From Candidatus Saccharimonadota bacterium (GTDB lineage Bacteria > Patescibacteriota > Saccharimonadia > Saccharimonadales > Saccharimonadaceae), in assembly GCA_905372495.1 (NCBI GenBank), contig CAJPPG010000001.1, forward strand, positions 1 through 63,840: a stretch of DNA of 63,840 nt, given 5' to 3'. Positions 1 to 63,840 of this stretch are shown one piece after another. A program made the translations under genes and the position numbers. Under the pieces are notes generated by a model. The model searched no databases and had not been told where the DNA came from. It saw only the letters and a program-made list of their open reading frames with translations. How positions within the stretch are numbered: position 1 is the stretch's first letter; each line of letters starts with the position of its first letter.

Positions 1-1
1 T

Positions 2-922
2 CAGTTCTCGGAAGGGGCAAAAACTCATCTTCAAAATGCTTCGATCAATACTCTAGCCGAATGGCGTGATCAGTTTAGGGAAATCTATAAAGACCAAGAT
101 GAGGAGTTTAGAAGTTCTATTCATCCAATTTTTGTTTCTCGTATGCCAAAGCGCAAAGGTATAGGCAGTTTACATGATGATACAATCCGTTCACCAAAAG
201 GTATTTTAATTGATGAAAAAACTGGCATTATCTCGGCCAATCCAAATCGTAGTTCATTCATTCGTAAGAGGTTGCAAGATGTTAAAATTGCAGATTTGGA
301 AAATTCTATCCTAAAACAAAGTGATAAGGTATTATATCAGCAGTTGAAAAGTCTTCTTGAAGCCAATGGTGATGATCCTAAAAAAGCGTTCAAGGAACCT
401 GTCTATAAGAATAATGTTAAGTTCGATAAGAACGGGCATCCACTTTCTCCAGTTACAACAATCAAGGTCAATGACGATAAGCGTGTAAAATCCGGCATTT
501 TGCTTAACCATGGCACTCAGTTTGTGAATAATGGTCCTGGTTCTATGGTAAGAGTAGATGTCTATCAGAAGGATGTAAATGGGGAAAAGAAGTTATTTTA
601 TGTGCCAATCTATACACATCAAGTCCGTAGGGGATCAAATCGCATCCTTCCAACCACCTGCGGCTATGATTTTGTCGACAATACTTTCACCAAACTCTGC
701 TCAGTTTATCCTAATGATTATCTAATTATGAAAAAAGGCGATGAAGTATTACAAGGGTATTATATTAAATATGCAATCTCAACGTCCCAAATTACGTATA
801 TCTCAAATATATTACCAGGAAGTAAGGATACTGAAATAACGACAGGACGCGCACTCTCTAGTCTATATCGTTTCGACATTTCGGTTCTCGGCGACAATTA
901 TCCTTGGGAAAGATTATACTAA
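2..922 (+). CDS. cas9: Cas9, type II-C, C-terminal part (RuvC-III, WED, PAM-interacting); 5' part outside window
   Basis: The frame is open from base 2. FVSRMPKRKGIGSLHDDTIRS is the typical Cas9 RuvC-III motif and MVRVDVY...FYVPIY is typical of the II-C C-terminus. It lies directly upstream of cas1-cas2-array. Confidence 0.93.
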   Translation, partial: QFSEGAKTHLQNASINTLAEWRDQFREIYKDQDEEFRSSIHPIFVSRMPKRKGIGSLHDDTIRSPKGILIDEKTGIISANPNRSSFIRKRLQDVKIADLENSILKQSDKVLYQQLKSLLEANGDDPKKAFKEPVYKNNVKFDKNGHPLSPVTTIKVNDDKRVKSGILLNHGTQFVNNGPGSMVRVDVYQKDVNGEKKLFYVPIYTHQVRRGSNRILPTTCGYDFVDNTFTKLCSVYPNDYLIMKKGDEVLQGYYIKYAISTSQITYISNILPGSKDTEITTGRALSSLYRFDISVLGDNYPWERLY

Positions 923-928
923 AATATC

Positions 929-1822
929 ATGGCTTGGCGTACGGTTTATTTAGAGCAACAAACAAAACTTTGGCTAAGTCGGAATAATCTGTGTTTTTCT
1001 CATGACGAAGCAGAGTTGTCTGTTCCGATTGAAGATATTGATACCTTAGTAATTGATAATCACGGCACAAAAATTACCACAAATCTCATCAATAGTCTCG
1101 CCAATCAAGATGTAGCTATTATAATATGTGATTCTTCGCATCTACCAAGTACAGTGATTTTGCCCTACGCGAAACATTCACGCCAGGCCAAGATTTCTAG
1201 TGATCAGTTAAAAATGCGTCAACCAATCAGAAAGCAGCTCTGGCAGAAGAATATTATTCAGAAAATTCTTAATCAGGCAGAGGTCTTAAAGAAATTTAGT
1301 CTAGAACCCTCGGAACTGATTGAGCTATCTAAGCTTGTTAAATCTGGTGACACCTCAAACTGCGAGGCGGTTGCCGCAAGAATTTATTTTAATCAACTAC
1401 TTAGTGATTCGACTAGGCGTCAGCCAACCTGGTATAATTCCGCTCTTGATTATGGATATAGTATAGTGCGAAGTTGTATTGCTAGGAGTGTAGCTTCGCA
1501 TGGCCTAATCGCCTCGTTAGGAATCTTTCATCACAACGAGCTGAATAATTTCAATCTAGTGGACGATCTTATTGAATGCTATCGTCCTTTCGTTGATCTT
1601 TATGTTTTGAAGACAGTTCACTTGCGACATATTGGAGAAGAATCTGACGAAATTCTAACAAAAGACGATCGAGTCCTACTGACACAAGTTATCAACGAAA
1701 ATGTCAGAATTCGTAATTTGTCTTATTCCATAAAACACAGTATTGATATTACAGTAGAAAGTTTTATTACTGCATTTCAAAATGAAGATTTTAATCTGTT
1801 TGAACTTCCGAAATTTTGCTGA
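929..1822 (+). CDS. cas1: CRISPR-associated endonuclease Cas1 (type II)
   Basis: MAWRTV start, VPIEDI, SGDTSNCEAVAARIYF, NSALDYGYSIVR, LGIFHHNELNNFNLVDDLIECYRPFVD motifs. Confidence 0.96.
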   Translation: MAWRTVYLEQQTKLWLSRNNLCFSHDEAELSVPIEDIDTLVIDNHGTKITTNLINSLANQDVAIIICDSSHLPSTVILPYAKHSRQAKISSDQLKMRQPIRKQLWQKNIIQKILNQAEVLKKFSLEPSELIELSKLVKSGDTSNCEAVAARIYFNQLLSDSTRRQPTWYNSALDYGYSIVRSCIARSVASHGLIASLGIFHHNELNNFNLVDDLIECYRPFVDLYVLKTVHLRHIGEESDEILTKDDRVLLTQVINENVRIRNLSYSIKHSIDITVESFITAFQNEDFNLFELPKFC

Positions 1823-1853
1823 TTAATAATTTTTTGGGTGGGAGAAAGAAAAT

Positions 1854-2180
1854 ATGAGTAGTTATAATTTTATGCGAGCTCTAGTCTTATTCGATCTACC
1901 AACTGATACTAAACTTAATCGAGGAAATGCTACGCGGTTCCGAAACTATCTATTGAACGACGGATTTACGATGCTGCAATACAGTATTTATAGCCGACTC
2001 TGTCCAGATCGCGATAATGCAAATACTCACCTTGAGCGAGTAAAAAAGCATGCTCCACATGAAGGGTCTATTCGTATGTTGATGTTGACTGAGAACCAGT
2101 TCACTAATATGGAGGTGATTTGTGGCAAGAAAACTGAGCAAGAGGAATATATTAGCAACGAACAGATGCTCTTATTTTGA
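1854..2180 (+). CDS. cas2: CRISPR-associated endoribonuclease Cas2
   Basis: MRALVLFDLP...FRNYLLNDGFTMLQYSIYSR; follows cas1. Confidence 0.96.
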   Translation: MSSYNFMRALVLFDLPTDTKLNRGNATRFRNYLLNDGFTMLQYSIYSRLCPDRDNANTHLERVKKHAPHEGSIRMLMLTENQFTNMEVICGKKTEQEEYISNEQMLLF

Positions 2181-2271
2181 ATTAGAAAATAAACGTAAAT
2201 ACTATAAAAATTAGTTTTAAATGCGCAGCTCTCTAATAAAGAAGATAAAAATAAAAATGCTTAACCAACAA

Positions 2272-2299
2272 AAAATCTTCCATTAACAGGGAAGATTTT
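2272..2299 (-). terminator. Intrinsic terminator for the minus-strand CRISPR transcript (possibly bidirectional)
   Basis: Inverted repeat AAAATCTTCC-N8-GGAAGATTTT with a longer U-tract on the minus strand, between cas2 and repeat 1. Confidence 0.65.
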
Positions 2300-2318
2300 C
2301 TGTAAGTAAAATTGTAGT

Positions 2319-3014
2319 ATTATACTACTATCGAAATTATTAGGGGACTATAACGAGCTGTGGTATAATCTATTCAGAACCACCATTATACTACTATCGA
2401 AATTATTAGGGGACTATAACATAGTTTGCAACTTTATTTAATCTGAGTAAATTATACTACTATCGAAATTATTAGGGGACTATAACCTAAGGCTTCGTCT
2501 GTAGTCATTAGCCCACATTATACTACTATCGAAATTATTAGGGGACTATAACCAATCAGTATCACGGACTTAATGCTAGCAGATTATACTACTATCGAAA
2601 TTATTAGGGGACTATAACTTAAAAGAGCAAGAGGAGCTAAACTGGGACATTATACTACTATCGAAATTATTAGGGGACTATAACAGTCTGCCCTGCCACG
2701 TTAGCATAGGCTTTATTATACTACTATCGAAATTATTAGGGGACTATAACAACGAAGTATCAGCTATGATTGAAAACGCCATTATACTACTATCGAAATT
2801 ATTAGGGGACTATAACTTTCCTCCCTAGACTTGCCGAAATAGCTTCATTATACTACTATCGAAATTATTAGGGGACTATAACTAGCTTCTTGAAGTAGGG
2901 AAGAAACGACTCATTATACTACTATCGAAATTATTAGGGGACTATAACCTTCAGGATTTACTTAACCGCCGTGGCCGAATTATACTACTATCGAAATTAT
3001 TAGGGGACTATAAC
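2319..3014 (-). CRISPR. Type II-C CRISPR array: 11 identical 36-bp repeats and 10 spacers of 30 bp
   Basis: ATTATACTACTATCGAAATTATTAGGGGACTATAAC recurs every 66 bp from 2319 to 2979. The minus strand reads GTTATAGTCCCC...GTAGTATAAT, ending in a -10 box as in Neisseria-type II-C repeats. No csn2 or cas4 is present. Confidence 0.98.
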
Positions 3015-3162
3015 CTTGTTTATCAGTGATGTTTTCGTACACCTTTGTCATTACGTTTTCTTGATTATCTAAACCAGCTTTTGAGCGTCGTTCTAGACCT
3101 TCCGTGCGAGAGTATCTACTTAATACGTTGTATGTTCCGTCTAAGTTTTTACGTATTAGCAT
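2980..3162 (-). CDS. Small phage-like hypothetical ORF, apparently truncated by and reading into the last CRISPR repeat
   Basis: MLIRKNLDGTYNVLSRYSRTEG...ITDKQ, then repeat-derived GYSPLIISIVV. Its start overlaps the stop of the upstream ORF by 14 nt. Confidence 0.4.
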   Translation of the reverse strand: MLIRKNLDGTYNVLSRYSRTEGLERRSKAGLDNQENVMTKVYENITDKQGYSPLIISIVV

Positions 3163-3301
3163 TGGCTAATCTCGCGCCCTTCACCATACTCGCATTTAAA
3201 CGCGCTATCATTAGTGCCTTTTCCACTAGCGGTAGTGCGGGGCTGAAGTCTTTTATTGTGTCGCTAAAATGACACTGGTATGTCTGACTCTGTAAATTCA
3301 T
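3149..3301 (-). CDS. 50-aa phage-like hypothetical ORF (below the ORF-track cut-off)
   Basis: Manual translation: MNLQSQTYQCHFSDTIKDFSPALPLVEKALMIARLNASMVKGARLANANT*. It overlaps the start of the next ORF. Confidence 0.35.
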   Translation of the reverse strand: MNLQSQTYQCHFSDTIKDFSPALPLVEKALMIARLNASMVKGARLANANT

Positions 3302-3445
3302 TGCCGTACCTATCAATCATTCGTTCGCCTAGTTTCATTTTGACATTGTCAGCGCCTTGTGATATATTGGAGTCGTAACTCCCACCGACTCGGGCTATTC
3401 GGCTCGACTAGGGAGCTTTCTTTTATGTCATTTGTTGCTGGGTGA

Positions 3446-3628
3446 CTACAGTAGTGCTTGTGCAATTTCTAGTTTATCTGGATCACCATTTTGAGTAATA
3501 AGATAACGGGCATACCTAGATAGCTCAAAATTTATTAACTCTCTCTTTGCTCCACTACCTACAGTGATCATTTTTTCCACCTGGCGAAAATGATCGTTTA
3601 TGTTGTAATATTTTGTTATAACCTCCTT
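3446..3628 (-). pseudogene. dinD: Internal fragment of DNA-damage-inducible protein D (BRO-like N-terminal region)
   Basis: Manual translation KEVITKYYNINDHFRQVEKMITVGSGAKRELINFELSRYARYLITQNGDPDKLEIAQALL* matches the DinD signature DHF...KM..GSG..R......LSRYACYLI.QNGDP.K.EIA. It lacks the N-terminus and stops early. Confidence 0.8.
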
Positions 3629-4643
3629 ACACTACCACCTCAAACTCCGCTCCATGTCCCTCGCTACTTCGAAGCACAATCTTATACCCCTGTCTTTCTG
3701 CCAAATTCTTCGCAATCGCCAGTCCCAGCCCATGACTCGTCTTATCTTCTGTTCTCGTCCTCGCCGTGTCCACTTGATAAAATCTCTCAAAAATCCGTTT
3801 CTGATCTTCTTTCTTCACCCCCACTCCATTATCTTTCACGCTAAACACCACATTCTTTCCACGTCGCACCGCGCGCAGATACACCATCGAATCTCCCGAA
3901 TATTTCATTGCATTGTCCAAAAAAACCGTGAGGATCTGTTCAAGAGTCTTTTTCGCCACCACTGTCGTCTTGTCCTTTCCGACATTCATCTCCAGCTCAA
4001 TCTCCACTCCGCTTTTTCTTGCCACTGGTAATAATTTCTCACGCAGGTCTGTCATAAAGTCGGCGATAACAATCGTCTCCCCACTTTCACGGTCGTTATT
4101 CTCCCGCGCCACATCCAACATCGAAGTCGTCAGTTCCTTCATTCTCAAAATCTCTTCAATATTCTTCGCGATCACCTCGCGTGCCTTCTCTTCCGGTAAA
4201 TTCTTCTTTCTCATCGCCACCTCATTTCTGATTAGCATCGCCGTCAGTGGTGTTTTTAATTCATGGCTCGCATCAAAAATAAACTGCGTCTGCTTCATCA
4301 TCGCTCGCTCAATCGGCGCCAGTGTCAATCTTGCCAGGCTGCGGCTCACAAAAATCCCAATCAGAAATATTCCAAGATTAAATCCCACCAGGGAATAAAT
4401 AATCATCACGCGCGTCGTATTATCACGACTCTCCAACCTTTTTCTAAAGATCTTTTCGAACGTGTGTTCCTCAAGTCCCGACACTACCACACTTACATTA
4501 GAATATTCATCCTCATTAGAAACCAGCGGCCGATTCAAGCTCGCCGTAGACAATAAATAAATAATTCCAGTAAAGATCAACGACAGCGCCATAATTACAA
4601 CCAAATAGCTCAGCGCTAAGCGGTTCACTTCGGATTTTTTCAT
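3627..4643 (-). CDS. Two-component sensor histidine kinase (2 TM, HisKA, HATPase)
   Basis: DASHELKTPL H-box, LDNAMKYS N-box, VKDNGVG, IFERFYQVD, GLGLAIAK. Confidence 0.95.
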   Translation of the reverse strand: MKKSEVNRLALSYLVVIMALSLIFTGIIYLLSTASLNRPLVSNEDEYSNVSVVVSGLEEHTFEKIFRKRLESRDNTTRVMIIYSLVGFNLGIFLIGIFVSRSLARLTLAPIERAMMKQTQFIFDASHELKTPLTAMLIRNEVAMRKKNLPEEKAREVIAKNIEEILRMKELTTSMLDVARENNDRESGETIVIADFMTDLREKLLPVARKSGVEIELEMNVGKDKTTVVAKKTLEQILTVFLDNAMKYSGDSMVYLRAVRRGKNVVFSVKDNGVGVKKEDQKRIFERFYQVDTARTRTEDKTSHGLGLAIAKNLAERQGYKIVLRSSEGHGAEFEVVV

Positions 4644-5323
4644 TGTTCTGACTTTCCGCCTACAATCTTATAGCCAAATCCAGGCACGGTCTGGATCAAT
4701 TTTTGCTTATAAGGTTTATCAATCTTCTTTCGCAAAAACATAATAAATAATTCCACATTATTCGGCAACACGTCCGCGTCAAAATCCCAAACGTTCGAAA
4801 TAATTTTCTCTTTCGACAAAACCTTGCCCTCGTTTCGCATCAAATATTCTAACACCGCGTATTCCTTGGCAGTCAGCTTAATCTCGTCTCCCGCTCGCGA
4901 GACGCTCTTAGTGCTGGGATCAAGTACAAGATCCGCCACACGTAAAACTTCCTCTAGCTTCTGGGCCGGCCTCCTCAGGATTGCCCGCATGTGCGCCAGT
5001 AGTACATCAAAGTTAAATGGTTTTGCCAGATAATCATCCGCCCCATAATCGAGTCCCCGTACCACATCTTGCGACTGCCCTCTCGCTGTCAGCATGAGAA
5101 TCGGCGTAGTATTCTTTTCTGCTCGCAATTTCTGACAAACCTCGAATCCATTCATTGAAGGTAACATCACGTCAAGAATAATCAAATCATATTCTTCCGA
5201 CATCGCCGTGTGGTAACCATCCTCGCCGTCAAAGCAAGTATCCACTGCATACGATTCGTCCTCCAGCCCCTCCTTTAGTGCTTCGCTGATCTCTTTGTCA
5301 TCTTCAATAATTAAAATTTTCAT
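4640..5323 (-). CDS. OmpR/PhoB-family response regulator
   Basis: MKILIIEDD, DLIILDVMLP, GADDYLAKPF, LTAKEY, IQTVPGFGY; 4-bp overlap with the kinase. Confidence 0.96.
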   Translation of the reverse strand: MKILIIEDDKEISEALKEGLEDESYAVDTCFDGEDGYHTAMSEEYDLIILDVMLPSMNGFEVCQKLRAEKNTTPILMLTARGQSQDVVRGLDYGADDYLAKPFNFDVLLAHMRAILRRPAQKLEEVLRVADLVLDPSTKSVSRAGDEIKLTAKEYAVLEYLMRNEGKVLSKEKIISNVWDFDADVLPNNVELFIMFLRKKIDKPYKQKLIQTVPGFGYKIVGGKSEQ

Positions 5324-5337
5324 AATATAATTTCAGT

Positions 5338-5712
5338 TTAATAGGCGAAAGTTATAGCCTCGGGCCACATCGTATTCACCAACTTCTTACCTTGGCTGGT
5401 TACGCTTACTATAATTTTACCATAGGTCTGCTGAATGACTGTGAGCAGACCCTTGGACTTAAGCTCCGTTAGTACATTCATGGTCACTTTCTTTGGCATC
5501 CCCGCCTGATCCACGATACTGTCCACATCGTCTACCCCATCTTCGTACACCTGCTGCAAAATAAGAGCCTCATTTACCGACAAATCCATCTGTTTATTTT
5601 TCTTGAACTTATTAGTTTTTCGATTCTTATTTTTCATGGTTTTCTCCTTCTTTGAAATTTTTCTAACTAAAATTTCATCATCTTCGTATTGGTTAACATC
5701 ATAATTATTCAT
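5338..5712 (-). CDS. Small winged-helix DNA-binding protein (alternative start at 5637)
   Basis: LSVNEALILQQV...VLTELKSKGLL...VSVTSQGKK wHTH pattern. SD-like sequences precede both candidate starts. Confidence 0.55.
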   Translation of the reverse strand: MNNYDVNQYEDDEILVRKISKKEKTMKNKNRKTNKFKKNKQMDLSVNEALILQQVYEDGVDDVDSIVDQAGMPKKVTMNVLTELKSKGLLTVIQQTYGKIIVSVTSQGKKLVNTMWPEAITFAY

Positions 5713-5739
5713 TCTATTCCTTTCGCTTATGTTGCTTAT

Positions 5740-5772
5740 AGTTTATTAGGATGTTCTTTAAAATCGCTTTAA
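5740..5772 (-). promoter_or_regulatory. Candidate OmpR-family binding site (TTAAAG-N5-TTAAAG) 10 nt upstream of a TAAACT -10 box
   Basis: Perfect direct repeat on the minus strand (5772-5767 and 5761-5756) in the -35 position of the wHTH-RR-HK operon. Confidence 0.5.
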
Positions 5773-5798
5773 GACTCTAAAAGATGTATAATTAATCT

Positions 5799-7277
5799 AT
5801 GAAACAAGAGAAAACCGTTAAAAAATCGAGACCACTTTTATCCTTTTTTCAGCTTCTCGCTGCCTTGTCCAGTCTCGCCATGCTCTATTTTTTATACCAA
5901 GCTCAAATCCTGCCGATTCGCCTTTTTGGCTTTATCGTTATCTTCTATATTCTCTTAGTTGTCCTTTTGATCATCATTAGTCGAAAGATTATCCTGCTCG
6001 CCATTCTTTTAATCTTGGATATTCTTCTTAATATTGTACTTGCTTTTGTGTTTTATAAATATAACGGCTATCTTTCTCAGATTGGCAAAAATGAAACTTA
6101 CCAGGAGAAATATAGCCTTATTACGCTCGCCGCCTCTCCTCTTGCCGAAACTGGCCAGGGTGAGATCATCCGTATCGGCATCCTAAGTAGTGATCCTTAT
6201 AAGGAAACCGTCGAGCAATATCTACAGGCTGACGCCAGTTCCCGTGAGGGGCTACTTGCGAAATCTCTCGCGCCATCTGACTATCTTGGCTTCACTGACA
6301 CTCTCTCACTCATCTCTGCACTCTTAAACCAAACTAATGCTAGTGATGCTTCTTCCGTTAGAACTATCTTTCTTTCAAACGGTAATCTTGAATCTCTCAA
6401 AGATAACAATCAGGAAATTTGGAATAAGCTGCACGTTCTTCAAGAAGTATCTATAAGTGTTACTCCAAAAACCATCGAGACCACCAAAAACACTTCTCTT
6501 GATGCTCCGTTTATAGTTTATATTAGCGGCATTGATAACCGAGATCATACCTTGCCTTATGCTGCTCGCTCGGATGTGAATCTAATTCTCGTCTTTAATC
6601 CCGCCAGACATCAGATTCTCGTGCTTAATACTCCGCGTGACTTCTACGTGCCTCTCGCCATGAATGGACAGAATGATAAACTCACTCACGCCGGTCTTTA
6701 TGGCGTAAACGAATCTATTCATACTCTCGAAAAATTCTATGATATCAAAATTAATTACTACGCACGCATTAATTTTGATGGCACCTCCTCCATTATTGAT
6801 CAGCTCGGTGGTGTTGATATCACGCTTCCTTACGCTATTAATACCTACCATGGCCACCGCTCATACAGCCCAGGCACTTATCACTTAAACGGTGCAGAGG
6901 CTCTCGATATAGCCAGGGAACGAGTGTCGATTAGTTGGGCTGGTGGTGACCGCGAACGTGGTCGTAATCAAGAAAAAATCTTGGCCGCCCTTATCTCCAA
7001 GTCTCAACACGATCCGAATATTCTCGGCAAAGTTGATCAAATCTTTGCTTCAATTGCCAAAAATATCCAGACCAATTTCACTAGTGATGATCTAAAATAT
7101 CTCGTTCAAAGACAGCTTACCAGTCCTGCCAAATGGCAAACTGAACTCATTGATGTTGATGGTAAGGCCGATATCACCTCCACCTTCACCTATCAAGAAC
7201 CAAAACACTTTGTCTGGCATCCTTATCCAGAGTCCGTCGATCGCGCCAAAGCTAAACTGCAAGAGTATCTCAAATAG
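5799..7277 (+). CDS. LCP (LytR-CpsA-Psr) family protein, CpsA-like
   Basis: Three N-terminal TMs; YISGID, RSDVN, TPRDFYV, DKLTHAGLYG, GDRERGRNQ motifs. Confidence 0.92.
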   Translation: MKQEKTVKKSRPLLSFFQLLAALSSLAMLYFLYQAQILPIRLFGFIVIFYILLVVLLIIISRKIILLAILLILDILLNIVLAFVFYKYNGYLSQIGKNETYQEKYSLITLAASPLAETGQGEIIRIGILSSDPYKETVEQYLQADASSREGLLAKSLAPSDYLGFTDTLSLISALLNQTNASDASSVRTIFLSNGNLESLKDNNQEIWNKLHVLQEVSISVTPKTIETTKNTSLDAPFIVYISGIDNRDHTLPYAARSDVNLILVFNPARHQILVLNTPRDFYVPLAMNGQNDKLTHAGLYGVNESIHTLEKFYDIKINYYARINFDGTSSIIDQLGGVDITLPYAINTYHGHRSYSPGTYHLNGAEALDIARERVSISWAGGDRERGRNQEKILAALISKSQHDPNILGKVDQIFASIAKNIQTNFTSDDLKYLVQRQLTSPAKWQTELIDVDGKADITSTFTYQEPKHFVWHPYPESVDRAKAKLQEYLK

Positions 7278-7280
7278 CCC

Positions 7281-7835
7281 ATGTACGATTTTCTTCAGCG
7301 TCATAAGAGACCTCTCCTTTTATTGCTCCTCGTTTTACAGATGACTCTCATTTTTGTGATGTCCTCCTTTGGCTCAGATTCTTCCAATGCCCAGAGTAAT
7401 CAAATCATTCAGGTTCTTCATCAGGTTTTTCCAAACCTCTCAAACGATCATTCATTCTTTGGCGCGAGCAATCTGACTCTTGTTGTTCGTAAGACCGCTC
7501 ATTTCACCGAGTATGCCATCCTCGGACTGCTCTTCTTTCTTGTCTACCGCGCCTATTTTGCAAAACCCTCTAGTACAAAACCTTCTAGTGTAAAACCCTC
7601 GAATACAAAACTCTCTAATGCAAAGTTCTCAGATGCAAAGCTCCTTCTCTTTGCCCTATGCTCAAGTTTTCTTTATGCTTGCACGGACGAGCTACATCAA
7701 CTCTTCGTTTCAGGTCGCAGCGGACAGTTCACCGATGTGCTCATCGATACTCTCGGGGCTCTTTTTGGCTGCCTCTTAGTAATGATTATTAGGCGCCTAA
7801 GAAAGGCTTGGCGAGCTCGTCGCCATTTGCAGTAA
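7281..7835 (+). CDS. VanZ family membrane protein
   Basis: VRKTAHFTEYAILG, YACTDELHQLFVSGR, DVLIDTLGA. Confidence 0.9.
   Translation: MYDFLQRHKRPLLLLLLVLQMTLIFVMSSFGSDSSNAQSNQIIQVLHQVFPNLSNDHSFFGASNLTLVVRKTAHFTEYAILGLLFFLVYRAYFAKPSSTKPSSVKPSNTKLSNAKFSDAKLLLFALCSSFLYACTDELHQLFVSGRSGQFTDVLIDTLGALFGCLLVMIIRRLRKAWRARRHLQ
7561..7643 (+). repeat. Degenerate 15-bp tandem repeat (about 5.5 units) within vanZ
   Basis: Encodes KPSST-KPSSV-KPSNT-KLSNA-KFSDA-KL. Confidence 0.8.
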
Positions 7836-8532
7836 TCTTGCGATATTCGGTCTCGCCGATTAATTTAATTATTTTTTTCTCAGCCTTCTCAAATTTCAAA
7901 AACATTGAGCCTTCTGTACGATGAATATCTGTACCTAAATAACTCACCAGACGGTTTTTTAGTAAGAACTTTACTGTCTTCTTTGTCTTGGCTCCGTATT
8001 GTCCAACAATACTGCCATAATTAGACTGTAATTTTACCCCTAATTTAACAATTTCAAAGATGGCTTCCTTCTTTTTTTGGATAAATAAATAACGTTCAGG
8101 GTGTGCAAGCACCGGCACAAGATCTTTTGCTTTTAACTCAAATATGATATCACGAAGATAGGAAACTTCCGCATAGAATGGCAGCTCAAACAGCACATGC
8201 TGATGTTTCTTCCTGCTATTTAGTTCTCCGCCAAAACAGGAAGCCTTGCCCTTGACTAAATAATCCACCATTTTTGGATCAATGTAAATTTCATTACCAG
8301 GCATCAACTTTAGTTTAATACCGGCCTTATTAAGTTCAGCCTGAAGCTTCTCGCGTAGTTGATTTTTAGTCTGATTGTCAGCCGCCTGTGGACTGTCGGC
8401 GATGTAATGTGAAGTACAAAATACCCCATTAAACCCTAGTCCCACCAGCCTCCTCGCCATCTTTACACTTTCTTCGATGGACCCGCTGCCATCGTCAATT
8501 CCAGGTAGAATATGTAAGTGTAAATCAATCAT
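7789..8532 (-). CDS. CpsB/CapC PHP-family tyrosine-protein phosphatase
   Basis: MIDLHLHILPGIDDG, TSHY, PGNEI, LAHPERY, GTDIH. Confidence 0.93.
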   Translation of the reverse strand: MIDLHLHILPGIDDGSGSIEESVKMARRLVGLGFNGVFCTSHYIADSPQAADNQTKNQLREKLQAELNKAGIKLKLMPGNEIYIDPKMVDYLVKGKASCFGGELNSRKKHQHVLFELPFYAEVSYLRDIIFELKAKDLVPVLAHPERYLFIQKKKEAIFEIVKLGVKLQSNYGSIVGQYGAKTKKTVKFLLKNRLVSYLGTDIHRTEGSMFLKFEKAEKKIIKLIGETEYRKITANGDELAKPFLGA

Positions 8533-8540
8533 AGAGTGAC

Positions 8541-10241
8541 CTAATTATAATATTTATAATAATTATCGCCACGACGCTCGTCAACTGTGCGGTTTAAGAC
8601 CACGCCAGAGATTTTAACTTCGATTGACTCAAGCGCCTTCTTTGAATTTTGGAGATCTTCAATCGTAGTCATATTAGCAGCACTAACAAGTACTAAGCGA
8701 TCAGTTTTCTTAGCCAAGATTAATGAATCGGAAAGACCATCAATTGGCGTACCGTCAAGAATTACATAATCAAATTTTTGCTTTACTTTCTCAAGTAATT
8801 CTTCCATGATTGCAGAATCGAGCAATTCGCTTGGGTTTGGTGGTACTACGCCACGTGTAATAATTGAAAGATTTTTAACGGTTGTCTTTTGTAGATATTC
8901 ACGATATTCACCTAACTTACTCTCAGCTAAAAGATTTGATAAGCCTTCTTTGTTGGATAAGCCAAAAATCTCGTGCTGACGGCCAAGACGCATGTCACAG
9001 TCGACTAGGAGCACTTTTTTCTTGGTCTTTGCAAAGGCCACGGCTAGGTTTGAAGCGATAAAGCTTTTACCTTCGTTTGGCGTGGAACTGGTGATCAAAA
9101 CTGCGTTTGAGTCTTTCTTGTTTAGGGAGAAGTATAGACTGGTACGAATAGTACGAAAATCTTCACTGACCTTGGATTTTGGATTATCTCTCAGTACTAG
9201 CTCAGAATCCTCGTCTAGCAATTCTTCATTAAACTCATCGTTTTCAGCCTCATCTGCCTTCACCTCTGCAGCTAACTTTTCTTGTAGAGCCTTCTCCTCA
9301 GCAATAATTTTGCGACCAACCGCCTTAATTTCCACCACTGGCTTCACTTCTGTCTTGGTTATATGTTCTGCCTGGGCTGCTTCAGCACCCGTCTCCTCGC
9401 CATCCTGATAATCAACGCCAAGTTCCTCGTTATTAACTTTTTCTTGTTTCTCAAGTTTTGCGGCTAGTTTCTCTGCCTTCTTGGCCTCTTTTTGCTGCTC
9501 TTTCTCTAATTTTGCAGCCAGTTTAGCTTCTAATTTCGCAGCCTTTTCAGCGTGTTTCTTGCGTTGTTGTTTTTGTTTCTCGGTCTCAAGTTTACGGATT
9601 TTACCATAAATAGGAAGTTTGAAGAGTTGTTCAATTTGTTCAGTAGTCTTAATTGTGCGGTCAATATAGAACATTAAGAAAATTACGGCAGTTGCCAGCA
9701 CAATACCGGCCGCTGCATAAATAGCCTCTTGCTTAACCAGGTCCACATTATGTGGTTTCTGTGGCTCCACTGCACGGTCAAGTACATTTACACTCTTATC
9801 ATTGTAAATCTGGCCAATTTCGTTTGTGAAAGTGTCGGCAATCGTGTTAGCAAGGGAATAGCTGTGGTTTTTATCTCGGTCCACCACCGAAATGCTAATA
9901 ATTTCTGTATCCTTCAAAGATGCAACGGTCACTTTCTTTACCAACTGCTCATAAGTGTCATCAATTTGCATTTCGTTCTTCACGCGATCAAGCACGCGAT
10001 GTGATTTTACGACTTCCGTATAAGTATCAATCAAATTCTTGTTTGCATTGATTTCACTCTGCACGGTGTTCTTTGATTTGTCAGAGCTTAAGATTACTGT
10101 TGCCTGTGCCTTATATTCTGGCTTTAATAAAAATACTGAATAGATTGTTCCAGCTGAAACCACAAAAAGTACCATTACGATAAATAAAATCAGGTGCTTC
10201 TTGAAATAGCTGAGCAAATCCCTTAAATTAATCTCTTCCAT
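8541..10241 (-). CDS. Fused CpsC (Wzz-like) and CpsD BY-kinase with a long charged linker
   Basis: MEEINLRDL N-terminus with 2 TMs; SEDFRTIRT, Walker A STPNEGKS, LVDCDMR, PPNPSELL, VILDGTP; C-terminal tyrosine cluster NYYKYYN. Confidence 0.92.
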   Translation of the reverse strand: MEEINLRDLLSYFKKHLILFIVMVLFVVSAGTIYSVFLLKPEYKAQATVILSSDKSKNTVQSEINANKNLIDTYTEVVKSHRVLDRVKNEMQIDDTYEQLVKKVTVASLKDTEIISISVVDRDKNHSYSLANTIADTFTNEIGQIYNDKSVNVLDRAVEPQKPHNVDLVKQEAIYAAAGIVLATAVIFLMFYIDRTIKTTEQIEQLFKLPIYGKIRKLETEKQKQQRKKHAEKAAKLEAKLAAKLEKEQQKEAKKAEKLAAKLEKQEKVNNEELGVDYQDGEETGAEAAQAEHITKTEVKPVVEIKAVGRKIIAEEKALQEKLAAEVKADEAENDEFNEELLDEDSELVLRDNPKSKVSEDFRTIRTSLYFSLNKKDSNAVLITSSTPNEGKSFIASNLAVAFAKTKKKVLLVDCDMRLGRQHEIFGLSNKEGLSNLLAESKLGEYREYLQKTTVKNLSIITRGVVPPNPSELLDSAIMEELLEKVKQKFDYVILDGTPIDGLSDSLILAKKTDRLVLVSAANMTTIEDLQNSKKALESIEVKISGVVLNRTVDERRGDNYYKYYN

Positions 10242-10379
10242 ACGCGGTATATTATAACATATTTATGGGTACTCTGTAAAGACTAACTACACCAAACTGC
10301 CAATATTGCAAAAACATAAGCCTTATCTGTTGAGGCTTCATAGTTCGCGAACTTACTCCTACTCCCACCCCTGTAAAAC

Positions 10380-10408
10380 TTGCATTTTTTAAACATTTCT
10401 GCTAAAAT
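10380..10408 (+). promoter_or_regulatory. Sigma70 promoter TTGCAT-N17-TAAAAT with extended TG
   Basis: Near-consensus hexamers, 17-bp spacing and TGn before the -10 box. Confidence 0.6.
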
Positions 10409-10413
10409 CTCAG

Positions 10414-10682
10414 GTATTGCTCTTTTCCACAAGTCATTCTAGAGTATTTTGACTAACGAGGTGGGTGGTCGGTCGTGAGCAATAGAATTAAACGGAGTAA
10501 GAAATTTACTTATGCGTAGACTTAAACGTGAATCTTCGCGCAAAAAGTCGAAAATTCCTCCTGCCCCTTGGCAAGAGTTCATTATTTACTAATCCGAAGG
10601 GTCAAACTTCATAAAGACGATGTCTTTATCTGTGAATAGTAAGTAAGGAAAATACCACTTCAATCGAGGTGGTATTTTTTTA
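10414..10682 (+). ncRNA. Candidate structured sRNA, or mRNA for a 26-aa peptide at 10512-10592
   Basis: Bounded by a promoter and a terminator; almost the whole length forms nested stems. Confidence 0.45.
10649..10682 (+). terminator. Intrinsic terminator
   Basis: AAAATACCACTTC-aatc-GAGGTGGTATTTT followed by a T run. Confidence 0.75.
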
Positions 10683-10788
10683 TTCAATGTTTTAATTATA
10701 GTAGAGCTTGCGTTATGTAGTAAATATTATGCAATATAAAAACTATCCAAAATTGGATAAGTACTTTTAGAAAGGTTGGTGACTATGA

Positions 10789-12000
10789 ATGCCAAAAAAT
10801 TCAAGTCTCGACTCCCTGAAATCCAGAGAGCAAGATGCATTTCATCGTAAACAGTTAGTATTTAAGGATTATCTTGATGCTAAAAATCGTGCTGACATTA
10901 CATATAGTGCAATGCAAGCTGCCCGCCAAGAGTGTCGTACTGCAAGAGAAGAAATGAATCGTGAATATGAGGATATGTAGCGCTCTAGTAATAACTTCCG
11001 TGAAGTTTGGGATGAATACGGTAAAATCCGTGATATAAACAACGCCCACATTGAATCGCTTCGCCAGGAAGCGGAATATGAACATCGAGAGATGCAAGAT
11101 TGTTTCGATAGAGCTGGAAACTGCTATCATTACGGCGATAAGTCCGAAGCCCCTTACTGGTCTTCTCAGGGGCACGATCATAAATATCGTCGTGACAATA
11201 TTAATGAAGAAGTGAGTAGGCTTTGTCAGGAGGTGAAAACCGCAAGACAGAATGCTGAATGGCGAGCCCCTAAAACCGATAGCTCTGCATTTCAAAGGGC
11301 GAAGGAGTCCTTTAATGATGCTAAGTCTCGTCAAAAATCTGCAGAAGCGGAGTTTGATAGATTAAAAACCGAACGCGACCAATACAAAGCCAAATTCGAT
11401 TCCATACAGGCAGAGTATCTCCGTCTGAAGGAAGAATTTCAGGAAAAATTGGCCCAAGTCAAACAGGATAATCAGCAAGAACGCGATAAAATCCTTGATA
11501 AGGCTGGTGTAAGTTGGTCTAACCGTGAGGATGCGAAAATCGTCAAGAAGGCAGACGGTACTACTCAGATTTATTATGGTGGTCTCTTGTCTGGCGATGG
11601 ACTAGGTCATGGACATGCTGCGCTTGATCAGTTTGATGATAAAACCTACGATCGTGGCGCCTTTGAGAAACACGGGAGTCAGAACTATATTAATAATAGT
11701 AAAGAATCAAAGAATTATAGTCGTAATGTCCACGAAGAGCAGGAGAGTCAAAAACTTATCAAAAAACAATATGGATTTTTTGATAATAAGCCGGCTAAGG
11801 TTTATCCAGATAAACGTCAAAAACATGAGGGTTGGTTGAATATTTTGTATTCTGATAAAGGAGACTTTACTCGTGAAAGCGACCATGGACATATCCTCAT
11901 AAATGAAGCTGGCAGTGTAATTATTTGGCGTGATCAGGGTCAAAAACACGGTGACGAGTATCTTATTGATGGGTCAAAAGACGATCACACGAAAATTTGA
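10789..12000 (+). pseudogene. Coiled-coil, DUF1771-like protein with two HGH-motif segments, interrupted by one in-frame TAG (10978-10980)
   Basis: ORFs 10789 and 11092 are in the same frame and the interval after the TAG is open (RSSNNFREVWDEYGK...). CFDRAGNCYHYGDKSEAPYWSSQGH resembles DUF1771. Confidence 0.7.
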
Positions 12001-12026
12001 CCAATGCTATGTGGTTAATCACCCTT

Positions 12027-12053
12027 GACCGGCATTATTTGTCGGTCTTTTTT
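12027..12053 (+). terminator. Intrinsic terminator
   Basis: GACCGGCA-ttatt-TGTCGGTC followed by a T run. Confidence 0.65.
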
Positions 12054-12072
12054 ATGATAGAATATTTTTATT

Positions 12073-12435
12073 ATGGAGCTTGAAAAGAAAGAACTTAGTG
12101 AGATTATTAAGTCATATGGATTTGATAATCTGATTTTTGATAGTTTTAGGCAAGTAGAACCAGACACTGCTTTATATATCTTTCATAGTGAAGAGAATAT
12201 TCAGTATTGTCTTGTTATGGCAGATTTTTTAACCGACGATATTGAAATACCATGTGATTTTACATTCGATTACTACATTGATTCTGTTGTAAAATTCAGA
12301 GCGATTAAGCAATTCTCGTATGTAGAAAATGCGCCTAAAAGAGCAAAAGGCTATATAGACGATCAAAAACATTTTACTAGAACCAGTAATGGCGATATCT
12401 GCGTATTATTAGCTGTTGATAATTTAGAGTACTAA
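12073..12435 (+). CDS. Hypothetical protein (acidic, AT-rich gene)
   Basis: 120-aa ORF preceded by a TGnTAGAAT -10 element. Confidence 0.7.
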   Translation: MELEKKELSEIIKSYGFDNLIFDSFRQVEPDTALYIFHSEENIQYCLVMADFLTDDIEIPCDFTFDYYIDSVVKFRAIKQFSYVENAPKRAKGYIDDQKHFTRTSNGDICVLLAVDNLEY

Positions 12436-12443
12436 CCAAATTT

Positions 12444-13109
12444 ATGCAATTATATAACAAGATGGATAAACAATCTATTGAGAGTAAAATTAATGTTATT
12501 GCTAAATACTTTGCAGATAAGCAGCCAGAAAATATTACATTTATAGATGCAGATACATACGATTACGAATTGTTTACTCTATATGAAAAATGGAATCAGC
12601 TAGTCTCTGCCGAGGAATTTGCTGATTACTTTTCATATATTGATAAGCTTTGGGAACTATTGGCAAATTGGAAACCAGATGATGTAGAATCAATTCAAAC
12701 TAAACGTCAAATTGTTGAATTAGCGAAAAAACATTTGACGAAGGCTATTAGAAATAATAAATTTATGGAGAAGCAAGAAATACTAAATGGTATTAGCAAG
12801 GAATTAAAGAGTTTATCCTCGGAAACGCCCTACGAACTTTCCTGTGCTGTGGATTGTTACGCAGATGATTATGATGAGGATAGTATTCGTGCACTTATCT
12901 ATAAATGGAATCAATCAGGAAATAAAGATTTTAACGAACTTTTTCCAATAACGGCTAAGCTGGTGTTGGAACTTAAAAAAGTTAATGACGGTATTGAGAG
13001 GTCAAAAGAAGAATACGCGACTATCATTTCTTTAGCAGAAGAAGCTCTAGCTGAAATACAAAATTATAGAGTGCTGTGTCACGGTATTAATGAGAAGAAG
13101 AAACAGTAG
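12444..13109 (+). CDS. Hypothetical protein made of two related ~105-aa modules
   Basis: The second half (MEKQEILNGISKEL...) is clearly paralogous to 13505..13822; the first half is a more diverged copy. Confidence 0.75.
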   Translation: MQLYNKMDKQSIESKINVIAKYFADKQPENITFIDADTYDYELFTLYEKWNQLVSAEEFADYFSYIDKLWELLANWKPDDVESIQTKRQIVELAKKHLTKAIRNNKFMEKQEILNGISKELKSLSSETPYELSCAVDCYADDYDEDSIRALIYKWNQSGNKDFNELFPITAKLVLELKKVNDGIERSKEEYATIISLAEEALAEIQNYRVLCHGINEKKKQ

Positions 13110-13118
13110 TCAGTCTAA

Positions 13119-13142
13119 AAAGGCAGGAGTATTCCTGCCTTT
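13119..13142. terminator. Bidirectional terminator
   Basis: AAAGGCAGGA-gtat-TCCTGCCTTT between convergent genes. Confidence 0.7.
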
Positions 13143-13145
13143 AAT

Positions 13146-13484
13146 TTATATCAAGAATAAAGCGTACATATTATAGTAAAGATATTTCCTGATTGGATCC
13201 ATTTTATCTTCAATAACTTCTAATGTTTCTGGTTTTCGTAAAATTGGTTTTTTAATAGTAATCCCATTTTCTTTATAAAAATTAATTTCTTCCTCAACAC
13301 CTGGGTGCCAATATGTGTTAACGAGAAGATATTTTAAGTTACTCTCCTGATTTTCTATAATCCAATAGAGTTCACTTTCGCCAAATTCACCGTATTTTTC
13401 TATTATGTATTTTTCTGTTGGCACCTCAAACTTAGAGATTATTTCTCCAAGTTTAGAATTATCCATCTTATATATATTATCCAT
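13146..13484 (-). CDS. Hypothetical protein
   Basis: 112-aa ORF; TATAAT 6 nt before the ATG. Confidence 0.7.
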   Translation of the reverse strand: MDNIYKMDNSKLGEIISKFEVPTEKYIIEKYGEFGESELYWIIENQESNLKYLLVNTYWHPGVEEEINFYKENGITIKKPILRKPETLEVIEDKMDPIRKYLYYNMYALFLI

Positions 13485-13504
13485 AGTGTTATTATATAAA
13501 ATAT

Positions 13505-13822
13505 ATGAAACAACAAGAAATACTAAACGGTATCAGTAGGGAATTAGAGGGTTTATCTTCGGAAAATCCTCGTGACTTTTATTTTGCTATAGATTGTTAT
13601 GCGGACAATTATGATGAAGACAGTATTGGAGCCTTAATTTATAAATGGGAGCAACGCGGTTTTGGTGATTTTAAGAAAAAATTTCCAATAACATCAAGAT
13701 TATATGCTCAATTGGAGAATATGAATGATGGCATTGAAAGATCAAGAGAGGATTATGTCGCTATTATTTCTCTAGCAAAAGACGCTCTAACCGAAATAAA
13801 AGACTTCAAGGCATTTGATTGA
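13505..13822 (+). CDS. Hypothetical protein, paralog of the C-terminal half of 12444..13109
   Basis: Shared QEILNGIS.EL..LSSE.P......DCYAD.YDEDSI.ALIYKW and NDGIERS.E.Y..IISLA. Confidence 0.75.
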   Translation: MKQQEILNGISRELEGLSSENPRDFYFAIDCYADNYDEDSIGALIYKWEQRGFGDFKKKFPITSRLYAQLENMNDGIERSREDYVAIISLAKDALTEIKDFKAFD

Positions 13823-13887
13823 GTCTAGAGTACTAGAAGCTCGTCTATATTCTCCTCTATTCCCCCAAGATATGGTATTATGTTTTT

Positions 13888-15651
13888 ATGAGAATATTGT
13901 CTGGAGAATTGAAAACTAAATTAAATGAAAAAGTAACTGTTGCTGGTTGGGTGAACTCCCGCCGTGATCATGGTGGTCTGATTTTTATCGATCTACGTGA
14001 TCATCAAGGGGTTATTCAGCTAGTTATTACTCCAGAAAATCAGCATGCCTTCAGCTTAGCCGAGACTTTGCGCGATGAATTTGTGATTTCTGCTACTGGC
14101 GCAATCCGTGAGCGTGCTGCCGATCTCAAAAACCCTAATATTGCAACCGGCGATATTGAACTTGTTGTTGAAGATATTGAACTTCTAAATCGCGCCGACA
14201 CCCCTCCAGTCAATACCCACGACGATGGTCCTGAATCCGGCGAAGAACTTCGTCTTAAATATCGCTATCTTGATTTGCGTCGTCCAAGCATGCAGAAGAC
14301 CCTAAGACGCCGTGCTAAATTCTATTCATACCTCCGTAACTACATGGATCAACATGACTTTATCGAGGTTACTACTCCAATTCTCGCCAACTCCAGTCCT
14401 GAAGGCGCTCGCGACTTTCTCGTTCCTTCTCGTTTAAAGCCAGGACTCTTTTACGCTCTTCCTCAAGCTCCTCAGCAATTTAAGCAACTCCTCATGGTTG
14501 GTGGTCTGCCACGCTATTATCAGATCGCTCCTTGTTTCCGTGATGAGGATCCTCGAGCTGATCGTCTTTATGGTGATTTTTATCAGCTCGACTGTGAAAT
14601 GTCTTTTGTGGACCAAGGTGAAACTGTCAGGCAAACTGTTGAACCTCTCATTAAATCTCTTGTTACTGACTTTGCTGGCAAAAAACTTTTCTCAGAAGAC
14701 ATCCCACGTATTCCATATCAGGAATCTATGGAAAAATATGGTGTCGACAAACCAGATCTTCGCTATGGCATGGAAATGATTGAGCTTACGGAAATCTTGA
14801 AAGACACCAGCTTCAAAGTCTTTCAGAGTCCATGTGTCAAAGCTATTCGCGTTGAGAACGGTGCATCGCTTACTCGTTCTCAGATTGACTTATTCACTGA
14901 GAAGGCTAGGAAACTTGGTGCTTCTGGTCTGGCCTACATTATGTATGAAAATGGTACCGAAAAGAGCCCAATCGCAAAGTTCTTACAACCTGAAGAGTTA
15001 GCTAAAATTAAAGAAGGTACCGGTGCTAAAGATGGTGACTCCGTCTTCTTCTGTTCAGATGACCGTGCTAAGGTCAATAAAATTCTTGGTCAGCTCCGTA
15101 TTGCCTTTGCTGATCACTTCAATCTTAAGGATGATTCCGTCGTAGCTCTCTGTTGGATTGTTGATTTTCCATTCTACGAATGGAATGATGGCGAACACAA
15201 ACTCGACTTCGGACACAATCCATTCTCTATGCCAAAAGGTGGTCTTAAAGCTCTTGAAGAGGCTGCTACTGATGAAGAAAAGCTTGCCATTGTTGCCGAT
15301 CAGTATGATATGGTAATGAACGGCTATGAAATCTGTTCTGGTGCTGTCCGAAATCACAGTCCAGAGATCATGTATAAGGTTTTTGGTATTCTTGGCTATG
15401 ATCACACATACGTTGAAAAACGCTTTGGTGGCATGCTCAATGCTTTTAAGTTTGGTGCTCCTCCTCACGCTGGCTGTGCCTTTGGTATTGAGCGTATTTT
15501 CATGGTCCTAAATGATACAAAAAATATCCGTGATATTGTTGCTTTCCCAAAGAATGGTTCCGGTATCGATCTCATGATGAGTTCTCCATCCTTTGTTGAT
15601 GAATATCAACTCAAGGATACTCATATTCAAATTATTGAAGACGAAGAATAG
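13888..15651 (+). CDS. aspS: Aspartate--tRNA ligase
   Basis: RRDHGGLIFIDLRD, LRLKYRYLDLRR, PEGARDFLVP, LPQAPQQFKQLLM, GAPPHAG. Confidence 0.97.
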   Translation: MRILSGELKTKLNEKVTVAGWVNSRRDHGGLIFIDLRDHQGVIQLVITPENQHAFSLAETLRDEFVISATGAIRERAADLKNPNIATGDIELVVEDIELLNRADTPPVNTHDDGPESGEELRLKYRYLDLRRPSMQKTLRRRAKFYSYLRNYMDQHDFIEVTTPILANSSPEGARDFLVPSRLKPGLFYALPQAPQQFKQLLMVGGLPRYYQIAPCFRDEDPRADRLYGDFYQLDCEMSFVDQGETVRQTVEPLIKSLVTDFAGKKLFSEDIPRIPYQESMEKYGVDKPDLRYGMEMIELTEILKDTSFKVFQSPCVKAIRVENGASLTRSQIDLFTEKARKLGASGLAYIMYENGTEKSPIAKFLQPEELAKIKEGTGAKDGDSVFFCSDDRAKVNKILGQLRIAFADHFNLKDDSVVALCWIVDFPFYEWNDGEHKLDFGHNPFSMPKGGLKALEEAATDEEKLAIVADQYDMVMNGYEICSGAVRNHSPEIMYKVFGILGYDHTYVEKRFGGMLNAFKFGAPPHAGCAFGIERIFMVLNDTKNIRDIVAFPKNGSGIDLMMSSPSFVDEYQLKDTHIQIIEDEE

Positions 15652-15683
15652 GAGTCGACGCAAAAACTTGAGTGACTTTACAT

Positions 15684-15712
15684 AAAAAATCTACACTAAG
15701 TGTAGATTTTTT
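15684..15712. terminator. Bidirectional terminator between aspS and uppP
   Basis: AAAAAATCTACAC-taa-GTGTAGATTTTTT. Confidence 0.8.
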
Positions 15713-15726
15713 GTTGGATTGCCTAT

Positions 15727-16533
15727 TTAGAAGAAGAGGATTATGTTAAGCAGGATACATGCCAATATAACACGGTAGTAACCAAAGGTCGGAATTGAAC
15801 TCTCCTTTTTGAAGAATTTCATAACTACTTTCAAAGCAATTAATCCAGAGACAAAGGCGACTAAGTTAGAGAATAATAGCATCTGCCAGTTTGCTCCAAT
15901 GTAGGCGCGACTTGAGCTAGAGATTAGTGATTTTCCGCAGACTGCGAGCATAATTGGTAGGGAAGCCAGAAAAGAGTATTTAGCTGCCGCTGCTGACTTC
16001 ATACCCATCACGCGACCGGCAATAATCGTTGAACCTGAACGTGAAACGCCTGGAATTAAAGCAAATACCTGCGCCAGACCGATTATTAAAGCTCTCTGAT
16101 GGGGTAATTTATTTTCGTCAGTCTCTGAAAGATGTGGTAGACTATTTACGAAAATCATCACCAGTCCGACAGCGCCCATTGCAATCGCAATTGTGGTGAG
16201 GCTTGAGAAAAAGCCCTGCTGTTCGATAAATTTAGAAAGTAATAAACCGATAATTCCGGCTGGGATTGAAGTGATTAAAAGGTTGAGTGCCATATGTAGA
16301 TCGCGTTTTACAAAAACCTGCTTAAAGATCTTTAAAATCTCTTTGCGATAATAAATTAAAAGAGCAAGCAGAGTACCAAAGTTGATCAATTCTAAAAAGA
16401 AATGAAAATCTTCCGCCCGATTCCCAGCACCCGATAGTTTTTGTACAATTTCTAGGTGTCCAGATGAAGAGACTGGAATAAATTCGGTTAGTCCCTGCGT
16501 CAAACCTAGCACAAGTGATTCGATTACATTCAT
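15727..16533 (-). CDS. uppP: Undecaprenyl-diphosphate phosphatase
   Basis: QGLTEFIPVSSSGHL and LIPGVSRSGSTI motifs. Confidence 0.95.
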   Translation of the reverse strand: MNVIESLVLGLTQGLTEFIPVSSSGHLEIVQKLSGAGNRAEDFHFFLELINFGTLLALLIYYRKEILKIFKQVFVKRDLHMALNLLITSIPAGIIGLLLSKFIEQQGFFSSLTTIAIAMGAVGLVMIFVNSLPHLSETDENKLPHQRALIIGLAQVFALIPGVSRSGSTIIAGRVMGMKSAAAAKYSFLASLPIMLAVCGKSLISSSSRAYIGANWQMLLFSNLVAFVSGLIALKVVMKFFKKESSIPTFGYYRVILACILLNIILFF

Positions 16534-16632
16534 ACTAGCATTATAGCTAATAATCTGTTTTCTTTACAATCTTGAAATATCATGTATAATATGTCAAAAG
16601 AATATTATTAAAAATCACAGGGAATTAAATTA

Positions 16633-16965
16633 ATGCCGATTATCAAATCTGCAAAAAAGGCAGCACGCCAAGCAGTCAAACGCACTGCGCAGAATCAACA
16701 AATTAAAAAGTTCATCAAGGCCGCTCTTAAGGCTTTCAAGGCTGATCCTACTCCTGAAAATCTTTCAAAAGCTCAGTCTGAGTATGATAAGGCCGCCAAG
16801 AAGGGTCTTTTGAAGAAAAATACCGCTTCTCGTCGTAAAGCAAACTTAGTTAAAATCGCTAAGAATGCCAAAAATGAAGCCCAATCAGCTCCAAAAAAGA
16901 CTGTGAAGAAAGCAGCTGCTAAAAAACCTGCAGCCAAGAAGACTGTTAAAAAATCTGCAAAATAA
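16633..16965 (+). CDS. rpsT: 30S ribosomal protein S20 with a Lys/Ala-rich tail
   Basis: MPIIKSAKK...DKAAKKGLLKKNTASRRK. Confidence 0.95.
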   Translation: MPIIKSAKKAARQAVKRTAQNQQIKKFIKAALKAFKADPTPENLSKAQSEYDKAAKKGLLKKNTASRRKANLVKIAKNAKNEAQSAPKKTVKKAAAKKPAAKKTVKKSAK

Positions 16966-16968
16966 TTC

Positions 16969-16998
16969 AAAAATAGGATCTGAGCGATCCTATTTTTT
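16969..16998. terminator. Bidirectional terminator
   Basis: AAAAATAGGATC-tgagc-GATCCTATTTTTT. Confidence 0.75.
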
Positions 16999-17020
16999 AC
17001 ACACTTTCTCCTTGTCTATT

Positions 17021-17656
17021 TTATAAACTTGATAATTCAATTAAAAAACTTTCGAGAACCACCCAAGGCTCTTTAGAGAAACTAGTCTGCTTCAGTAGCA
17101 TGTCAATTTCTGCTAGTCTCTTTATGATCCTTTTTTCTTTTTCTGCGTTCTTTTTAGAGGCAAAAAGATCAACTGCCTTTTTTGTCCAAGCACCAATTGT
17201 CGCATAAGGATTATTATCTTCTTCCGCCTCGCGCATTAATTTTACAGCTCTCTTTCCGTCGGTCAAGGCAATATCGAAAACTCGAAAAACCAAAAAGGTG
17301 TCCACTTGTTCTGGCAGTTTAAAGCTCTCTATCTTAATCTTCTGAGGCTCGGTCTTAGCTATTTCCGCCAGCTCCTTATAAGTCGCATTGCGTTTATCTA
17401 GTTTTTGTTCTAAAATCGCTACCTGATGTTCAGTTTGTAAAAACTTTGGAAGTTCCAGAAATAGCTCTTTTTTCAAGCTCAAATCTTTAATCAAAATATG
17501 GCGACTCTCCATAAAAAGAGTCGTGCCCTGAAAAATTGAAACCAAATCCTGCTTTTCTAGATTGTCAGCATCAATGATTTCAATATCCGACCCTAGATAA
17601 TCTCGTGCTGCTTGCTCTGCTCTCTTGCGATCATCGCCATCAATTAAATAAATCAT
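17021..17656 (-). CDS. holA: Shortened DNA polymerase III delta subunit-like protein
   Basis: MIYLIDGDD start, TTLF...HILIK motif, C-terminal LAEIDMLLK...P..VLE; conserved holA-rpsT adjacency. Confidence 0.65.
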   Translation of the reverse strand: MIYLIDGDDRKRAEQAARDYLGSDIEIIDADNLEKQDLVSIFQGTTLFMESRHILIKDLSLKKELFLELPKFLQTEHQVAILEQKLDKRNATYKELAEIAKTEPQKIKIESFKLPEQVDTFLVFRVFDIALTDGKRAVKLMREAEEDNNPYATIGAWTKKAVDLFASKKNAEKEKRIIKRLAEIDMLLKQTSFSKEPWVVLESFLIELSSL

Positions 17657-18616
17657 CTAAAACTTTTTCTGGCAGTTTGGACAGATATGTGTGCCACGAC
17701 CCGCCACCCTTAATTTAATAATTTCTGTCCCGCAACGATTACACGGTTCACCTTCTCGACGGAACACTTGCGCAAACTTTTCTAAATAACTGCCCTTTGT
17801 CCCGTCCGCTTTGACGTAGGTTGCCATTGTACTTCCTCCAGAGTCGATCGAGCGCTGCATTACGATGCCAGCCGCTTCTAATAGCTCTGCAATTTCTAAG
17901 TCGCTGAGACTCGAGGTGAGTCTTTCAGGGTGTATCTTCGCCATATATAAGGCCTCATCGGCATAGATATTTCCAAGTCCCGCTACTACGCTCTGGTCCA
18001 GTATAGTTGGCTTTATCTCGGCGTTCTTATGATGCATCAGATTTTTCTTGAATTCTTCCGCGCTCATCACCCATGGTTCTTTGGCGAGTTTCTTAATAAA
18101 ACTATCTGTTTCAACCTCGTTGGTTTCAATTACCTTACAGAAACCAAACTTCCTCTGGTCATTAAAATATAGAGTACCTAGAACTTTGCCCGACTCCGAG
18201 CTTGTTCTATTCTCTTCGCAAATCTCGAATAAAACTCGCGTTTGATTATTAGGTAGCCCACTATAAAAACTTTCATTAGGGTGTCCGCCGGCAAAGCTTT
18301 TTTCTGTGTAAAGTGTAGTCTTGAAGTCCCCCGCTTCGATCATCTCGAGATAGTTTCGGCCTGACTCTTCGCCACTTGAACGAAAAATTAATTGTCCAGT
18401 CATTCTTAGGTGCACCATCATCGACACCGCGTTTTCAAAATCAAAAATCAAGGCTTTTCCAAAGCGTCGAATATTAGTAATCTTCTGGCCTAGTATTACT
18501 TTCTTTGGACCGATAAAAGATTTATCACATAAAATTTTTACTGAGGATACTTTTTTGTTGAGGATAAATTTATTCAATCCTCTTCGAATTGTTTCAACTT
18601 CTGGTAATTCTGGCAT
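17657..18616 (-). CDS. mutM: Formamidopyrimidine-DNA glycosylase
   Basis: MPELPEVE, HLRMTG, GLGNIYADE, C-terminal zinc finger CNRCG...CPNCQ. Confidence 0.96.
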   Translation of the reverse strand: MPELPEVETIRRGLNKFILNKKVSSVKILCDKSFIGPKKVILGQKITNIRRFGKALIFDFENAVSMMVHLRMTGQLIFRSSGEESGRNYLEMIEAGDFKTTLYTEKSFAGGHPNESFYSGLPNNQTRVLFEICEENRTSSESGKVLGTLYFNDQRKFGFCKVIETNEVETDSFIKKLAKEPWVMSAEEFKKNLMHHKNAEIKPTILDQSVVAGLGNIYADEALYMAKIHPERLTSSLSDLEIAELLEAAGIVMQRSIDSGGSTMATYVKADGTKGSYLEKFAQVFRREGEPCNRCGTEIIKLRVAGRGTHICPNCQKKF

Positions 18617-18776
18617 ACCTCTATTCTATCTTAGTTTAAGAAAAGTCTCTATAAAAAAAGACGCAATAAAATCAATTATAAATTCTTATGGTTGACTAAA
18701 TATATGAAACATTATAAAATCGCGGCAACTACGGGGAATAGTCCCCGAGGGTTCTTTGAAAAGGAGGGAAAAGACG

Positions 18777-19817
18777 ATGAAGAAGAATCTGAAAGTTATG
18801 GCAACAAGTATTGCTCTTTCAATGAGCATGATTCTTACATCACCAGCATATGCAGGTGTAGTAAAAAGAAATGCTACAGGTGCTGCAGCAAAGGCAGCAG
18901 AAGAGCAGAAGAAAGCAAACGAGAAGAAAGAGAACGAAGCACAAGTTTCTTCTGAAACTTCTTCTCAAGGACAAGGAGACCAGACCGAGCAGGCACACGC
19001 CGGCTTAAAGAATCAGTCTCCGACAGAACAGGCGACCCAACCTCAGAAGGAAATCGGCAGGGATAATCCGATGACCGTTTTCCCGAGGGCTGATTATCTT
19101 GGCCCTGATGGCGTAGCGAAAGATCCAAGCTATGTCACTAGCAACTTCGAGGTAGAGGTAGATAAGACCATCTCTCAGTGCGTACGATCAAGTCCTGATG
19201 CACGCTGGCTAAAGATGAGGACTGAGCCTTTTGTCTATCCGGAGATCAATCCAGATACCGGTTATCCTCTATGGTCGACTAAACCATTCTGGAGAACAGA
19301 CGGCAGCTTTGATGTCTACGGATATCTAAAGCAGTTCGTTGCCAGAAAGAAGGATGCAGTGACTCAGCTCCTCGTTTTTACGGATAGTGAGAAGAGAGAC
19401 AACTCGGTGACTAGAATGGAACTGTTCTTCTCTAATTATTATGAGGAACATCCTCCGTATATTCCAACGGACAGAGATGCGTTTAGTCTTTGGTTATACT
19501 TCCCGGCTGAAAAGAGGGCGGAAAATGATTTTGAAAGAAATTATAGAAAACGTGAGCTTCAAATCTTGGCAAAGGATTTCCATTTTTATGATGGCACTAT
19601 TCACTGGGAAGGATTCATAGATATTGATACGCTTGATACGCAGCCAACAGTAAAAATCACTGGCTCTGAGAATAGCTATATATATCTTGCTCAGGTAGAT
19701 ATGCTGGAGAAAATTATGAGGAATTATCTCATGAATCCGTATAAGAAATCTGATGATATTCAAGATTTTAACGGTACAGAGCATTTTACTGGAATAATAT
19801 ATTGGCCGGATTTCTGA
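18777..19817 (+). CDS. Secreted hypothetical protein
   Basis: Strong AAAGGAGG SD before ATG 18777; Sec signal MKKNLKVMATSIALSMSMILTSPAYA. Confidence 0.75.
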   Translation: MKKNLKVMATSIALSMSMILTSPAYAGVVKRNATGAAAKAAEEQKKANEKKENEAQVSSETSSQGQGDQTEQAHAGLKNQSPTEQATQPQKEIGRDNPMTVFPRADYLGPDGVAKDPSYVTSNFEVEVDKTISQCVRSSPDARWLKMRTEPFVYPEINPDTGYPLWSTKPFWRTDGSFDVYGYLKQFVARKKDAVTQLLVFTDSEKRDNSVTRMELFFSNYYEEHPPYIPTDRDAFSLWLYFPAEKRAENDFERNYRKRELQILAKDFHFYDGTIHWEGFIDIDTLDTQPTVKITGSENSYIYLAQVDMLEKIMRNYLMNPYKKSDDIQDFNGTEHFTGIIYWPDF

Positions 19818-19951
19818 AGCGATTAATGCTTCAGCTCTTCTTTAAAAAGTCTGTTTTGGCGCCTAGTAATCTAGGCGCTTTTAAATTGACCAATTCCGCT
19901 TTAGGTTATATACTAAAATAAATAACCAAATAAAGAGGCAATTTTTAGGGT

Positions 19952-22900
19952 ATGTATTTCAATCTTTTTAAGAAACAATATAAAATCTTCATTTTCTTTT
20001 CTCTAGCCTCTTTACTATTTATCTCGTTATATTTTTTAGCTAATCCAGTCCTTGCGGAAGAAGGTGGAGCCTCAGGTGGTACAGCCGTTCCTATCTCCGG
20101 CTGCGGCAGTGACCCCAAGGCTCTCTGTTATAGTAGTTGGAATACTAGTGGTGAGAATAATAATCGAGGCGGTGGTGGTGAATGGGTTTATATTTCTATT
20201 GCAGAATTAATTAAAAATAAAAGGATTACTGACCCAGATAATATTTCCTATACCGCAATCAGAAAAAGTATTCCTGTAATTGATGAAAGAAGCGCAAAAC
20301 ATTTAAATTATAGTGGTGATTCTCAGATGATTCGTGGTTGCGGTAAGGCAGATGGTATTTATACATTTATCTCACATGTATATCACAACAATGCTCCAGA
20401 ATTTACTCCAGCAAATACGGCTTATGGTCCTAATAAATTTGCTTATTTTCAATATCCCGATTACCCGAATAAATCTAACACCGGACGCAATACTCTTCAG
20501 CCACATCAAAAATATGTTAATCGCGCTGGCGAATATCATAAAACATACGAAGAAGCTGAAGCCGCATATAAGCTATATTTGCAACGCGTGAAACGTTCCG
20601 AGCCTACATGGGAAAGCGGTGAATTTTCTTGGTTCTGCTCCTTTGGTGGCCCAGAAAATAACTGTGACCCAAACGACCCCACATGTGATCCAAATAAAAA
20701 ACCTGAATGCGACCCAAACACCGATCCAACCTGTAATAAACCTAAACCCGGAAATTGTCCATTAGACGATCCTAGCTGTACACCAAAGGATACTGATATT
20801 TGTAGCGCACTAGTGCCAGGCGTAGTTGGGTCCGTCTATAAGGGAAACACTGCCGCACTCTCTCAAGTGGTAAATCTGTCCTATACGGGTACAGAATCAT
20901 ATAAAAAATGGCAATCACTTGTTTTAGCCCGTCCAGGCGACTCGATTCGTTTCCGTCACGCACTCTGCTATCCGGCACAGGGTGTGGCTGCAGGCTTAGG
21001 TGTTTCCGGTAATAGTGCCGATACTCCAAGTGTTGCTAATAATTTTAGACTGTACGCTTCTCGTAATGATGGTGGCGATAACCGTTATTTATTCAAAGAT
21101 TCCGCTCTAGCTGATGGAAACTCCAGAAGTGTCCATACTCAAAGTAAAAATGCGATCACTGGCGCAGGTATTATCTCTGCAGACTATGGCTTTTATACAG
21201 AATCTCCTTCCTCTCCAAACCCTCCTTATTCTTGTGATAGTCCAATCTTTATCCAGAATAATAATCGTGCGATCACAAATGGTTTTCAGATTCCAGGTTT
21301 TGCCTCAGGTATCTCAAATTGTAATTCCGCTGCTCAGACTGGTAGCAATACTGAGGTAGGTAATAAAATTTCCCAAGGTATTATTTATAATGATGTTAAA
21401 TCTTGGGTCAGCTCGGTCACTAAAGTTAGTGGTGAATGTGGCTGTGGTAGAAATACAGCAACAAGCGACACTCAAACCGATAAAACTTTTGAGAATGCCG
21501 GTACTTATAGTACAAGAGACTCGAGGGGCAACACATCTAATCAAGATATAGTTGGTATTAGTGAAGATACGGATCCAGCCTTGGTTGGCAAGCCAGGTAA
21601 TCACAAGATTGTCGTTCCTGGTCGACCATCAAATCTTAGGGGTTCAACATGGGGTACGTTCAGTTACTCATGTAGTGGTGACGGCTCTTGTAGAGACGGA
21701 GAGGAAACCTACTATAAAAGAAATTCTAGCAGTATTCATTATCCAGTTGCCTCAAAAGATTATGGTGAACGTTCGACTAGCGCCAGTGTTGTTACTCCCT
21801 ATAACTTCAATACTTATGTAACAAGTTCAATCGATTCTGATAATGTGATTTTTAGTGGCGAGCGTGTCAATATTAGTGGTTCCTATCATATTCTTTCTCG
21901 CTCAAATACTATGGTTGCTAAGAATCCTTATGCTACTCACACTTCTGATAAGGAAACCTTCCGTATTTATGAATTACTAATACCGCCTCACACTAATCCT
22001 CAAACGCTTTCCGGCAGTGACCATTCTGATCAAGACGTCTGTCGCTACTATGGTTCTGACAATTGCCATCTAGTCAAAGCAGTCAAAGGCGTAATGAATC
22101 CAGAAGGTAATTATAATGGTAGTGATCAAGAATCAGATATTTTCTCCCGTACCGTTCCTGACGATCGTGAATATGTGGGTTATAAATACTGTACAGCCAC
22201 TTCCATTTGGCCAGCTTCCTCACATAATACAACTGAAAATAATTTTGAAAATAACACTTCCGGCCCAGCCATCACTGGTGGTGATGAAACCAAATTTAAT
22301 ATTTCCGACCTTTCTTGTGTGACGATCGCTAAAAAACCAAACTTCCAAATCTGGGGTGGTGGAATGTTTACAAATGGCCAAATCGAGACTGCTGTCAGCC
22401 GTAAAACTCCTGGTCAGAGCTTTTCATCTTACCCAAGTGCTGCCGAAAAAATCTTTGGCTCCTGGGACGAGTATCATGTTGTTGCTGGTGGCCGCGTCTC
22501 TGGTTTTGGCTCTGGCGCTTCTTTGGGCTATGAAAAAGGTTATAATTATAATCTACCAACTGGTGGTTCTGATGTATCAAACAGCATTTACAATCTCACC
22601 ATTGCCAACCGAAGAAATATTGGAGAGTCGGGTGTTTATGGACTACCTTCCGGTCTCTTGTCCCGTCTAAAAGCTAGGTATCGCGACAATATTGATAAAA
22701 ATAGTAGCCTAAAAATCACCACACACGATACTGGTCTGCAAAATACCTATATTCGAGGCGATATTAATCTTTCACAGATACAACTACCAGATCATAATCC
22801 TAATACAACAGATACGCTCTTCCGTACTTACGACACACTATATAAGACAATAACTACTGCTGATAAGCAAAACAATACTCTCGTACTTTATGTTGATGGT

Positions 22901-23461
22901 ACTCTAACAATTGACCAAAATCTCTGCTATTCGGCCTTTGGTGGTAATAATTGTCAATACGAAACCTCCACCAAACAGGCCGCTTATACCGACGTTTCTA
23001 CTGAATCAATCACTAAGCTTCCACAAATTCTCATTTTTGCAAAAAATATTAATGTCCTAAGTAAAGTTAATCGTGTGGATGCCTGGTTAATTTTGGATGA
23101 AGATAATGCCTCCAATAATCTTAATACCTGTAGTGATGCAAATGAGCCATCAGCCGAACAATGTTCTGAGACTGTCATCTTTAATGGGCCAGTCTTTGCC
23201 AAGAGTCTTACTTTAAAACGCACTGGCGGTGCAAACCATGGTGGCGGATTGATGGCTGGCATTCCTGCCGATCAGCGCGTTCTTGGTACTCGATATGCTA
23301 AACATGCTGGCGGATATTATGCTATTTCTAGTGATGGTTCTGTTGCTCCTGCCGAAATCTTCAATCTTCGTTCTGACGCTTATTATTGGGGTATCGGCCA
23401 GGCTCAGCGCTCAGGTATTGCAGAAGTCGTCTACCAAAGAGAGTTAGCTCCACGCTATTAA
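19952..23461 (+). CDS. Large secreted or surface Cys/Gly/Ser/Asn-rich protein
   Basis: 1169 aa; N-terminal signal ending VLA; CDPNDPT repeats; many Cys residues. Confidence 0.8.
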   Translation: MYFNLFKKQYKIFIFFSLASLLFISLYFLANPVLAEEGGASGGTAVPISGCGSDPKALCYSSWNTSGENNNRGGGGEWVYISIAELIKNKRITDPDNISYTAIRKSIPVIDERSAKHLNYSGDSQMIRGCGKADGIYTFISHVYHNNAPEFTPANTAYGPNKFAYFQYPDYPNKSNTGRNTLQPHQKYVNRAGEYHKTYEEAEAAYKLYLQRVKRSEPTWESGEFSWFCSFGGPENNCDPNDPTCDPNKKPECDPNTDPTCNKPKPGNCPLDDPSCTPKDTDICSALVPGVVGSVYKGNTAALSQVVNLSYTGTESYKKWQSLVLARPGDSIRFRHALCYPAQGVAAGLGVSGNSADTPSVANNFRLYASRNDGGDNRYLFKDSALADGNSRSVHTQSKNAITGAGIISADYGFYTESPSSPNPPYSCDSPIFIQNNNRAITNGFQIPGFASGISNCNSAAQTGSNTEVGNKISQGIIYNDVKSWVSSVTKVSGECGCGRNTATSDTQTDKTFENAGTYSTRDSRGNTSNQDIVGISEDTDPALVGKPGNHKIVVPGRPSNLRGSTWGTFSYSCSGDGSCRDGEETYYKRNSSSIHYPVASKDYGERSTSASVVTPYNFNTYVTSSIDSDNVIFSGERVNISGSYHILSRSNTMVAKNPYATHTSDKETFRIYELLIPPHTNPQTLSGSDHSDQDVCRYYGSDNCHLVKAVKGVMNPEGNYNGSDQESDIFSRTVPDDREYVGYKYCTATSIWPASSHNTTENNFENNTSGPAITGGDETKFNISDLSCVTIAKKPNFQIWGGGMFTNGQIETAVSRKTPGQSFSSYPSAAEKIFGSWDEYHVVAGGRVSGFGSGASLGYEKGYNYNLPTGGSDVSNSIYNLTIANRRNIGESGVYGLPSGLLSRLKARYRDNIDKNSSLKITTHDTGLQNTYIRGDINLSQIQLPDHNPNTTDTLFRTYDTLYKTITTADKQNNTLVLYVDGTLTIDQNLCYSAFGGNNCQYETSTKQAAYTDVSTESITKLPQILIFAKNINVLSKVNRVDAWLILDEDNASNNLNTCSDANEPSAEQCSETVIFNGPVFAKSLTLKRTGGANHGGGLMAGIPADQRVLGTRYAKHAGGYYAISSDGSVAPAEIFNLRSDAYYWGIGQAQRSGIAEVVYQRELAPRY

Positions 23462-23564
23462 AAGTTGGGCTGCCCGTCTTATGGTCATCCTCGTTTCGCC
23501 TTCTCTTTGCTTGTCAAAATGTAATTCTTATGCTAAATTTAAATAAATTAGGTCAACACAAACA

Positions 23565-26174
23565 ATGGATATAAGCGCACAAAACAATATGAAAGATTCT
23601 GCCAGTAGTCAATCTGGCCCTTCCTCAAGCGCAAAGACTCCGCGATCAGATTCTTTAGGCTTTGGTATTAGTCCTCAAGAGTTGCCTGAAAAAGTTGCTG
23701 AAAAAATCCAGCGTGGCGCAAATATTCTTATTGCGCTTTCCAAGGATCCCAATCTCGACGAAATATCTGCTGCCATCGCTCTTGCCATTGTTTTAGATCA
23801 GCAGAAGAAGCACGTCACAGCGATTTATTCAGGCAAAACTCCAAATGCCCTTGAATTCTTGAAGCCCGAAGACACCTTTGAAAAGGACACCAGTAGTCTA
23901 CAGGACTTCATCATTGCATTAAACAAATCTAAGGCCGACCACCTCACTTATAAACTTGATGGTGATTATGTGAAAATTTATATCACTCCATACAAGGGTC
24001 AAGTCAAGAAAGAGGACCTCGAATATTCTTATGGTGACTACAATGTTGATCTCGTGATCGTTTTTAATGTTAATGCCGGCAGCGAGATTGATTCTGCTCT
24101 TTCGGAATATGGCCGTATCATGCATGACGCCAGCGCCATTAATATTACCTCAGGCTTGCCTGGTCGTTTTGCTGATCTTGAATGGAGTGATCCTGAAAAG
24201 TCCTCAGTCTGTGAGATGGTTTATGATCTTTTGAAAGAGCTTGAGATTACCAATCTTTCTCAAGAGATCGCGACTGCCCTATTAACAGGTATCCTTTCTG
24301 CCACGGAGCGTTTTTCCAACAGTCGCACTAAGCCGACTACTATGGCTGTTGCATCAAAGCTAATGGAGGCTGGTGCTGACCAACAATTAATCTCTGCTAA
24401 TATCCTTAAGCCAGAGACTCCACCTACTCCAGAAAACTTAGCTACGCCAGGCGCTCCTGTCACTTCAGAGACTCCAATTTCTTCAGGCACTCCTGCAACT
24501 CCAGCGACTCCAATTTCTTCAGGCACCACCGCTACTTTAGGGGTTCCAATCCCTTCAGAGACTCCAACCGCCGCAGAGGCTCCAACTGTTTCTAATCCTA
24601 ATAATACCGATAATGGACTCAAGGAACTTGAAGAGCTCGTTAATCAAAATCTCGCTCAAACCACTAATACTCAAAATAACCAAGAAGCATCCTCGGCAGC
24701 TTCTCAACTGCCAAATCTTCCAAGCGAAGGACCAAGTCTCTCCACTGTTCCACTTACTACGGGTAGTGTAATGGATGAATTGGCTCGTATGACTACGTCA
24801 ATAACCAACACGAATCAGGAAATTAATAACTCTGTAAGTAATCCTGGTTCACAGACACAGGCAGCTCCGCAGGCTCAAAATATCTCAGAAATCCAGGCTA
24901 CCTCACAAACTCAAGTTACACCACAAGCTCAAGCCACTTCGCAGATTCAAGCTGCTCCTGAGATCCAAGCCGTTCCCGAAACTCAGCCAGTCTCTCAGGT
25001 TCAGCCAGAGGTTCAACCACAGACTTACGTCAGCTCACAAGCTTTTGTGCAGCCTCAACCCCAAACCCAACCTCAGCCGCAAATGCAACCTCAACCACAA
25101 GTGCAGCCTCAACCACAAGTTCAATCTCAGCCCCAAGTTCAACCTCAGCCACAGTTTCAATATCAACCCCAACCTCAACTAGCTCCTCAGCCCACTTTCC
25201 AATCTTATCCTCAGCCACTACCTTCTGAGCAATCAATTTCTACTCCCTCGATGCAGCCTCAGTCTCCTCCGGTCAACCCATTGCCTTTTCAATCTAGCCC
25301 AGGTATTGTAGGTAATACTATTTCCGATCCAGTTGTCGAATCTGGGGAGGATATGAGTCGACTCATGGATGAAGTTCTCGCCGAACCGTCACCAATTCAA
25401 AATCCGGTTGGCTACCAAAGTCTTGTTAATCAAGGTGATTATATCAATCAATCATTATCTCAGAGTCCTGCTCCAACCTCACAGCCAACGCCTACTCATC
25501 CTCTATCTATTGGTCAACAGCCAATCGTCAATTATGTTCCTGGTCAAAATATTGCCACCCTGTCAGCTCCAGCCATGCCCACTATGCCACAGAATGCTAA
25601 CTATCCTAACCCTGAATACACAAATACTATTCCAAAATATTCTACTCTACCCATTCCAACGATGCCAATTGACCCAACTTCGGCTGTCTCAACTCCAGTC
25701 TCGCAGCCAGCTCCAAATATGCAACCAACTCCAGAATCGCAGTCAGCTCCAGTCTTGCAACCAATTCCAGAATCGCAACCAACCCCGAATTTTCAGCCAG
25801 CTCCGGCTACCCCTTCTGATCCAATGGCGGACTTTATTCAAGCCACTCCACCAGCCACTAGTACTCCTATCCCAGATTTTTTGCAGCCTGAAGCCTTTTT
25901 ACCTCCGGCACCGACACCAGTAGTCCCAACTCAGCCTGCCCCGGTCCAGAGTGTCTATTCTACGCAATCCAACACTCCTAATATGCCATTGCCACCAGTC
26001 ACTCCTGAAGGTTTACCAACTCCTCCAATTATCGAACCTATTCCTCAGGTCACTCCGGCTCCCCAGACTTCTTCAACTCTTCAGGTTTCTCCAGTCCCCC
26101 AGACTTCTCCAGCCCCCCAACCGACTAGCGCTCCTGCTGACCCTTCCGCCTTCCGTATCCCAGGTACCTATTAG
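23565..26174 (+). CDS. Degenerate DHH (NrnA-like) domain with a ~590-aa Pro/Gln/Ser/Thr-rich tail
   Basis: DHH-fold pattern (NILIAL..DP..D, SSVCEMVY, ATALLTGI...T.RF) with the catalytic motifs altered; upstream of truB. Confidence 0.75.
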   Translation: MDISAQNNMKDSASSQSGPSSSAKTPRSDSLGFGISPQELPEKVAEKIQRGANILIALSKDPNLDEISAAIALAIVLDQQKKHVTAIYSGKTPNALEFLKPEDTFEKDTSSLQDFIIALNKSKADHLTYKLDGDYVKIYITPYKGQVKKEDLEYSYGDYNVDLVIVFNVNAGSEIDSALSEYGRIMHDASAINITSGLPGRFADLEWSDPEKSSVCEMVYDLLKELEITNLSQEIATALLTGILSATERFSNSRTKPTTMAVASKLMEAGADQQLISANILKPETPPTPENLATPGAPVTSETPISSGTPATPATPISSGTTATLGVPIPSETPTAAEAPTVSNPNNTDNGLKELEELVNQNLAQTTNTQNNQEASSAASQLPNLPSEGPSLSTVPLTTGSVMDELARMTTSITNTNQEINNSVSNPGSQTQAAPQAQNISEIQATSQTQVTPQAQATSQIQAAPEIQAVPETQPVSQVQPEVQPQTYVSSQAFVQPQPQTQPQPQMQPQPQVQPQPQVQSQPQVQPQPQFQYQPQPQLAPQPTFQSYPQPLPSEQSISTPSMQPQSPPVNPLPFQSSPGIVGNTISDPVVESGEDMSRLMDEVLAEPSPIQNPVGYQSLVNQGDYINQSLSQSPAPTSQPTPTHPLSIGQQPIVNYVPGQNIATLSAPAMPTMPQNANYPNPEYTNTIPKYSTLPIPTMPIDPTSAVSTPVSQPAPNMQPTPESQSAPVLQPIPESQPTPNFQPAPATPSDPMADFIQATPPATSTPIPDFLQPEAFLPPAPTPVVPTQPAPVQSVYSTQSNTPNMPLPPVTPEGLPTPPIIEPIPQVTPAPQTSSTLQVSPVPQTSPAPQPTSAPADPSAFRIPGTY

Positions 26175-26214
26175 ATTTTGACAGACTTGTCGTTTTTAAC
26201 TATTATCATTAGTA

Positions 26215-26901
26215 ATGAATACTCAAGATGACCCACAATCACAGGACATTATCCTTATTGATAAGCCGGCTGGACTTAGTTCCTTTGGTGTGGTTGCTAG
26301 AGTACGTCGCCGCCTTTCGATGGAGGCAGGGAAGAAAGTGAAGGTTGGTCATACTGGTACTCTTGATCCCTTCGCCACTGGCCTACTCATTCTTCTCACA
26401 AATAAAGCCACAAAACTGTCGAACCAGTTTTTAAAGCTTGATAAATGGTATGAAGCCATTCTCTGTCTCGGTAAAACCAGTACCACTGGCGACCCTGAAG
26501 GGGAGATTATGGATTATAATCTAGTGGATAAGCCTTCGCTCCAGGAAGTAGAGCCAGCAGTTGCTAAGTTTGTCGGAAAAATTATGCAAACTGTGCCAGC
26601 TTTTTCTGCCATCAAAATTAATGGCCAACGTGCCTATCAACTAGCTCGCCGCGGTGAAGAGGTTTCTATGCCAACCCGTCAAGTCGAAATCTATTCTATT
26701 GAGATCCTAAGTTATGATTATCCCGAGCTCGTAATCAGAACTCACGTCTCCAGCGGCACTTATATCAGAACACTTGGTGAGGATATTGGTAAAGCGCTGG
26801 GGGTTGGTGCTTATCTCACGGCTCTTCGTCGCACTCAGGTTGGCGATTATCAAATAAAGAAAGCCGTATCCTTATCAGATTTTATGGGCGAAAAAGAATG
26901 A
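26215..26901 (+). CDS. truB: tRNA pseudouridine(55) synthase
   Basis: IDKPAG, KVGHTGTLDPFATG, SSGTYIRTL. Confidence 0.96.
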   Translation: MNTQDDPQSQDIILIDKPAGLSSFGVVARVRRRLSMEAGKKVKVGHTGTLDPFATGLLILLTNKATKLSNQFLKLDKWYEAILCLGKTSTTGDPEGEIMDYNLVDKPSLQEVEPAVAKFVGKIMQTVPAFSAIKINGQRAYQLARRGEEVSMPTRQVEIYSIEILSYDYPELVIRTHVSSGTYIRTLGEDIGKALGVGAYLTALRRTQVGDYQIKKAVSLSDFMGEKE

Positions 26902-27007
26902 TGGGAGTTTAGATATCACTACTTATTAGATTGCCATTTAAAAATTTTAAAGAAAGTCATCTGTTACCCTTGTAGAATCTCTCTTTGCGTGGTATAATTC
27001 ACCCAAT

Positions 27008-27274
27008 ATGATTACAAAAGAGAATAAAGCTAAGGCAATTGCTGCTACTGCCCGTGACAAAAAGGACGTTGGTTCTCCAGAGGTTCAGGTTTCTATTCTA
27101 ACTGAGCGCATCAAAGAAGTAACCGAACACGTTAAGGTCAATAAGCATGATTTCATGGCTCGTCGTGGACTTATGCAGATGGTTGGTCGCCGCAAACGTC
27201 TTTTGAAGTATCTTGAGAAAACCAACTTCGACCTTTACAAGGACACAGTTGCAAAACTCGGACTCCGCAAATAA
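27008..27274 (+). CDS. rpsO: 30S ribosomal protein S15
   Basis: DVGSPEVQVSILT...RRGLMQMVGRRKRLLKYL. Confidence 0.97.
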   Translation: MITKENKAKAIAATARDKKDVGSPEVQVSILTERIKEVTEHVKVNKHDFMARRGLMQMVGRRKRLLKYLEKTNFDLYKDTVAKLGLRK

Positions 27275-27277
27275 ATT

Positions 27278-27302
27278 AAAAACCCACGTCAGTGGGTTTT
27301 TT
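27278..27302 (+). terminator. rpsO terminator
   Basis: AAAAACCCAC-gtca-GTGGGTTTTTT. Confidence 0.75.
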
Positions 27303-27375
27303 GATGTCTCTTTTTTAATAAGGCGGCAATCTGGAAAACCCCACGCGCGGTGGGGCTTCAGAATAGATCATAGCT

Positions 27376-28005
27376 TTAGGTGGGGTTTCGTCTTGTAGCG
27401 ATTCCGACTATCACAGGCTTGTCAGACCCCTGTGCGAAAGATGCATCAATATAATAATTGATAGCATCTCTAAAGCGTAGTACTGAGTTATTAATCAACT
27501 CATTGATCTCTGTAATGTTTGGGCGCTTCATTTTTCTAACAACCTTCTTCTTTCTATTCGGGTTACTAGAACTATTGTTTTTCTTCTGCTCCCTCCTATA
27601 TCTGTCATAAAACTCTTCATTGGTATAGTGCATGCGCACGTACTTGGCATCATTCATCAAGTCGTAAATGTTACCAGTCACACCTTCTCTGCGAGTGATG
27701 ACCTGATATAGGTTCTTCTCCTGGAAGTAGATCACGTCAGCCGTGTTAAGGTGAAAAGAGATCAGTCTCTGTCCTTTTACCTCTGTTTTGATCATCGTCA
27801 CCACTAGGTCGATATTGCTATCGAGCCTAATCTGTTTCCTCAACGGCACAAAAACCTGTTCAATCAACTGGAAACAGAAATAATTCTCACGTTTTTCCTG
27901 CACTGCGTATGTGTTGTCCTCAAAACCTTTCAGTTGCAACACAATATCCATCGGTGGTATTAAGCCACTGAAATCAAAATAACTACGTATCGTATTGTCA
28001 CTCAT
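27376..28005 (-). CDS. Hypothetical protein inserted between rpsO and pnp
   Basis: 209-aa ORF with an AGAAAGGA SD and its own TTGCCA/TATAAT promoter. Confidence 0.65.
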   Translation of the reverse strand: MSDNTIRSYFDFSGLIPPMDIVLQLKGFEDNTYAVQEKRENYFCFQLIEQVFVPLRKQIRLDSNIDLVVTMIKTEVKGQRLISFHLNTADVIYFQEKNLYQVITRREGVTGNIYDLMNDAKYVRMHYTNEEFYDRYRREQKKNNSSSNPNRKKKVVRKMKRPNITEINELINNSVLRFRDAINYYIDASFAQGSDKPVIVGIATRRNPT

Positions 28006-28250
28006 TTTCTACGATCCTTTCTGTCAATGTTCTTGAGCTATAGCTCACAATAGTTCCAAAATTGGTGATTTAAGAAAAACTATCCCCCTTTCTGTCTAGT
28101 TTGATAATAAGATAATCACCGAACAGGCGATATTATAACATAAAAAATCAATATGGCAAAGTATCACTAGTATAGAGCGAACTCACTACCTCGCTCTATG
28201 CAGTATCTGGTTTTCACTTTTCATGATACAATTAATACATAACAATAAAA

Positions 28251-28343
28251 GGGAAGACGGCGGATAAGTCCCCTAGAGCCTCTGACTTAAGATCTCCTTA
28301 ATTCCATATTTGGCTTACTAGAGTAGTTATCTGGTGTTTTCCC
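28251..28343 (+). promoter_or_regulatory. Structured pnp 5' leader
   Basis: GGGAAGAC..CGGATAA pairs with TTATCTG..GTTTTCCC, enclosing smaller hairpins, just upstream of the SD. Confidence 0.5.
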
Positions 28344-28356
28344 AAGAAAGGAAAAA

Positions 28357-30522
28357 ATGGAAATAATTAATCCAACCGGCAAGCACACTTTTAGTGTGTC
28401 CACGGATTTTTGTGGACGCGAATTAAAAATTGAAGTTAACCGTGTCGGTTTTCGTACAACCTCATCTGTCCTCGTTACTTACGGTGACACCGTTGTGCTT
28501 GGTTCAGTCGTCGTTAGTGAGAAGCCAGTCGTTCAAGATTTCTTCCCACTCTCCATCGACTATGAAGAAAAATTCTATGCAGCCGGTAAAATTTCAGGTT
28601 CAAAATTTATTAAACGAGAAGGTAAACCTGCTGATGAAGCTGTTTTGATTGGTCGTCTCATCGATCGTCCAATCCGTCCTCTCTTTCCTAAAGGCTATCG
28701 TCAAGAAGTTCAGGTTGTTACAACCGTTCTCTCAATGGATCCAAGCTTCCGTCCAGATGTTATTGCTATGCTTGCCGCTTCCGCAGCTCTTCTAAACGCT
28801 GGCGTACCTTTTGATGGACCAGTCGCTGGTCTCCGTATCGGCCGTATTAATGGTCAATTCAAAGCTTTCCTCTCTAAAGAGGAGCGTGAACAGTCGGATC
28901 TTGATCTCGTAGTTGCTGTGAAAGATCAGAAGATTGTAATGGTTGAGGCTGGTGCTAATGAGGTCTCAGAAAATGTGATTATTGATGCTATGCGTTGGGC
29001 TGTTGAATTTGCTCAGCCAGCTCTTGAGCTCCAGAAGAAACTTCGTGATCAACTTAATGTTACTGAAAAACCATACGAGCTTAGTCTTCCAAATTCATTA
29101 ATTATTGAAAAAGTTGAAACTTGGACTCGTGAGCACTTCAAGGGTGAAGATGGTCAAATTGGTACTAAAATCCGTGGTAATGTGCTTGATCGTAAGCGTA
29201 TTGCCGACACCTTACGTGATCAAATGGATGCTGAGTTTGCCTTAGAGCTTGGTGAAGGTGAAACCGATGAAGAGAAAATCGCTGATTATGAGGCACGTCT
29301 CAAAACTGAAGTTCATGATGCATACGAGCTTGCAGCCCATCACGAAGTTCGCCGCGCTATTATTGAAGATGGTGTACGTCCCGACGGTCGCAAATTGAAT
29401 GAAGTCCGCCCTCTAAGTTCTCAGGTCTCAATTTTGCCTCGCGTTCACGGTTCGTCGCTTTTTACTCGTGGTCTTACTCAAGCTATGAACATTGTGACTC
29501 TAGCCCCACTTTCTTACGCGCAGATAGTCGATACTATGGAGGTTACCGATGGCGAGCGCCGCTATATGCATCACTATAATGCGCCAAGTTATACCGTTGG
29601 CGAAATTGGTCGTATCGGTTCTCCAGGACGTCGTGAAATTGGTCACGGCTACCTTGCAGAGCGTGCCCTTATCCCAGTTCTTCCATCTAAAGAAGATTTT
29701 CCTTATGCTATTCGTTCAGTGACCGAAATCATGTCTCAAAATGGCTCTACTTCTATGGCCGCCACCTGTTCATCCTGTCTTGCTCTTATGGACGCTGGTG
29801 TTCCTCTAAAGAGCGCAGTCTCTGGTGTTGCTATGGGCCTTATGCTTGATGGTGATACTCCACATGTCCTCACTGATTTAATGGACGCCGAGGACTTTGC
29901 TGGGGATATGGACTTTAAGGTGACTGGTACTAAGCAGGGAATCACCGCCCTTCAAATGGATATGAAGGTTCATGGTCTTCCAGTTAATATTCTTGAAAAG
30001 GCTATTAATCAATCTCACGAAGGTCGTATTTTTATTCTAGATCATATGCTTTCAATTATTTCTGCTCCTCGCACCGAGCTTTCTCCGTATGCCCCACGCA
30101 TTGAGAAATTAATGGTTAACCCTGATAAAATCGGTGCCATTATTGGTAAAGGTGGCGAAATGATCAATAAAATCACTTCTGAGACTGGTGCAGAGGTTGA
30201 CATTGAAGATTCCGGTCTTATCACAATTTCTGGTACTGATCCTGAGAAGATCCAGCGTGCAATCGACTGGGTTAAAAGCTTAGTTGAAGAGCCTGAAGTT
30301 GGAAAAATTTATAAAGGTAAAGTTGTTAATATTAAAGACTTCGGCGCTTTTGTGAATATTTTACCTGGTATAGATGGTATGCTTCATATTTCGCAAATCT
30401 CTGATAAACGTCTCGACAAGGTTGAAGATGCACTACATCTGGGTGACGAAGTGAAAGTTCGCCTCGAAGCGATTGATGAAAAGGGTCGTCTTTCACTCAG
30501 CATGCGCCACGTTGAGCAGTAA
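28357..30522 (+). CDS. pnp: Polyribonucleotide nucleotidyltransferase
   Basis: DFFPLSIDYEEK, RLIDRPIRPLF, RREIGHG, GDMDFKVTG, KH and S1 domains. Confidence 0.97.
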   Translation: MEIINPTGKHTFSVSTDFCGRELKIEVNRVGFRTTSSVLVTYGDTVVLGSVVVSEKPVVQDFFPLSIDYEEKFYAAGKISGSKFIKREGKPADEAVLIGRLIDRPIRPLFPKGYRQEVQVVTTVLSMDPSFRPDVIAMLAASAALLNAGVPFDGPVAGLRIGRINGQFKAFLSKEEREQSDLDLVVAVKDQKIVMVEAGANEVSENVIIDAMRWAVEFAQPALELQKKLRDQLNVTEKPYELSLPNSLIIEKVETWTREHFKGEDGQIGTKIRGNVLDRKRIADTLRDQMDAEFALELGEGETDEEKIADYEARLKTEVHDAYELAAHHEVRRAIIEDGVRPDGRKLNEVRPLSSQVSILPRVHGSSLFTRGLTQAMNIVTLAPLSYAQIVDTMEVTDGERRYMHHYNAPSYTVGEIGRIGSPGRREIGHGYLAERALIPVLPSKEDFPYAIRSVTEIMSQNGSTSMAATCSSCLALMDAGVPLKSAVSGVAMGLMLDGDTPHVLTDLMDAEDFAGDMDFKVTGTKQGITALQMDMKVHGLPVNILEKAINQSHEGRIFILDHMLSIISAPRTELSPYAPRIEKLMVNPDKIGAIIGKGGEMINKITSETGAEVDIEDSGLITISGTDPEKIQRAIDWVKSLVEEPEVGKIYKGKVVNIKDFGAFVNILPGIDGMLHISQISDKRLDKVEDALHLGDEVKVRLEAIDEKGRLSLSMRHVEQ

Positions 30523-30532
30523 TCTAGATATT

Positions 30533-30564
30533 AAAAAAGATTGGCTGAGAGGCCAATCTTTTTT
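30533..30564. terminator. Bidirectional terminator
   Basis: AAAAAAGATTGGC-tgagag-GCCAATCTTTTTT. Confidence 0.8.
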
Positions 30565-30580
30565 AGTCTATAATTGATTG

Positions 30581-31324
30581 TTAGATTTCAACGATGCCAG
30601 AATTTTCTTTTACGTTTGGATCCCAACAATAAAGCATAGATTTTCCATCTTTTATTCTCAAATCCTTAAAGACTCGTTTTGCTTCATCAGAGAGGGAATT
30701 GCAGTCTGGAAATCCGTTCCCAGTAAATATCTGCTTCCACTCTCCGTTAGGTAGAGCACGATAGTATCGTGCTACGTCACCTCCGCCAGCTCCCTCAACG
30801 CGTTTTGCTCCGGTCTCTTTATTGGTAATCACCATATATTCGCCACGAATATACATGTTGGCGATTAGATAGGTTGCATCCTTATTGGTGAAGATCTCCT
30901 TAAATGAGATAACCGGCCAGCTATCAACAATTGGCATTCCTTCGCTGTTTTTACCTTTCATCTTTCCCCTTTGTTCACGATCGATCATATCGACCAGGTC
31001 ACCAATCTTAGTATCTACCGCCATTGGCTTTACAATTTCTTTAATCTTAGTGTTCTCAACTTCCGTCTCAACGGCCTTAGTCCCAGTTGCTGTTTCATAT
31101 TTAGAGACTGTTTCGTTTGCCTTTTTTAATTCTTCTTTCGAAGTTTTTGCTTCCTGTTCAAGTTTATTTACTCGTCCTGAAAAAGAAGTACTTACATATG
31201 CTAGTCCACATAAACTAATGATCGTGGCTAAACAAAAAACCGCAGCCATTATCTTCAAGCCACGGTCTTTTTTGTGTTTTACTTTATTGTTATTTATATT
31301 GTCGATGCCATCCATATCGTACAT
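30581..31324 (-). CDS. Membrane-anchored coiled-coil protein, paralog of 33782..34648
   Basis: AGGAG SD before ATG 31324; single TM; IFTNK..TYL.A and YYR.LPNG.WK motifs. Confidence 0.75.
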   Translation of the reverse strand: MYDMDGIDNINNNKVKHKKDRGLKIMAAVFCLATIISLCGLAYVSTSFSGRVNKLEQEAKTSKEELKKANETVSKYETATGTKAVETEVENTKIKEIVKPMAVDTKIGDLVDMIDREQRGKMKGKNSEGMPIVDSWPVISFKEIFTNKDATYLIANMYIRGEYMVITNKETGAKRVEGAGGGDVARYYRALPNGEWKQIFTGNGFPDCNSLSDEAKRVFKDLRIKDGKSMLYCWDPNVKENSGIVEI

Positions 31325-31421
31325 AAAATCTCCTATAACCACACTATATCATAAATGAAACATTTTAAACTAAAAAGGCTTAGGTCGCGCTTATCTATAA
31401 TTATTATGCTATAATCTGTCT

Positions 31422-33668
31422 ATGGTAAAACGAAAAAAAGGTCGACGTAAATCTCCTCGCGATGTAGCTCCCGAGCATGAGCTGCCAGGAGGTTTTTGGC
31501 GTCAAGTCTCAGCAATTCTTATGATCGCTATTTCCATCGTCCTTGTGATGACATGGTTCGGAAGTGGCGGTACTCTTCTTAATGATTTTCATAAATTTGG
31601 CTTCTGGGTGATTGGCTATGCTACCTTTTCGATCCCGATTATTCTCGTTTATCTAGCAGTAAAGATCTTCCGCAGTACCGATAACCGTCTTCCAGCCGTC
31701 ATCTGGATTGTCTCATTCTTGATGATCTTCTGGCTCTCTGGACTCTTTGGGCTTCCGACCTATGGTACTAGTTTGGCTCAAACCGGCGGCATTCTAGGTC
31801 AGTGGCTAAATAGTCTTGTTACACAAATTCTCAATCCTAGCGTTGCTGCTTTTATCTATCTCGTCCTCATTTTTATTACCGCCATTTTTATTATGCAACT
31901 TTCTCCAGCCGCTGTTTTTCGTGATCTTGCCAGTCTCTTCAAGACCAGTCGCCGTGATGAGGATGCCGAAAATGCTCGCGTTGCGCGCCGTGCTCAAGCC
32001 GAGGATGCTATTAAATCTGGTGCTCTTGGTCCACTCAAAATTAAAGCCAATGGCGTTGAAGTTTCACCGGAAGACTTGAAGACAACACCAAAGATTGAAG
32101 TTAAGAAGCCGGTTATGGATAAACCAGTTGAAGCCGAGCCTGAACGTGCTCTGATTGAAGTTTCTGATCCAAACTGGAAAATGCCGAGTACTGACCTTCT
32201 GTCTAAAAAACAAAATCCGCCTGACGGTGGCAATATCCAACAAAATGCCTTCATTATCAACTCCACTTTTTCAGATTTCGGTATTGAAGTTAAACTCGAT
32301 GGAGCCAATGTCGGTCCACGTGTTACACAGTATACCATTCAACCACCAACCGGTGTCGTTCTCTCTAAGATTGCCGCTCGCGATAAAGAGCTAGCTCTCA
32401 ACCTTGCAGTCGATAAAGTTCGTATTGAGGCTCCAATTCCAGGCACTCGCCTTGTTGGTATTGAGATTCCAAATGTTCGCCCCGCTGATGTGACTCTCCG
32501 TTCTATTCTTGAAAGCAATGAATGGAAAAAAGAATGCAGTCCTCTTGCCTTTGCTGTTGGTAAGGATATTTCTGGTAATCCTGTTATTGCCAACCTTGCT
32601 AAAATGCCTCACCTACTCATCGCTGGTACCACCGGTTCTGGTAAGTCTGTTATGACTAATACTTTAATTTCTTCACTCCTCTACCGTAATGCGCCTAGTG
32701 ATATGAAATTAATCATTGTCGACCCTAAGCAAGTGGAAATGGTGCAATATAATGATATTCCACATCTTCTCACTCCGATTATTAATTCCACTGAAAAATC
32801 ACTTTCGGCCATGAAGTGGGCAGTCAATGAAATGGAACGTCGTTATACCCTAATGGCTGAGGAAAAAGTCAAGAAAATCGAAGACTATAACGAGAAATTA
32901 CAGAAGAAGACAGCTACTGTTGCTGATCAAGATAATAATGAGCAACAACATGATAGTGGTAAAATGCCGTACATCGTTGTAGTAATCGATGAGATGGCTG
33001 ATCTCATGATGCAGGCAGGGAAAGACCTTGAGCAATTAATTGTTCGTATCGCACAAAAAGGTCGTGCTTCTGGTATTCATCTCGTTCTCGCTACTCAGCG
33101 TCCTGAAGTTAAAGTTATTACCGGTTTAATTAAAGCTAACGTTCCAGGTCGTATCGCCTTCGCCGTTAATAACAATACGGACTCTCGTATTATGCTTGAT
33201 ATGGGTGGTGCAGAGAAACTTCTCGGTAAAGGTGATATGTTGATGCTGACTACCGAAATGATGGGTAAACCTCGTCGTATCCAGGGTGCCTATGCTTCCG
33301 ACAGTGATGTTGAAAAACTTACAAACTTCCTTCGCGAACAGCGTGCACCTGAATATAATAATGAGGTTATTTCCCAGGCTGTCCAAATTAAAGGTATCGG
33401 ACCAACCGATGGTGGCGGCTTTGGCGACCTTGGTCGTAAATATGATCCAAACGATCCAGTTGTCCGCAAAGCTATAGAAATTACGCTTACAAAAGGTAAA
33501 TTCTCCACCGCCATGTTGCAGACCTATCTTGGGAAAGGTCATGGCTTCGTCTCTGGTCTTGCTATCTGGCTTGAAGAAATTGGCGTCATCGGTCCCGCTA
33601 ATGGCAATAAGCCTCGCGAGGTGATGATCAAGAGTCTTGAAGAATTCGATCAGCTCGCTAATGTCTAA
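31422..33668 (+). CDS. ftsK: DNA translocase FtsK
   Basis: 4 TMs; PHLLIAGTTGSGKS, VIDEMADLMM, HLVLATQRP, GAEKLLGKGDML; gamma domain. Confidence 0.96.
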   Translation: MVKRKKGRRKSPRDVAPEHELPGGFWRQVSAILMIAISIVLVMTWFGSGGTLLNDFHKFGFWVIGYATFSIPIILVYLAVKIFRSTDNRLPAVIWIVSFLMIFWLSGLFGLPTYGTSLAQTGGILGQWLNSLVTQILNPSVAAFIYLVLIFITAIFIMQLSPAAVFRDLASLFKTSRRDEDAENARVARRAQAEDAIKSGALGPLKIKANGVEVSPEDLKTTPKIEVKKPVMDKPVEAEPERALIEVSDPNWKMPSTDLLSKKQNPPDGGNIQQNAFIINSTFSDFGIEVKLDGANVGPRVTQYTIQPPTGVVLSKIAARDKELALNLAVDKVRIEAPIPGTRLVGIEIPNVRPADVTLRSILESNEWKKECSPLAFAVGKDISGNPVIANLAKMPHLLIAGTTGSGKSVMTNTLISSLLYRNAPSDMKLIIVDPKQVEMVQYNDIPHLLTPIINSTEKSLSAMKWAVNEMERRYTLMAEEKVKKIEDYNEKLQKKTATVADQDNNEQQHDSGKMPYIVVVIDEMADLMMQAGKDLEQLIVRIAQKGRASGIHLVLATQRPEVKVITGLIKANVPGRIAFAVNNNTDSRIMLDMGGAEKLLGKGDMLMLTTEMMGKPRRIQGAYASDSDVEKLTNFLREQRAPEYNNEVISQAVQIKGIGPTDGGGFGDLGRKYDPNDPVVRKAIEITLTKGKFSTAMLQTYLGKGHGFVSGLAIWLEEIGVIGPANGNKPREVMIKSLEEFDQLANV

Positions 33669-33741
33669 GCGAAAATAAATGAGTCCTACTAGTTTTTGAA
33701 ATAATATTCCATAATTAGTAGATTATTCGCCAAAATACCAT

Positions 33742-33772
33742 AAAAAATATAGCTTCCTTGAAGCTATATTTT
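33742..33772. terminator. Bidirectional terminator
   Basis: AAAATATAGCTTC-ctt-GAAGCTATATTTT. Confidence 0.7.
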
Positions 33773-33781
33773 AATTTGATC

Positions 33782-34648
33782 TTAAAGGTGCTCGGTATCT
33801 TTTATGTCGTCGCCTTTCATGCAGTTATAATTCTTTTGACCGTCTGGTCTTTCGACATCATGATAAATCTTACGAATTTCAGGTGAAAATTCTGAGCATT
33901 TTATAAGCATTTGAGTGACAAACCCATACTTCCAGTCTCCATTTGGTAATTCTCGGTAGTATTCTCTGGCAGCGCCGCCAGCCTGTAGTGATGCGTAGAG
34001 GTATGTACCAGCCTTGTTTGTAAAGATTTGGCCACTAGTAATTGGATAATTTCTTCTGTCTATTAAATCAAGTAGCTGCTGGAATTTTATATCATAAGCA
34101 GCATTCTTGATCACGGTTTCGGTCGTCTTTGTTTCTTTAGCGATGCGTTGCTCGTCCTTATTGGCTTCTTCTAGTTTTGTTACCTTCTCCTGAGCCTTCT
34201 TAGTCTCTTCTTTTGAAACTGAGAGATCGTGATACAACTGCTGACGCTGAGTTTGATTTGTAATGATCATATAAGCAAGCGCCCCAACTGCAGCGACCGT
34301 AGTTAAGGCAAAAAGTGGAGTTAGTGATAGCTTTTTCTTTTCTACCACCACTTGCTGGGTTTCAGGAACCTCGACGATTGGAGTAGACTGCACACTAGGA
34401 TTAACTTCTGTTTGCTCTGCGTTTGTAGTCTCCTCTGTGGATCCTAAAGTGTCCTCTTGTTTTGTTACTGATTCCTCTATGTCATCAACTGTTTCCGCAG
34501 TTTTTTCTGGTGATGCATCAACCCAGTCAGTAGACTCATTAATCACCGCCATACCCCCGGATGACTCCGTATCCGTCTGGTCGGTATTAAGGGAAGCCGC
34601 ATTCTTATTCATGGCATTATCTTGATTTAGACTATTTTCACTATCCAT
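33782..34648 (-). CDS. Membrane-anchored coiled-coil protein, paralog of 30581..31324
   Basis: Acidic disordered N-terminus, TM, coiled coil and the shared C-terminal domain. Confidence 0.75.
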   Translation of the reverse strand: MDSENSLNQDNAMNKNAASLNTDQTDTESSGGMAVINESTDWVDASPEKTAETVDDIEESVTKQEDTLGSTEETTNAEQTEVNPSVQSTPIVEVPETQQVVVEKKKLSLTPLFALTTVAAVGALAYMIITNQTQRQQLYHDLSVSKEETKKAQEKVTKLEEANKDEQRIAKETKTTETVIKNAAYDIKFQQLLDLIDRRNYPITSGQIFTNKAGTYLYASLQAGGAAREYYRELPNGDWKYGFVTQMLIKCSEFSPEIRKIYHDVERPDGQKNYNCMKGDDIKDTEHL

Positions 34649-34814
34649 GCATTCTCCTTTTTCTTGATTGTAGCATAAGTTTTATCAAAAAACATAAACA
34701 CTGTAACTGATATTCATCACTAGTTGAAAAAATCATCTCAATCTGGTATAATCAAGTCATTATTAGCTCAGCAAGCGACAAGAGGTGTGCTTGCTTTAAC
34801 CAAAGGAGTGCAAA

Positions 34815-35171
34815 GTGAAACAGTATGAACTTACTGTGTTGATTCATCCTGATTTGGAAATGAATCTAACACCAGCCCTAGACAAGATTAATAAATTAAT
34901 CGAGTCACAAAACGGTAAAATCGTTAAGGAAACCAACGAAGGTAAGAAGCGCCTTGCTTATTCTATCAACAAACAAGATTACGCAGTTTACTACTTCTAC
35001 GAACTTGAGCTTCCAGCTCAGGCTCCAGCCAAGATTTCTTCCACCCTTAATATTACCGACGAAGTCTTACGTTATCTCTTAGTCACTGTCGATGAACGCA
35101 AAGCTAAGTTTGAAGCTAAGCGCAAAGCTCGTGCAGAGAAGACTAAAGATACTGAAGAATCAGCAGAATAA
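34815..35171 (+). CDS. rpsF: 30S ribosomal protein S6
   Basis: YELTVLIHP, GKKRLAYSI, VLRYL; GTG start with AGGAG SD. Confidence 0.96.
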   Translation: MKQYELTVLIHPDLEMNLTPALDKINKLIESQNGKIVKETNEGKKRLAYSINKQDYAVYYFYELELPAQAPAKISSTLNITDEVLRYLLVTVDERKAKFEAKRKARAEKTKDTEESAE

Positions 35172-35191
35172 AATAAAGCGAGGAGGTTTTT

Positions 35192-35635
35192 ATGGCGCGG
35201 GGATTTAGTAAGGCAATCATTACAGGTAACGTAGTACGCGATCCTGAACTCAGAGCCACATCTGGTGGTACTCAGGTCTGCTCGTTCTCTGTAGCAGTAA
35301 ATTACAATTATGTTCAGAACGGTGAGAAAAAGGAACAAGTTTCCTATATCAACTGTTCTGCTTGGGGTAAAGCTGGCGAAATTATCGCACAGTACGCCAA
35401 GAAAGGTACCGGCATCCTTGTTTCCGGACGTCTTTCTCAGCGTGCCTTCGAAGATAAAACTGGCGCAAAGCGTTCAGCCACTGAAATCGTTGTTGAAGAC
35501 TTCAACTTCTTAGGTGGTGCAGGCGAAGGTTCTTCTTCTAGAAGTTATACTCCAAGTAGTAATAATGAATCTGCCGATATCATTCCTGATGATATTCCAG
35601 ATGAGCCTATCGACCTCAGCGAGGTTCCATTCTAA
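35192..35635 (+). CDS. ssb: Single-stranded DNA-binding protein
   Basis: GNVVRDPELR, OB fold, acidic tail ending VPF. Confidence 0.96.
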   Translation: MARGFSKAIITGNVVRDPELRATSGGTQVCSFSVAVNYNYVQNGEKKEQVSYINCSAWGKAGEIIAQYAKKGTGILVSGRLSQRAFEDKTGAKRSATEIVVEDFNFLGGAGEGSSSRSYTPSSNNESADIIPDDIPDEPIDLSEVPF

Positions 35636-35654
35636 AATTAATTAAGAGAGAGTT

Positions 35655-35861
35655 TTGAGAGAAATGAAAAGAATTAAAAATGATCCAAATCTTTACTTCG
35701 ATTATCGTGATGTAAAGACTATGCAGCGTTATATCGACGTTTATGGCCGTATTGAGCCAATTTCAAAGACTGGTTTATCCGCTAAACAGCAAAGACAATT
35801 AGCAGTTGCTATTAAGCGTGCTCGTCACCTTGCTTTGCTTCCATTTGTATCTGTCAACTAA
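35655..35861 (+). CDS. rpsR: 30S ribosomal protein S18
   Basis: DYRDV...[26 protein letters not shown]. Confidence 0.96.
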
Positions 35862-35875
35862 TTAGGAGAAAAACT

Positions 35876-36436
35876 ATGTACGGTCCAACCGATCTAAAGA
35901 AAAACGTACTCATCACCTTGGACGGCCAGCCATACAAGGTTATTGAGTACTCCCAAAAAGTTATGGGACGTGGTGGCTCCATTGTTAATGTTCGCGTGAA
36001 GAACTTAATTACTGGCGCTCTTATTCCAAAAACCTTTAAAGGTCAGGAAAAAATTGAGCCAGCTGAGGTTACCACTAAAAAAGTTCAGTATCTTTATAAA
36101 GACGATGATAAGTTCTACTTCATGGACCCAACCACCTTTGAGCAGTACGAATTGTCAAACGATCTAGTTGGTGATTCCAAAGATTTTATGAAAGATGGTG
36201 ATGAGATGGAAATCCAGTTCTATAACGGTTCTGCCATCAACCTCACCCTACCAAAGAATCTTTGGCTTGAAGTAACTTATACCGAAAATGCCGTCAAGGG
36301 CGACACATCCACTTCAGTGATGAAGGATGCCACTCTTGAAACTGGTGTAGTCATTAAAGTCCCAGCTTTTATTAAAACAGGTGATATTGTCTCTGTAGAT
36401 ACGGAAACTTATGCCTATCGTGAACGACAAAAATAG
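35876..36436 (+). CDS. efp: Elongation factor P
   Basis: MGRGG loop, VKGDT, ATLETG...VPAFIKTGD. Confidence 0.95.
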   Translation: MYGPTDLKKNVLITLDGQPYKVIEYSQKVMGRGGSIVNVRVKNLITGALIPKTFKGQEKIEPAEVTTKKVQYLYKDDDKFYFMDPTTFEQYELSNDLVGDSKDFMKDGDEMEIQFYNGSAINLTLPKNLWLEVTYTENAVKGDTSTSVMKDATLETGVVIKVPAFIKTGDIVSVDTETYAYRERQK

Positions 36437-37097
36437 TTTAAAAAGTTTGAGATTCTCTGTGCATAAAAATAAGAATAGAGAATTGCAGACTCATGTTACG
36501 GTAAATCATACTATACCAGTATCAAGGGCTGAGAATAAGCTTGCGGGTGCGGCGCAGGCTTTTTCTTATGATTTTCGGGATAAGCTCGTTCTTGATATTG
36601 GCTCTAGTACTGGGGGATTTACTGAATATGCGATAAATCATGGCGCAAAAAGAGTTATCGCAGTTGAAAAAGGGACAAAACAGATGAAAGTACCATTACG
36701 CTATGATCAACGTATTAATTTGTATGAAAAAACAGATATTTTTTCGATAACTCGCGAGTCCCTATCAAAAGACGAAAATAAAATCGATACTATCCTCGCC
36801 GATGTATCATTCGTTTCATTGAAAAAAGTTTTAGACTATGCGAAAAAACATTTAGCTTACCATAAGACAGGTTTTCTTGTTATGCTAAAGCCACAATTTG
36901 AGGCAAAACCTTATGAATTAAAAAATGGAATAGTTAAGAATGAGAAGATCCGACGGGGAATTATTAAGGATTTTGAAGTTTGGCTCAAGGATCATGGCTT
37001 TATTATTATCAACAAGCGAGACAACCTATTGGCAGGGAAAAACGGTAATCTAGAGCGCTTTTATTATTTAAAAATTGCTAAGAAAACAAATTACTAA
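36411..37097 (+). CDS. tlyA: TlyA-family RNA methyltransferase lacking the S4 domain (start uncertain)
   Basis: VSRA..KL, VLDIGSSTGGFT, DVSFVSL, LKPQFEA, GKNGNLE. Confidence 0.85.
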   Translation: MPIVNDKNSLKSLRFSVHKNKNRELQTHVTVNHTIPVSRAENKLAGAAQAFSYDFRDKLVLDIGSSTGGFTEYAINHGAKRVIAVEKGTKQMKVPLRYDQRINLYEKTDIFSITRESLSKDENKIDTILADVSFVSLKKVLDYAKKHLAYHKTGFLVMLKPQFEAKPYELKNGIVKNEKIRRGIIKDFEVWLKDHGFIIINKRDNLLAGKNGNLERFYYLKIAKKTNY

Positions 37098-37173
37098 TCA
37101 AAATTATTTAAATTAATATTACCTGCTGTTTTTAAGGGGGTGGAAAACAAAAATAGGCGCGGAGAACTCTGTG

Positions 37174-39549
37174 TCATTCATCTGTTTTTAGAGCTTTTAC
37201 CATATCAATTCTCTTAATTTTGGTTGCCACAACTTTTGATACTAAAATCGATAGCAATAAAATTCCACATGCCGATATTATGAATATTATATTTGGGATA
37301 AACGTTTGGATATCATAAGAATCGTCCACTGATACCTTATAGATATAGTCAGCTAGAAGATATCCTAGCGGCAGACCCAATATGCAGGAAATAATTGTTA
37401 TCTCGATATTTTGCCAAGTAAAAATTTTTGCAAGTTTCTGGTTAGGAAAACCAATCACCTTCATCGTAGCGAACTGGATCTCTTGTTCAAGAAAACTCAA
37501 AGCTCCCATATTGTAGATAATAACAATCCCTAAGATAATCGCTATGATAAGAACCCCAATGATTACAGTCAATATGTTATTTAAGATTTTTTTCAGATTG
37601 TCAGCAATCGTTTTCTTTGATTGAATATTTAAATATTCAATCAACTTATCATTTATTTCTGTTCGTTTTTCAAGATAAAAGATGCTCGGCTTATATTTTA
37701 GTCCTAAACTTTCATAATATCCTTTAGTAACCGTCAAATTTTGATTCTGTTGCTTTACTAGATAGGCAATGATTTTTGAGGTATAGACTTTTTCGCTACC
37801 AAGCATTCTCCAGTAAACCTCATCGCCAACTTTTAGGTTATAACGATCTGCTAGCTTTCTTGCTAAATAGACACCTTCATCTGTTAATTCTGTTGGTTTT
37901 CTTTCAATATCCAGATATTTAATTGCTTCTTTTGAATTATCTATAAATAAGTTTGAAGTTAGTAAAGTATTATTATCTCTATCTAGGACCTCGATTGCTT
38001 CTTGCTCAGCACTCTTCTTCAACTGTCCCTCTGTTTCGTGTACAATTTTTTGTCTAATATTAGGCGTCTGGAGTTTATCGTTATTGATTGTCGCCGTATA
38101 ATTAAAATTATTTATCGTATCTGTTTCTACATCTATAAAATTAGCCATAGAAGTATATAATCCAAACGACATAACAATTAGCGATACCGCCCCTGCTATT
38201 CCAATCAGAGTCGTAATAACTCGTCCTCTATTTCTAAGCATATCTCTAAGATTCCACCGCGTTGTAAAGCTAATTCTTGAGAAAAACTGCTTAGTTGTAA
38301 AACTCAAACTCTTTTTGCTCATTTTTGGTTGTTCAGTTCTTAATAGTTCTGTCGCATTTTGCCTTAGTATTCTCTTAGTCATCATAAAACAGACAAAACC
38401 TATAGTTGCTATAATCGCCAAATAAACAAACAAACTGTTAAAAGTCCTCACTGGCTCGCTTATAGGGGCTTCAAAAGACGACATTGTAATGTTTAGGAAA
38501 AATCTAGAAATTACCATCGGTCCGAGAATCATCCCCACAGCTCCACCAAGACAACTCAAAAATAAGCCGTAAGATATATAATGACAAGTAATCTGCCAGC
38601 CCGAAAACCCTAACGCTTTCAAGGTTCCGATCTTTGTACGATCGCGTATAATTAACCTAGTCATGGTGGTGGCAACAGATAAGATTGCAATAAGCACAAA
38701 GAAACCAGTAAATAAGCCAATAATACTGGACATTTCATCAATCTCGCCTTGAAAAACTTTCACTGTAGGCTCTTCGCGCATTTTTGAGACCACCCCTCTT
38801 TTTCCGAATTGGTTCTGAATTGCGTTCTTTGTCTGGTCAAGTCGACTAACATCTTTAGTTTTTACCATGATTTGGCTGTATAAATCGTCTCCTGTCTTAT
38901 ATTCCTTAAAGAAACTATCATAGTCTAAATAGATATAACCATTTTTTTCATAATCCGGAATAATCTCAGACTCATTTTTTGAAATATAAACATGGTCAGG
39001 AATGTAGATTATTCCAGCAATCTCTACCTCTTTTGGGATATTTTTGAAAGAAAAGACGATTTTATCTCCCACTGTTAGATTATTTCTTTTAGCAAAATAC
39101 ACATCCATCCAAGCTTTGTCTTTGGTATTTGAAAAACCTTGACCTGTTTTAATTTCAAATTTTGATAGATTATTTTGCTTGATAAAATTTACCTCAAGTT
39201 TATAATCAACTAAATTTGGATTCTGTTTTTTATTGTCAGCGTGGTTGCTAGCTTTATTTTTTCTTTTAAAATTCAAGACCTGTTCTTTGAGAGTCAGTTT
39301 CCCCTCCACTGTTTCGACATTTTCTATATTCTTTACCGCCTCGATATCTTTTTCTGATAGTGACCCTCGGATATTTAGGTCCTGCAATCTCCCATCATAA
39401 AATTGATTAATTTTTGTTTGCATCCCCTGTACGTAGCCATCAATACCACTATATACCGCAGTGCTTAGCAGCACCATCAGAAAAACCATCAAAAACTGAG
39501 TAAAATTCTTTTGTATATCCCTCACCATCTTCAAAAACAACATCACCAC
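37174..39549 (-). CDS. ABC transporter permease (FtsX/MacB-like, duplicated)
   Basis: Two IGTLKALG / FATMKVIG motifs and multiple TMs. Confidence 0.88.
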   Translation of the reverse strand: MVMLFLKMVRDIQKNFTQFLMVFLMVLLSTAVYSGIDGYVQGMQTKINQFYDGRLQDLNIRGSLSEKDIEAVKNIENVETVEGKLTLKEQVLNFKRKNKASNHADNKKQNPNLVDYKLEVNFIKQNNLSKFEIKTGQGFSNTKDKAWMDVYFAKRNNLTVGDKIVFSFKNIPKEVEIAGIIYIPDHVYISKNESEIIPDYEKNGYIYLDYDSFFKEYKTGDDLYSQIMVKTKDVSRLDQTKNAIQNQFGKRGVVSKMREEPTVKVFQGEIDEMSSIIGLFTGFFVLIAILSVATTMTRLIIRDRTKIGTLKALGFSGWQITCHYISYGLFLSCLGGAVGMILGPMVISRFFLNITMSSFEAPISEPVRTFNSLFVYLAIIATIGFVCFMMTKRILRQNATELLRTEQPKMSKKSLSFTTKQFFSRISFTTRWNLRDMLRNRGRVITTLIGIAGAVSLIVMSFGLYTSMANFIDVETDTINNFNYTATINNDKLQTPNIRQKIVHETEGQLKKSAEQEAIEVLDRDNNTLLTSNLFIDNSKEAIKYLDIERKPTELTDEGVYLARKLADRYNLKVGDEVYWRMLGSEKVYTSKIIAYLVKQQNQNLTVTKGYYESLGLKYKPSIFYLEKRTEINDKLIEYLNIQSKKTIADNLKKILNNILTVIIGVLIIAIILGIVIIYNMGALSFLEQEIQFATMKVIGFPNQKLAKIFTWQNIEITIISCILGLPLGYLLADYIYKVSVDDSYDIQTFIPNIIFIISACGILLLSILVSKVVATKIKRIDMVKALKTDE

Positions 39550-40235
39550 TCCACTTCGTCAATTTGTTTTTTATGACTGTTTTTTCGGTTAGTTTCAATC
39601 TGACCGTTTTTTAGGTGGATTACTCGGTCCGCAATTTCTGCGATTAATGCGTTATGCGTCACTATAATAACCGTAGTATCTTTATCTGTCTGTGCTTTTA
39701 AGAGTTTCAAAATTTGCACCCCAGTATCAGAGTCTAAGGCTCCAGTCGGTTCATCGCATAGTAAAATAGCCGGCTTTTTTACTACTGCACGCGCGATTGA
39801 AACTCGTTGTTGTTCTCCGCCAGATAACTCACTTGGAAATTTCTTTAGATGTCTGCCGAGTCCCACTGATTTCAATACTTCGATGGGGCTCTGTTTTAGT
39901 TTGATAATATCTCGCATAATTGATATATTTTCTTCAACAGTTAGGCTTGGTAAGATGTTATAAGATTGAAAGACAAAACCAATTTGTTCTGCACGGAATT
40001 TAGTTAGTTGCCTATCTGTAAATTTTGAAATATCAACTTGATTGACAACAATTTTGCCACTAGTCGGTCGGTCCATCCCTCCGAGTAGATTCAAAAGAGT
40101 TGACTTTCCAGCACCTGATGGACCCAGAATTACCACGAACTCTCCCTGATTAATTTCGAGATTAATCTTATCTAGAGCCCGATATTCGACTTCACCGGTT
40201 TTATATATTTTACTTACTTTCTCTAAAGAGATCAT
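39543..40235 (-). CDS. ABC transporter ATP-binding protein (LolD/MacB type)
   Basis: GPSGAGKST, LSGGEQQR, LCDEPTGALD. Confidence 0.95.
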   Translation of the reverse strand: MISLEKVSKIYKTGEVEYRALDKINLEINQGEFVVILGPSGAGKSTLLNLLGGMDRPTSGKIVVNQVDISKFTDRQLTKFRAEQIGFVFQSYNILPSLTVEENISIMRDIIKLKQSPIEVLKSVGLGRHLKKFPSELSGGEQQRVSIARAVVKKPAILLCDEPTGALDSDTGVQILKLLKAQTDKDTTVIIVTHNALIAEIADRVIHLKNGQIETNRKNSHKKQIDEVEW

Positions 40236-40565
40236 TTCTTTTCCTTACTTGCTCAAAAATTCATCGGATATTTGTAAGTTAATTATAATATAGATAATTC
40301 ACCTGACCAAATCTTTTGGGTTTTCTTTAATTAAAATTTTTCATCTCTATTAGATAGTATTATGATCATCAGAATCAGCTGGTATTGGTTTTTTAACTTA
40401 ACTTCTTTTATCATGTAAGACCTTTAAAAACTTGCAAGCTTGTATGAAGTTTGTTATAATCAAACTAGTCAATCTTACTTATTTTACAAACAAAACGAGA
40501 AAAATCATCAACCACCTTTTTGTTTGTTATTCTCTGTAAGTCTTATTATTTAATAAAAGGAAATC

Positions 40566-42815
40566 ATGAATAAACAAGAACAAGAAAGACGTGCCAGACT
40601 GATGAAGATGCAGGCTGAGCGCCTTCCGGAAATTAAGCGTCGTTTTGAAGAAAATCAAAATCGCACTAAAATTACAGATACTGCAGAGGTTGCAACTGGT
40701 GCTGCTGTAATTTTTGAACAGGCTCAAAAACGTAATTTTAATAGCAATTTCAAACCTGGCGGCAAAGATTATTCTACTCGCAATAAGAAAAAATCCAATT
40801 TCTCAGGCGATCAAAATAATTTTGATACGAGTGTTGCTAAGAATTTTGATCAACCAAAGGGGAAAAAGGGTAGTAAAGCCAAGGCTCCGAAAGCTAATAA
40901 AACGAACAAAAATGCTGAAATTGAGGATCGTAAGGTTAACCTCTCCGTCTCTACTAGACGCGGTGATATGGTTCACCATCAACGTATGCTCTCGCAGGAT
41001 GTCAACGCCCAGGCCACCCAACATATTATTGGTATTCCTGTAAACAAGTCTCGTTTTAACGGCTATAACGGTGCTCAGGTTACAAATGCCCAGCTCAAAT
41101 CGGCTCGTCCAGACCCTGAAGCTGTCCGTATTATTCCAATCGGTGGTTTAGGTGAATTCGGTATCGGTAAAAACATGACCGCTATCGAGTATAAAAGCGA
41201 GATTATTCTTATTGATATGGGCGTCTTGTTCGCCAGTGAAGATTATCCAGGTGTCAATTACATGGTGCCAGATATTAAATATCTCGAAGATAACATGGAC
41301 AGAATTAAGGCTATTCTCTTCACCCATGCCCACCTTGATCACATTGGTGCTTGTCGTCATCTTCTACCAAAATTCAATCCACTCACCCCTATTTATGCCA
41401 CCGATTTTACTATTGGCATGATTAAAAAACAGATGAGTGAGCTTGATGATCTTCCTGAGATGAATTACCAAGTTGTTGATCCATTCAAGCACGAAAAGCA
41501 TCAGGTTTCCGAGAATCTCAGTGTAGAATTTATCCATACTCTTCACTCCATCCCAGGTAACTGTGCCCTCGTGATTCGTACTCCCAATGGCGTTATTTAT
41601 CTTTCCGGTGACTGGCGCGCTGAAACAAACCCAATCGAGCGTCAAACTGATTTTGAACGCATCGATGAAATCGTGAAAAAAGAGGGAATTGCTCTCTTGA
41701 TCAATGAATCAACCAATATCGACTCCCCGGGCCACCACCCACATTCTGAATATGATGTTGGCGATAATATCGGTAAAGTCATGGATCATTACGCCAGCGG
41801 TCGCGTGATTATCTCCTGCTTCTCTTCACAGATCAATCGTATTGGTATGATTCTTGAGCAAGCCTATCAGCGTGGTCGTAAGGTTGCTTTCGCCGGATTC
41901 TCCATGATTAATAATATTGAGGTTGCTCTTCGCGCCAAGTGTATTAAGGTGCCAAAAGACACTGTTATGAAAATGGAAGATATTATCAAGCTTCCCGACG
42001 AGAAGATCACTATTGTCTGTACCGGCTCCCAGGGTGAGTTGAATGCTGTGCTTAATCGCATGGTCAGTGGTGCTCATAAATTTATTAAAATTAAGGCCTC
42101 TGATACTATCGTCTTTAGCTCTAATCCAATTCCAGGTAATGAACCTCATGTTGTTAACACTGTGGATGGATTATTGCGTGAGGGTGCTCAGGTTATTCAA
42201 AACGGCAAGACTCACCTCACTAATATCGGTCCGCTCCACCTCTCTGGCCACGCCTATTATGAAGACCATGTCGATTTTGTCACAAGGTTGCAACCAAAGA
42301 ACTATCTCCCATACCACGGTGAATTCTTCATGATGGAGCATAATGCCGAGATGGCCGAGAATGTCGTGGGTATTCCTCATGGAAATATTCTAGTTGCCGA
42401 TGATGGTGATGTTGTTGAATTATTACCAAATCAGACTATTCGAAAGAACGGCCGTATTCATGTTGGTAATAAGCTTTACGATGATGCCGATAAACCAGTC
42501 CATGAAGCCGTCGTTAAAGACCGTATTCATATTTCTCGTGAAGGTATTTTTATGATCGTCCTCACTCTCAGCAAGAAAACCGGTCGCCTCATTAAGACTC
42601 CGGATATCGTTTCTCGCGCCTTTATTTACCTGGATAACTCCGAGGAACTGATTGGTAAAATCCGTCACTACCTTCGCCTTAAGACTGAAAAATCCATCTC
42701 TTCTGACCCTGAACTCAAGGTCTTAAAGGATGAAATTAAGGAAGACATTACTCGTATTCTTTATGATGCCACTGGTCATACCCCAATTGTCATTCCAGTC
42801 ATCAATAAAGTTTAG
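40566..42815 (+). CDS. rnj: Ribonuclease J with an N-terminal extension
   Basis: IIPIGGLGE.GKNM, THAHLDHIG, TGSQGE, HLSGH. Confidence 0.94.
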   Translation: MNKQEQERRARLMKMQAERLPEIKRRFEENQNRTKITDTAEVATGAAVIFEQAQKRNFNSNFKPGGKDYSTRNKKKSNFSGDQNNFDTSVAKNFDQPKGKKGSKAKAPKANKTNKNAEIEDRKVNLSVSTRRGDMVHHQRMLSQDVNAQATQHIIGIPVNKSRFNGYNGAQVTNAQLKSARPDPEAVRIIPIGGLGEFGIGKNMTAIEYKSEIILIDMGVLFASEDYPGVNYMVPDIKYLEDNMDRIKAILFTHAHLDHIGACRHLLPKFNPLTPIYATDFTIGMIKKQMSELDDLPEMNYQVVDPFKHEKHQVSENLSVEFIHTLHSIPGNCALVIRTPNGVIYLSGDWRAETNPIERQTDFERIDEIVKKEGIALLINESTNIDSPGHHPHSEYDVGDNIGKVMDHYASGRVIISCFSSQINRIGMILEQAYQRGRKVAFAGFSMINNIEVALRAKCIKVPKDTVMKMEDIIKLPDEKITIVCTGSQGELNAVLNRMVSGAHKFIKIKASDTIVFSSNPIPGNEPHVVNTVDGLLREGAQVIQNGKTHLTNIGPLHLSGHAYYEDHVDFVTRLQPKNYLPYHGEFFMMEHNAEMAENVVGIPHGNILVADDGDVVELLPNQTIRKNGRIHVGNKLYDDADKPVHEAVVKDRIHISREGIFMIVLTLSKKTGRLIKTPDIVSRAFIYLDNSEELIGKIRHYLRLKTEKSISSDPELKVLKDEIKEDITRILYDATGHTPIVIPVINKV

Positions 42816-42838
42816 TCTTATATTCTTAAAAATAAAAC

Positions 42839-42870
42839 CAGAAGAAGCTACAAAAAAGTAGCTTCTTCTG
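42839..42870 (+). terminator. Hairpin after rnj
   Basis: CAGAAGAAGCTAC-aaaaaa-GTAGCTTCTTCTG. Confidence 0.65.
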
Positions 42871-42904
42871 TTATTTGATAGGTTATTAAGGTATAATAAG
42901 CCTA

Positions 42905-43624
42905 ATGTTTTCTAACCTATCTGGCAACCAGATCGAATCAATTATTCTGCAATTTGCCTATTATTTTCTATTGTTCATCCTCTATTCTTTTGGAGGCTGG
43001 ATCGTTGAATGTATTTGGACCTACTTAACGAAGCGTAAGCTCGAAAATCGTGGATTCCTCTTTGGTCCTATTTGCCCCATCTATGGTGTCGGCTCCTTGG
43101 TCTGCGTGCTCTCGATTGGTCCCCTCCGTTTGTCTTGGCCGTTGGAATTTTTATTAATGATTATTATCTGTAACTTAATTGAATATATCACTTCCGTTGT
43201 CTTGGAAAAAATCTACAATGTCCGTTGGTGGGACTATACAACTGTCTCGGTTCTACATCTTAATGGCCGCATTTCGCTCGAAACCTCGATTGGTTTTGGT
43301 GTGGGAGGCGTCTTTATTTTACATCTTGTACAGCCATTTTTCTCTCATCTTCTTGGTCCCCTAAGTCCCATACTTCTTTTGGTTATCTCTGGTCTACTCT
43401 TGATACTTTTTGCTGCCGACATCCTTTTATCTCTAATTGCTATCTCAAATATTAAAGGAGTCTTCAAAGGCGGAACTGTTGACCTGACTTCCGAAATTAA
43501 GCGTTTTAGTATTAATTATTATAAAAAAGCCTCAAGATTAAGTCGCCGTATTGCTCGTACCGCCATGCATCACGTAGGCAACGCTCAAAAAGAAGCCAAG
43601 AAGCGTGTAAAAAACAACCTTTAG
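42905..43624 (+). CDS. Membrane protein, putative ABC transporter permease (DUF1113-like)
   Basis: YSFGGWIVE, NRGFLFGPICPIYGVG, RWWDY...LNGRI. Confidence 0.8.
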   Translation: MFSNLSGNQIESIILQFAYYFLLFILYSFGGWIVECIWTYLTKRKLENRGFLFGPICPIYGVGSLVCVLSIGPLRLSWPLEFLLMIIICNLIEYITSVVLEKIYNVRWWDYTTVSVLHLNGRISLETSIGFGVGGVFILHLVQPFFSHLLGPLSPILLLVISGLLLILFAADILLSLIAISNIKGVFKGGTVDLTSEIKRFSINYYKKASRLSRRIARTAMHHVGNAQKEAKKRVKNNL

Positions 43625-43662
43625 TTCTAAACCATTCAAGAAATAAGCCTTTCTCTAAGTCT

Positions 43663-45213
43663 TTAATCTAAGTAATAAGTATTTAATTCCTCCTCCTCTC
43701 GTAGTTCTAGGATAAATGGCGATTCCTTCTCCTGTACCGTCAAGAAAAGAATCCTCTTGCGAGCTCTTGTCATCGTTACATAGAATAATCTTCTTTCCTC
43801 ACTAAATTTTTCGCACTTTCTTTTATTCATTTTTCTTTGCTCTAATTTCTGGATAGCCACTTCTCTCACTATGCGAAAAATTTCATTCTCTTTCATTCTA
43901 CTTGGAAAGCCTAAGACTGTGTTACGACAGTTAATAATCAATACATAATCTGCCTGTAGCCCTTTTGATTTATGCGCACTTAAAAAACTTATTCTTAGAT
44001 CTGGTCTTTCATGCATAGAGATTAATACTTTCTCTTCGTTTATTTCAAAAGATAAAAATTCACACCGTGATATTTTTTTAATATCAAAATTATAACGTCC
44101 GATTAGAAAAACACTAGCATGCTCTGGTATATTTAGGAAGAAAAAATAAAGGGAATTAAGGTCGGTTCTCTCGGAAGGGCCATTAATCTCCACAATTTGG
44201 TCTTTGTCGTAAACCAGTGCTCCGCGAATCTGTTTTCTTAGCTGTGTGCGATCCTGCATGATGAATTTTCCAGAGAGCTTCGCAAGTTTTTCCGGAAAAC
44301 GATAGGTCTGTTCAATTTTGAATCTCGAAGTCTCACCCCAACACTTTTCAAAATTTAAAATCAAACTGATTTCGCTGCCAGCAAATTGGTAAATTGTTTG
44401 CCAGTCATCCCCAACGCAGAATAATTTAAAAGCCCGCAGCTCTCTTAAACTTCGTATTAATAAATATTCAAGCGGTGATATATCTTGGTATTCATCAATA
44501 ATTACGTAATCATAGGTATATATAGGATTAATGCGACTTGTAGCTTCTTCCAGGAGTCCAGCAAAATCAATACTGTGATTTTCCTTTAGATGTTCTTCAT
44601 ATTGACTAGCAAGAATTTCCAGCTCCTCTAATTGGGCGAGATCTTGATTCAAGTCCTCTTTTTGCCAAAAATGACAGAACTTTTTCTGTAACCCCTCTCT
44701 AATTTCAGCAAAATTAACGTGATAGTTACGTACTAATGAATATAGATGGTCTATATCATCAATTTTTTCTTCCGGCAAGTCAGAGTGTGATGATTTTAAA
44801 AACGATTCAAGCCCAGATTCTTCAAGTTGTCTTCCCAAGAGTCTGCCTTTGATTATCTTTAGCGCTAAGCTATGAAAAGTTTCTACCTCAATAAAATCTT
44901 TCGGGTGATATATTTTAAAAATCAAATCATCCTGCAGAATCTCAGCTAAAATACGTTCCTCAAGTTCAACTCTCGAAGCATGAGTGAAAGATACTGCTAA
45001 AATTTTTGGCGGCGGTGTATTTTCTTTTTCCGATCGCCATTTATTTAAAATCCATTTGATTTTTCCGATAATTGTCGTTGTTTTGCCAGTCCCAGCCCCT
45101 GCAATCACCAAAGTATTTTGTGTATCATTCTCGATACTCGCTATCTGTTGTTGATCAAGCCAATATCCTTCCACGAACCTATAATCAAGTTTATTTCCCA
45201 TATAACCTCCCAT
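43663..45213 (-). CDS. UvrD/Rep-family helicase (helicase IV-like)
   Basis: AGAGTGKT, IIDEYQDIS, VGDDWQTIYQFAG, HKSKGLQAD, EERRLFYVTMTRAR. Confidence 0.88.
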   Translation of the reverse strand: MGGYMGNKLDYRFVEGYWLDQQQIASIENDTQNTLVIAGAGTGKTTTIIGKIKWILNKWRSEKENTPPPKILAVSFTHASRVELEERILAEILQDDLIFKIYHPKDFIEVETFHSLALKIIKGRLLGRQLEESGLESFLKSSHSDLPEEKIDDIDHLYSLVRNYHVNFAEIREGLQKKFCHFWQKEDLNQDLAQLEELEILASQYEEHLKENHSIDFAGLLEEATSRINPIYTYDYVIIDEYQDISPLEYLLIRSLRELRAFKLFCVGDDWQTIYQFAGSEISLILNFEKCWGETSRFKIEQTYRFPEKLAKLSGKFIMQDRTQLRKQIRGALVYDKDQIVEINGPSERTDLNSLYFFFLNIPEHASVFLIGRYNFDIKKISRCEFLSFEINEEKVLISMHERPDLRISFLSAHKSKGLQADYVLIINCRNTVLGFPSRMKENEIFRIVREVAIQKLEQRKMNKRKCEKFSEERRLFYVTMTRARKRILFLTVQEKESPFILELREEEELNTYYLD

Positions 45214-45232
45214 AAAATCTTAATTTGTATCT

Positions 45233-45256
45233 AAAAAAGAACACCAATGGTGTTCT
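45233..45256 (-). terminator. Orphan minus-strand terminator
   Basis: AGAACACC-aat-GGTGTTCT preceded by an A run (U-tract on the minus strand). Confidence 0.45.
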
Positions 45257-45377
45257 GCGTCATCTTTATAGTACGTCTAGTGACATTCTCTGATCCACTG
45301 AACGCTATTATTATAATAACATTTTTTGTCCATTCCAAGCCATCCAGTTATATATGGTAAAATACGAAGTATAGAAT

Positions 45378-46451
45378 ATGATACATCCGTCAAAAATTAA
45401 GCCTGGCGATACTGTCGGTGTAGTCTGTTTATCTAGTGGTGTTCTTGGCGAGCCATTTGTTAGACATGAACGAAAATTGCTAGAAGAGCGTTTAGTCCAG
45501 ATGGGCTTAAAATATAAATACATGACAAATTCCCTTAAAGGAGAAGAATATTTAAAAGAGCATCCAGAAAAGAGGGTCGAAGATCTAAGAGAAGCTCTTC
45601 TAGATGATGAAGTTGATATAATTTGGTCAGCATTAGGCGGTGACGATACTTATAGAACCTTGCCTTTCTTGATGAATTCGGATTTTAAGGAAATTGTAAT
45701 AAAACATCCAAAACCATTTCTCGGGTTTTCAGATACAACTAACAACCATCTAATGTTCTATCAGCTGGGTCTTGCAACTTTTTATGCTCCTGCACTCTTG
45801 TCCGATATTGCAGAGTTGGGCCCAGAAATCTTTCCTTATACCAAACAATGGTTAAACAAACTTTTTACGAATGAAAAGAATATTGAGATTAAATCTAGTC
45901 CAGTTTGGTATGAAGCTAGAACCGCTTTCGACGAAAGTCAGCTTGGCACAGAGAGGAGAAAAAGACAGGAAAAATATGGCCATGAATATATTTATGGTTC
46001 GGGAGTCATTCAAGGCAAATTGCTTGGTGGATGCTTAGATAGTCTCTATGAAATGTTAGCCGGCGGTAGATATGCAGATCAAAGTGAGGTTTATCAGCAG
46101 TATAAAATCTTCCCAGCTAAGGAGCAGTGGAAAGATAAGGTGGTTTTTCTTGAAACTAGTGAAGAAAGACCTGAGCCCGAAAAACTCAAGGAAATGCTAA
46201 AAACCCTGGAAAGTCATGGAATATTTGATGTTAGTCGTGCTCTTATAATTGGCAAGCCGCAAGATGAGGTTTATTATCACGAGTATAGAAAAATATACCA
46301 AGATCTCGCAGAAAAGCATAAATTACCTACTGTATATAATTTGAATTTTGGTCATACAGCTCCACGACTAGTCATACCTTTTGATATGCCACTTGAGATT
46401 GACTTTGATAATAAAAAAATCACCCTCACAGATGGAGTGATAAAGAGTTAG
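45378..46451 (+). CDS. S66 family peptidase (LD-carboxypeptidase/MccF-like)
   Basis: GGDD, FLGFSDTT, LLGGC, FLETSEE, FGHT. Confidence 0.92.
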   Translation: MIHPSKIKPGDTVGVVCLSSGVLGEPFVRHERKLLEERLVQMGLKYKYMTNSLKGEEYLKEHPEKRVEDLREALLDDEVDIIWSALGGDDTYRTLPFLMNSDFKEIVIKHPKPFLGFSDTTNNHLMFYQLGLATFYAPALLSDIAELGPEIFPYTKQWLNKLFTNEKNIEIKSSPVWYEARTAFDESQLGTERRKRQEKYGHEYIYGSGVIQGKLLGGCLDSLYEMLAGGRYADQSEVYQQYKIFPAKEQWKDKVVFLETSEERPEPEKLKEMLKTLESHGIFDVSRALIIGKPQDEVYYHEYRKIYQDLAEKHKLPTVYNLNFGHTAPRLVIPFDMPLEIDFDNKKITLTDGVIKS

Positions 46452-46536
46452 AGCTTACATTCTTAGTAAAAGTATTAGATTTACGTAATTTTCATCTATA
46501 CCATAATCTTCACTCGGTAAGGTATAATATTAACTA

Positions 46537-47034
46537 ATGTCCGTTATCGTAAAAGAATATTCAACGAAACTTATCGAGCGCTTCATACAAGAGAAGTGTC
46601 GCTTGTCCAAACTTTTGCCTATCAACATAAAAATTGAACATGTTGGCAGTAGTGCCGTTTTTATCGGCGGCAAAAATATAATCGATATTCTTATCGGAGT
46701 TCCAAAACACGAAGATATGATTTCTATAAAAAACATTTTAATAAAAAATGGATATTTTGAAGGGCATGACAGCCACGAGGATCGAATTTTTCTAGCAAGT
46801 ACCAAAGAAGAAACGGGTGAGGGTGATTTTCATATTCATATTTGTCCGATCAAAGAAGAATCTTATGAGAGTTTTATTATTTTACGTAACTTTCTTAAAA
46901 ATAACCCAGAAAAAGCACAAGAATACTTAAAGAAAAAATACGAATTTGCAAAAGAAGCTAATTTTGATCGCAAAAAATACAAAGCCTTGAAATCGGTCTA
47001 CGTGTCGGAATTATTGACAGAAGCAAAAAAATAG
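46537..47034 (+). CDS. GrpB family nucleotidyltransferase-like protein
   Basis: IEHVGSSAV, KNIIDILIGV, HIHI, LRNFL...Y..KK. Confidence 0.88.
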   Translation: MSVIVKEYSTKLIERFIQEKCRLSKLLPINIKIEHVGSSAVFIGGKNIIDILIGVPKHEDMISIKNILIKNGYFEGHDSHEDRIFLASTKEETGEGDFHIHICPIKEESYESFIILRNFLKNNPEKAQEYLKKKYEFAKEANFDRKKYKALKSVYVSELLTEAKK

Positions 47035-47169
47035 GCCTCTCTTAATAGATACCGATGCCAACGACATAGAAAGTATGAGTAAAATCTGATATAATATAGA
47101 TATAACCCTAATGTTTAGTGTAATTCTCAGGTAGGAGAGGTTTATGGGGAGTAAAAGGATAGGACATAT

Positions 47170-49029
47170 ATGAATGAGTTTCTTAATCAGGTTGTGGAAC
47201 AAGATCAAAATAATGTAGCTGAACAAGATCCTTGGGAGAACATAGCGCAAGAGGTAGGCGAATTTAAAAAAGCCAGGAAAGAAAAAGCTGAAATTTCCGA
47301 GATTAATAAAGAGGTTTTCAAATCGCAATTTAATAAAGGCGACAGAAAAAACATGATTATTCAAACTGCCGAGCGATCGCAGATTTATAGAATCGAGGGG
47401 GCATTAACAGAAGAAAACATAGCCGAAATTAACAAACGTAAGGATAATGCTACTTATATTCTTGATAACACTGCTGGATTAACAAGTGACGTCCTAAGTA
47501 AGATTAAGGCAGATGGTGTATTCTTTAGTATTAAAGGCGGTCTCGACTATGAAAATGTTGATAAGTACAATGATAGTAAATATCAAGAACGAACAATGAT
47601 GTCGCCGAAAGGCCTGGAGAAAGCAGTAGCATATTTCGAACAGGTTGAAAGTGGTATAAACCCAGAATGGAATAATCTGCAAAAGGCAATGTATTGTTAC
47701 GGATGTCTCGCCGATGATATGTCTTATCTCTATGAAGATAAAGAAGCGGACCCCGACGGTATTATGGGGGATGGGCAGGCAGTTCGTGGGCTTAACGGCA
47801 TTCTGTATGGGAAATTAGTTTGTGCCGGTTTTGCTTTCACTTATCAAGAGATGATGAATAGGCAAGGCGTTAAATGTCATTATGGCAACCAAAAAGGTAA
47901 GCATGCATACAATGTGCTTGAAATTGATGATAAATTTTACGGAATTGATGTAACTTGGGATAGTACGCACAAAGGTCCTGATAATAGATGTGATTTTCAC
48001 AATTTCGGACAAGATGAAAACTTTTACCAACGTAACGGTCATCGAAATTATAGTACCGATGGTGTATTCCGATTTTATGATAAAGACGAACAGCAATTCC
48101 AACTGTCGACTCTTACAGATGATGAATTCAGATCGGCATATTCTGGTATTTCCGACGCTTTGAACCGCAGACAATTTGGCGCACCGTATAAAGAATTTGA
48201 ATCAATGTCAAAAGAGGAACGTGAACTTTTTCTTCCGGTAGGTCGCATTGAAAAACAAGTAACTAAAGAATCTGATCAGGAATGTGCTGATTTCGTAGCA
48301 ATGTTTAAAATGCTTCGCCAAGATAAAAGATTGAAGATAGATCAACGTCTCGTAGACGCGGTCAGAGTACGTGTCGCTTTTGTGGATGATATGTCAGGTA
48401 GCGGTGAATATGGACACGGAATGGAAGAAAAATATGGAGTTCAAAACGTCAAAGATTATAGGGGTTTCGTATCTCAAGCTAAAGGAATGAATATTGACTT
48501 TTCATATTTTTCACCAGGTGTAACAGAAGAAAATGTAGTAAATAATCTCAACCAACAATTAACGAATCAAATAATGCAAAAAGTGGTAGGTGCTTACCGA
48601 TCCGCAGACTCAATTTTGAAGGCGTATGATTACGGTGAGAAAAATTCATCCATCGTCGAGGGGGATTCGTATTCTAAATTAATGATGATAGTAGGCGCAA
48701 AAGGTTTACTTATCGAAAGCGGTTTCCCCGAAGACGAAGTCGTTGCTAAATGCGCCGCGATACAGACAAAGCTTGAAGCAGACGACAGTATAGACGCCGA
48801 TCTTGTCCGCAAAAATGGAATAGACTTCTTGAGCGGTGTATTTCAAAATAAAGCTGAAACGAGAAAACACATTGAAACGGTAGAGGGGCGTCCTATTAGT
48901 GATGAAGAATTCGTGCAGAAAAGCACTGACGCAAATTACTTACTTAATTCCGTATATACGAATTTGAACCTTGATGAATATGGACTTTCAATTGATGATT
49001 TTTCGAAGATATTGAAAGGCGAACTTTAA
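47170..49029 (+). CDS. Transglutaminase-like (Cys-His-Asp) domain protein
   Basis: VCAGFA, HAYN, IDVTWD triad motifs. Confidence 0.8.
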   Translation: MNEFLNQVVEQDQNNVAEQDPWENIAQEVGEFKKARKEKAEISEINKEVFKSQFNKGDRKNMIIQTAERSQIYRIEGALTEENIAEINKRKDNATYILDNTAGLTSDVLSKIKADGVFFSIKGGLDYENVDKYNDSKYQERTMMSPKGLEKAVAYFEQVESGINPEWNNLQKAMYCYGCLADDMSYLYEDKEADPDGIMGDGQAVRGLNGILYGKLVCAGFAFTYQEMMNRQGVKCHYGNQKGKHAYNVLEIDDKFYGIDVTWDSTHKGPDNRCDFHNFGQDENFYQRNGHRNYSTDGVFRFYDKDEQQFQLSTLTDDEFRSAYSGISDALNRRQFGAPYKEFESMSKEERELFLPVGRIEKQVTKESDQECADFVAMFKMLRQDKRLKIDQRLVDAVRVRVAFVDDMSGSGEYGHGMEEKYGVQNVKDYRGFVSQAKGMNIDFSYFSPGVTEENVVNNLNQQLTNQIMQKVVGAYRSADSILKAYDYGEKNSSIVEGDSYSKLMMIVGAKGLLIESGFPEDEVVAKCAAIQTKLEADDSIDADLVRKNGIDFLSGVFQNKAETRKHIETVEGRPISDEEFVQKSTDANYLLNSVYTNLNLDEYGLSIDDFSKILKGEL

Positions 49030-49178
49030 ACGGCGTGATCAAGATTATGGTGAACGATAAGGCAACAACACGATTGTAGATATAATCAACGATTAAGCGT
49101 CATCTCCGGAGACTAAAATTGTCAAAAGACTCAGCGAGCCAATGAAAGATTTCTTCAAGTCAAACGGATATAAAACAG

Positions 49179-49361
49179 ATGAATTCGGCGAGTTTTAACG
49201 TGATAAGTGGCGATTCTGTCGAAAAAGACATTTTAGTCCGAAAACTCTACTTGAAACTTGGAATTGATAACAAAAATCGGCTCGCTATCAGATATAGAGA
49301 GCCGTCCAACTTACTAGCACGTAACCATTTAAATAATTCTGGTGCCCGAGACAGGACTTGA
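49179..49361 (+). pseudogene. Probable C-terminal remnant of a site-specific recombinase reading into the tRNA 3' end
   Basis: GDSVEKDILVRKLYLKLGIDN...YREP...SGARDRT*. The ORF ends antisense within the tRNA acceptor/T arm and the upstream sequence is broken by stops. Family recalled by eye. Confidence 0.4.
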
Positions 49362-49425
49362 ACCTGCACCTAGAAACTAGACTAGCACCTGAAGCTAGCG
49401 CGTCTGCCAGTTTCGCCACTCGGGC
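49340..49425 (-). tRNA. tRNA-Leu(CAG)
   Basis: GCCCGAG acceptor stem, anticodon arm CTAGC-TTCAGGT-GCTAG, long variable arm, GGTTCAAGTCC, encoded CCA. Confidence 0.95.
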
Positions 49426-49541
49426 CTGTACAGATTATATCACACTGGCTAAGCTCTCCAGGTTTCTTTAAACACTATTCGGTATAAAATAATAAAGTAA
49501 AGTAAAATTAAAATAGTTTAATATAGATAAAAGAGGAAAAT

Positions 49542-50072
49542 ATGGCTGTCGAAATTGAAGGTAGAATCCCAAATATTAATCCGGAAGAGGTAAAAGCTAA
49601 ACTTCTTGCCATCGGCGCTAAACCACTTGGCTTCTATCATTTTCGGCGTTACGTTTTTGATCCAACCATCGGCGCCCCTCATCGTTGGCTGCGACTGCGC
49701 ACGGATGGCAATAAGACCACTCTCACCTTCAAAGAACTTAATAATGATTCCTTCTCCGGTACTGAGGAGTGGGAAGTCGAAGTCTCAGATTTTGAAACCA
49801 CTTTAGAGATCCTAGAAAATACCGGTATTAAGCACCGTTCTTATCAAGAAAATACCCGTGATGAATATGAATATCATGGCGCCAAACTTTCTATTGACCA
49901 CTGGCCAAAGCTCGGCTACTTACTAGAAATAGAGGTTGAAAAAGAAGAGGATATTCATGAAATCGCTAGTAAGCTCGGCTTTAACTCACAGGACGTCATC
50001 TCAACCGACTTTGCTAGTCTTTATCGAAATATCGGCATTGATGTCAATAATTGTGAAATTATGAAATTTTAG
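49542..50072 (+). CDS. CYTH-domain (class IV adenylate cyclase-like) protein
   Basis: EIEGR start, WLRLR...LTFK, EEWEV.V, LEIE. Confidence 0.88.
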   Translation: MAVEIEGRIPNINPEEVKAKLLAIGAKPLGFYHFRRYVFDPTIGAPHRWLRLRTDGNKTTLTFKELNNDSFSGTEEWEVEVSDFETTLEILENTGIKHRSYQENTRDEYEYHGAKLSIDHWPKLGYLLEIEVEKEEDIHEIASKLGFNSQDVISTDFASLYRNIGIDVNNCEIMKF

Positions 50073-50149
50073 TTATCTCGACAACCTATTATGAACTCTT
50101 GTGTCACCCAGAATTTTTTACCGTAATCCTCTTATGCTATACTAAATCC

Positions 50150-51799
50150 ATGAATAATTTACATTATGATGGACCAATTGTTTTAGCTGTACTTGATGGC
50201 GTCGGCCTCAGGAACGACGAGTATGGAAATGCCGTCGTGCAGGCGCACTCTGAGTTCATTGATCAGCTTTTTGATAAATATCCTTGGATCTCCCTTGAGG
50301 CTTCTGGTGAAGCTGTCGGTATTCTAAAAGGACAGATGGGTAACTCTGAGGTTGGTCATAACGCTCTTGGTGCTGGTCAAATTATCAAACAGGGTATTGC
50401 TAAGATCGAGGATGATTTTAATACTGGCGCTATCTGGCAAACCACCGCCTGGCGCGGCGCCATCGATAACGTTAAGCAAAATCACTCCACGCTGCACTTT
50501 TCTGGTATCTTCTCTGATGGTGGTGTCCATAGTTCAATTTTTCAACTTTTTAAAATGCTTGAACAGGCTCAAAAAGAGGGAATTGAAAAAATTCGTATCC
50601 ACCTTATTCTTGATGGTCGTGATGTTCCACCTCAGTCTGCAGACCACTACATTCAGCTTCTCGAGGATAAAATTGCTGAACTAAAATCCATCTCAGAGCT
50701 GCCTCTCGATTATCAAATCGCCTGTGGTGGCGGACGTATGCTTTTTTTGGCTGACCGCTATGAAGCGGACTGGAGTATTGTGAAAACGGGCTGGAATGCC
50801 ATGGTCTATGGCCAGGCTGACGATTATTTTACTTCCGCTATGCAGGCAGTTAAGGAAAATCGCTCAAAAAATCCAGGCCTGCAAGATCAATATTTCCCAA
50901 GCTTTGTTATCACAGAAGCAGGCCCAGACGGTCAACCTGATAAAAACCGTCCAGTTGGTTTGGTTAAAGACGGCGATAGTTTTATTTTCTATAGTTTCCG
51001 TGCAGACCGCGCCATCGAAACTGCTAAAGCCTTCACTGAGCAAGACTTCCATGGTTTCGACCGTGGCACCGAAAATAATCGCCCTCTCAATGTTTTCTTT
51101 GCTGGCATGACCGAATATGATTCTGATCTTCATCTTCCGGAGCATTGTCTTGTTACTCCGATCACTATTAAAGATCCATTAAACCAAGTTTTGGCTAAGC
51201 ACCAGCTAAATCAGCTTGCCGTCGCAGAGACTGTTAAGTTTGGGCATATCACCTATTATTTTAATGGTAATAGCTACGATAAAATGCCAGGCGAAGATTT
51301 TCTCGAAATTAAATCCGATACCAGACCTTTTAACGAACGGCCTTGGATGAAAGCGGCTGAAATTACTGATGCGGTTTTAGATAAAATGTCCGAAACTGAC
51401 GAATCAGGAAAGCCTAAATACCAATTTATTCGCATTAATTATGCGGGTGGTGATATGGTTGGTCATTTTGGCGAACTCGAGCCTACTATCACTGCCATGG
51501 AGGCTATCGACCTCCAGCTTGCTCGTCTCGCCAAGAAGGTTGATGAACTTGGCGGCATGATGGTTATTACTGCCGACCACGGTAATGCCGAGGAAGTGTT
51601 TGATCCAATTACTAAAAAACCAAAGACATCGCATACTCTCAACCCTGTTCCATGCTGGTTTTATGATAATACTAAAAACGCCACTCTCTATCAGCTAAAA
51701 CAGTTTCATGACGCTGGTTTGTCTAATGTTGCCCCCACTATAGCCAAACTTTTTGGTATTACTGATCTTCCAGCTTCTTGGCGCCGACCTCTAATCTAG
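50150..51799 (+). CDS. gpmI: 2,3-BPG-independent phosphoglycerate mutase
   Basis: LDGVG, GQMGNSEVGH, SDGGVHS, DMVGH, TADHGNAE; start moved to the ATG after the -10 box. Confidence 0.95.
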   Translation: MNNLHYDGPIVLAVLDGVGLRNDEYGNAVVQAHSEFIDQLFDKYPWISLEASGEAVGILKGQMGNSEVGHNALGAGQIIKQGIAKIEDDFNTGAIWQTTAWRGAIDNVKQNHSTLHFSGIFSDGGVHSSIFQLFKMLEQAQKEGIEKIRIHLILDGRDVPPQSADHYIQLLEDKIAELKSISELPLDYQIACGGGRMLFLADRYEADWSIVKTGWNAMVYGQADDYFTSAMQAVKENRSKNPGLQDQYFPSFVITEAGPDGQPDKNRPVGLVKDGDSFIFYSFRADRAIETAKAFTEQDFHGFDRGTENNRPLNVFFAGMTEYDSDLHLPEHCLVTPITIKDPLNQVLAKHQLNQLAVAETVKFGHITYYFNGNSYDKMPGEDFLEIKSDTRPFNERPWMKAAEITDAVLDKMSETDESGKPKYQFIRINYAGGDMVGHFGELEPTITAMEAIDLQLARLAKKVDELGGMMVITADHGNAEEVFDPITKKPKTSHTLNPVPCWFYDNTKNATLYQLKQFHDAGLSNVAPTIAKLFGITDLPASWRRPLI

Positions 51800-51908
51800 G
51801 ATCCTATCGAGCGTGAAGGCTTTAAAAATCGTAGCAAATTATACGCTATATGATATAATCAGCTAAGAAAAAAAAGACAATTTTTTGGTGGGGAATAAAG
51901 GAGCTATT

Positions 51909-52760
51909 ATGCAAAAGATTACGAAAGCAATCATTCCAGTAGCTGGTTGGGGCACTCGTCGCCTTCCAATTACAAAAATTATTGAAAAATCAATGCTTCC
52001 TGTCGGTAACCGACCTCTTGTCGATTATTCAGTACAAGAATTAATTAAAGCCGGCATCACTGATATCTATATGGTCATTAGTAATGTCGAACCCTGCCAA
52101 GTTCAGGAATTCTATCGTGATAACTTAGCTCTTAATGATTATCTAATTGAGCGTGGCAAGGCTGATCGTCTATCTCTTGCAAAGACTCTCCCAGATCATG
52201 TCAAAATTCACTACACTACTCAGGATCCAGCCGGTCGTTATGGCACTGCTGTTCCTATTGCCTTAGTTGTCGAGGAATATAATCTTGACGAACCAGTCCT
52301 TGTCTTTATGGGTGACGATTTTGTTTGGAACCCAGATGGCGAATCCGCTGCTGAATCCCTTATTCGCTCCCTTCAGAGTGAAGATGAATCGGCTATTTTA
52401 GGTGTTGAAATTCCTCGTGAAAAAGTCGACAAATACGGTGTACTCAGCGTAAAAGACGGTAAGCTTGTTGACGTTGTGGAAAAGCCAAGCGTAGAAGAAG
52501 CTCCTTCCAACATGATTAATGTTAGTAAATACATTATGTCTCGCGATCTTTTGCACCGCGTGGTTAATTACGTTAAGGCTCATGACTTCGGTCCACTCGA
52601 TCAGGAATATCTTGTCACCGACCCAATCGACGAATATATCAAAGAAGGTGGCGTCATGCGTGTCGCTCCCACCACTGGTGAATACCTCGACGGTGGTTCT
52701 GTTGAAGGTTGGGTTCATGCCAATAATGTCGTTACCGGCTACCAAGCTAAACAAAAATAA
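51909..52760 (+). CDS. Sugar-phosphate nucleotidyltransferase (GalU-like)
   Basis: KAIIPVAGWGTRRLPITK..EKSMLP, VEKP...APSN. Confidence 0.88.
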   Translation: MQKITKAIIPVAGWGTRRLPITKIIEKSMLPVGNRPLVDYSVQELIKAGITDIYMVISNVEPCQVQEFYRDNLALNDYLIERGKADRLSLAKTLPDHVKIHYTTQDPAGRYGTAVPIALVVEEYNLDEPVLVFMGDDFVWNPDGESAAESLIRSLQSEDESAILGVEIPREKVDKYGVLSVKDGKLVDVVEKPSVEEAPSNMINVSKYIMSRDLLHRVVNYVKAHDFGPLDQEYLVTDPIDEYIKEGGVMRVAPTTGEYLDGGSVEGWVHANNVVTGYQAKQK

Positions 52761-52824
52761 TTAATATACGCCAATTAGGCATCGTAAAAAATATCACCAC
52801 AAGAATATTTTACAAAGGAGAATT

Positions 52825-54375
52825 ATGGCAAAACCTCGTACCTACCAAGAAGAAATTGGTTTAGTTGTTTCAAATATGCGTCGCGAAAAAGGCCTAACTC
52901 AGGCCCAGCTCGCAAACATGATTGGCACATCACAGTCTGCCATTCATCGTATTGAAAAAGGTGACCAAAATACTTCTCTCGAGATGATTAAGAAAGTCTC
53001 TTCAGCTCTTGGCGGCCAGATTCTCTCCATTAACGACTCTTCTTCTCAGTCATTCCGTGTCAATGGTGGTCGCACCCTGAGTGGTACAATCACCATTAAT
53101 ACTTCTAAAAATGCTGCTGTTGGTTTGCTTTGCGCTAGCCTATTAAACCGTGGTCGCACCGTACTTCATCACGTCGCTCGTATCGAAGAAGTCTTTCGTA
53201 TTATTGAGGTTCTAGAGTCAATTGGTGTAAAATGTCGCTGGTTTAATCGCCGTCGTGATCTTGAAATTATCACACCACGTGAATTAAAAATGGACGAGCT
53301 TGATCTCGATGCTGCCCGTAAGACCCGCTCCATTATCATGTTCCTAGGCCCTCTTCTTCATCGCTATCAAAACTTTAAACTACCTTACGCCGGTGGCTGC
53401 TCTCTAGGTACTCGCACTGTCGAACCGCACCTCAAAGCTCTTTCTGCTTTCGGTCTTAAAGTTGATGCCAAATGCAATGCTGGCTTTTATGAGGCAACCG
53501 TCAGTCAGGCTGAACTTCAGAGCGAGGCAAATAAGCGCATTGTTTTGATTGAGCGTGGCGATACTGTAACGGAAAATGTTCTCATGGCTGCCGCACTTTA
53601 TCCAGGCAAGACTACTATCATTGGCGCTTCTCCAAACTATATGGTGCAGGACGTCTGTTTCTTCTTACAAAAACTTGGCGTTAAAATTGAAGGAATTGGT
53701 TCAACCACTCTTGAAGTTGAGGGGCTCGAAAAAATTGATGAGGATGTCGATTATTATCCTAGTGAAGATCCGATTGAGGCAATGTCTTTCATTGCTGCTG
53801 CCCTCGTTACTAAATCCGAAATCACCATCAGTCGTGCTCCTATCGAATTTCTTGAAATCGAGCTTGAAGTACTACGCACCATGCACGCTCGGATTGATCG
53901 CTCAGAAGAATATCGCTCCTTTAATGGCGAAACTCGTCTGGTTGATTTAATGATTCATAAATCCGATCTCGTTGCGCCAACTGATAAGATCCACCCAATG
54001 CCATTTCCAGGGCTCAATATCGACAACCTACCTTTTTTCAGTGTTATTGCTGCTACCGCTAACGGCCGTACTCTTATTCATGACTGGGTCTTCGAGAATC
54101 GTGCCATTTATTCAACTTATCTTTCAAACCTTAACGCTAAAATTGAACTACTTGACGCCCACCGTGTCTATGTTGAAGGTCCAACCAACTGGCATTCTGC
54201 AGAACTCGTTGCTCCTCCAGCTCTCCGTCCAGCCGTTGTTGTCCTGATTGCCATGCTGGCCGCTCCGGGTGTCTCGATTTTACGTAACGTCTACTCAATC
54301 AATCGCGGTTATCAGAACTTTGCTAAGCGCCTCAACCATCTTGGCGCCGATATTCGTCCCGTTTCCGGCATCTAG
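52825..54375 (+). CDS. murA: XRE-HTH fused UDP-N-acetylglucosamine 1-carboxyvinyltransferase
   Basis: N-terminal GLTQAQLA..IGTSQSAIHRIEKG HTH; SKNAA, GGCSLGTR (active-site Cys), FENR, INRGY. Confidence 0.92.
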   Translation: MAKPRTYQEEIGLVVSNMRREKGLTQAQLANMIGTSQSAIHRIEKGDQNTSLEMIKKVSSALGGQILSINDSSSQSFRVNGGRTLSGTITINTSKNAAVGLLCASLLNRGRTVLHHVARIEEVFRIIEVLESIGVKCRWFNRRRDLEIITPRELKMDELDLDAARKTRSIIMFLGPLLHRYQNFKLPYAGGCSLGTRTVEPHLKALSAFGLKVDAKCNAGFYEATVSQAELQSEANKRIVLIERGDTVTENVLMAAALYPGKTTIIGASPNYMVQDVCFFLQKLGVKIEGIGSTTLEVEGLEKIDEDVDYYPSEDPIEAMSFIAAALVTKSEITISRAPIEFLEIELEVLRTMHARIDRSEEYRSFNGETRLVDLMIHKSDLVAPTDKIHPMPFPGLNIDNLPFFSVIAATANGRTLIHDWVFENRAIYSTYLSNLNAKIELLDAHRVYVEGPTNWHSAELVAPPALRPAVVVLIAMLAAPGVSILRNVYSINRGYQNFAKRLNHLGADIRPVSGI

Positions 54376-54394
54376 CTTATGCTATAATCAACAT

Positions 54395-55246
54395 ATGCTA
54401 CAGGTATTCAAACTTCAGAATATCGAAGAATTTATTTCTGAAATCAAAATCTCTAAGCTTATCTTTAGTAGTCTCATTTTGATAGCGGCAATCTTCGCGG
54501 GCGTTTGTTGCCAAATCAATCAAACCGAACAGAACGCGAGTTATGTCAAAAAATATCTTGTCGGCAAAAAAGGTTATTATGCGAATTTGGTTACAAGTAC
54601 CCGTCGTCGGGTGACGGAAAAATACTACGGCACTCAAGCAAAAACTGAGGAGGAGTTTTCTGAGCAGTTTACTACTGATTTTTATAAAAATATCAGCCAA
54701 CTTCAAGACTCCGAGCTTAAAGAAGGTGTGGTTTTTATGCAGTTAAAATATCTCAATGATTATTTTACGGAAATTCTAGAGCAGAGTATTAACCAAGAAA
54801 TCTATATTACACACCTAAACCGTTTTCTTGATCTTAGATTTTCCGGGCAAGAGAATTTTAATAGTATTAAGACTCAGATTAGTAATAGTATGGCTGCCAA
54901 AATCGACCAACTACTCTCTAAGGAGCGTCTCTCAGTTCATCCCGAAGTTCTCGCGAACTTTATCTCGCCCATGGTTGAAGTTTATTATCACCAGCTAATC
55001 TCAATCAGTCATGCTAATACAACTCTCTACCAAACTAACTCCACTCTCCATTTCCTTATCCTCAATCTCCCAATCATCGTCTTCCTAATCTTCTTGATTG
55101 TAGGCTATTTCTTTTATTCAAGCGTTGTTGGTCGCTTGCTTGCCTTTTGTTTTATTCTAATCTTCTTCTTCGCCGCCTTTCTCTTGCAGGCGCCAGTCTC
55201 CAATCACAATATTGACCTGACCTATAGTGATATAATCAAAGTATGA
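54395..55246 (+). CDS. Hypothetical membrane protein
   Basis: Start reassigned to the ATG 6 nt after TGCTATAAT; 1 N-terminal and 2 C-terminal TMs. Confidence 0.65.
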   Translation: MLQVFKLQNIEEFISEIKISKLIFSSLILIAAIFAGVCCQINQTEQNASYVKKYLVGKKGYYANLVTSTRRRVTEKYYGTQAKTEEEFSEQFTTDFYKNISQLQDSELKEGVVFMQLKYLNDYFTEILEQSINQEIYITHLNRFLDLRFSGQENFNSIKTQISNSMAAKIDQLLSKERLSVHPEVLANFISPMVEVYYHQLISISHANTTLYQTNSTLHFLILNLPIIVFLIFLIVGYFFYSSVVGRLLAFCFILIFFFAAFLLQAPVSNHNIDLTYSDIIKV

Positions 55247-57462
55247 ATATTTTTACGGAGGGACTGAATCCTGCTCAGCAGGAAGCAGTAGAGACTTTAA
55301 CTGGGCCACTTTTGATTTTAGCTGGTGCCGGTTCTGGTAAGACTAAAACCTTAACACATCGCATTGCTAACTTAATCTCTCATGGCATTCCAGGAGAGCG
55401 TATTCTAGCTGTCACTTTTACTAATAAGGCCGCCAGGGAAATGCGCGAGCGCTTATGGAGACTACTTCAACAATCTCGTTCAAACGCCTACCTTACTCCA
55501 CAACTTTCCGACGACATCGTCGCAGATAATACTGCTCTCCTTGCTTCTGATTCAACGCTGGGCCAAGATGTAAATCTTGACGGCTTTACCGATCCTCCTC
55601 GTAGCTTTATGTCCTATATGGGGACTTTTCACGGAATCTGTGTCAAAATCTTACGTATCGAACATCAAGCCACTGGACTAGATAAGAATTTCGTTATCTA
55701 CGATACTGATGACCAAATTTCTCTCATCAAACAGGCCATGAAAGACCTTAAAATTGATGACAAGAGTCTGCGCCCAAAGTCTATCCAAGGCACCATTTCT
55801 CATTGTAAGAATATTGGGCAAACTCCAGAGGAGTTTGAAGAGGAAGCATATTATCCGAATCAGGTTAAAGCCGCCAAAATCTTCGCTCGCTATGAGAAAC
55901 TAAAACGCGATTCCTTTGCCTTAGATTTTGATGACCTACTACTTGAGGTTGCTCACCTCTTTGAAAAACATCGTGAAGTGCGTGAACGCTGGCAAAATCG
56001 CTTTGAACATATTTTGATTGATGAGTATCAGGACACCAACCAGATTCAGTATCGTTTAGTTAAGGCCTTAGTTAACCAAGATAGAAATATTTGTGTAGTT
56101 GGCGATGATTGGCAGTCAATTTACTCTTGGCGTGGCGCTGATTTTACAAATATTCTTAATTTTGAACGTGATTTTCCTGGCGCTAAAACCATCAAGCTAG
56201 AACAAAACTATCGTAGTACTGGCAATATTCTGACTGCCAGTCAAAAAATTATTAATCAAAATAAAACCAGAACCGATAAAGAATTATTTACTACAGCTGG
56301 CGATGGGGAGCCAGTTGAAATTCAGTCATTGATGGACGAAACTGCTGAGGCAAACTATGTCGCACTGAAAATTATCAATCTACTTGCAAATTCCAAGACC
56401 ACTATGCAGAACGGTGAATTAATCAAAGATTTTACTAGCTATTCCGACTTTGCAGTTCTTTATCGTACCAATGCGCAATCCTATGCTATTGAAAAAGCCC
56501 TGATTTCTCACCAAATTCCCTACAAGATTATTGGTGGCGTACGCTTCTATGATCGCAAGGAAGTCAAAGATGTCCTGGCGGTTCTAAAACTGATCATTAA
56601 CTTCCATGATCGCATCAGCCTTGATCGAATTTGTCGCAATTTATTATCTGGTATTGGTCCAGCTAGCCTTGAGAAAATTCATACTTTCCTAAATCAATCC
56701 GAAGGCTATGATCAGTCTGCACAAGGGAAAAATAACGCCCTACTTGACACCGGCCTCTCTGATACTCTTTCTGGTAAAGCCAAAAATAGTTTTGCTAGAC
56801 TGCAGAATTTCTTGCGCGATCTTGATCTATCACTCAAGCCGGCCGAAATCACAGAACAGACTATTCATTATTTTGGCTTAGTTGAGTCTCTTCGAGATGG
56901 TACCCCGACTGGTGATGAAAGAGCCGAAAACCTCAATACTATGATTGGCAACGCCAGTGAGTTTGATGCTCTCGAGGATTTTCTTGCTGAAGCCAGCCTT
57001 ATGTCTTCCGCCGATGAACAAACCTCGACCAATTTTGTCACTCTCATGACTATCCATGCCGCCAAGGGTCTTGAATTTCCGGCCGTCTTCTTGGTGGGGC
57101 TTGAAGAGGGTCTTTTCCCGAGCTCTCGCTCTGATGATGAAGAGGCGATTGAGGAAGAACGTCGCTTAGCTTATGTAGGAATGACTAGGGCCAGAAAGCT
57201 ACTTATTTTAACTTACGCCGGTTCCCGTTTTTCGAACGGACAGCGCAGTTATAACATGCCATCACGTTTTCTGATTGAGTTAGGCTATGATCCATATAGT
57301 TCACAAAATGCTTCGCAATCTCATAATTCGTATAACCCGTATGACTCATACAGTCCATATAACTCACATAATTTCAGCGAGTCTAATAACTCTCGCTCTT
57401 TCGACCCATTCAATGATGATATTGAATACGATGAGGTCGACCCCTTTCCAGATGATTTTTAA
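55243..57462 (+). CDS. pcrA: ATP-dependent DNA helicase PcrA/UvrD
   Basis: AGAGSGKT, IDEYQDTN, VGDDWQSIYSWRGA, LEQNYRS, TIHAAKGLEF, EERRLAYVGMTRA. Confidence 0.93.
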   Translation: MNIFTEGLNPAQQEAVETLTGPLLILAGAGSGKTKTLTHRIANLISHGIPGERILAVTFTNKAAREMRERLWRLLQQSRSNAYLTPQLSDDIVADNTALLASDSTLGQDVNLDGFTDPPRSFMSYMGTFHGICVKILRIEHQATGLDKNFVIYDTDDQISLIKQAMKDLKIDDKSLRPKSIQGTISHCKNIGQTPEEFEEEAYYPNQVKAAKIFARYEKLKRDSFALDFDDLLLEVAHLFEKHREVRERWQNRFEHILIDEYQDTNQIQYRLVKALVNQDRNICVVGDDWQSIYSWRGADFTNILNFERDFPGAKTIKLEQNYRSTGNILTASQKIINQNKTRTDKELFTTAGDGEPVEIQSLMDETAEANYVALKIINLLANSKTTMQNGELIKDFTSYSDFAVLYRTNAQSYAIEKALISHQIPYKIIGGVRFYDRKEVKDVLAVLKLIINFHDRISLDRICRNLLSGIGPASLEKIHTFLNQSEGYDQSAQGKNNALLDTGLSDTLSGKAKNSFARLQNFLRDLDLSLKPAEITEQTIHYFGLVESLRDGTPTGDERAENLNTMIGNASEFDALEDFLAEASLMSSADEQTSTNFVTLMTIHAAKGLEFPAVFLVGLEEGLFPSSRSDDEEAIEEERRLAYVGMTRARKLLILTYAGSRFSNGQRSYNMPSRFLIELGYDPYSSQNASQSHNSYNPYDSYSPYNSHNFSESNNSRSFDPFNDDIEYDEVDPFPDDF

Positions 57463-57548
57463 TTCATTAATCGTTCATTCATAGACAAAAAATAGTAAAG
57501 CTTCTATACTTATAAATAATCATAAACAAAATAAAACTGGAAACTAAA

Positions 57549-60500
57549 ATGCCAAATCATGAAGGTCTACCACTAAAGGCTCAGGATAATTCACGAGAAG
57601 CTTATAATTCTATTCATGATGAACCAGAATATCAAAAAGAACTTCAGCGAAAAAGAGTAAATGCTATCTATTCTAGTGTTCTCACACTCATCAGTTTTCA
57701 GGAAAGAAAAAAGCCAGAGTTTAAGGAGCCTTTAGTCACCCCATATTATGAAAAAGCATTAAGGGATCAGAAGCGGGCTGAGCGGATTGCCAAAAAAGAA
57801 GCTCTTGAAGCTGGTGAACCAGTAAGAAAAATTGAAAAAATCCCTGGCGAAAACCCAAAAGATAGAAAGAATTATGCTTATCTTGAACGTCTTGACCTGG
57901 CGATCGAACGTGGTGGTAATAAACTTGAAAAGAGAATTTGGCAAGAATCCATCAAAAATTTTGCTCCAATTATTGAAAAAGAGAATATTAATAATAAATC
58001 TTGGCTCCAACTTAAGAAGGCTTTTGATGATAATCGTAAAGGGCAAGGCCTTCCTCCTATCGAATATACGGAGTCTGAGATGAATAAAGACTATGAAAGA
58101 CTTCGTCAAGATCAGGTAGATTCCATAAACAGTTGGACGGAATATCTCGGCAATAAAGAAGTTTCTTTTCCCACTTGGTTCAAGATTTATGCTTTTAATA
58201 GCGTGATCAAGATGGGTAGGTATAATCAGCTAGATGGTAAATATGAAAACCGTGACAAATCCACCATCGCTCCCTATCCAAAAGTTAGCCCAGCAGCTCT
58301 TGCTCTTACACTTGATGCGGTTAACGATTTTTTCGGGCAAGATAAAGAGAAATGGTTTACAGAGCATACCGATGATGACCAACTTAACGCAATTGTAAAA
58401 TCCGGAAATTTTGGCAAGATTTACACGCATTTTTTTAAAGAAACTTATAAACCTATCCCTACACCTGAGCGTACAGAAGACATAAAGGGGGAATGGTTTG
58501 ACTTTTATCCTGGACAAGAGACTGAGTTAGCCGAAGCCGCTCAGGGCACACCCTGGTGTATTGCTAGTGAACATCAGGGCGCATATTATCTAAAAACTAA
58601 TTTGAATATTGCGAATAATAAGGCTAGGTTTAGACTCTTTAAGTTGGAAAATGAAAGTAGTGTAGATGGTATGTCAAAAACCGCCTGTGCCTATATTCGT
58701 TTTAACACAGAAGGAAAAGTCGACGAGATTTCTGGTCTTAAGAATGGAGATAGACAAACAATTGAGGACTCTCTTATTCCTATTGTCGAGCAAGAGGTCC
58801 TTAAATATCCTCTTAACCCAGAAAAACATTTTAAAGAAAAATTTAGGGATAAAAAAGAGCTTATTAGATTGCAGGATAAAGCTAAAAAAGGCGAAGAACT
58901 CACTCTTGACGAATACGCATTTTTATACGAAAAAAATCGTGAAATTTTTACTTTAGATACTTACAAGGGTCCCGATCTGAAAATTGCAGAACTAAGAAAT
59001 ATCTATAACCTATCAAGATTGTTGCAGGGTGAAGATAAAGATGCTATCGATCAAGATTTATTAATACAAAAGCTCGAGTGTGTTCTTGAAAAAACCAGTA
59101 GTAATGACATAGTTGCTAATTTTGATACTCTCCTCGAAAAAGGTTTTGACATTAATACTATCCTTAATAAGATGGACAGTCATGGTATTTCATGCCATAT
59201 CGATACTCTCCTCGAAAAAGGTATCGATATTAATGCTATTTTTAATAAGCTGAATAGTGATGATGTTTCACAAAGCCTCGATACTCTCCTCGAAAAAGGT
59301 TTTGACATTAATACTATCTTTAATAAGCTGGATAGTCATGGCATTTCATCATATAATATCGATACTTTTCTCGAAAAAGGTATCAATATTAATACTATCT
59401 TTAATAAGTTGAATAGTCATGGTGTTTCACAAAACCTCAATACTCTTCTCGAAAATGGTATCGATATTAATACTATCTTTAATAAGTTAGATAGCTATAA
59501 CATTTCACGAACCCTTGATGCTCTTCTAGAAAAAGGTATCAATATTAATACTATCTTTAATAAGCTAGATAATTATGATATTACGAAAAATCTTACTATT
59601 CTTCTCGAAAATGGTATCGATGTCAACGTTATCTTTGACAAGTTGGATAGTTATGATATTACGAAAAACCTCGATACTTTCCTTGAAAAAGGCATCAATT
59701 TTAATACTATCTTCAATAAGCTAGGTAGTTATGGTATTTCGCAAAGTATCAATGCTCTTCTAGAAAACGGTATCGATATTAACGTTATCTTTGATAAGTT
59801 GGATAGTTATGGTGTTTCATATCATTTAGATACTCTTCTAGAAAACGGTATCGACATTAACGCAGCCTTCAATAAGTTGGATAGTTATGGTGTTTCACAA
59901 AATCTCAATACTCTTCTTGAGAACGGTGTCGACGTTAATAGGGTCTTTAATAGGTTGAATAGTGATGGTATTTCGCTAAATTTTGAGTTACTTGCGAATC
60001 ATGATATCCCTATCAATCTTCTTATTTCAAAAATGGACCTTCAAGGGATTGAGTCGCATCTAGATGCTATTCAGACTGATCCAGCCGATATTAAAGCCGC
60101 TCAGTCAATCATTTACCGTGATGTAATCATTGATGGTATTGAAGAATTTTCTCTGGAGAATATTAATTACGATGTAATTTACGATAAAATTCTAGACAAT
60201 CAATTAGATTTAGTTATTAAAGGTGGTAATTTAGAGCTAGCTATAAATAAAGTGATAGAAGAAACGCTCTCTGATAGCCTCAAAACATTTTTAGAGCAAC
60301 ACCCTACTGATTTTAATAATATTAAGCCCGAATTATATAGCAAATTAGTCTCAGAGTTTATAGAGTCTTATATAGACAGTGATGAAGTTGCAAGATTGAA
60401 CGATGATCGTGTGATTAGGTCCCTTGTTGGTCCTGATCTTATTTATAATTTAAATAACCTTCTTCAGGTAATGTCAATTGATCGCATAGTTGCCAATATG

Positions 60501-60560
60501 CGCCCAGCCGATATTGAAACTTATCATGACGAATTAGTCGCCCACGGTGCTACTCTTTAG
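57549..60560 (+). CDS. Large hypothetical protein with a GTPWC motif and a tandem 26-aa repeat region
   Basis: 1003-aa ORF without a signal peptide; AQGTPWCIA; repeats DTLLEKGIDINTIFNKLDS. Confidence 0.85.
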   Translation: MPNHEGLPLKAQDNSREAYNSIHDEPEYQKELQRKRVNAIYSSVLTLISFQERKKPEFKEPLVTPYYEKALRDQKRAERIAKKEALEAGEPVRKIEKIPGENPKDRKNYAYLERLDLAIERGGNKLEKRIWQESIKNFAPIIEKENINNKSWLQLKKAFDDNRKGQGLPPIEYTESEMNKDYERLRQDQVDSINSWTEYLGNKEVSFPTWFKIYAFNSVIKMGRYNQLDGKYENRDKSTIAPYPKVSPAALALTLDAVNDFFGQDKEKWFTEHTDDDQLNAIVKSGNFGKIYTHFFKETYKPIPTPERTEDIKGEWFDFYPGQETELAEAAQGTPWCIASEHQGAYYLKTNLNIANNKARFRLFKLENESSVDGMSKTACAYIRFNTEGKVDEISGLKNGDRQTIEDSLIPIVEQEVLKYPLNPEKHFKEKFRDKKELIRLQDKAKKGEELTLDEYAFLYEKNREIFTLDTYKGPDLKIAELRNIYNLSRLLQGEDKDAIDQDLLIQKLECVLEKTSSNDIVANFDTLLEKGFDINTILNKMDSHGISCHIDTLLEKGIDINAIFNKLNSDDVSQSLDTLLEKGFDINTIFNKLDSHGISSYNIDTFLEKGININTIFNKLNSHGVSQNLNTLLENGIDINTIFNKLDSYNISRTLDALLEKGININTIFNKLDNYDITKNLTILLENGIDVNVIFDKLDSYDITKNLDTFLEKGINFNTIFNKLGSYGISQSINALLENGIDINVIFDKLDSYGVSYHLDTLLENGIDINAAFNKLDSYGVSQNLNTLLENGVDVNRVFNRLNSDGISLNFELLANHDIPINLLISKMDLQGIESHLDAIQTDPADIKAAQSIIYRDVIIDGIEEFSLENINYDVIYDKILDNQLDLVIKGGNLELAINKVIEETLSDSLKTFLEQHPTDFNNIKPELYSKLVSEFIESYIDSDEVARLNDDRVIRSLVGPDLIYNLNNLLQVMSIDRIVANMRPADIETYHDELVAHGATL
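59121..60060 (+). repeat. About 12 tandem 78-bp (26-aa) coding repeats
   Basis: Recurrent GATACTCTCCTCGAAAAAGG...AATAAG units; one unit is 27 aa and the last is degenerate. Confidence 0.92.
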
Positions 60561-60591
60561 TATTAAATCTTGTTATGGTATAATAGCGGAG

Positions 60592-61629
60592 ATGAAATTA
60601 AATGCATCTTACTACAGGTTCTTCTGTGGTTTTAGTATCAGTGTTTTTATTATAACTCTAGCTCTAGGTGTCTTTTTTAGTATGCGCCCGACTTATGCTG
60701 AGTCGAATAATTCCGATAATGGTATTGTTTCTGACAGCCATTTTGTTACTTTTTATGACGATTCGAAGTCTCTTACAATTAAAACCAGCGCCAAGACCGT
60801 CAAAGAGGCTCTCGAGCGTGCCAAAATAGCATATCATGACACGGATCGTGTCGAGCCGGCTCTTACTGATGAAATTAATTCCGATAATTTCCGTATTAAT
60901 ATTTATCGTTCTCGTCCAGTCATTATCAAGGCAGGTACCACCAGTAAATTTATTATGTCCGCCAGTCTTGATCCAAAAGAAATTGCCCGCGATGCCGGCA
61001 TTACTATTTATGATGGCGACGAATTAAAATTAATATCCGGTCAAAACATCCTTGAGTCCGGTGTTGCTACCACTTATCAACTCACTCGTAACGGCGGCCG
61101 CACTATCACTATCGAAGAGGATATCCCCTATGCTGAAAAAACCGTCAATGACGGCGCCTTGGCTACTGGTCAGACCAATCTTCGTCAGGTCGGGGAACTA
61201 GGTCGTAAGAGTTCTGTCTACCGTGTCAATTTTGTTGATGGTAAGGAAGTTTCTCGTGAACTGATTAGTTCTGAAACTATCAAAAACCCAGTTGATCGCA
61301 TCACTGCAGTTGGTATGAAAAAATCAGTTCCTCCCGAGTGGGAGGCCTGTGCCTCTTATGCTCGTGCCGCTGGTATTTCCGAAGCCGATCTCCATGTTGC
61401 ACTCACGCTTATCTACCGTGAGTCGGGTTGTCGTTTTGATGCCACAAATGCTAGTACCGGTGCCTATGGTATTCCTCAGGCCCTACCAGGGTCAAAAATG
61501 GCCAGTGCTGGCGCAGACTGGCAGACCAACCCAGTCACGCAAATTCGTTGGATGATTGGCTACGTGACCGGGCGATATGGTGGCTGGAATCAGGCTTGGA
61601 GTTTCTGGCAATCACGTCACTGGTACTAG
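60592..61629 (+). CDS. RpfB/YabE-like protein: DUF348, G5 and lytic transglycosylase domains
   Basis: TVKEALE, G5 pattern, RESG...ATN.STGAYGIPQALP.SKM, TNPVTQIRW...GRYG; upstream of rsmA. Confidence 0.88.
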   Translation: MKLNASYYRFFCGFSISVFIITLALGVFFSMRPTYAESNNSDNGIVSDSHFVTFYDDSKSLTIKTSAKTVKEALERAKIAYHDTDRVEPALTDEINSDNFRINIYRSRPVIIKAGTTSKFIMSASLDPKEIARDAGITIYDGDELKLISGQNILESGVATTYQLTRNGGRTITIEEDIPYAEKTVNDGALATGQTNLRQVGELGRKSSVYRVNFVDGKEVSRELISSETIKNPVDRITAVGMKKSVPPEWEACASYARAAGISEADLHVALTLIYRESGCRFDATNASTGAYGIPQALPGSKMASAGADWQTNPVTQIRWMIGYVTGRYGGWNQAWSFWQSRHWY

Positions 61630-61635
61630 GAGAAC

Positions 61636-62424
61636 TTGATGCTACAGAATAAGAAACATCTTGGACAGAATTGGCTTAAACATCGGCCTATTCTAGAGGA
61701 AATTGCTGAGAGTGCAGTAGTCTTAACGAACGATCCTGAGAATACTCAGCCACTCTGTTTAGAGATTGGTCCAGGACTAGGCACTTTGACCAGCTCTCTG
61801 CTTCGTCGCTTTCCTAAAGTTCTTGCTATTGAATATGACGAGAAGCTTGCCACTAATCTACCAAACTTTTTTCCTGGTAAAAATCTCCAAGTTGTTCATC
61901 AAGACTTTCTTCAATTTGACCTCGCACAGATTAAAGAACCCTATGTTGCGGTTGGTAATATCCCATATTACATTACTAGCCCAATCATTCAGAAATTAAT
62001 TTCTGCTTCCAACCCGCCAGAGAAAATTGTTCTACTTATGCAAAAAGAAGTCGCCGATCGTCTACTCTTTGATGTGGGCAGATATACTTATCTTACTCTT
62101 GCCGTTCTTAATTTTGCCGATGTTTACCCAGGAATATTTGTTGACCGCAGTCTCTTCACGCCACCGCCAAAAGTTGACTCAGCTTCTGTAATCTTGGTAC
62201 CTCGCAAGCAGCCTATTGTGGGTCCGGAGGTTTTACATTTTATTAAACAGTGTTTTATGAATCCACGAAAAAAACTAATCACCTGTCTCCCCCATATTAC
62301 TCAAAAATCGCGTGAAGAAATTAAAGAGTTATATCAAATCCTTGGCCTGGAAGAGAACTATCGCCCTGCTGATCTCACTCTTTCTGATTGGCAAAAAGTC
62401 TACGATTTTGCTCGGGAAGCCTAG
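61636..62424 (+). CDS. rsmA: 16S rRNA m6,6A dimethyltransferase
   Basis: KHLGQNWL, LEIGPGLG, GNIPYYITSPI, QKEVADR, FTPPPKVDS. Confidence 0.96.
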   Translation: MMLQNKKHLGQNWLKHRPILEEIAESAVVLTNDPENTQPLCLEIGPGLGTLTSSLLRRFPKVLAIEYDEKLATNLPNFFPGKNLQVVHQDFLQFDLAQIKEPYVAVGNIPYYITSPIIQKLISASNPPEKIVLLMQKEVADRLLFDVGRYTYLTLAVLNFADVYPGIFVDRSLFTPPPKVDSASVILVPRKQPIVGPEVLHFIKQCFMNPRKKLITCLPHITQKSREEIKELYQILGLEENYRPADLTLSDWQKVYDFAREA

Positions 62425-62505
62425 TTCAAGTTGTTGAGATCGGCTAATTATGCTAAGATAAACATAAGCGTTTATCTAATATTTTTATCTAAACAAAGGA
62501 ACAAA

Positions 62506-63780
62506 ATGGATCCAATTCCTCAGCCTCAAAATCAAAATGATGACCATACAATAAGTAGGACTCCTCTACCAACTAATAATCAGGCCCAAACATCTTCACC
62601 AGTATCCAATATCACAACCCCCTCTTCCACTCCTGTTTCTCCTGTAGTACCTGCTTCTAACCCTTCCCATTCTCCGGCTTCAGTTACTGCTACCTCCGCT
62701 TCTTCAACCCCAGTTACTAATACTCCTCCTTCTTCTCCCAGCTCAGCTCAAACTACTTCGCCAGAGCTAGATAGTTTAATGACTGAGCTTAATAATTACC
62801 AACTCACTACGGATGATTTACAACCAGGCGCCCAACAAGAGACTTTTGTGAACTCCGCATCAACCTCTCCACTTTCCTCACTTACGCCAACTGACCCCAC
62901 GCTCTCCGTAGCCTCTTTCTCGGCTACTCCTAATCCATCTGATTCAGGCCTCGCATCTGGTCCAGTCCAAAATCAGCAGTCTGGTCCAGTCTTAGATTCT
63001 GCTTCGCCTACAGTCTCTGCCTCAACGCCACTCGGCACTGAGATGACGATTGACAGCGACCAGGCGCCACAATCAGGACAACCTGAAGTTGGTGATGATG
63101 AGAACAAGGAAGATCAGGAAGATCAGCCTCTCGTGGCGGCCGCTCCGACTCCAGGCTCTATCGGTAGCGCCATCTCTTATGCTGATTTTGAAAAGAAACA
63201 AGCCGAAGAAGCTGCCAAGAAGGTCAAGAATCAAAATAAGTCAAAGATTAAATTGAATCGCACCACCATTTTGATTATTGTCGCCGCTGCTCTCTTTGTC
63301 ATTGCTGGAATCATTCTTGCCTTGATGTTTTTAAGTGAGCCACAGAAGAAACCTACTCAAGCCACTGGCAAAAATCAAGTCGAGAAGGCTTCGACAAAAA
63401 TGCTGACCTGTGTTCGTCCACTAAGTACCAATGAGTCAACCGAAGTTGGCGCGGCGTACGGTAATTTTGAACGGCAGTTTACTTTTGAAAATGATAACCT
63501 TAGCGGCATTTCTGAGCAGTATGTTTATCAATATAATAGTGAGAATGAAGCGGTTACTGCAAAGACTTCACTTGATGCAACTATTAAATCCGATGGAAAT
63601 ACTCAAGTTACAACCGAGATTAATCTCAATCAGTTAAAGAAAAAGTCAGTTATTGCGGGAAGTAATCTAGACAACTACCTCAAGTCCTTATCTGAATTTA
63701 GCTCCATTACTACCTATGATCTAAATTCTCTGATGTCAGCCGAGAATCAAACTGGACTCTCTTGCTCCACAATTGAATAA
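62506..63780 (+). CDS. Membrane protein with an S/T/P-rich cytoplasmic N-terminus, one TM and an extracellular domain
   Basis: AAAGGA SD before ATG 62506; TM TILIIVAAALFVIAGIILALMFL. Confidence 0.75.
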   Translation: MDPIPQPQNQNDDHTISRTPLPTNNQAQTSSPVSNITTPSSTPVSPVVPASNPSHSPASVTATSASSTPVTNTPPSSPSSAQTTSPELDSLMTELNNYQLTTDDLQPGAQQETFVNSASTSPLSSLTPTDPTLSVASFSATPNPSDSGLASGPVQNQQSGPVLDSASPTVSASTPLGTEMTIDSDQAPQSGQPEVGDDENKEDQEDQPLVAAAPTPGSIGSAISYADFEKKQAEEAAKKVKNQNKSKIKLNRTTILIIVAAALFVIAGIILALMFLSEPQKKPTQATGKNQVEKASTKMLTCVRPLSTNESTEVGAAYGNFERQFTFENDNLSGISEQYVYQYNSENEAVTAKTSLDATIKSDGNTQVTTEINLNQLKKKSVIAGSNLDNYLKSLSEFSSITTYDLNSLMSAENQTGLSCSTIE

Positions 63781-63840
63781 ACTTAAAAACAAACTGGAGA
63801 GGCTTCAAGGTGCCTCTCTGTTTTTTACTACATTTTTTGT

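Follow-up and report, generated by a model that had tools for sequence, protein, structure and literature searches.

A relic of a giant phage gene abuts the oldest repeat of a type II-C CRISPR array in a Saccharibacteria genome

At the start of contig C1 of a Candidatus Saccharimonadota genome (coded G000; 0.69 Mb in 43 contigs), a CRISPR array ends in a perfect repeat that runs directly into DNA resembling phage coding sequence. Which gene does this DNA come from, how did it come to lie against the repeat, and could the array use it as a guide? We addressed these questions by comparing the window, which is the whole analysed stretch of 63,840 nucleotides (positions 1 to 63,840 of CAJPPG010000001.1), with related genomes, named below by their codes, and with phage, plasmid and metagenome records. 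The features concerned are the following.

2..922, plus strand: 3′ end of cas9 (last 306 codons), an open frame of 306 aa that runs to 922; the contig begins within the gene
929..1822, plus strand: cas1, intact ORF; amino acid identity 90% to G380 and 95% to G715
1854..2180, plus strand: cas2, intact ORF; amino acid identity 92% to G380 and 96% to G715
2181..2318, no strand assigned: cas2-proximal flank of the array, the putative acquisition-side 'leader' by analogy with type II-C, with a conserved hairpin at about 2271–2300
2319..3014, minus strand (crRNA sense): type II-C CRISPR array with 11 repeats of 36 nt, all identical, and ten 30-nt spacers
2979..3014, minus strand: outermost repeat, unmutated, read as first in transcription order and as the oldest, 'extra' repeat
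3015..3044, minus strand: would-be 30-nt guide of an extraneous crRNA (ecrRNA), so assigned because it adjoins the repeat; these 30 nt also form the end of the relic
3015..3435, minus strand: fragmentary pseudogene derived from a phage gene for a 'large polyvalent protein' and covering its linker and ParB-like domain, from tblastn and nucleotide homology
3378..3417, no strand assigned: hairpin in the relic, encoding a conserved linker peptide; a T-run follows on the plus strand
3424..3461, no strand assigned: short flank common to G552 only, 92% identical to G552:C1:1365-1402
3455..3619, minus strand: relic of the gene for DinD (DNA damage-inducible protein D), 165 nt, 55 internal codons
3627..4643, minus strand: histidine kinase gene, a 338-aa ORF, syntenic in G380, G552, G715 and G724

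Judged by gene content, the locus is a type II-C CRISPR-Cas system, with cas9, cas1 and cas2, without csn2 or cas4, beside the array of 36-nt repeats. The cas9 3′ end aligned to positions 783–1029 of model TIGR01865 with 55.5 bits, missing the cut-off of 100 bits because the gene is partial; its product is 79% identical in amino acids to the Cas9 of G380 and 87% to that of G715. The complete locus of G380, a member of the same genus, contains cas9 (1139 aa), cas1 and cas2 alone; it carries the identical repeat 31 times with the same gene order and is syntenic with the window on both sides of the array. The window array starts 138 nt past cas2. The intervening flank is nearly identical in G380, G715 and G724, and the pairing of its hairpin is kept through differing sequences in G748, G035, G474, G023 and G505; this conservation refers to eight real arrays, the array-side flank of G721 being left out of the comparison, where the first match was the tracrRNA anti-repeat. 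No further piece of Cas9 was found in the 43-contig assembly. Since the tracrRNA region and the 5′ two thirds of cas9, both past the contig start, are absent from the assembly, a functional CRISPR system in this genome is putative only.

The strand of the array can be read from G380, in which a plus-strand unit upstream of cas9 combines a promoter (TTGACA/TATAAT) with a bulged anti-repeat and a hairpin plus T-run, i.e. the tracrRNA; a remnant of the tracrRNA region is present in G552. With the tracrRNA on the plus strand, the crRNAs would be minus-strand products, reading toward cas2. Every repeat ends with TATAAT in the crRNA sense, an end that is found in all repeat variants of complete arrays (seven of the nine others) and that varies in the degenerate remnants of G724 and G721; neither a TG-extended box nor a -35 element was found beside it. 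According to PMC12080349 and PMC13187072, type II-C repeats carry promoters, spacers are taken up at the transcription-downstream repeat, and the first repeat is the oldest, 'extra' one and the source of any ecrRNA. By analogy with those systems, we infer that minus-strand transcription of the array starts from a -10 box within each repeat, and that new spacers are taken up at the cas2 end. Minus-strand reading together with type II-C polarity would make 2979–3014 the oldest, 'extra' repeat and 3044–3015 the source of an ecrRNA guide. The first-pass annotation had placed an extraneous guide at this very position from the spacer-then-repeat order of type II crRNAs, and the tracrRNA strand of G380 agrees with it. 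Spacers common to arrays gave no further indication of polarity, as there were 0 among the 133 spacers of 10 arrays at ≤5 mismatches. A tracrRNA within 3015–3460 was ruled out, since G380 has the anti-repeat ahead of its cas9 and since window positions 1–12000 contain nothing like an anti-repeat outside the array; Rfam returned 0 matches (E ≤ 1) for positions 1–8000.

All 11 repeat copies are identical, the outermost one included, so the distal repeat is not degenerate, just as had been noticed at first. Among the nine other arrays examined, the cas-distal repeats are degenerate in four (G715, G474, G023 and G721); those of G715 carry 1, 2 and 5 mismatches, and the terminal repeat of G035 stands outside this count, its array running off the contig end. 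Perfect outermost repeats also occur in G380, G748 and G505, and 40% of type II-C extra repeats are unmutated according to PMC12080349. A perfect outermost repeat is thus, taken alone, not unusual, and cannot be treated as the oddity it was first taken for.

The DNA beyond the repeat, described earlier as phage-like coding DNA, is homologous from 3435 to 3015 to the gene of a giant phage protein. In tblastn searches, the relic aligned to residues ∼1023–1162 of P0010, a protein of 2378 aa, with an E-value of 1e-41, and to the corresponding G465 protein with an E-value of 1e-35. The identity to P0010 is 84% (16 of 19 residues) for 3432–3376, 58% for 3377–3177 and 71% for 3171–3016. The pieces lie in three different frames; two frameshifts and two in-frame stops interrupt the gene, and the motif GGHSR, invariant in the family, reads SRYSR. 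About 140 of ∼2,370 codons are left, which is ∼6% of the gene length, and no other part of the polyvalent gene was found in the G000 genome. Taken together, these observations show that 3015–3435, by its sequence, is to be regarded as a non-functional relic of a siphophage gene, namely of the ParB-like module in a giant polyvalent protein from phages of Saccharibacteria, and that it sits between the oldest type II-C repeat and the relic of the DinD gene.

Across 60 related genomes, 3015 to ∼3435 has no relative except one match of 28 nt. Among 368 other genomes of the genus, the sole match is G465:C1:214690-215001, with 69% nucleotide identity over 314 nt (E 7e-26). This site is located within an ORF of 2371 aa that contains LPD38, PBECR3 (below cut-off) and, at residues 1065–1190, a ParB-like PHROG domain; the gene adjoins a tyrosine integrase, and weak XhlA-like and collagen-like matches, both below their cut-offs, lie nearby. 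A search of 5.8 billion proteins yielded 73 homologues out of 372 candidates, most of them 2,200–2,400 aa in size and two named Caudoviricetes. In IMG/VR, 8 contigs of 24–40 kb encode relatives of the polyvalent protein, and members of the family are thus found on viral contigs of that size as well as in a Saccharibacteria prophage. Large polyvalent proteins of phages and conjugative elements are a concept that reportedly goes back to Iyer and colleagues. Among such proteins (LPD38, PF18857; PBECR3, PF18812; PHROG 1033), the relic aligns with members of 2,200–2,400 aa; different from them, it bears two frameshifts and two stops, has lost GGHSR and retains ∼140 codons.

A closer source phage was not found. 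The DNA of 3015–3461 has no match among phage records and plasmids. In JGI metagenome contigs, the window peptide as query gave no match, and alignment A1 as query gave 8 loci, the best at 73% amino acid identity; in GTDB genome contigs, the G465 contig was the sole match to the relic. Over phage records, plasmids, IMG/VR, JGI metagenomes and GTDB contigs together, no source closer than ∼70% nucleotide or 73% amino acid identity was detected.

With the relic identified, the small ORFs and the hairpin that had been pointed out within it can be accounted for. Both overlapping minus-strand ORFs are present as described, the second ending inside the repeat. The upstream one (3316/3301–3149) encodes 55 aa from a TTG, with the ATG at 3301 internal; the other (3162–2980) encodes 60 aa, has its stop (2982–2980) within the repeat, and overlaps the first by 14 nt. 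ORF 3162–2980 is the in-frame tail of the relic, its start being an internal Met that some of the homologues share, whereas ORF 3316–3149 is out of frame with the phage protein. Pfam gave 0 matches (E ≤ 1) for all five window ORFs, the sole PHROG match of the two small ORFs has an E-value of 0.008, and IMG/VR contains no relative of either. They had been put forward as Acr or regulator candidates; Acr/Aca or regulator genes were ruled out, since the ORFs are frames of one pseudogene and have no family matches of their own. They should not be annotated as genes, nor chased as anti-CRISPRs. The hairpin, predicted at about 3378–3416 and found at 3378–3417, is coding sequence in the phage homologues, and 3378–3432 is identical to the phage homologue L069 at 49 of 57 positions (3100–3377, 176 of 279). 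Its stability is not unusual: the folding energy has a z of -1.48 for both strands, and of 200 shuffles, 16 and 19 were as stable. A simple scan marked 3401–3417 plus TTCTTTT as a terminator-like site on the plus strand, one of 2 sites found versus 1.3 expected in shuffles. The small ORFs and the hairpin are by-products of the relic.

The border between the relic and the repeat is exact. In nucleotide alignments with G465 and the metagenome locus L069, the phage similarity extends to ...AAACAAG and ends at the first base of the repeat, and the 7 nt that adjoin the repeat agree fully with the phage homologues; the relic's other end lies at ∼3432–3435. The idea that homology might stop exactly at 3015 is therefore borne out by these alignments. 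The term 'giant spacer' does not apply in its strict sense, as there is no second repeat beyond the flank; a local alignment scan found no repeat-like sequence in 3015–12000. Phage homology that stops at the exact border of a repeat suggests that the arrival of the fragment was tied to that border.

We consider it moderately probable that recombination between a spacer and its protospacer at the repeat border, followed by deletion, placed the relic beside the array. The likeliest course would be homologous recombination of a former spacer with the corresponding protospacer within the polyvalent gene of the phage, perhaps on a phage end cut by Cas9; in a later deletion, the remainder of the phage would have been lost together with the outer array and the 3′ part of dinD. 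In staphylococci, recombination of phage protospacers with CRISPR spacers was reportedly described by Varble et al. in 2019 and linked to transduction of CRISPR loci. The junction expected from such an event, a repeat, a 30-nt spacer and contiguous phage DNA, is the same as the one at 3014/3015. Different from the staphylococcal case, which is a laboratory observation, the present junction would be a decayed genomic scar with a later deletion assumed, and the matching spacer, phage and PAM were not recovered.

Phages of this family are targets of CRISPR arrays in the genus. Spacers 2 and 3 of G721 and spacer 9 of G715 match the G465 prophage, which makes phages of the polyvalent-gene family real targets. 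The G000 array itself matches a prophage of G380, by spacer 9 at 30 of 30 positions and by spacer 8 at 27 of 30; this prophage is siphophage-like, and no giant gene was found in 15 kb of it. The spacers gave no match to 8 further phage loci. The PAM of a protospacer at 3044–3015 would be located directly after ...GATAAACAAG. Six close homologues read C[CAT]CTACA[GA]G on this side, unlike the flanks of two G000 protospacers, AAGATAAG and TAATGTAT, and unlike the TGGNGNA of the G715/G721 protospacers, of which four were available.

A junction of spacer and phage DNA could also be produced by a metagenome assembler that went from a real spacer into a co-occurring phage with a matching protospacer. 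A chimeric contig of this kind is conceivable in a 43-contig assembly whose contig starts within cas9, and the reads that we found stop short of the junction: the run search identified one DNA run with 9% of sampled words, its contigs covering 3547–4384 only, and 0 RNA runs listed with the stretch. However, syntenic DNA lies on both sides of the fragment, so two chimeric joins would be needed, the far one with an overlap of at most ∼10 nt; moreover, the fragment is a decayed pseudogene instead of an active phage gene, and the rest of the phage is absent from the assembly. We regard such an artefact as very improbable.

The far side of the relic records further changes. In G380, the 3′ end of dinD lies 53 nt past the last repeat, and the gene encodes a protein of 279 aa that is a DinD equivalog (NF008573, 292.9 bits versus a cut-off of 242). 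The DinD relic of the window is 71% identical in amino acids to residues 54–108 of this protein. The dinD gene stands at the array flank in G380, G715 and G724; its 3′ two-thirds are missing in G000, and 3015–3454 has no homology to the missing part. Homology between G000 and G380 resumes at 3462–3619, and then from 3626 with the histidine kinase gene. The cas locus had been suggested to have been delivered into a prophage; this is not supported, as the DinD relic and the histidine kinase that flank it belong to the chromosome and show synteny with G380, G715 and G552. The same truncated DinD relic is found in G552. The two genomes diverge at 3424–3427, the breakpoint zone (3424–3432) lying within ∼10 nt of the far end of the phage relic, and past this breakpoint G552 contains 2.6 kb of unrelated DNA, then only the first ∼112 codons of cas9 and the tracrRNA region. 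The 2.6-kb replacement has no match in the G465 prophage or in G000. The phage relic in G000 and the replacement in G552 thus indicate that this interval was remodelled independently in two sister lineages.

The coincidence of this breakpoint with the far end of the relic (3424–3432 in G000/G552) is what would be expected if the shared 38-nt flank had once touched the array, and it raises another account, in which a phage piece of ∼420 nt was joined by a single event exactly to the outer edge of the terminal repeat, with no duplication of the repeat. The agent would be a half-site or ectopic Cas1-Cas2 reaction, or end-joining, between the repeat and the old flank (3436 onward), and the piece could loosely be called an 'over-long prespacer'. 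Ectopic or half-site spacer integration by Cas1-Cas2 is described in the type II-A and I-E literature, and the joint here falls exactly at the repeat border, where the integrase cuts. A single event would explain both ends of the relic and the exact border, and cas1 and cas2 are intact. Nevertheless, integrases of the Cas1-Cas2 type measure prespacer length, and we know of no natural example of an over-long joined product. The second repeat is absent, no genome showed the ancestral state, in which a repeat would run straight into the 38-nt flank, and the type II-C acquisition site, as given in PMC12080349, is the opposite array end. We hold one-step integration to be unlikely.

Erosion of the locus as a whole suggests yet another origin, namely ordinary illegitimate recombination, in which a piece of (pro)phage came to lie between array and dinD and was trimmed by unrelated deletions, its match to the repeat border being chance. 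The dinD gene was cut at both ends, G552 lost everything from cas9 (about codon 112) through the array, and G721 and G724 keep only degenerate repeats; the relic, in turn, is old enough to have gathered its pairs of frameshifts and stops. In favour of this account is also G715, where a tiny stretch matching the phage gene lies between array and dinD. The account would require no fewer than two or three separate deletions, however, and from the 66-nt period of the array we estimate that a random endpoint would fall on the repeat border with a chance of only ∼1/66 to 2/66, so that an event tied to the border is favoured. Chance trimming, in our view, has a small likelihood.

The G715 match spans 18 aa and is located 340 nt from the array. 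It falls on the linker position that the relic also covers, though in a different variant of the gene, and hints that phage gene and locus became associated earlier or repeatedly.

Spacer–protospacer recombination with later deletion, the account that we prefer, would fit the exact junction, the missing part of dinD and the targeting of this phage family by arrays of the genus. Several points count against it. It would require a second event, a large deletion; the G552 breakpoint would fit a one-step insertion at the old junction of repeat and flank at least equally well; 3015–3044 is a putative former spacer, the closest phage standing at ∼70% nucleotide or 73% amino acid identity; the PAM-side flanks of the homologues differ from the protospacer flanks; and the G715 linker match would be left unexplained.

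Whichever event placed it there, could the relic's end be expressed as a guide? The extra repeat 2979–3014 would have no repeat-borne promoter upstream, and an ecrRNA from 3044–3015 would need transcription from outside, for example read-through from the histidine kinase gene, which lies upstream of the array in the same orientation as the crRNA strand. Simple scans detected neither a minus-strand terminator-like site between the kinase gene and the array nor a minus-strand promoter-like site in 3015–3460. The would-be guide forms a helix of 5 bp only (z of +1 to +1.5), and no strong trapping helix is present. The DNA prerequisites of an ecrRNA, an intact extra repeat and an unstructured guide, are thus in place. 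Given the intact extra repeat, the lack of a trapping helix and the lack of a minus-strand terminator, read-through could, on these sequence features, yield an ecrRNA with the guide 3044–3015. By a hand count, this guide is identical to L069 at 21 of 30 positions, so it would not target the known relatives.

PMC12080349 names three brakes on ecrRNAs, i.e. mutation of the extra repeat, a crRNA-strand terminator placed upstream and a helix that traps the guide, and counts 71 of 260 systems without any of them. None of the three was seen at this locus, and with its unmutated extra repeat it would stand among those 71. The window resembles the systems of two studies on type II-C extra repeats and ecrRNAs (Feussner et al. 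2025, PMC12080349; Migur et al. 2026, PMC13187072) in several respects: the layout is cas9-cas1-cas2-array, crRNAs are read toward the cas genes, repeats end in TATAAT, the oldest repeat is cas-distal and transcription-upstream, and any ecrRNA guide is the DNA just outside the array. Different from those systems, the would-be guide here is phage-derived and not arbitrary host DNA.

A bolder reading would join origin and use. In this reading, the phage fragment would have been caught at the outer edge of the extra repeat in one CRISPR-dependent step, either as a Cas9-cut phage end copied via the cognate spacer or through a Cas1-Cas2 half-reaction, and 3044–3015 would have been kept as a permanent, non-erasable eleventh guide, aimed at the gene for the polyvalent protein in a family of phages infecting the genus; the ecrRNA would be co-opted and not suppressed. 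We consider this joint claim doubtful and quite improbable.

The ecrRNA logic of type II-C systems is already published (PMC12080349). The new element is a natural, exact junction between a repeat and a phage gene, with a phage-derived position for an ecrRNA guide. If the junction is real and border-specific, it would represent a scar, left in a natural genome, of phage DNA recombining with a CRISPR array, an event that to our knowledge was shown in the laboratory only. The host, from the Saccharibacteria, is an ultra-small episymbiont about whose phages hardly anything is known. As a concrete type II-C case of a phage-derived ecrRNA guide without suppressing features, the locus makes the co-option of ecrRNAs testable.

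The window, like the contig, begins partway through cas9. The 43-contig assembly lacks the tracrRNA and the 5′ two thirds of this gene; their absence may reflect a break in the assembly or differences between strains at this variable locus. Downstream, one hairpin (window 2271-2300) is located between cas2 and the array, and hairpins occupy the same place in eight other arrays of the genus. Their sequences differ, pairing is kept across the genus, and an A-run and a T-run border the hairpin, which is likely a bidirectional terminator or a leader element.

Within the array, spacers 8 and 9 (window 2817-2912) match L055, a locus of contig G380:C9, at 7515-7544 and 8507-8536; the identities are 27/30 for spacer 8 and 30/30 for spacer 9. 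Their targets are neighbouring head-tail connector genes in a siphophage-like prophage of the sister species G380. Spacer 5 and spacer 1 of the G380 array lie in opposite orientation and have 14-15 nt in common (window 2619-2633, L022 7914-7928). This overlap suggests a common target region, which was absent from all loci retrieved. Elsewhere in the window, at 7559-7618, one 15-nt unit is present in four head-to-tail copies.

The phage-gene relic beyond the array carries several features of its own. Within window 3340-3425, the plus strand holds one near-consensus promoter-like site (TTGACA, a 17-nt spacing and TATATT, with TG), which lies 10 nt ahead of the relic hairpin and its T-run. This arrangement would yield a tiny plus-strand RNA. 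TTGACA and a TG-extended box are likewise present in L069, a metagenomic phage homologue of the relic. The promoter-like site could be a coding coincidence. The hairpin segment itself (window 3378-3432) is identical to L069 at 49/57 positions, compared to 176/279 for the rest. It encodes one version of a linker (aa ∼1016-1041) of the giant phage protein, where the palindromic coding DNA occurs in two unrelated sequence variants. The second variant is at 340-393 of the distal flank in the sister genome G715 (L056 ∼10604-10657), between the array and dinD; 15 of its 18 residues are identical to the giant-protein homologue P0009 (E 5e-4). At window 3055-3082, 27/28 nt are identical to G022:C9:201457-201484, a site that lies, in another species, within a chromosomal ORF of 481 aa; an orthologue of this ORF is on contig C4 of the window's own genome. 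The length of this match is too great for it to be dismissed.

In the sister genome G552 (L032, G552:C1 1403-4626), the tracrRNA region and ∼112 cas9 codons are the only remaining CRISPR parts. From approximately cas9 codon 112 to the equivalent of window 3424, the locus is replaced by 2.6 kb of unrelated DNA, containing one Clp-fold SDH-protease-like ORF (NF047768, far below the cut-off) and one 72-aa ORF. In G715, the array-distal flank contains ∼100 nt with 90% identity to the stretch upstream of its own tracrRNA, which includes one terminator-like hairpin. The sites are as follows:

L056 3911-4010, G715, stretch upstream of the tracrRNA
L056 10367-10469, G715, array-distal flank
L022 2609-2695, G380, site listed alongside the G715 pair
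L032 4683-4767, G552, site listed alongside the G715 pair

The tracr-cas9-cas1-cas2-array module of G715 is therefore bracketed by one direct repeat; surrounding the entire module, the repeat gives the arrangement that would be expected of a cassette.
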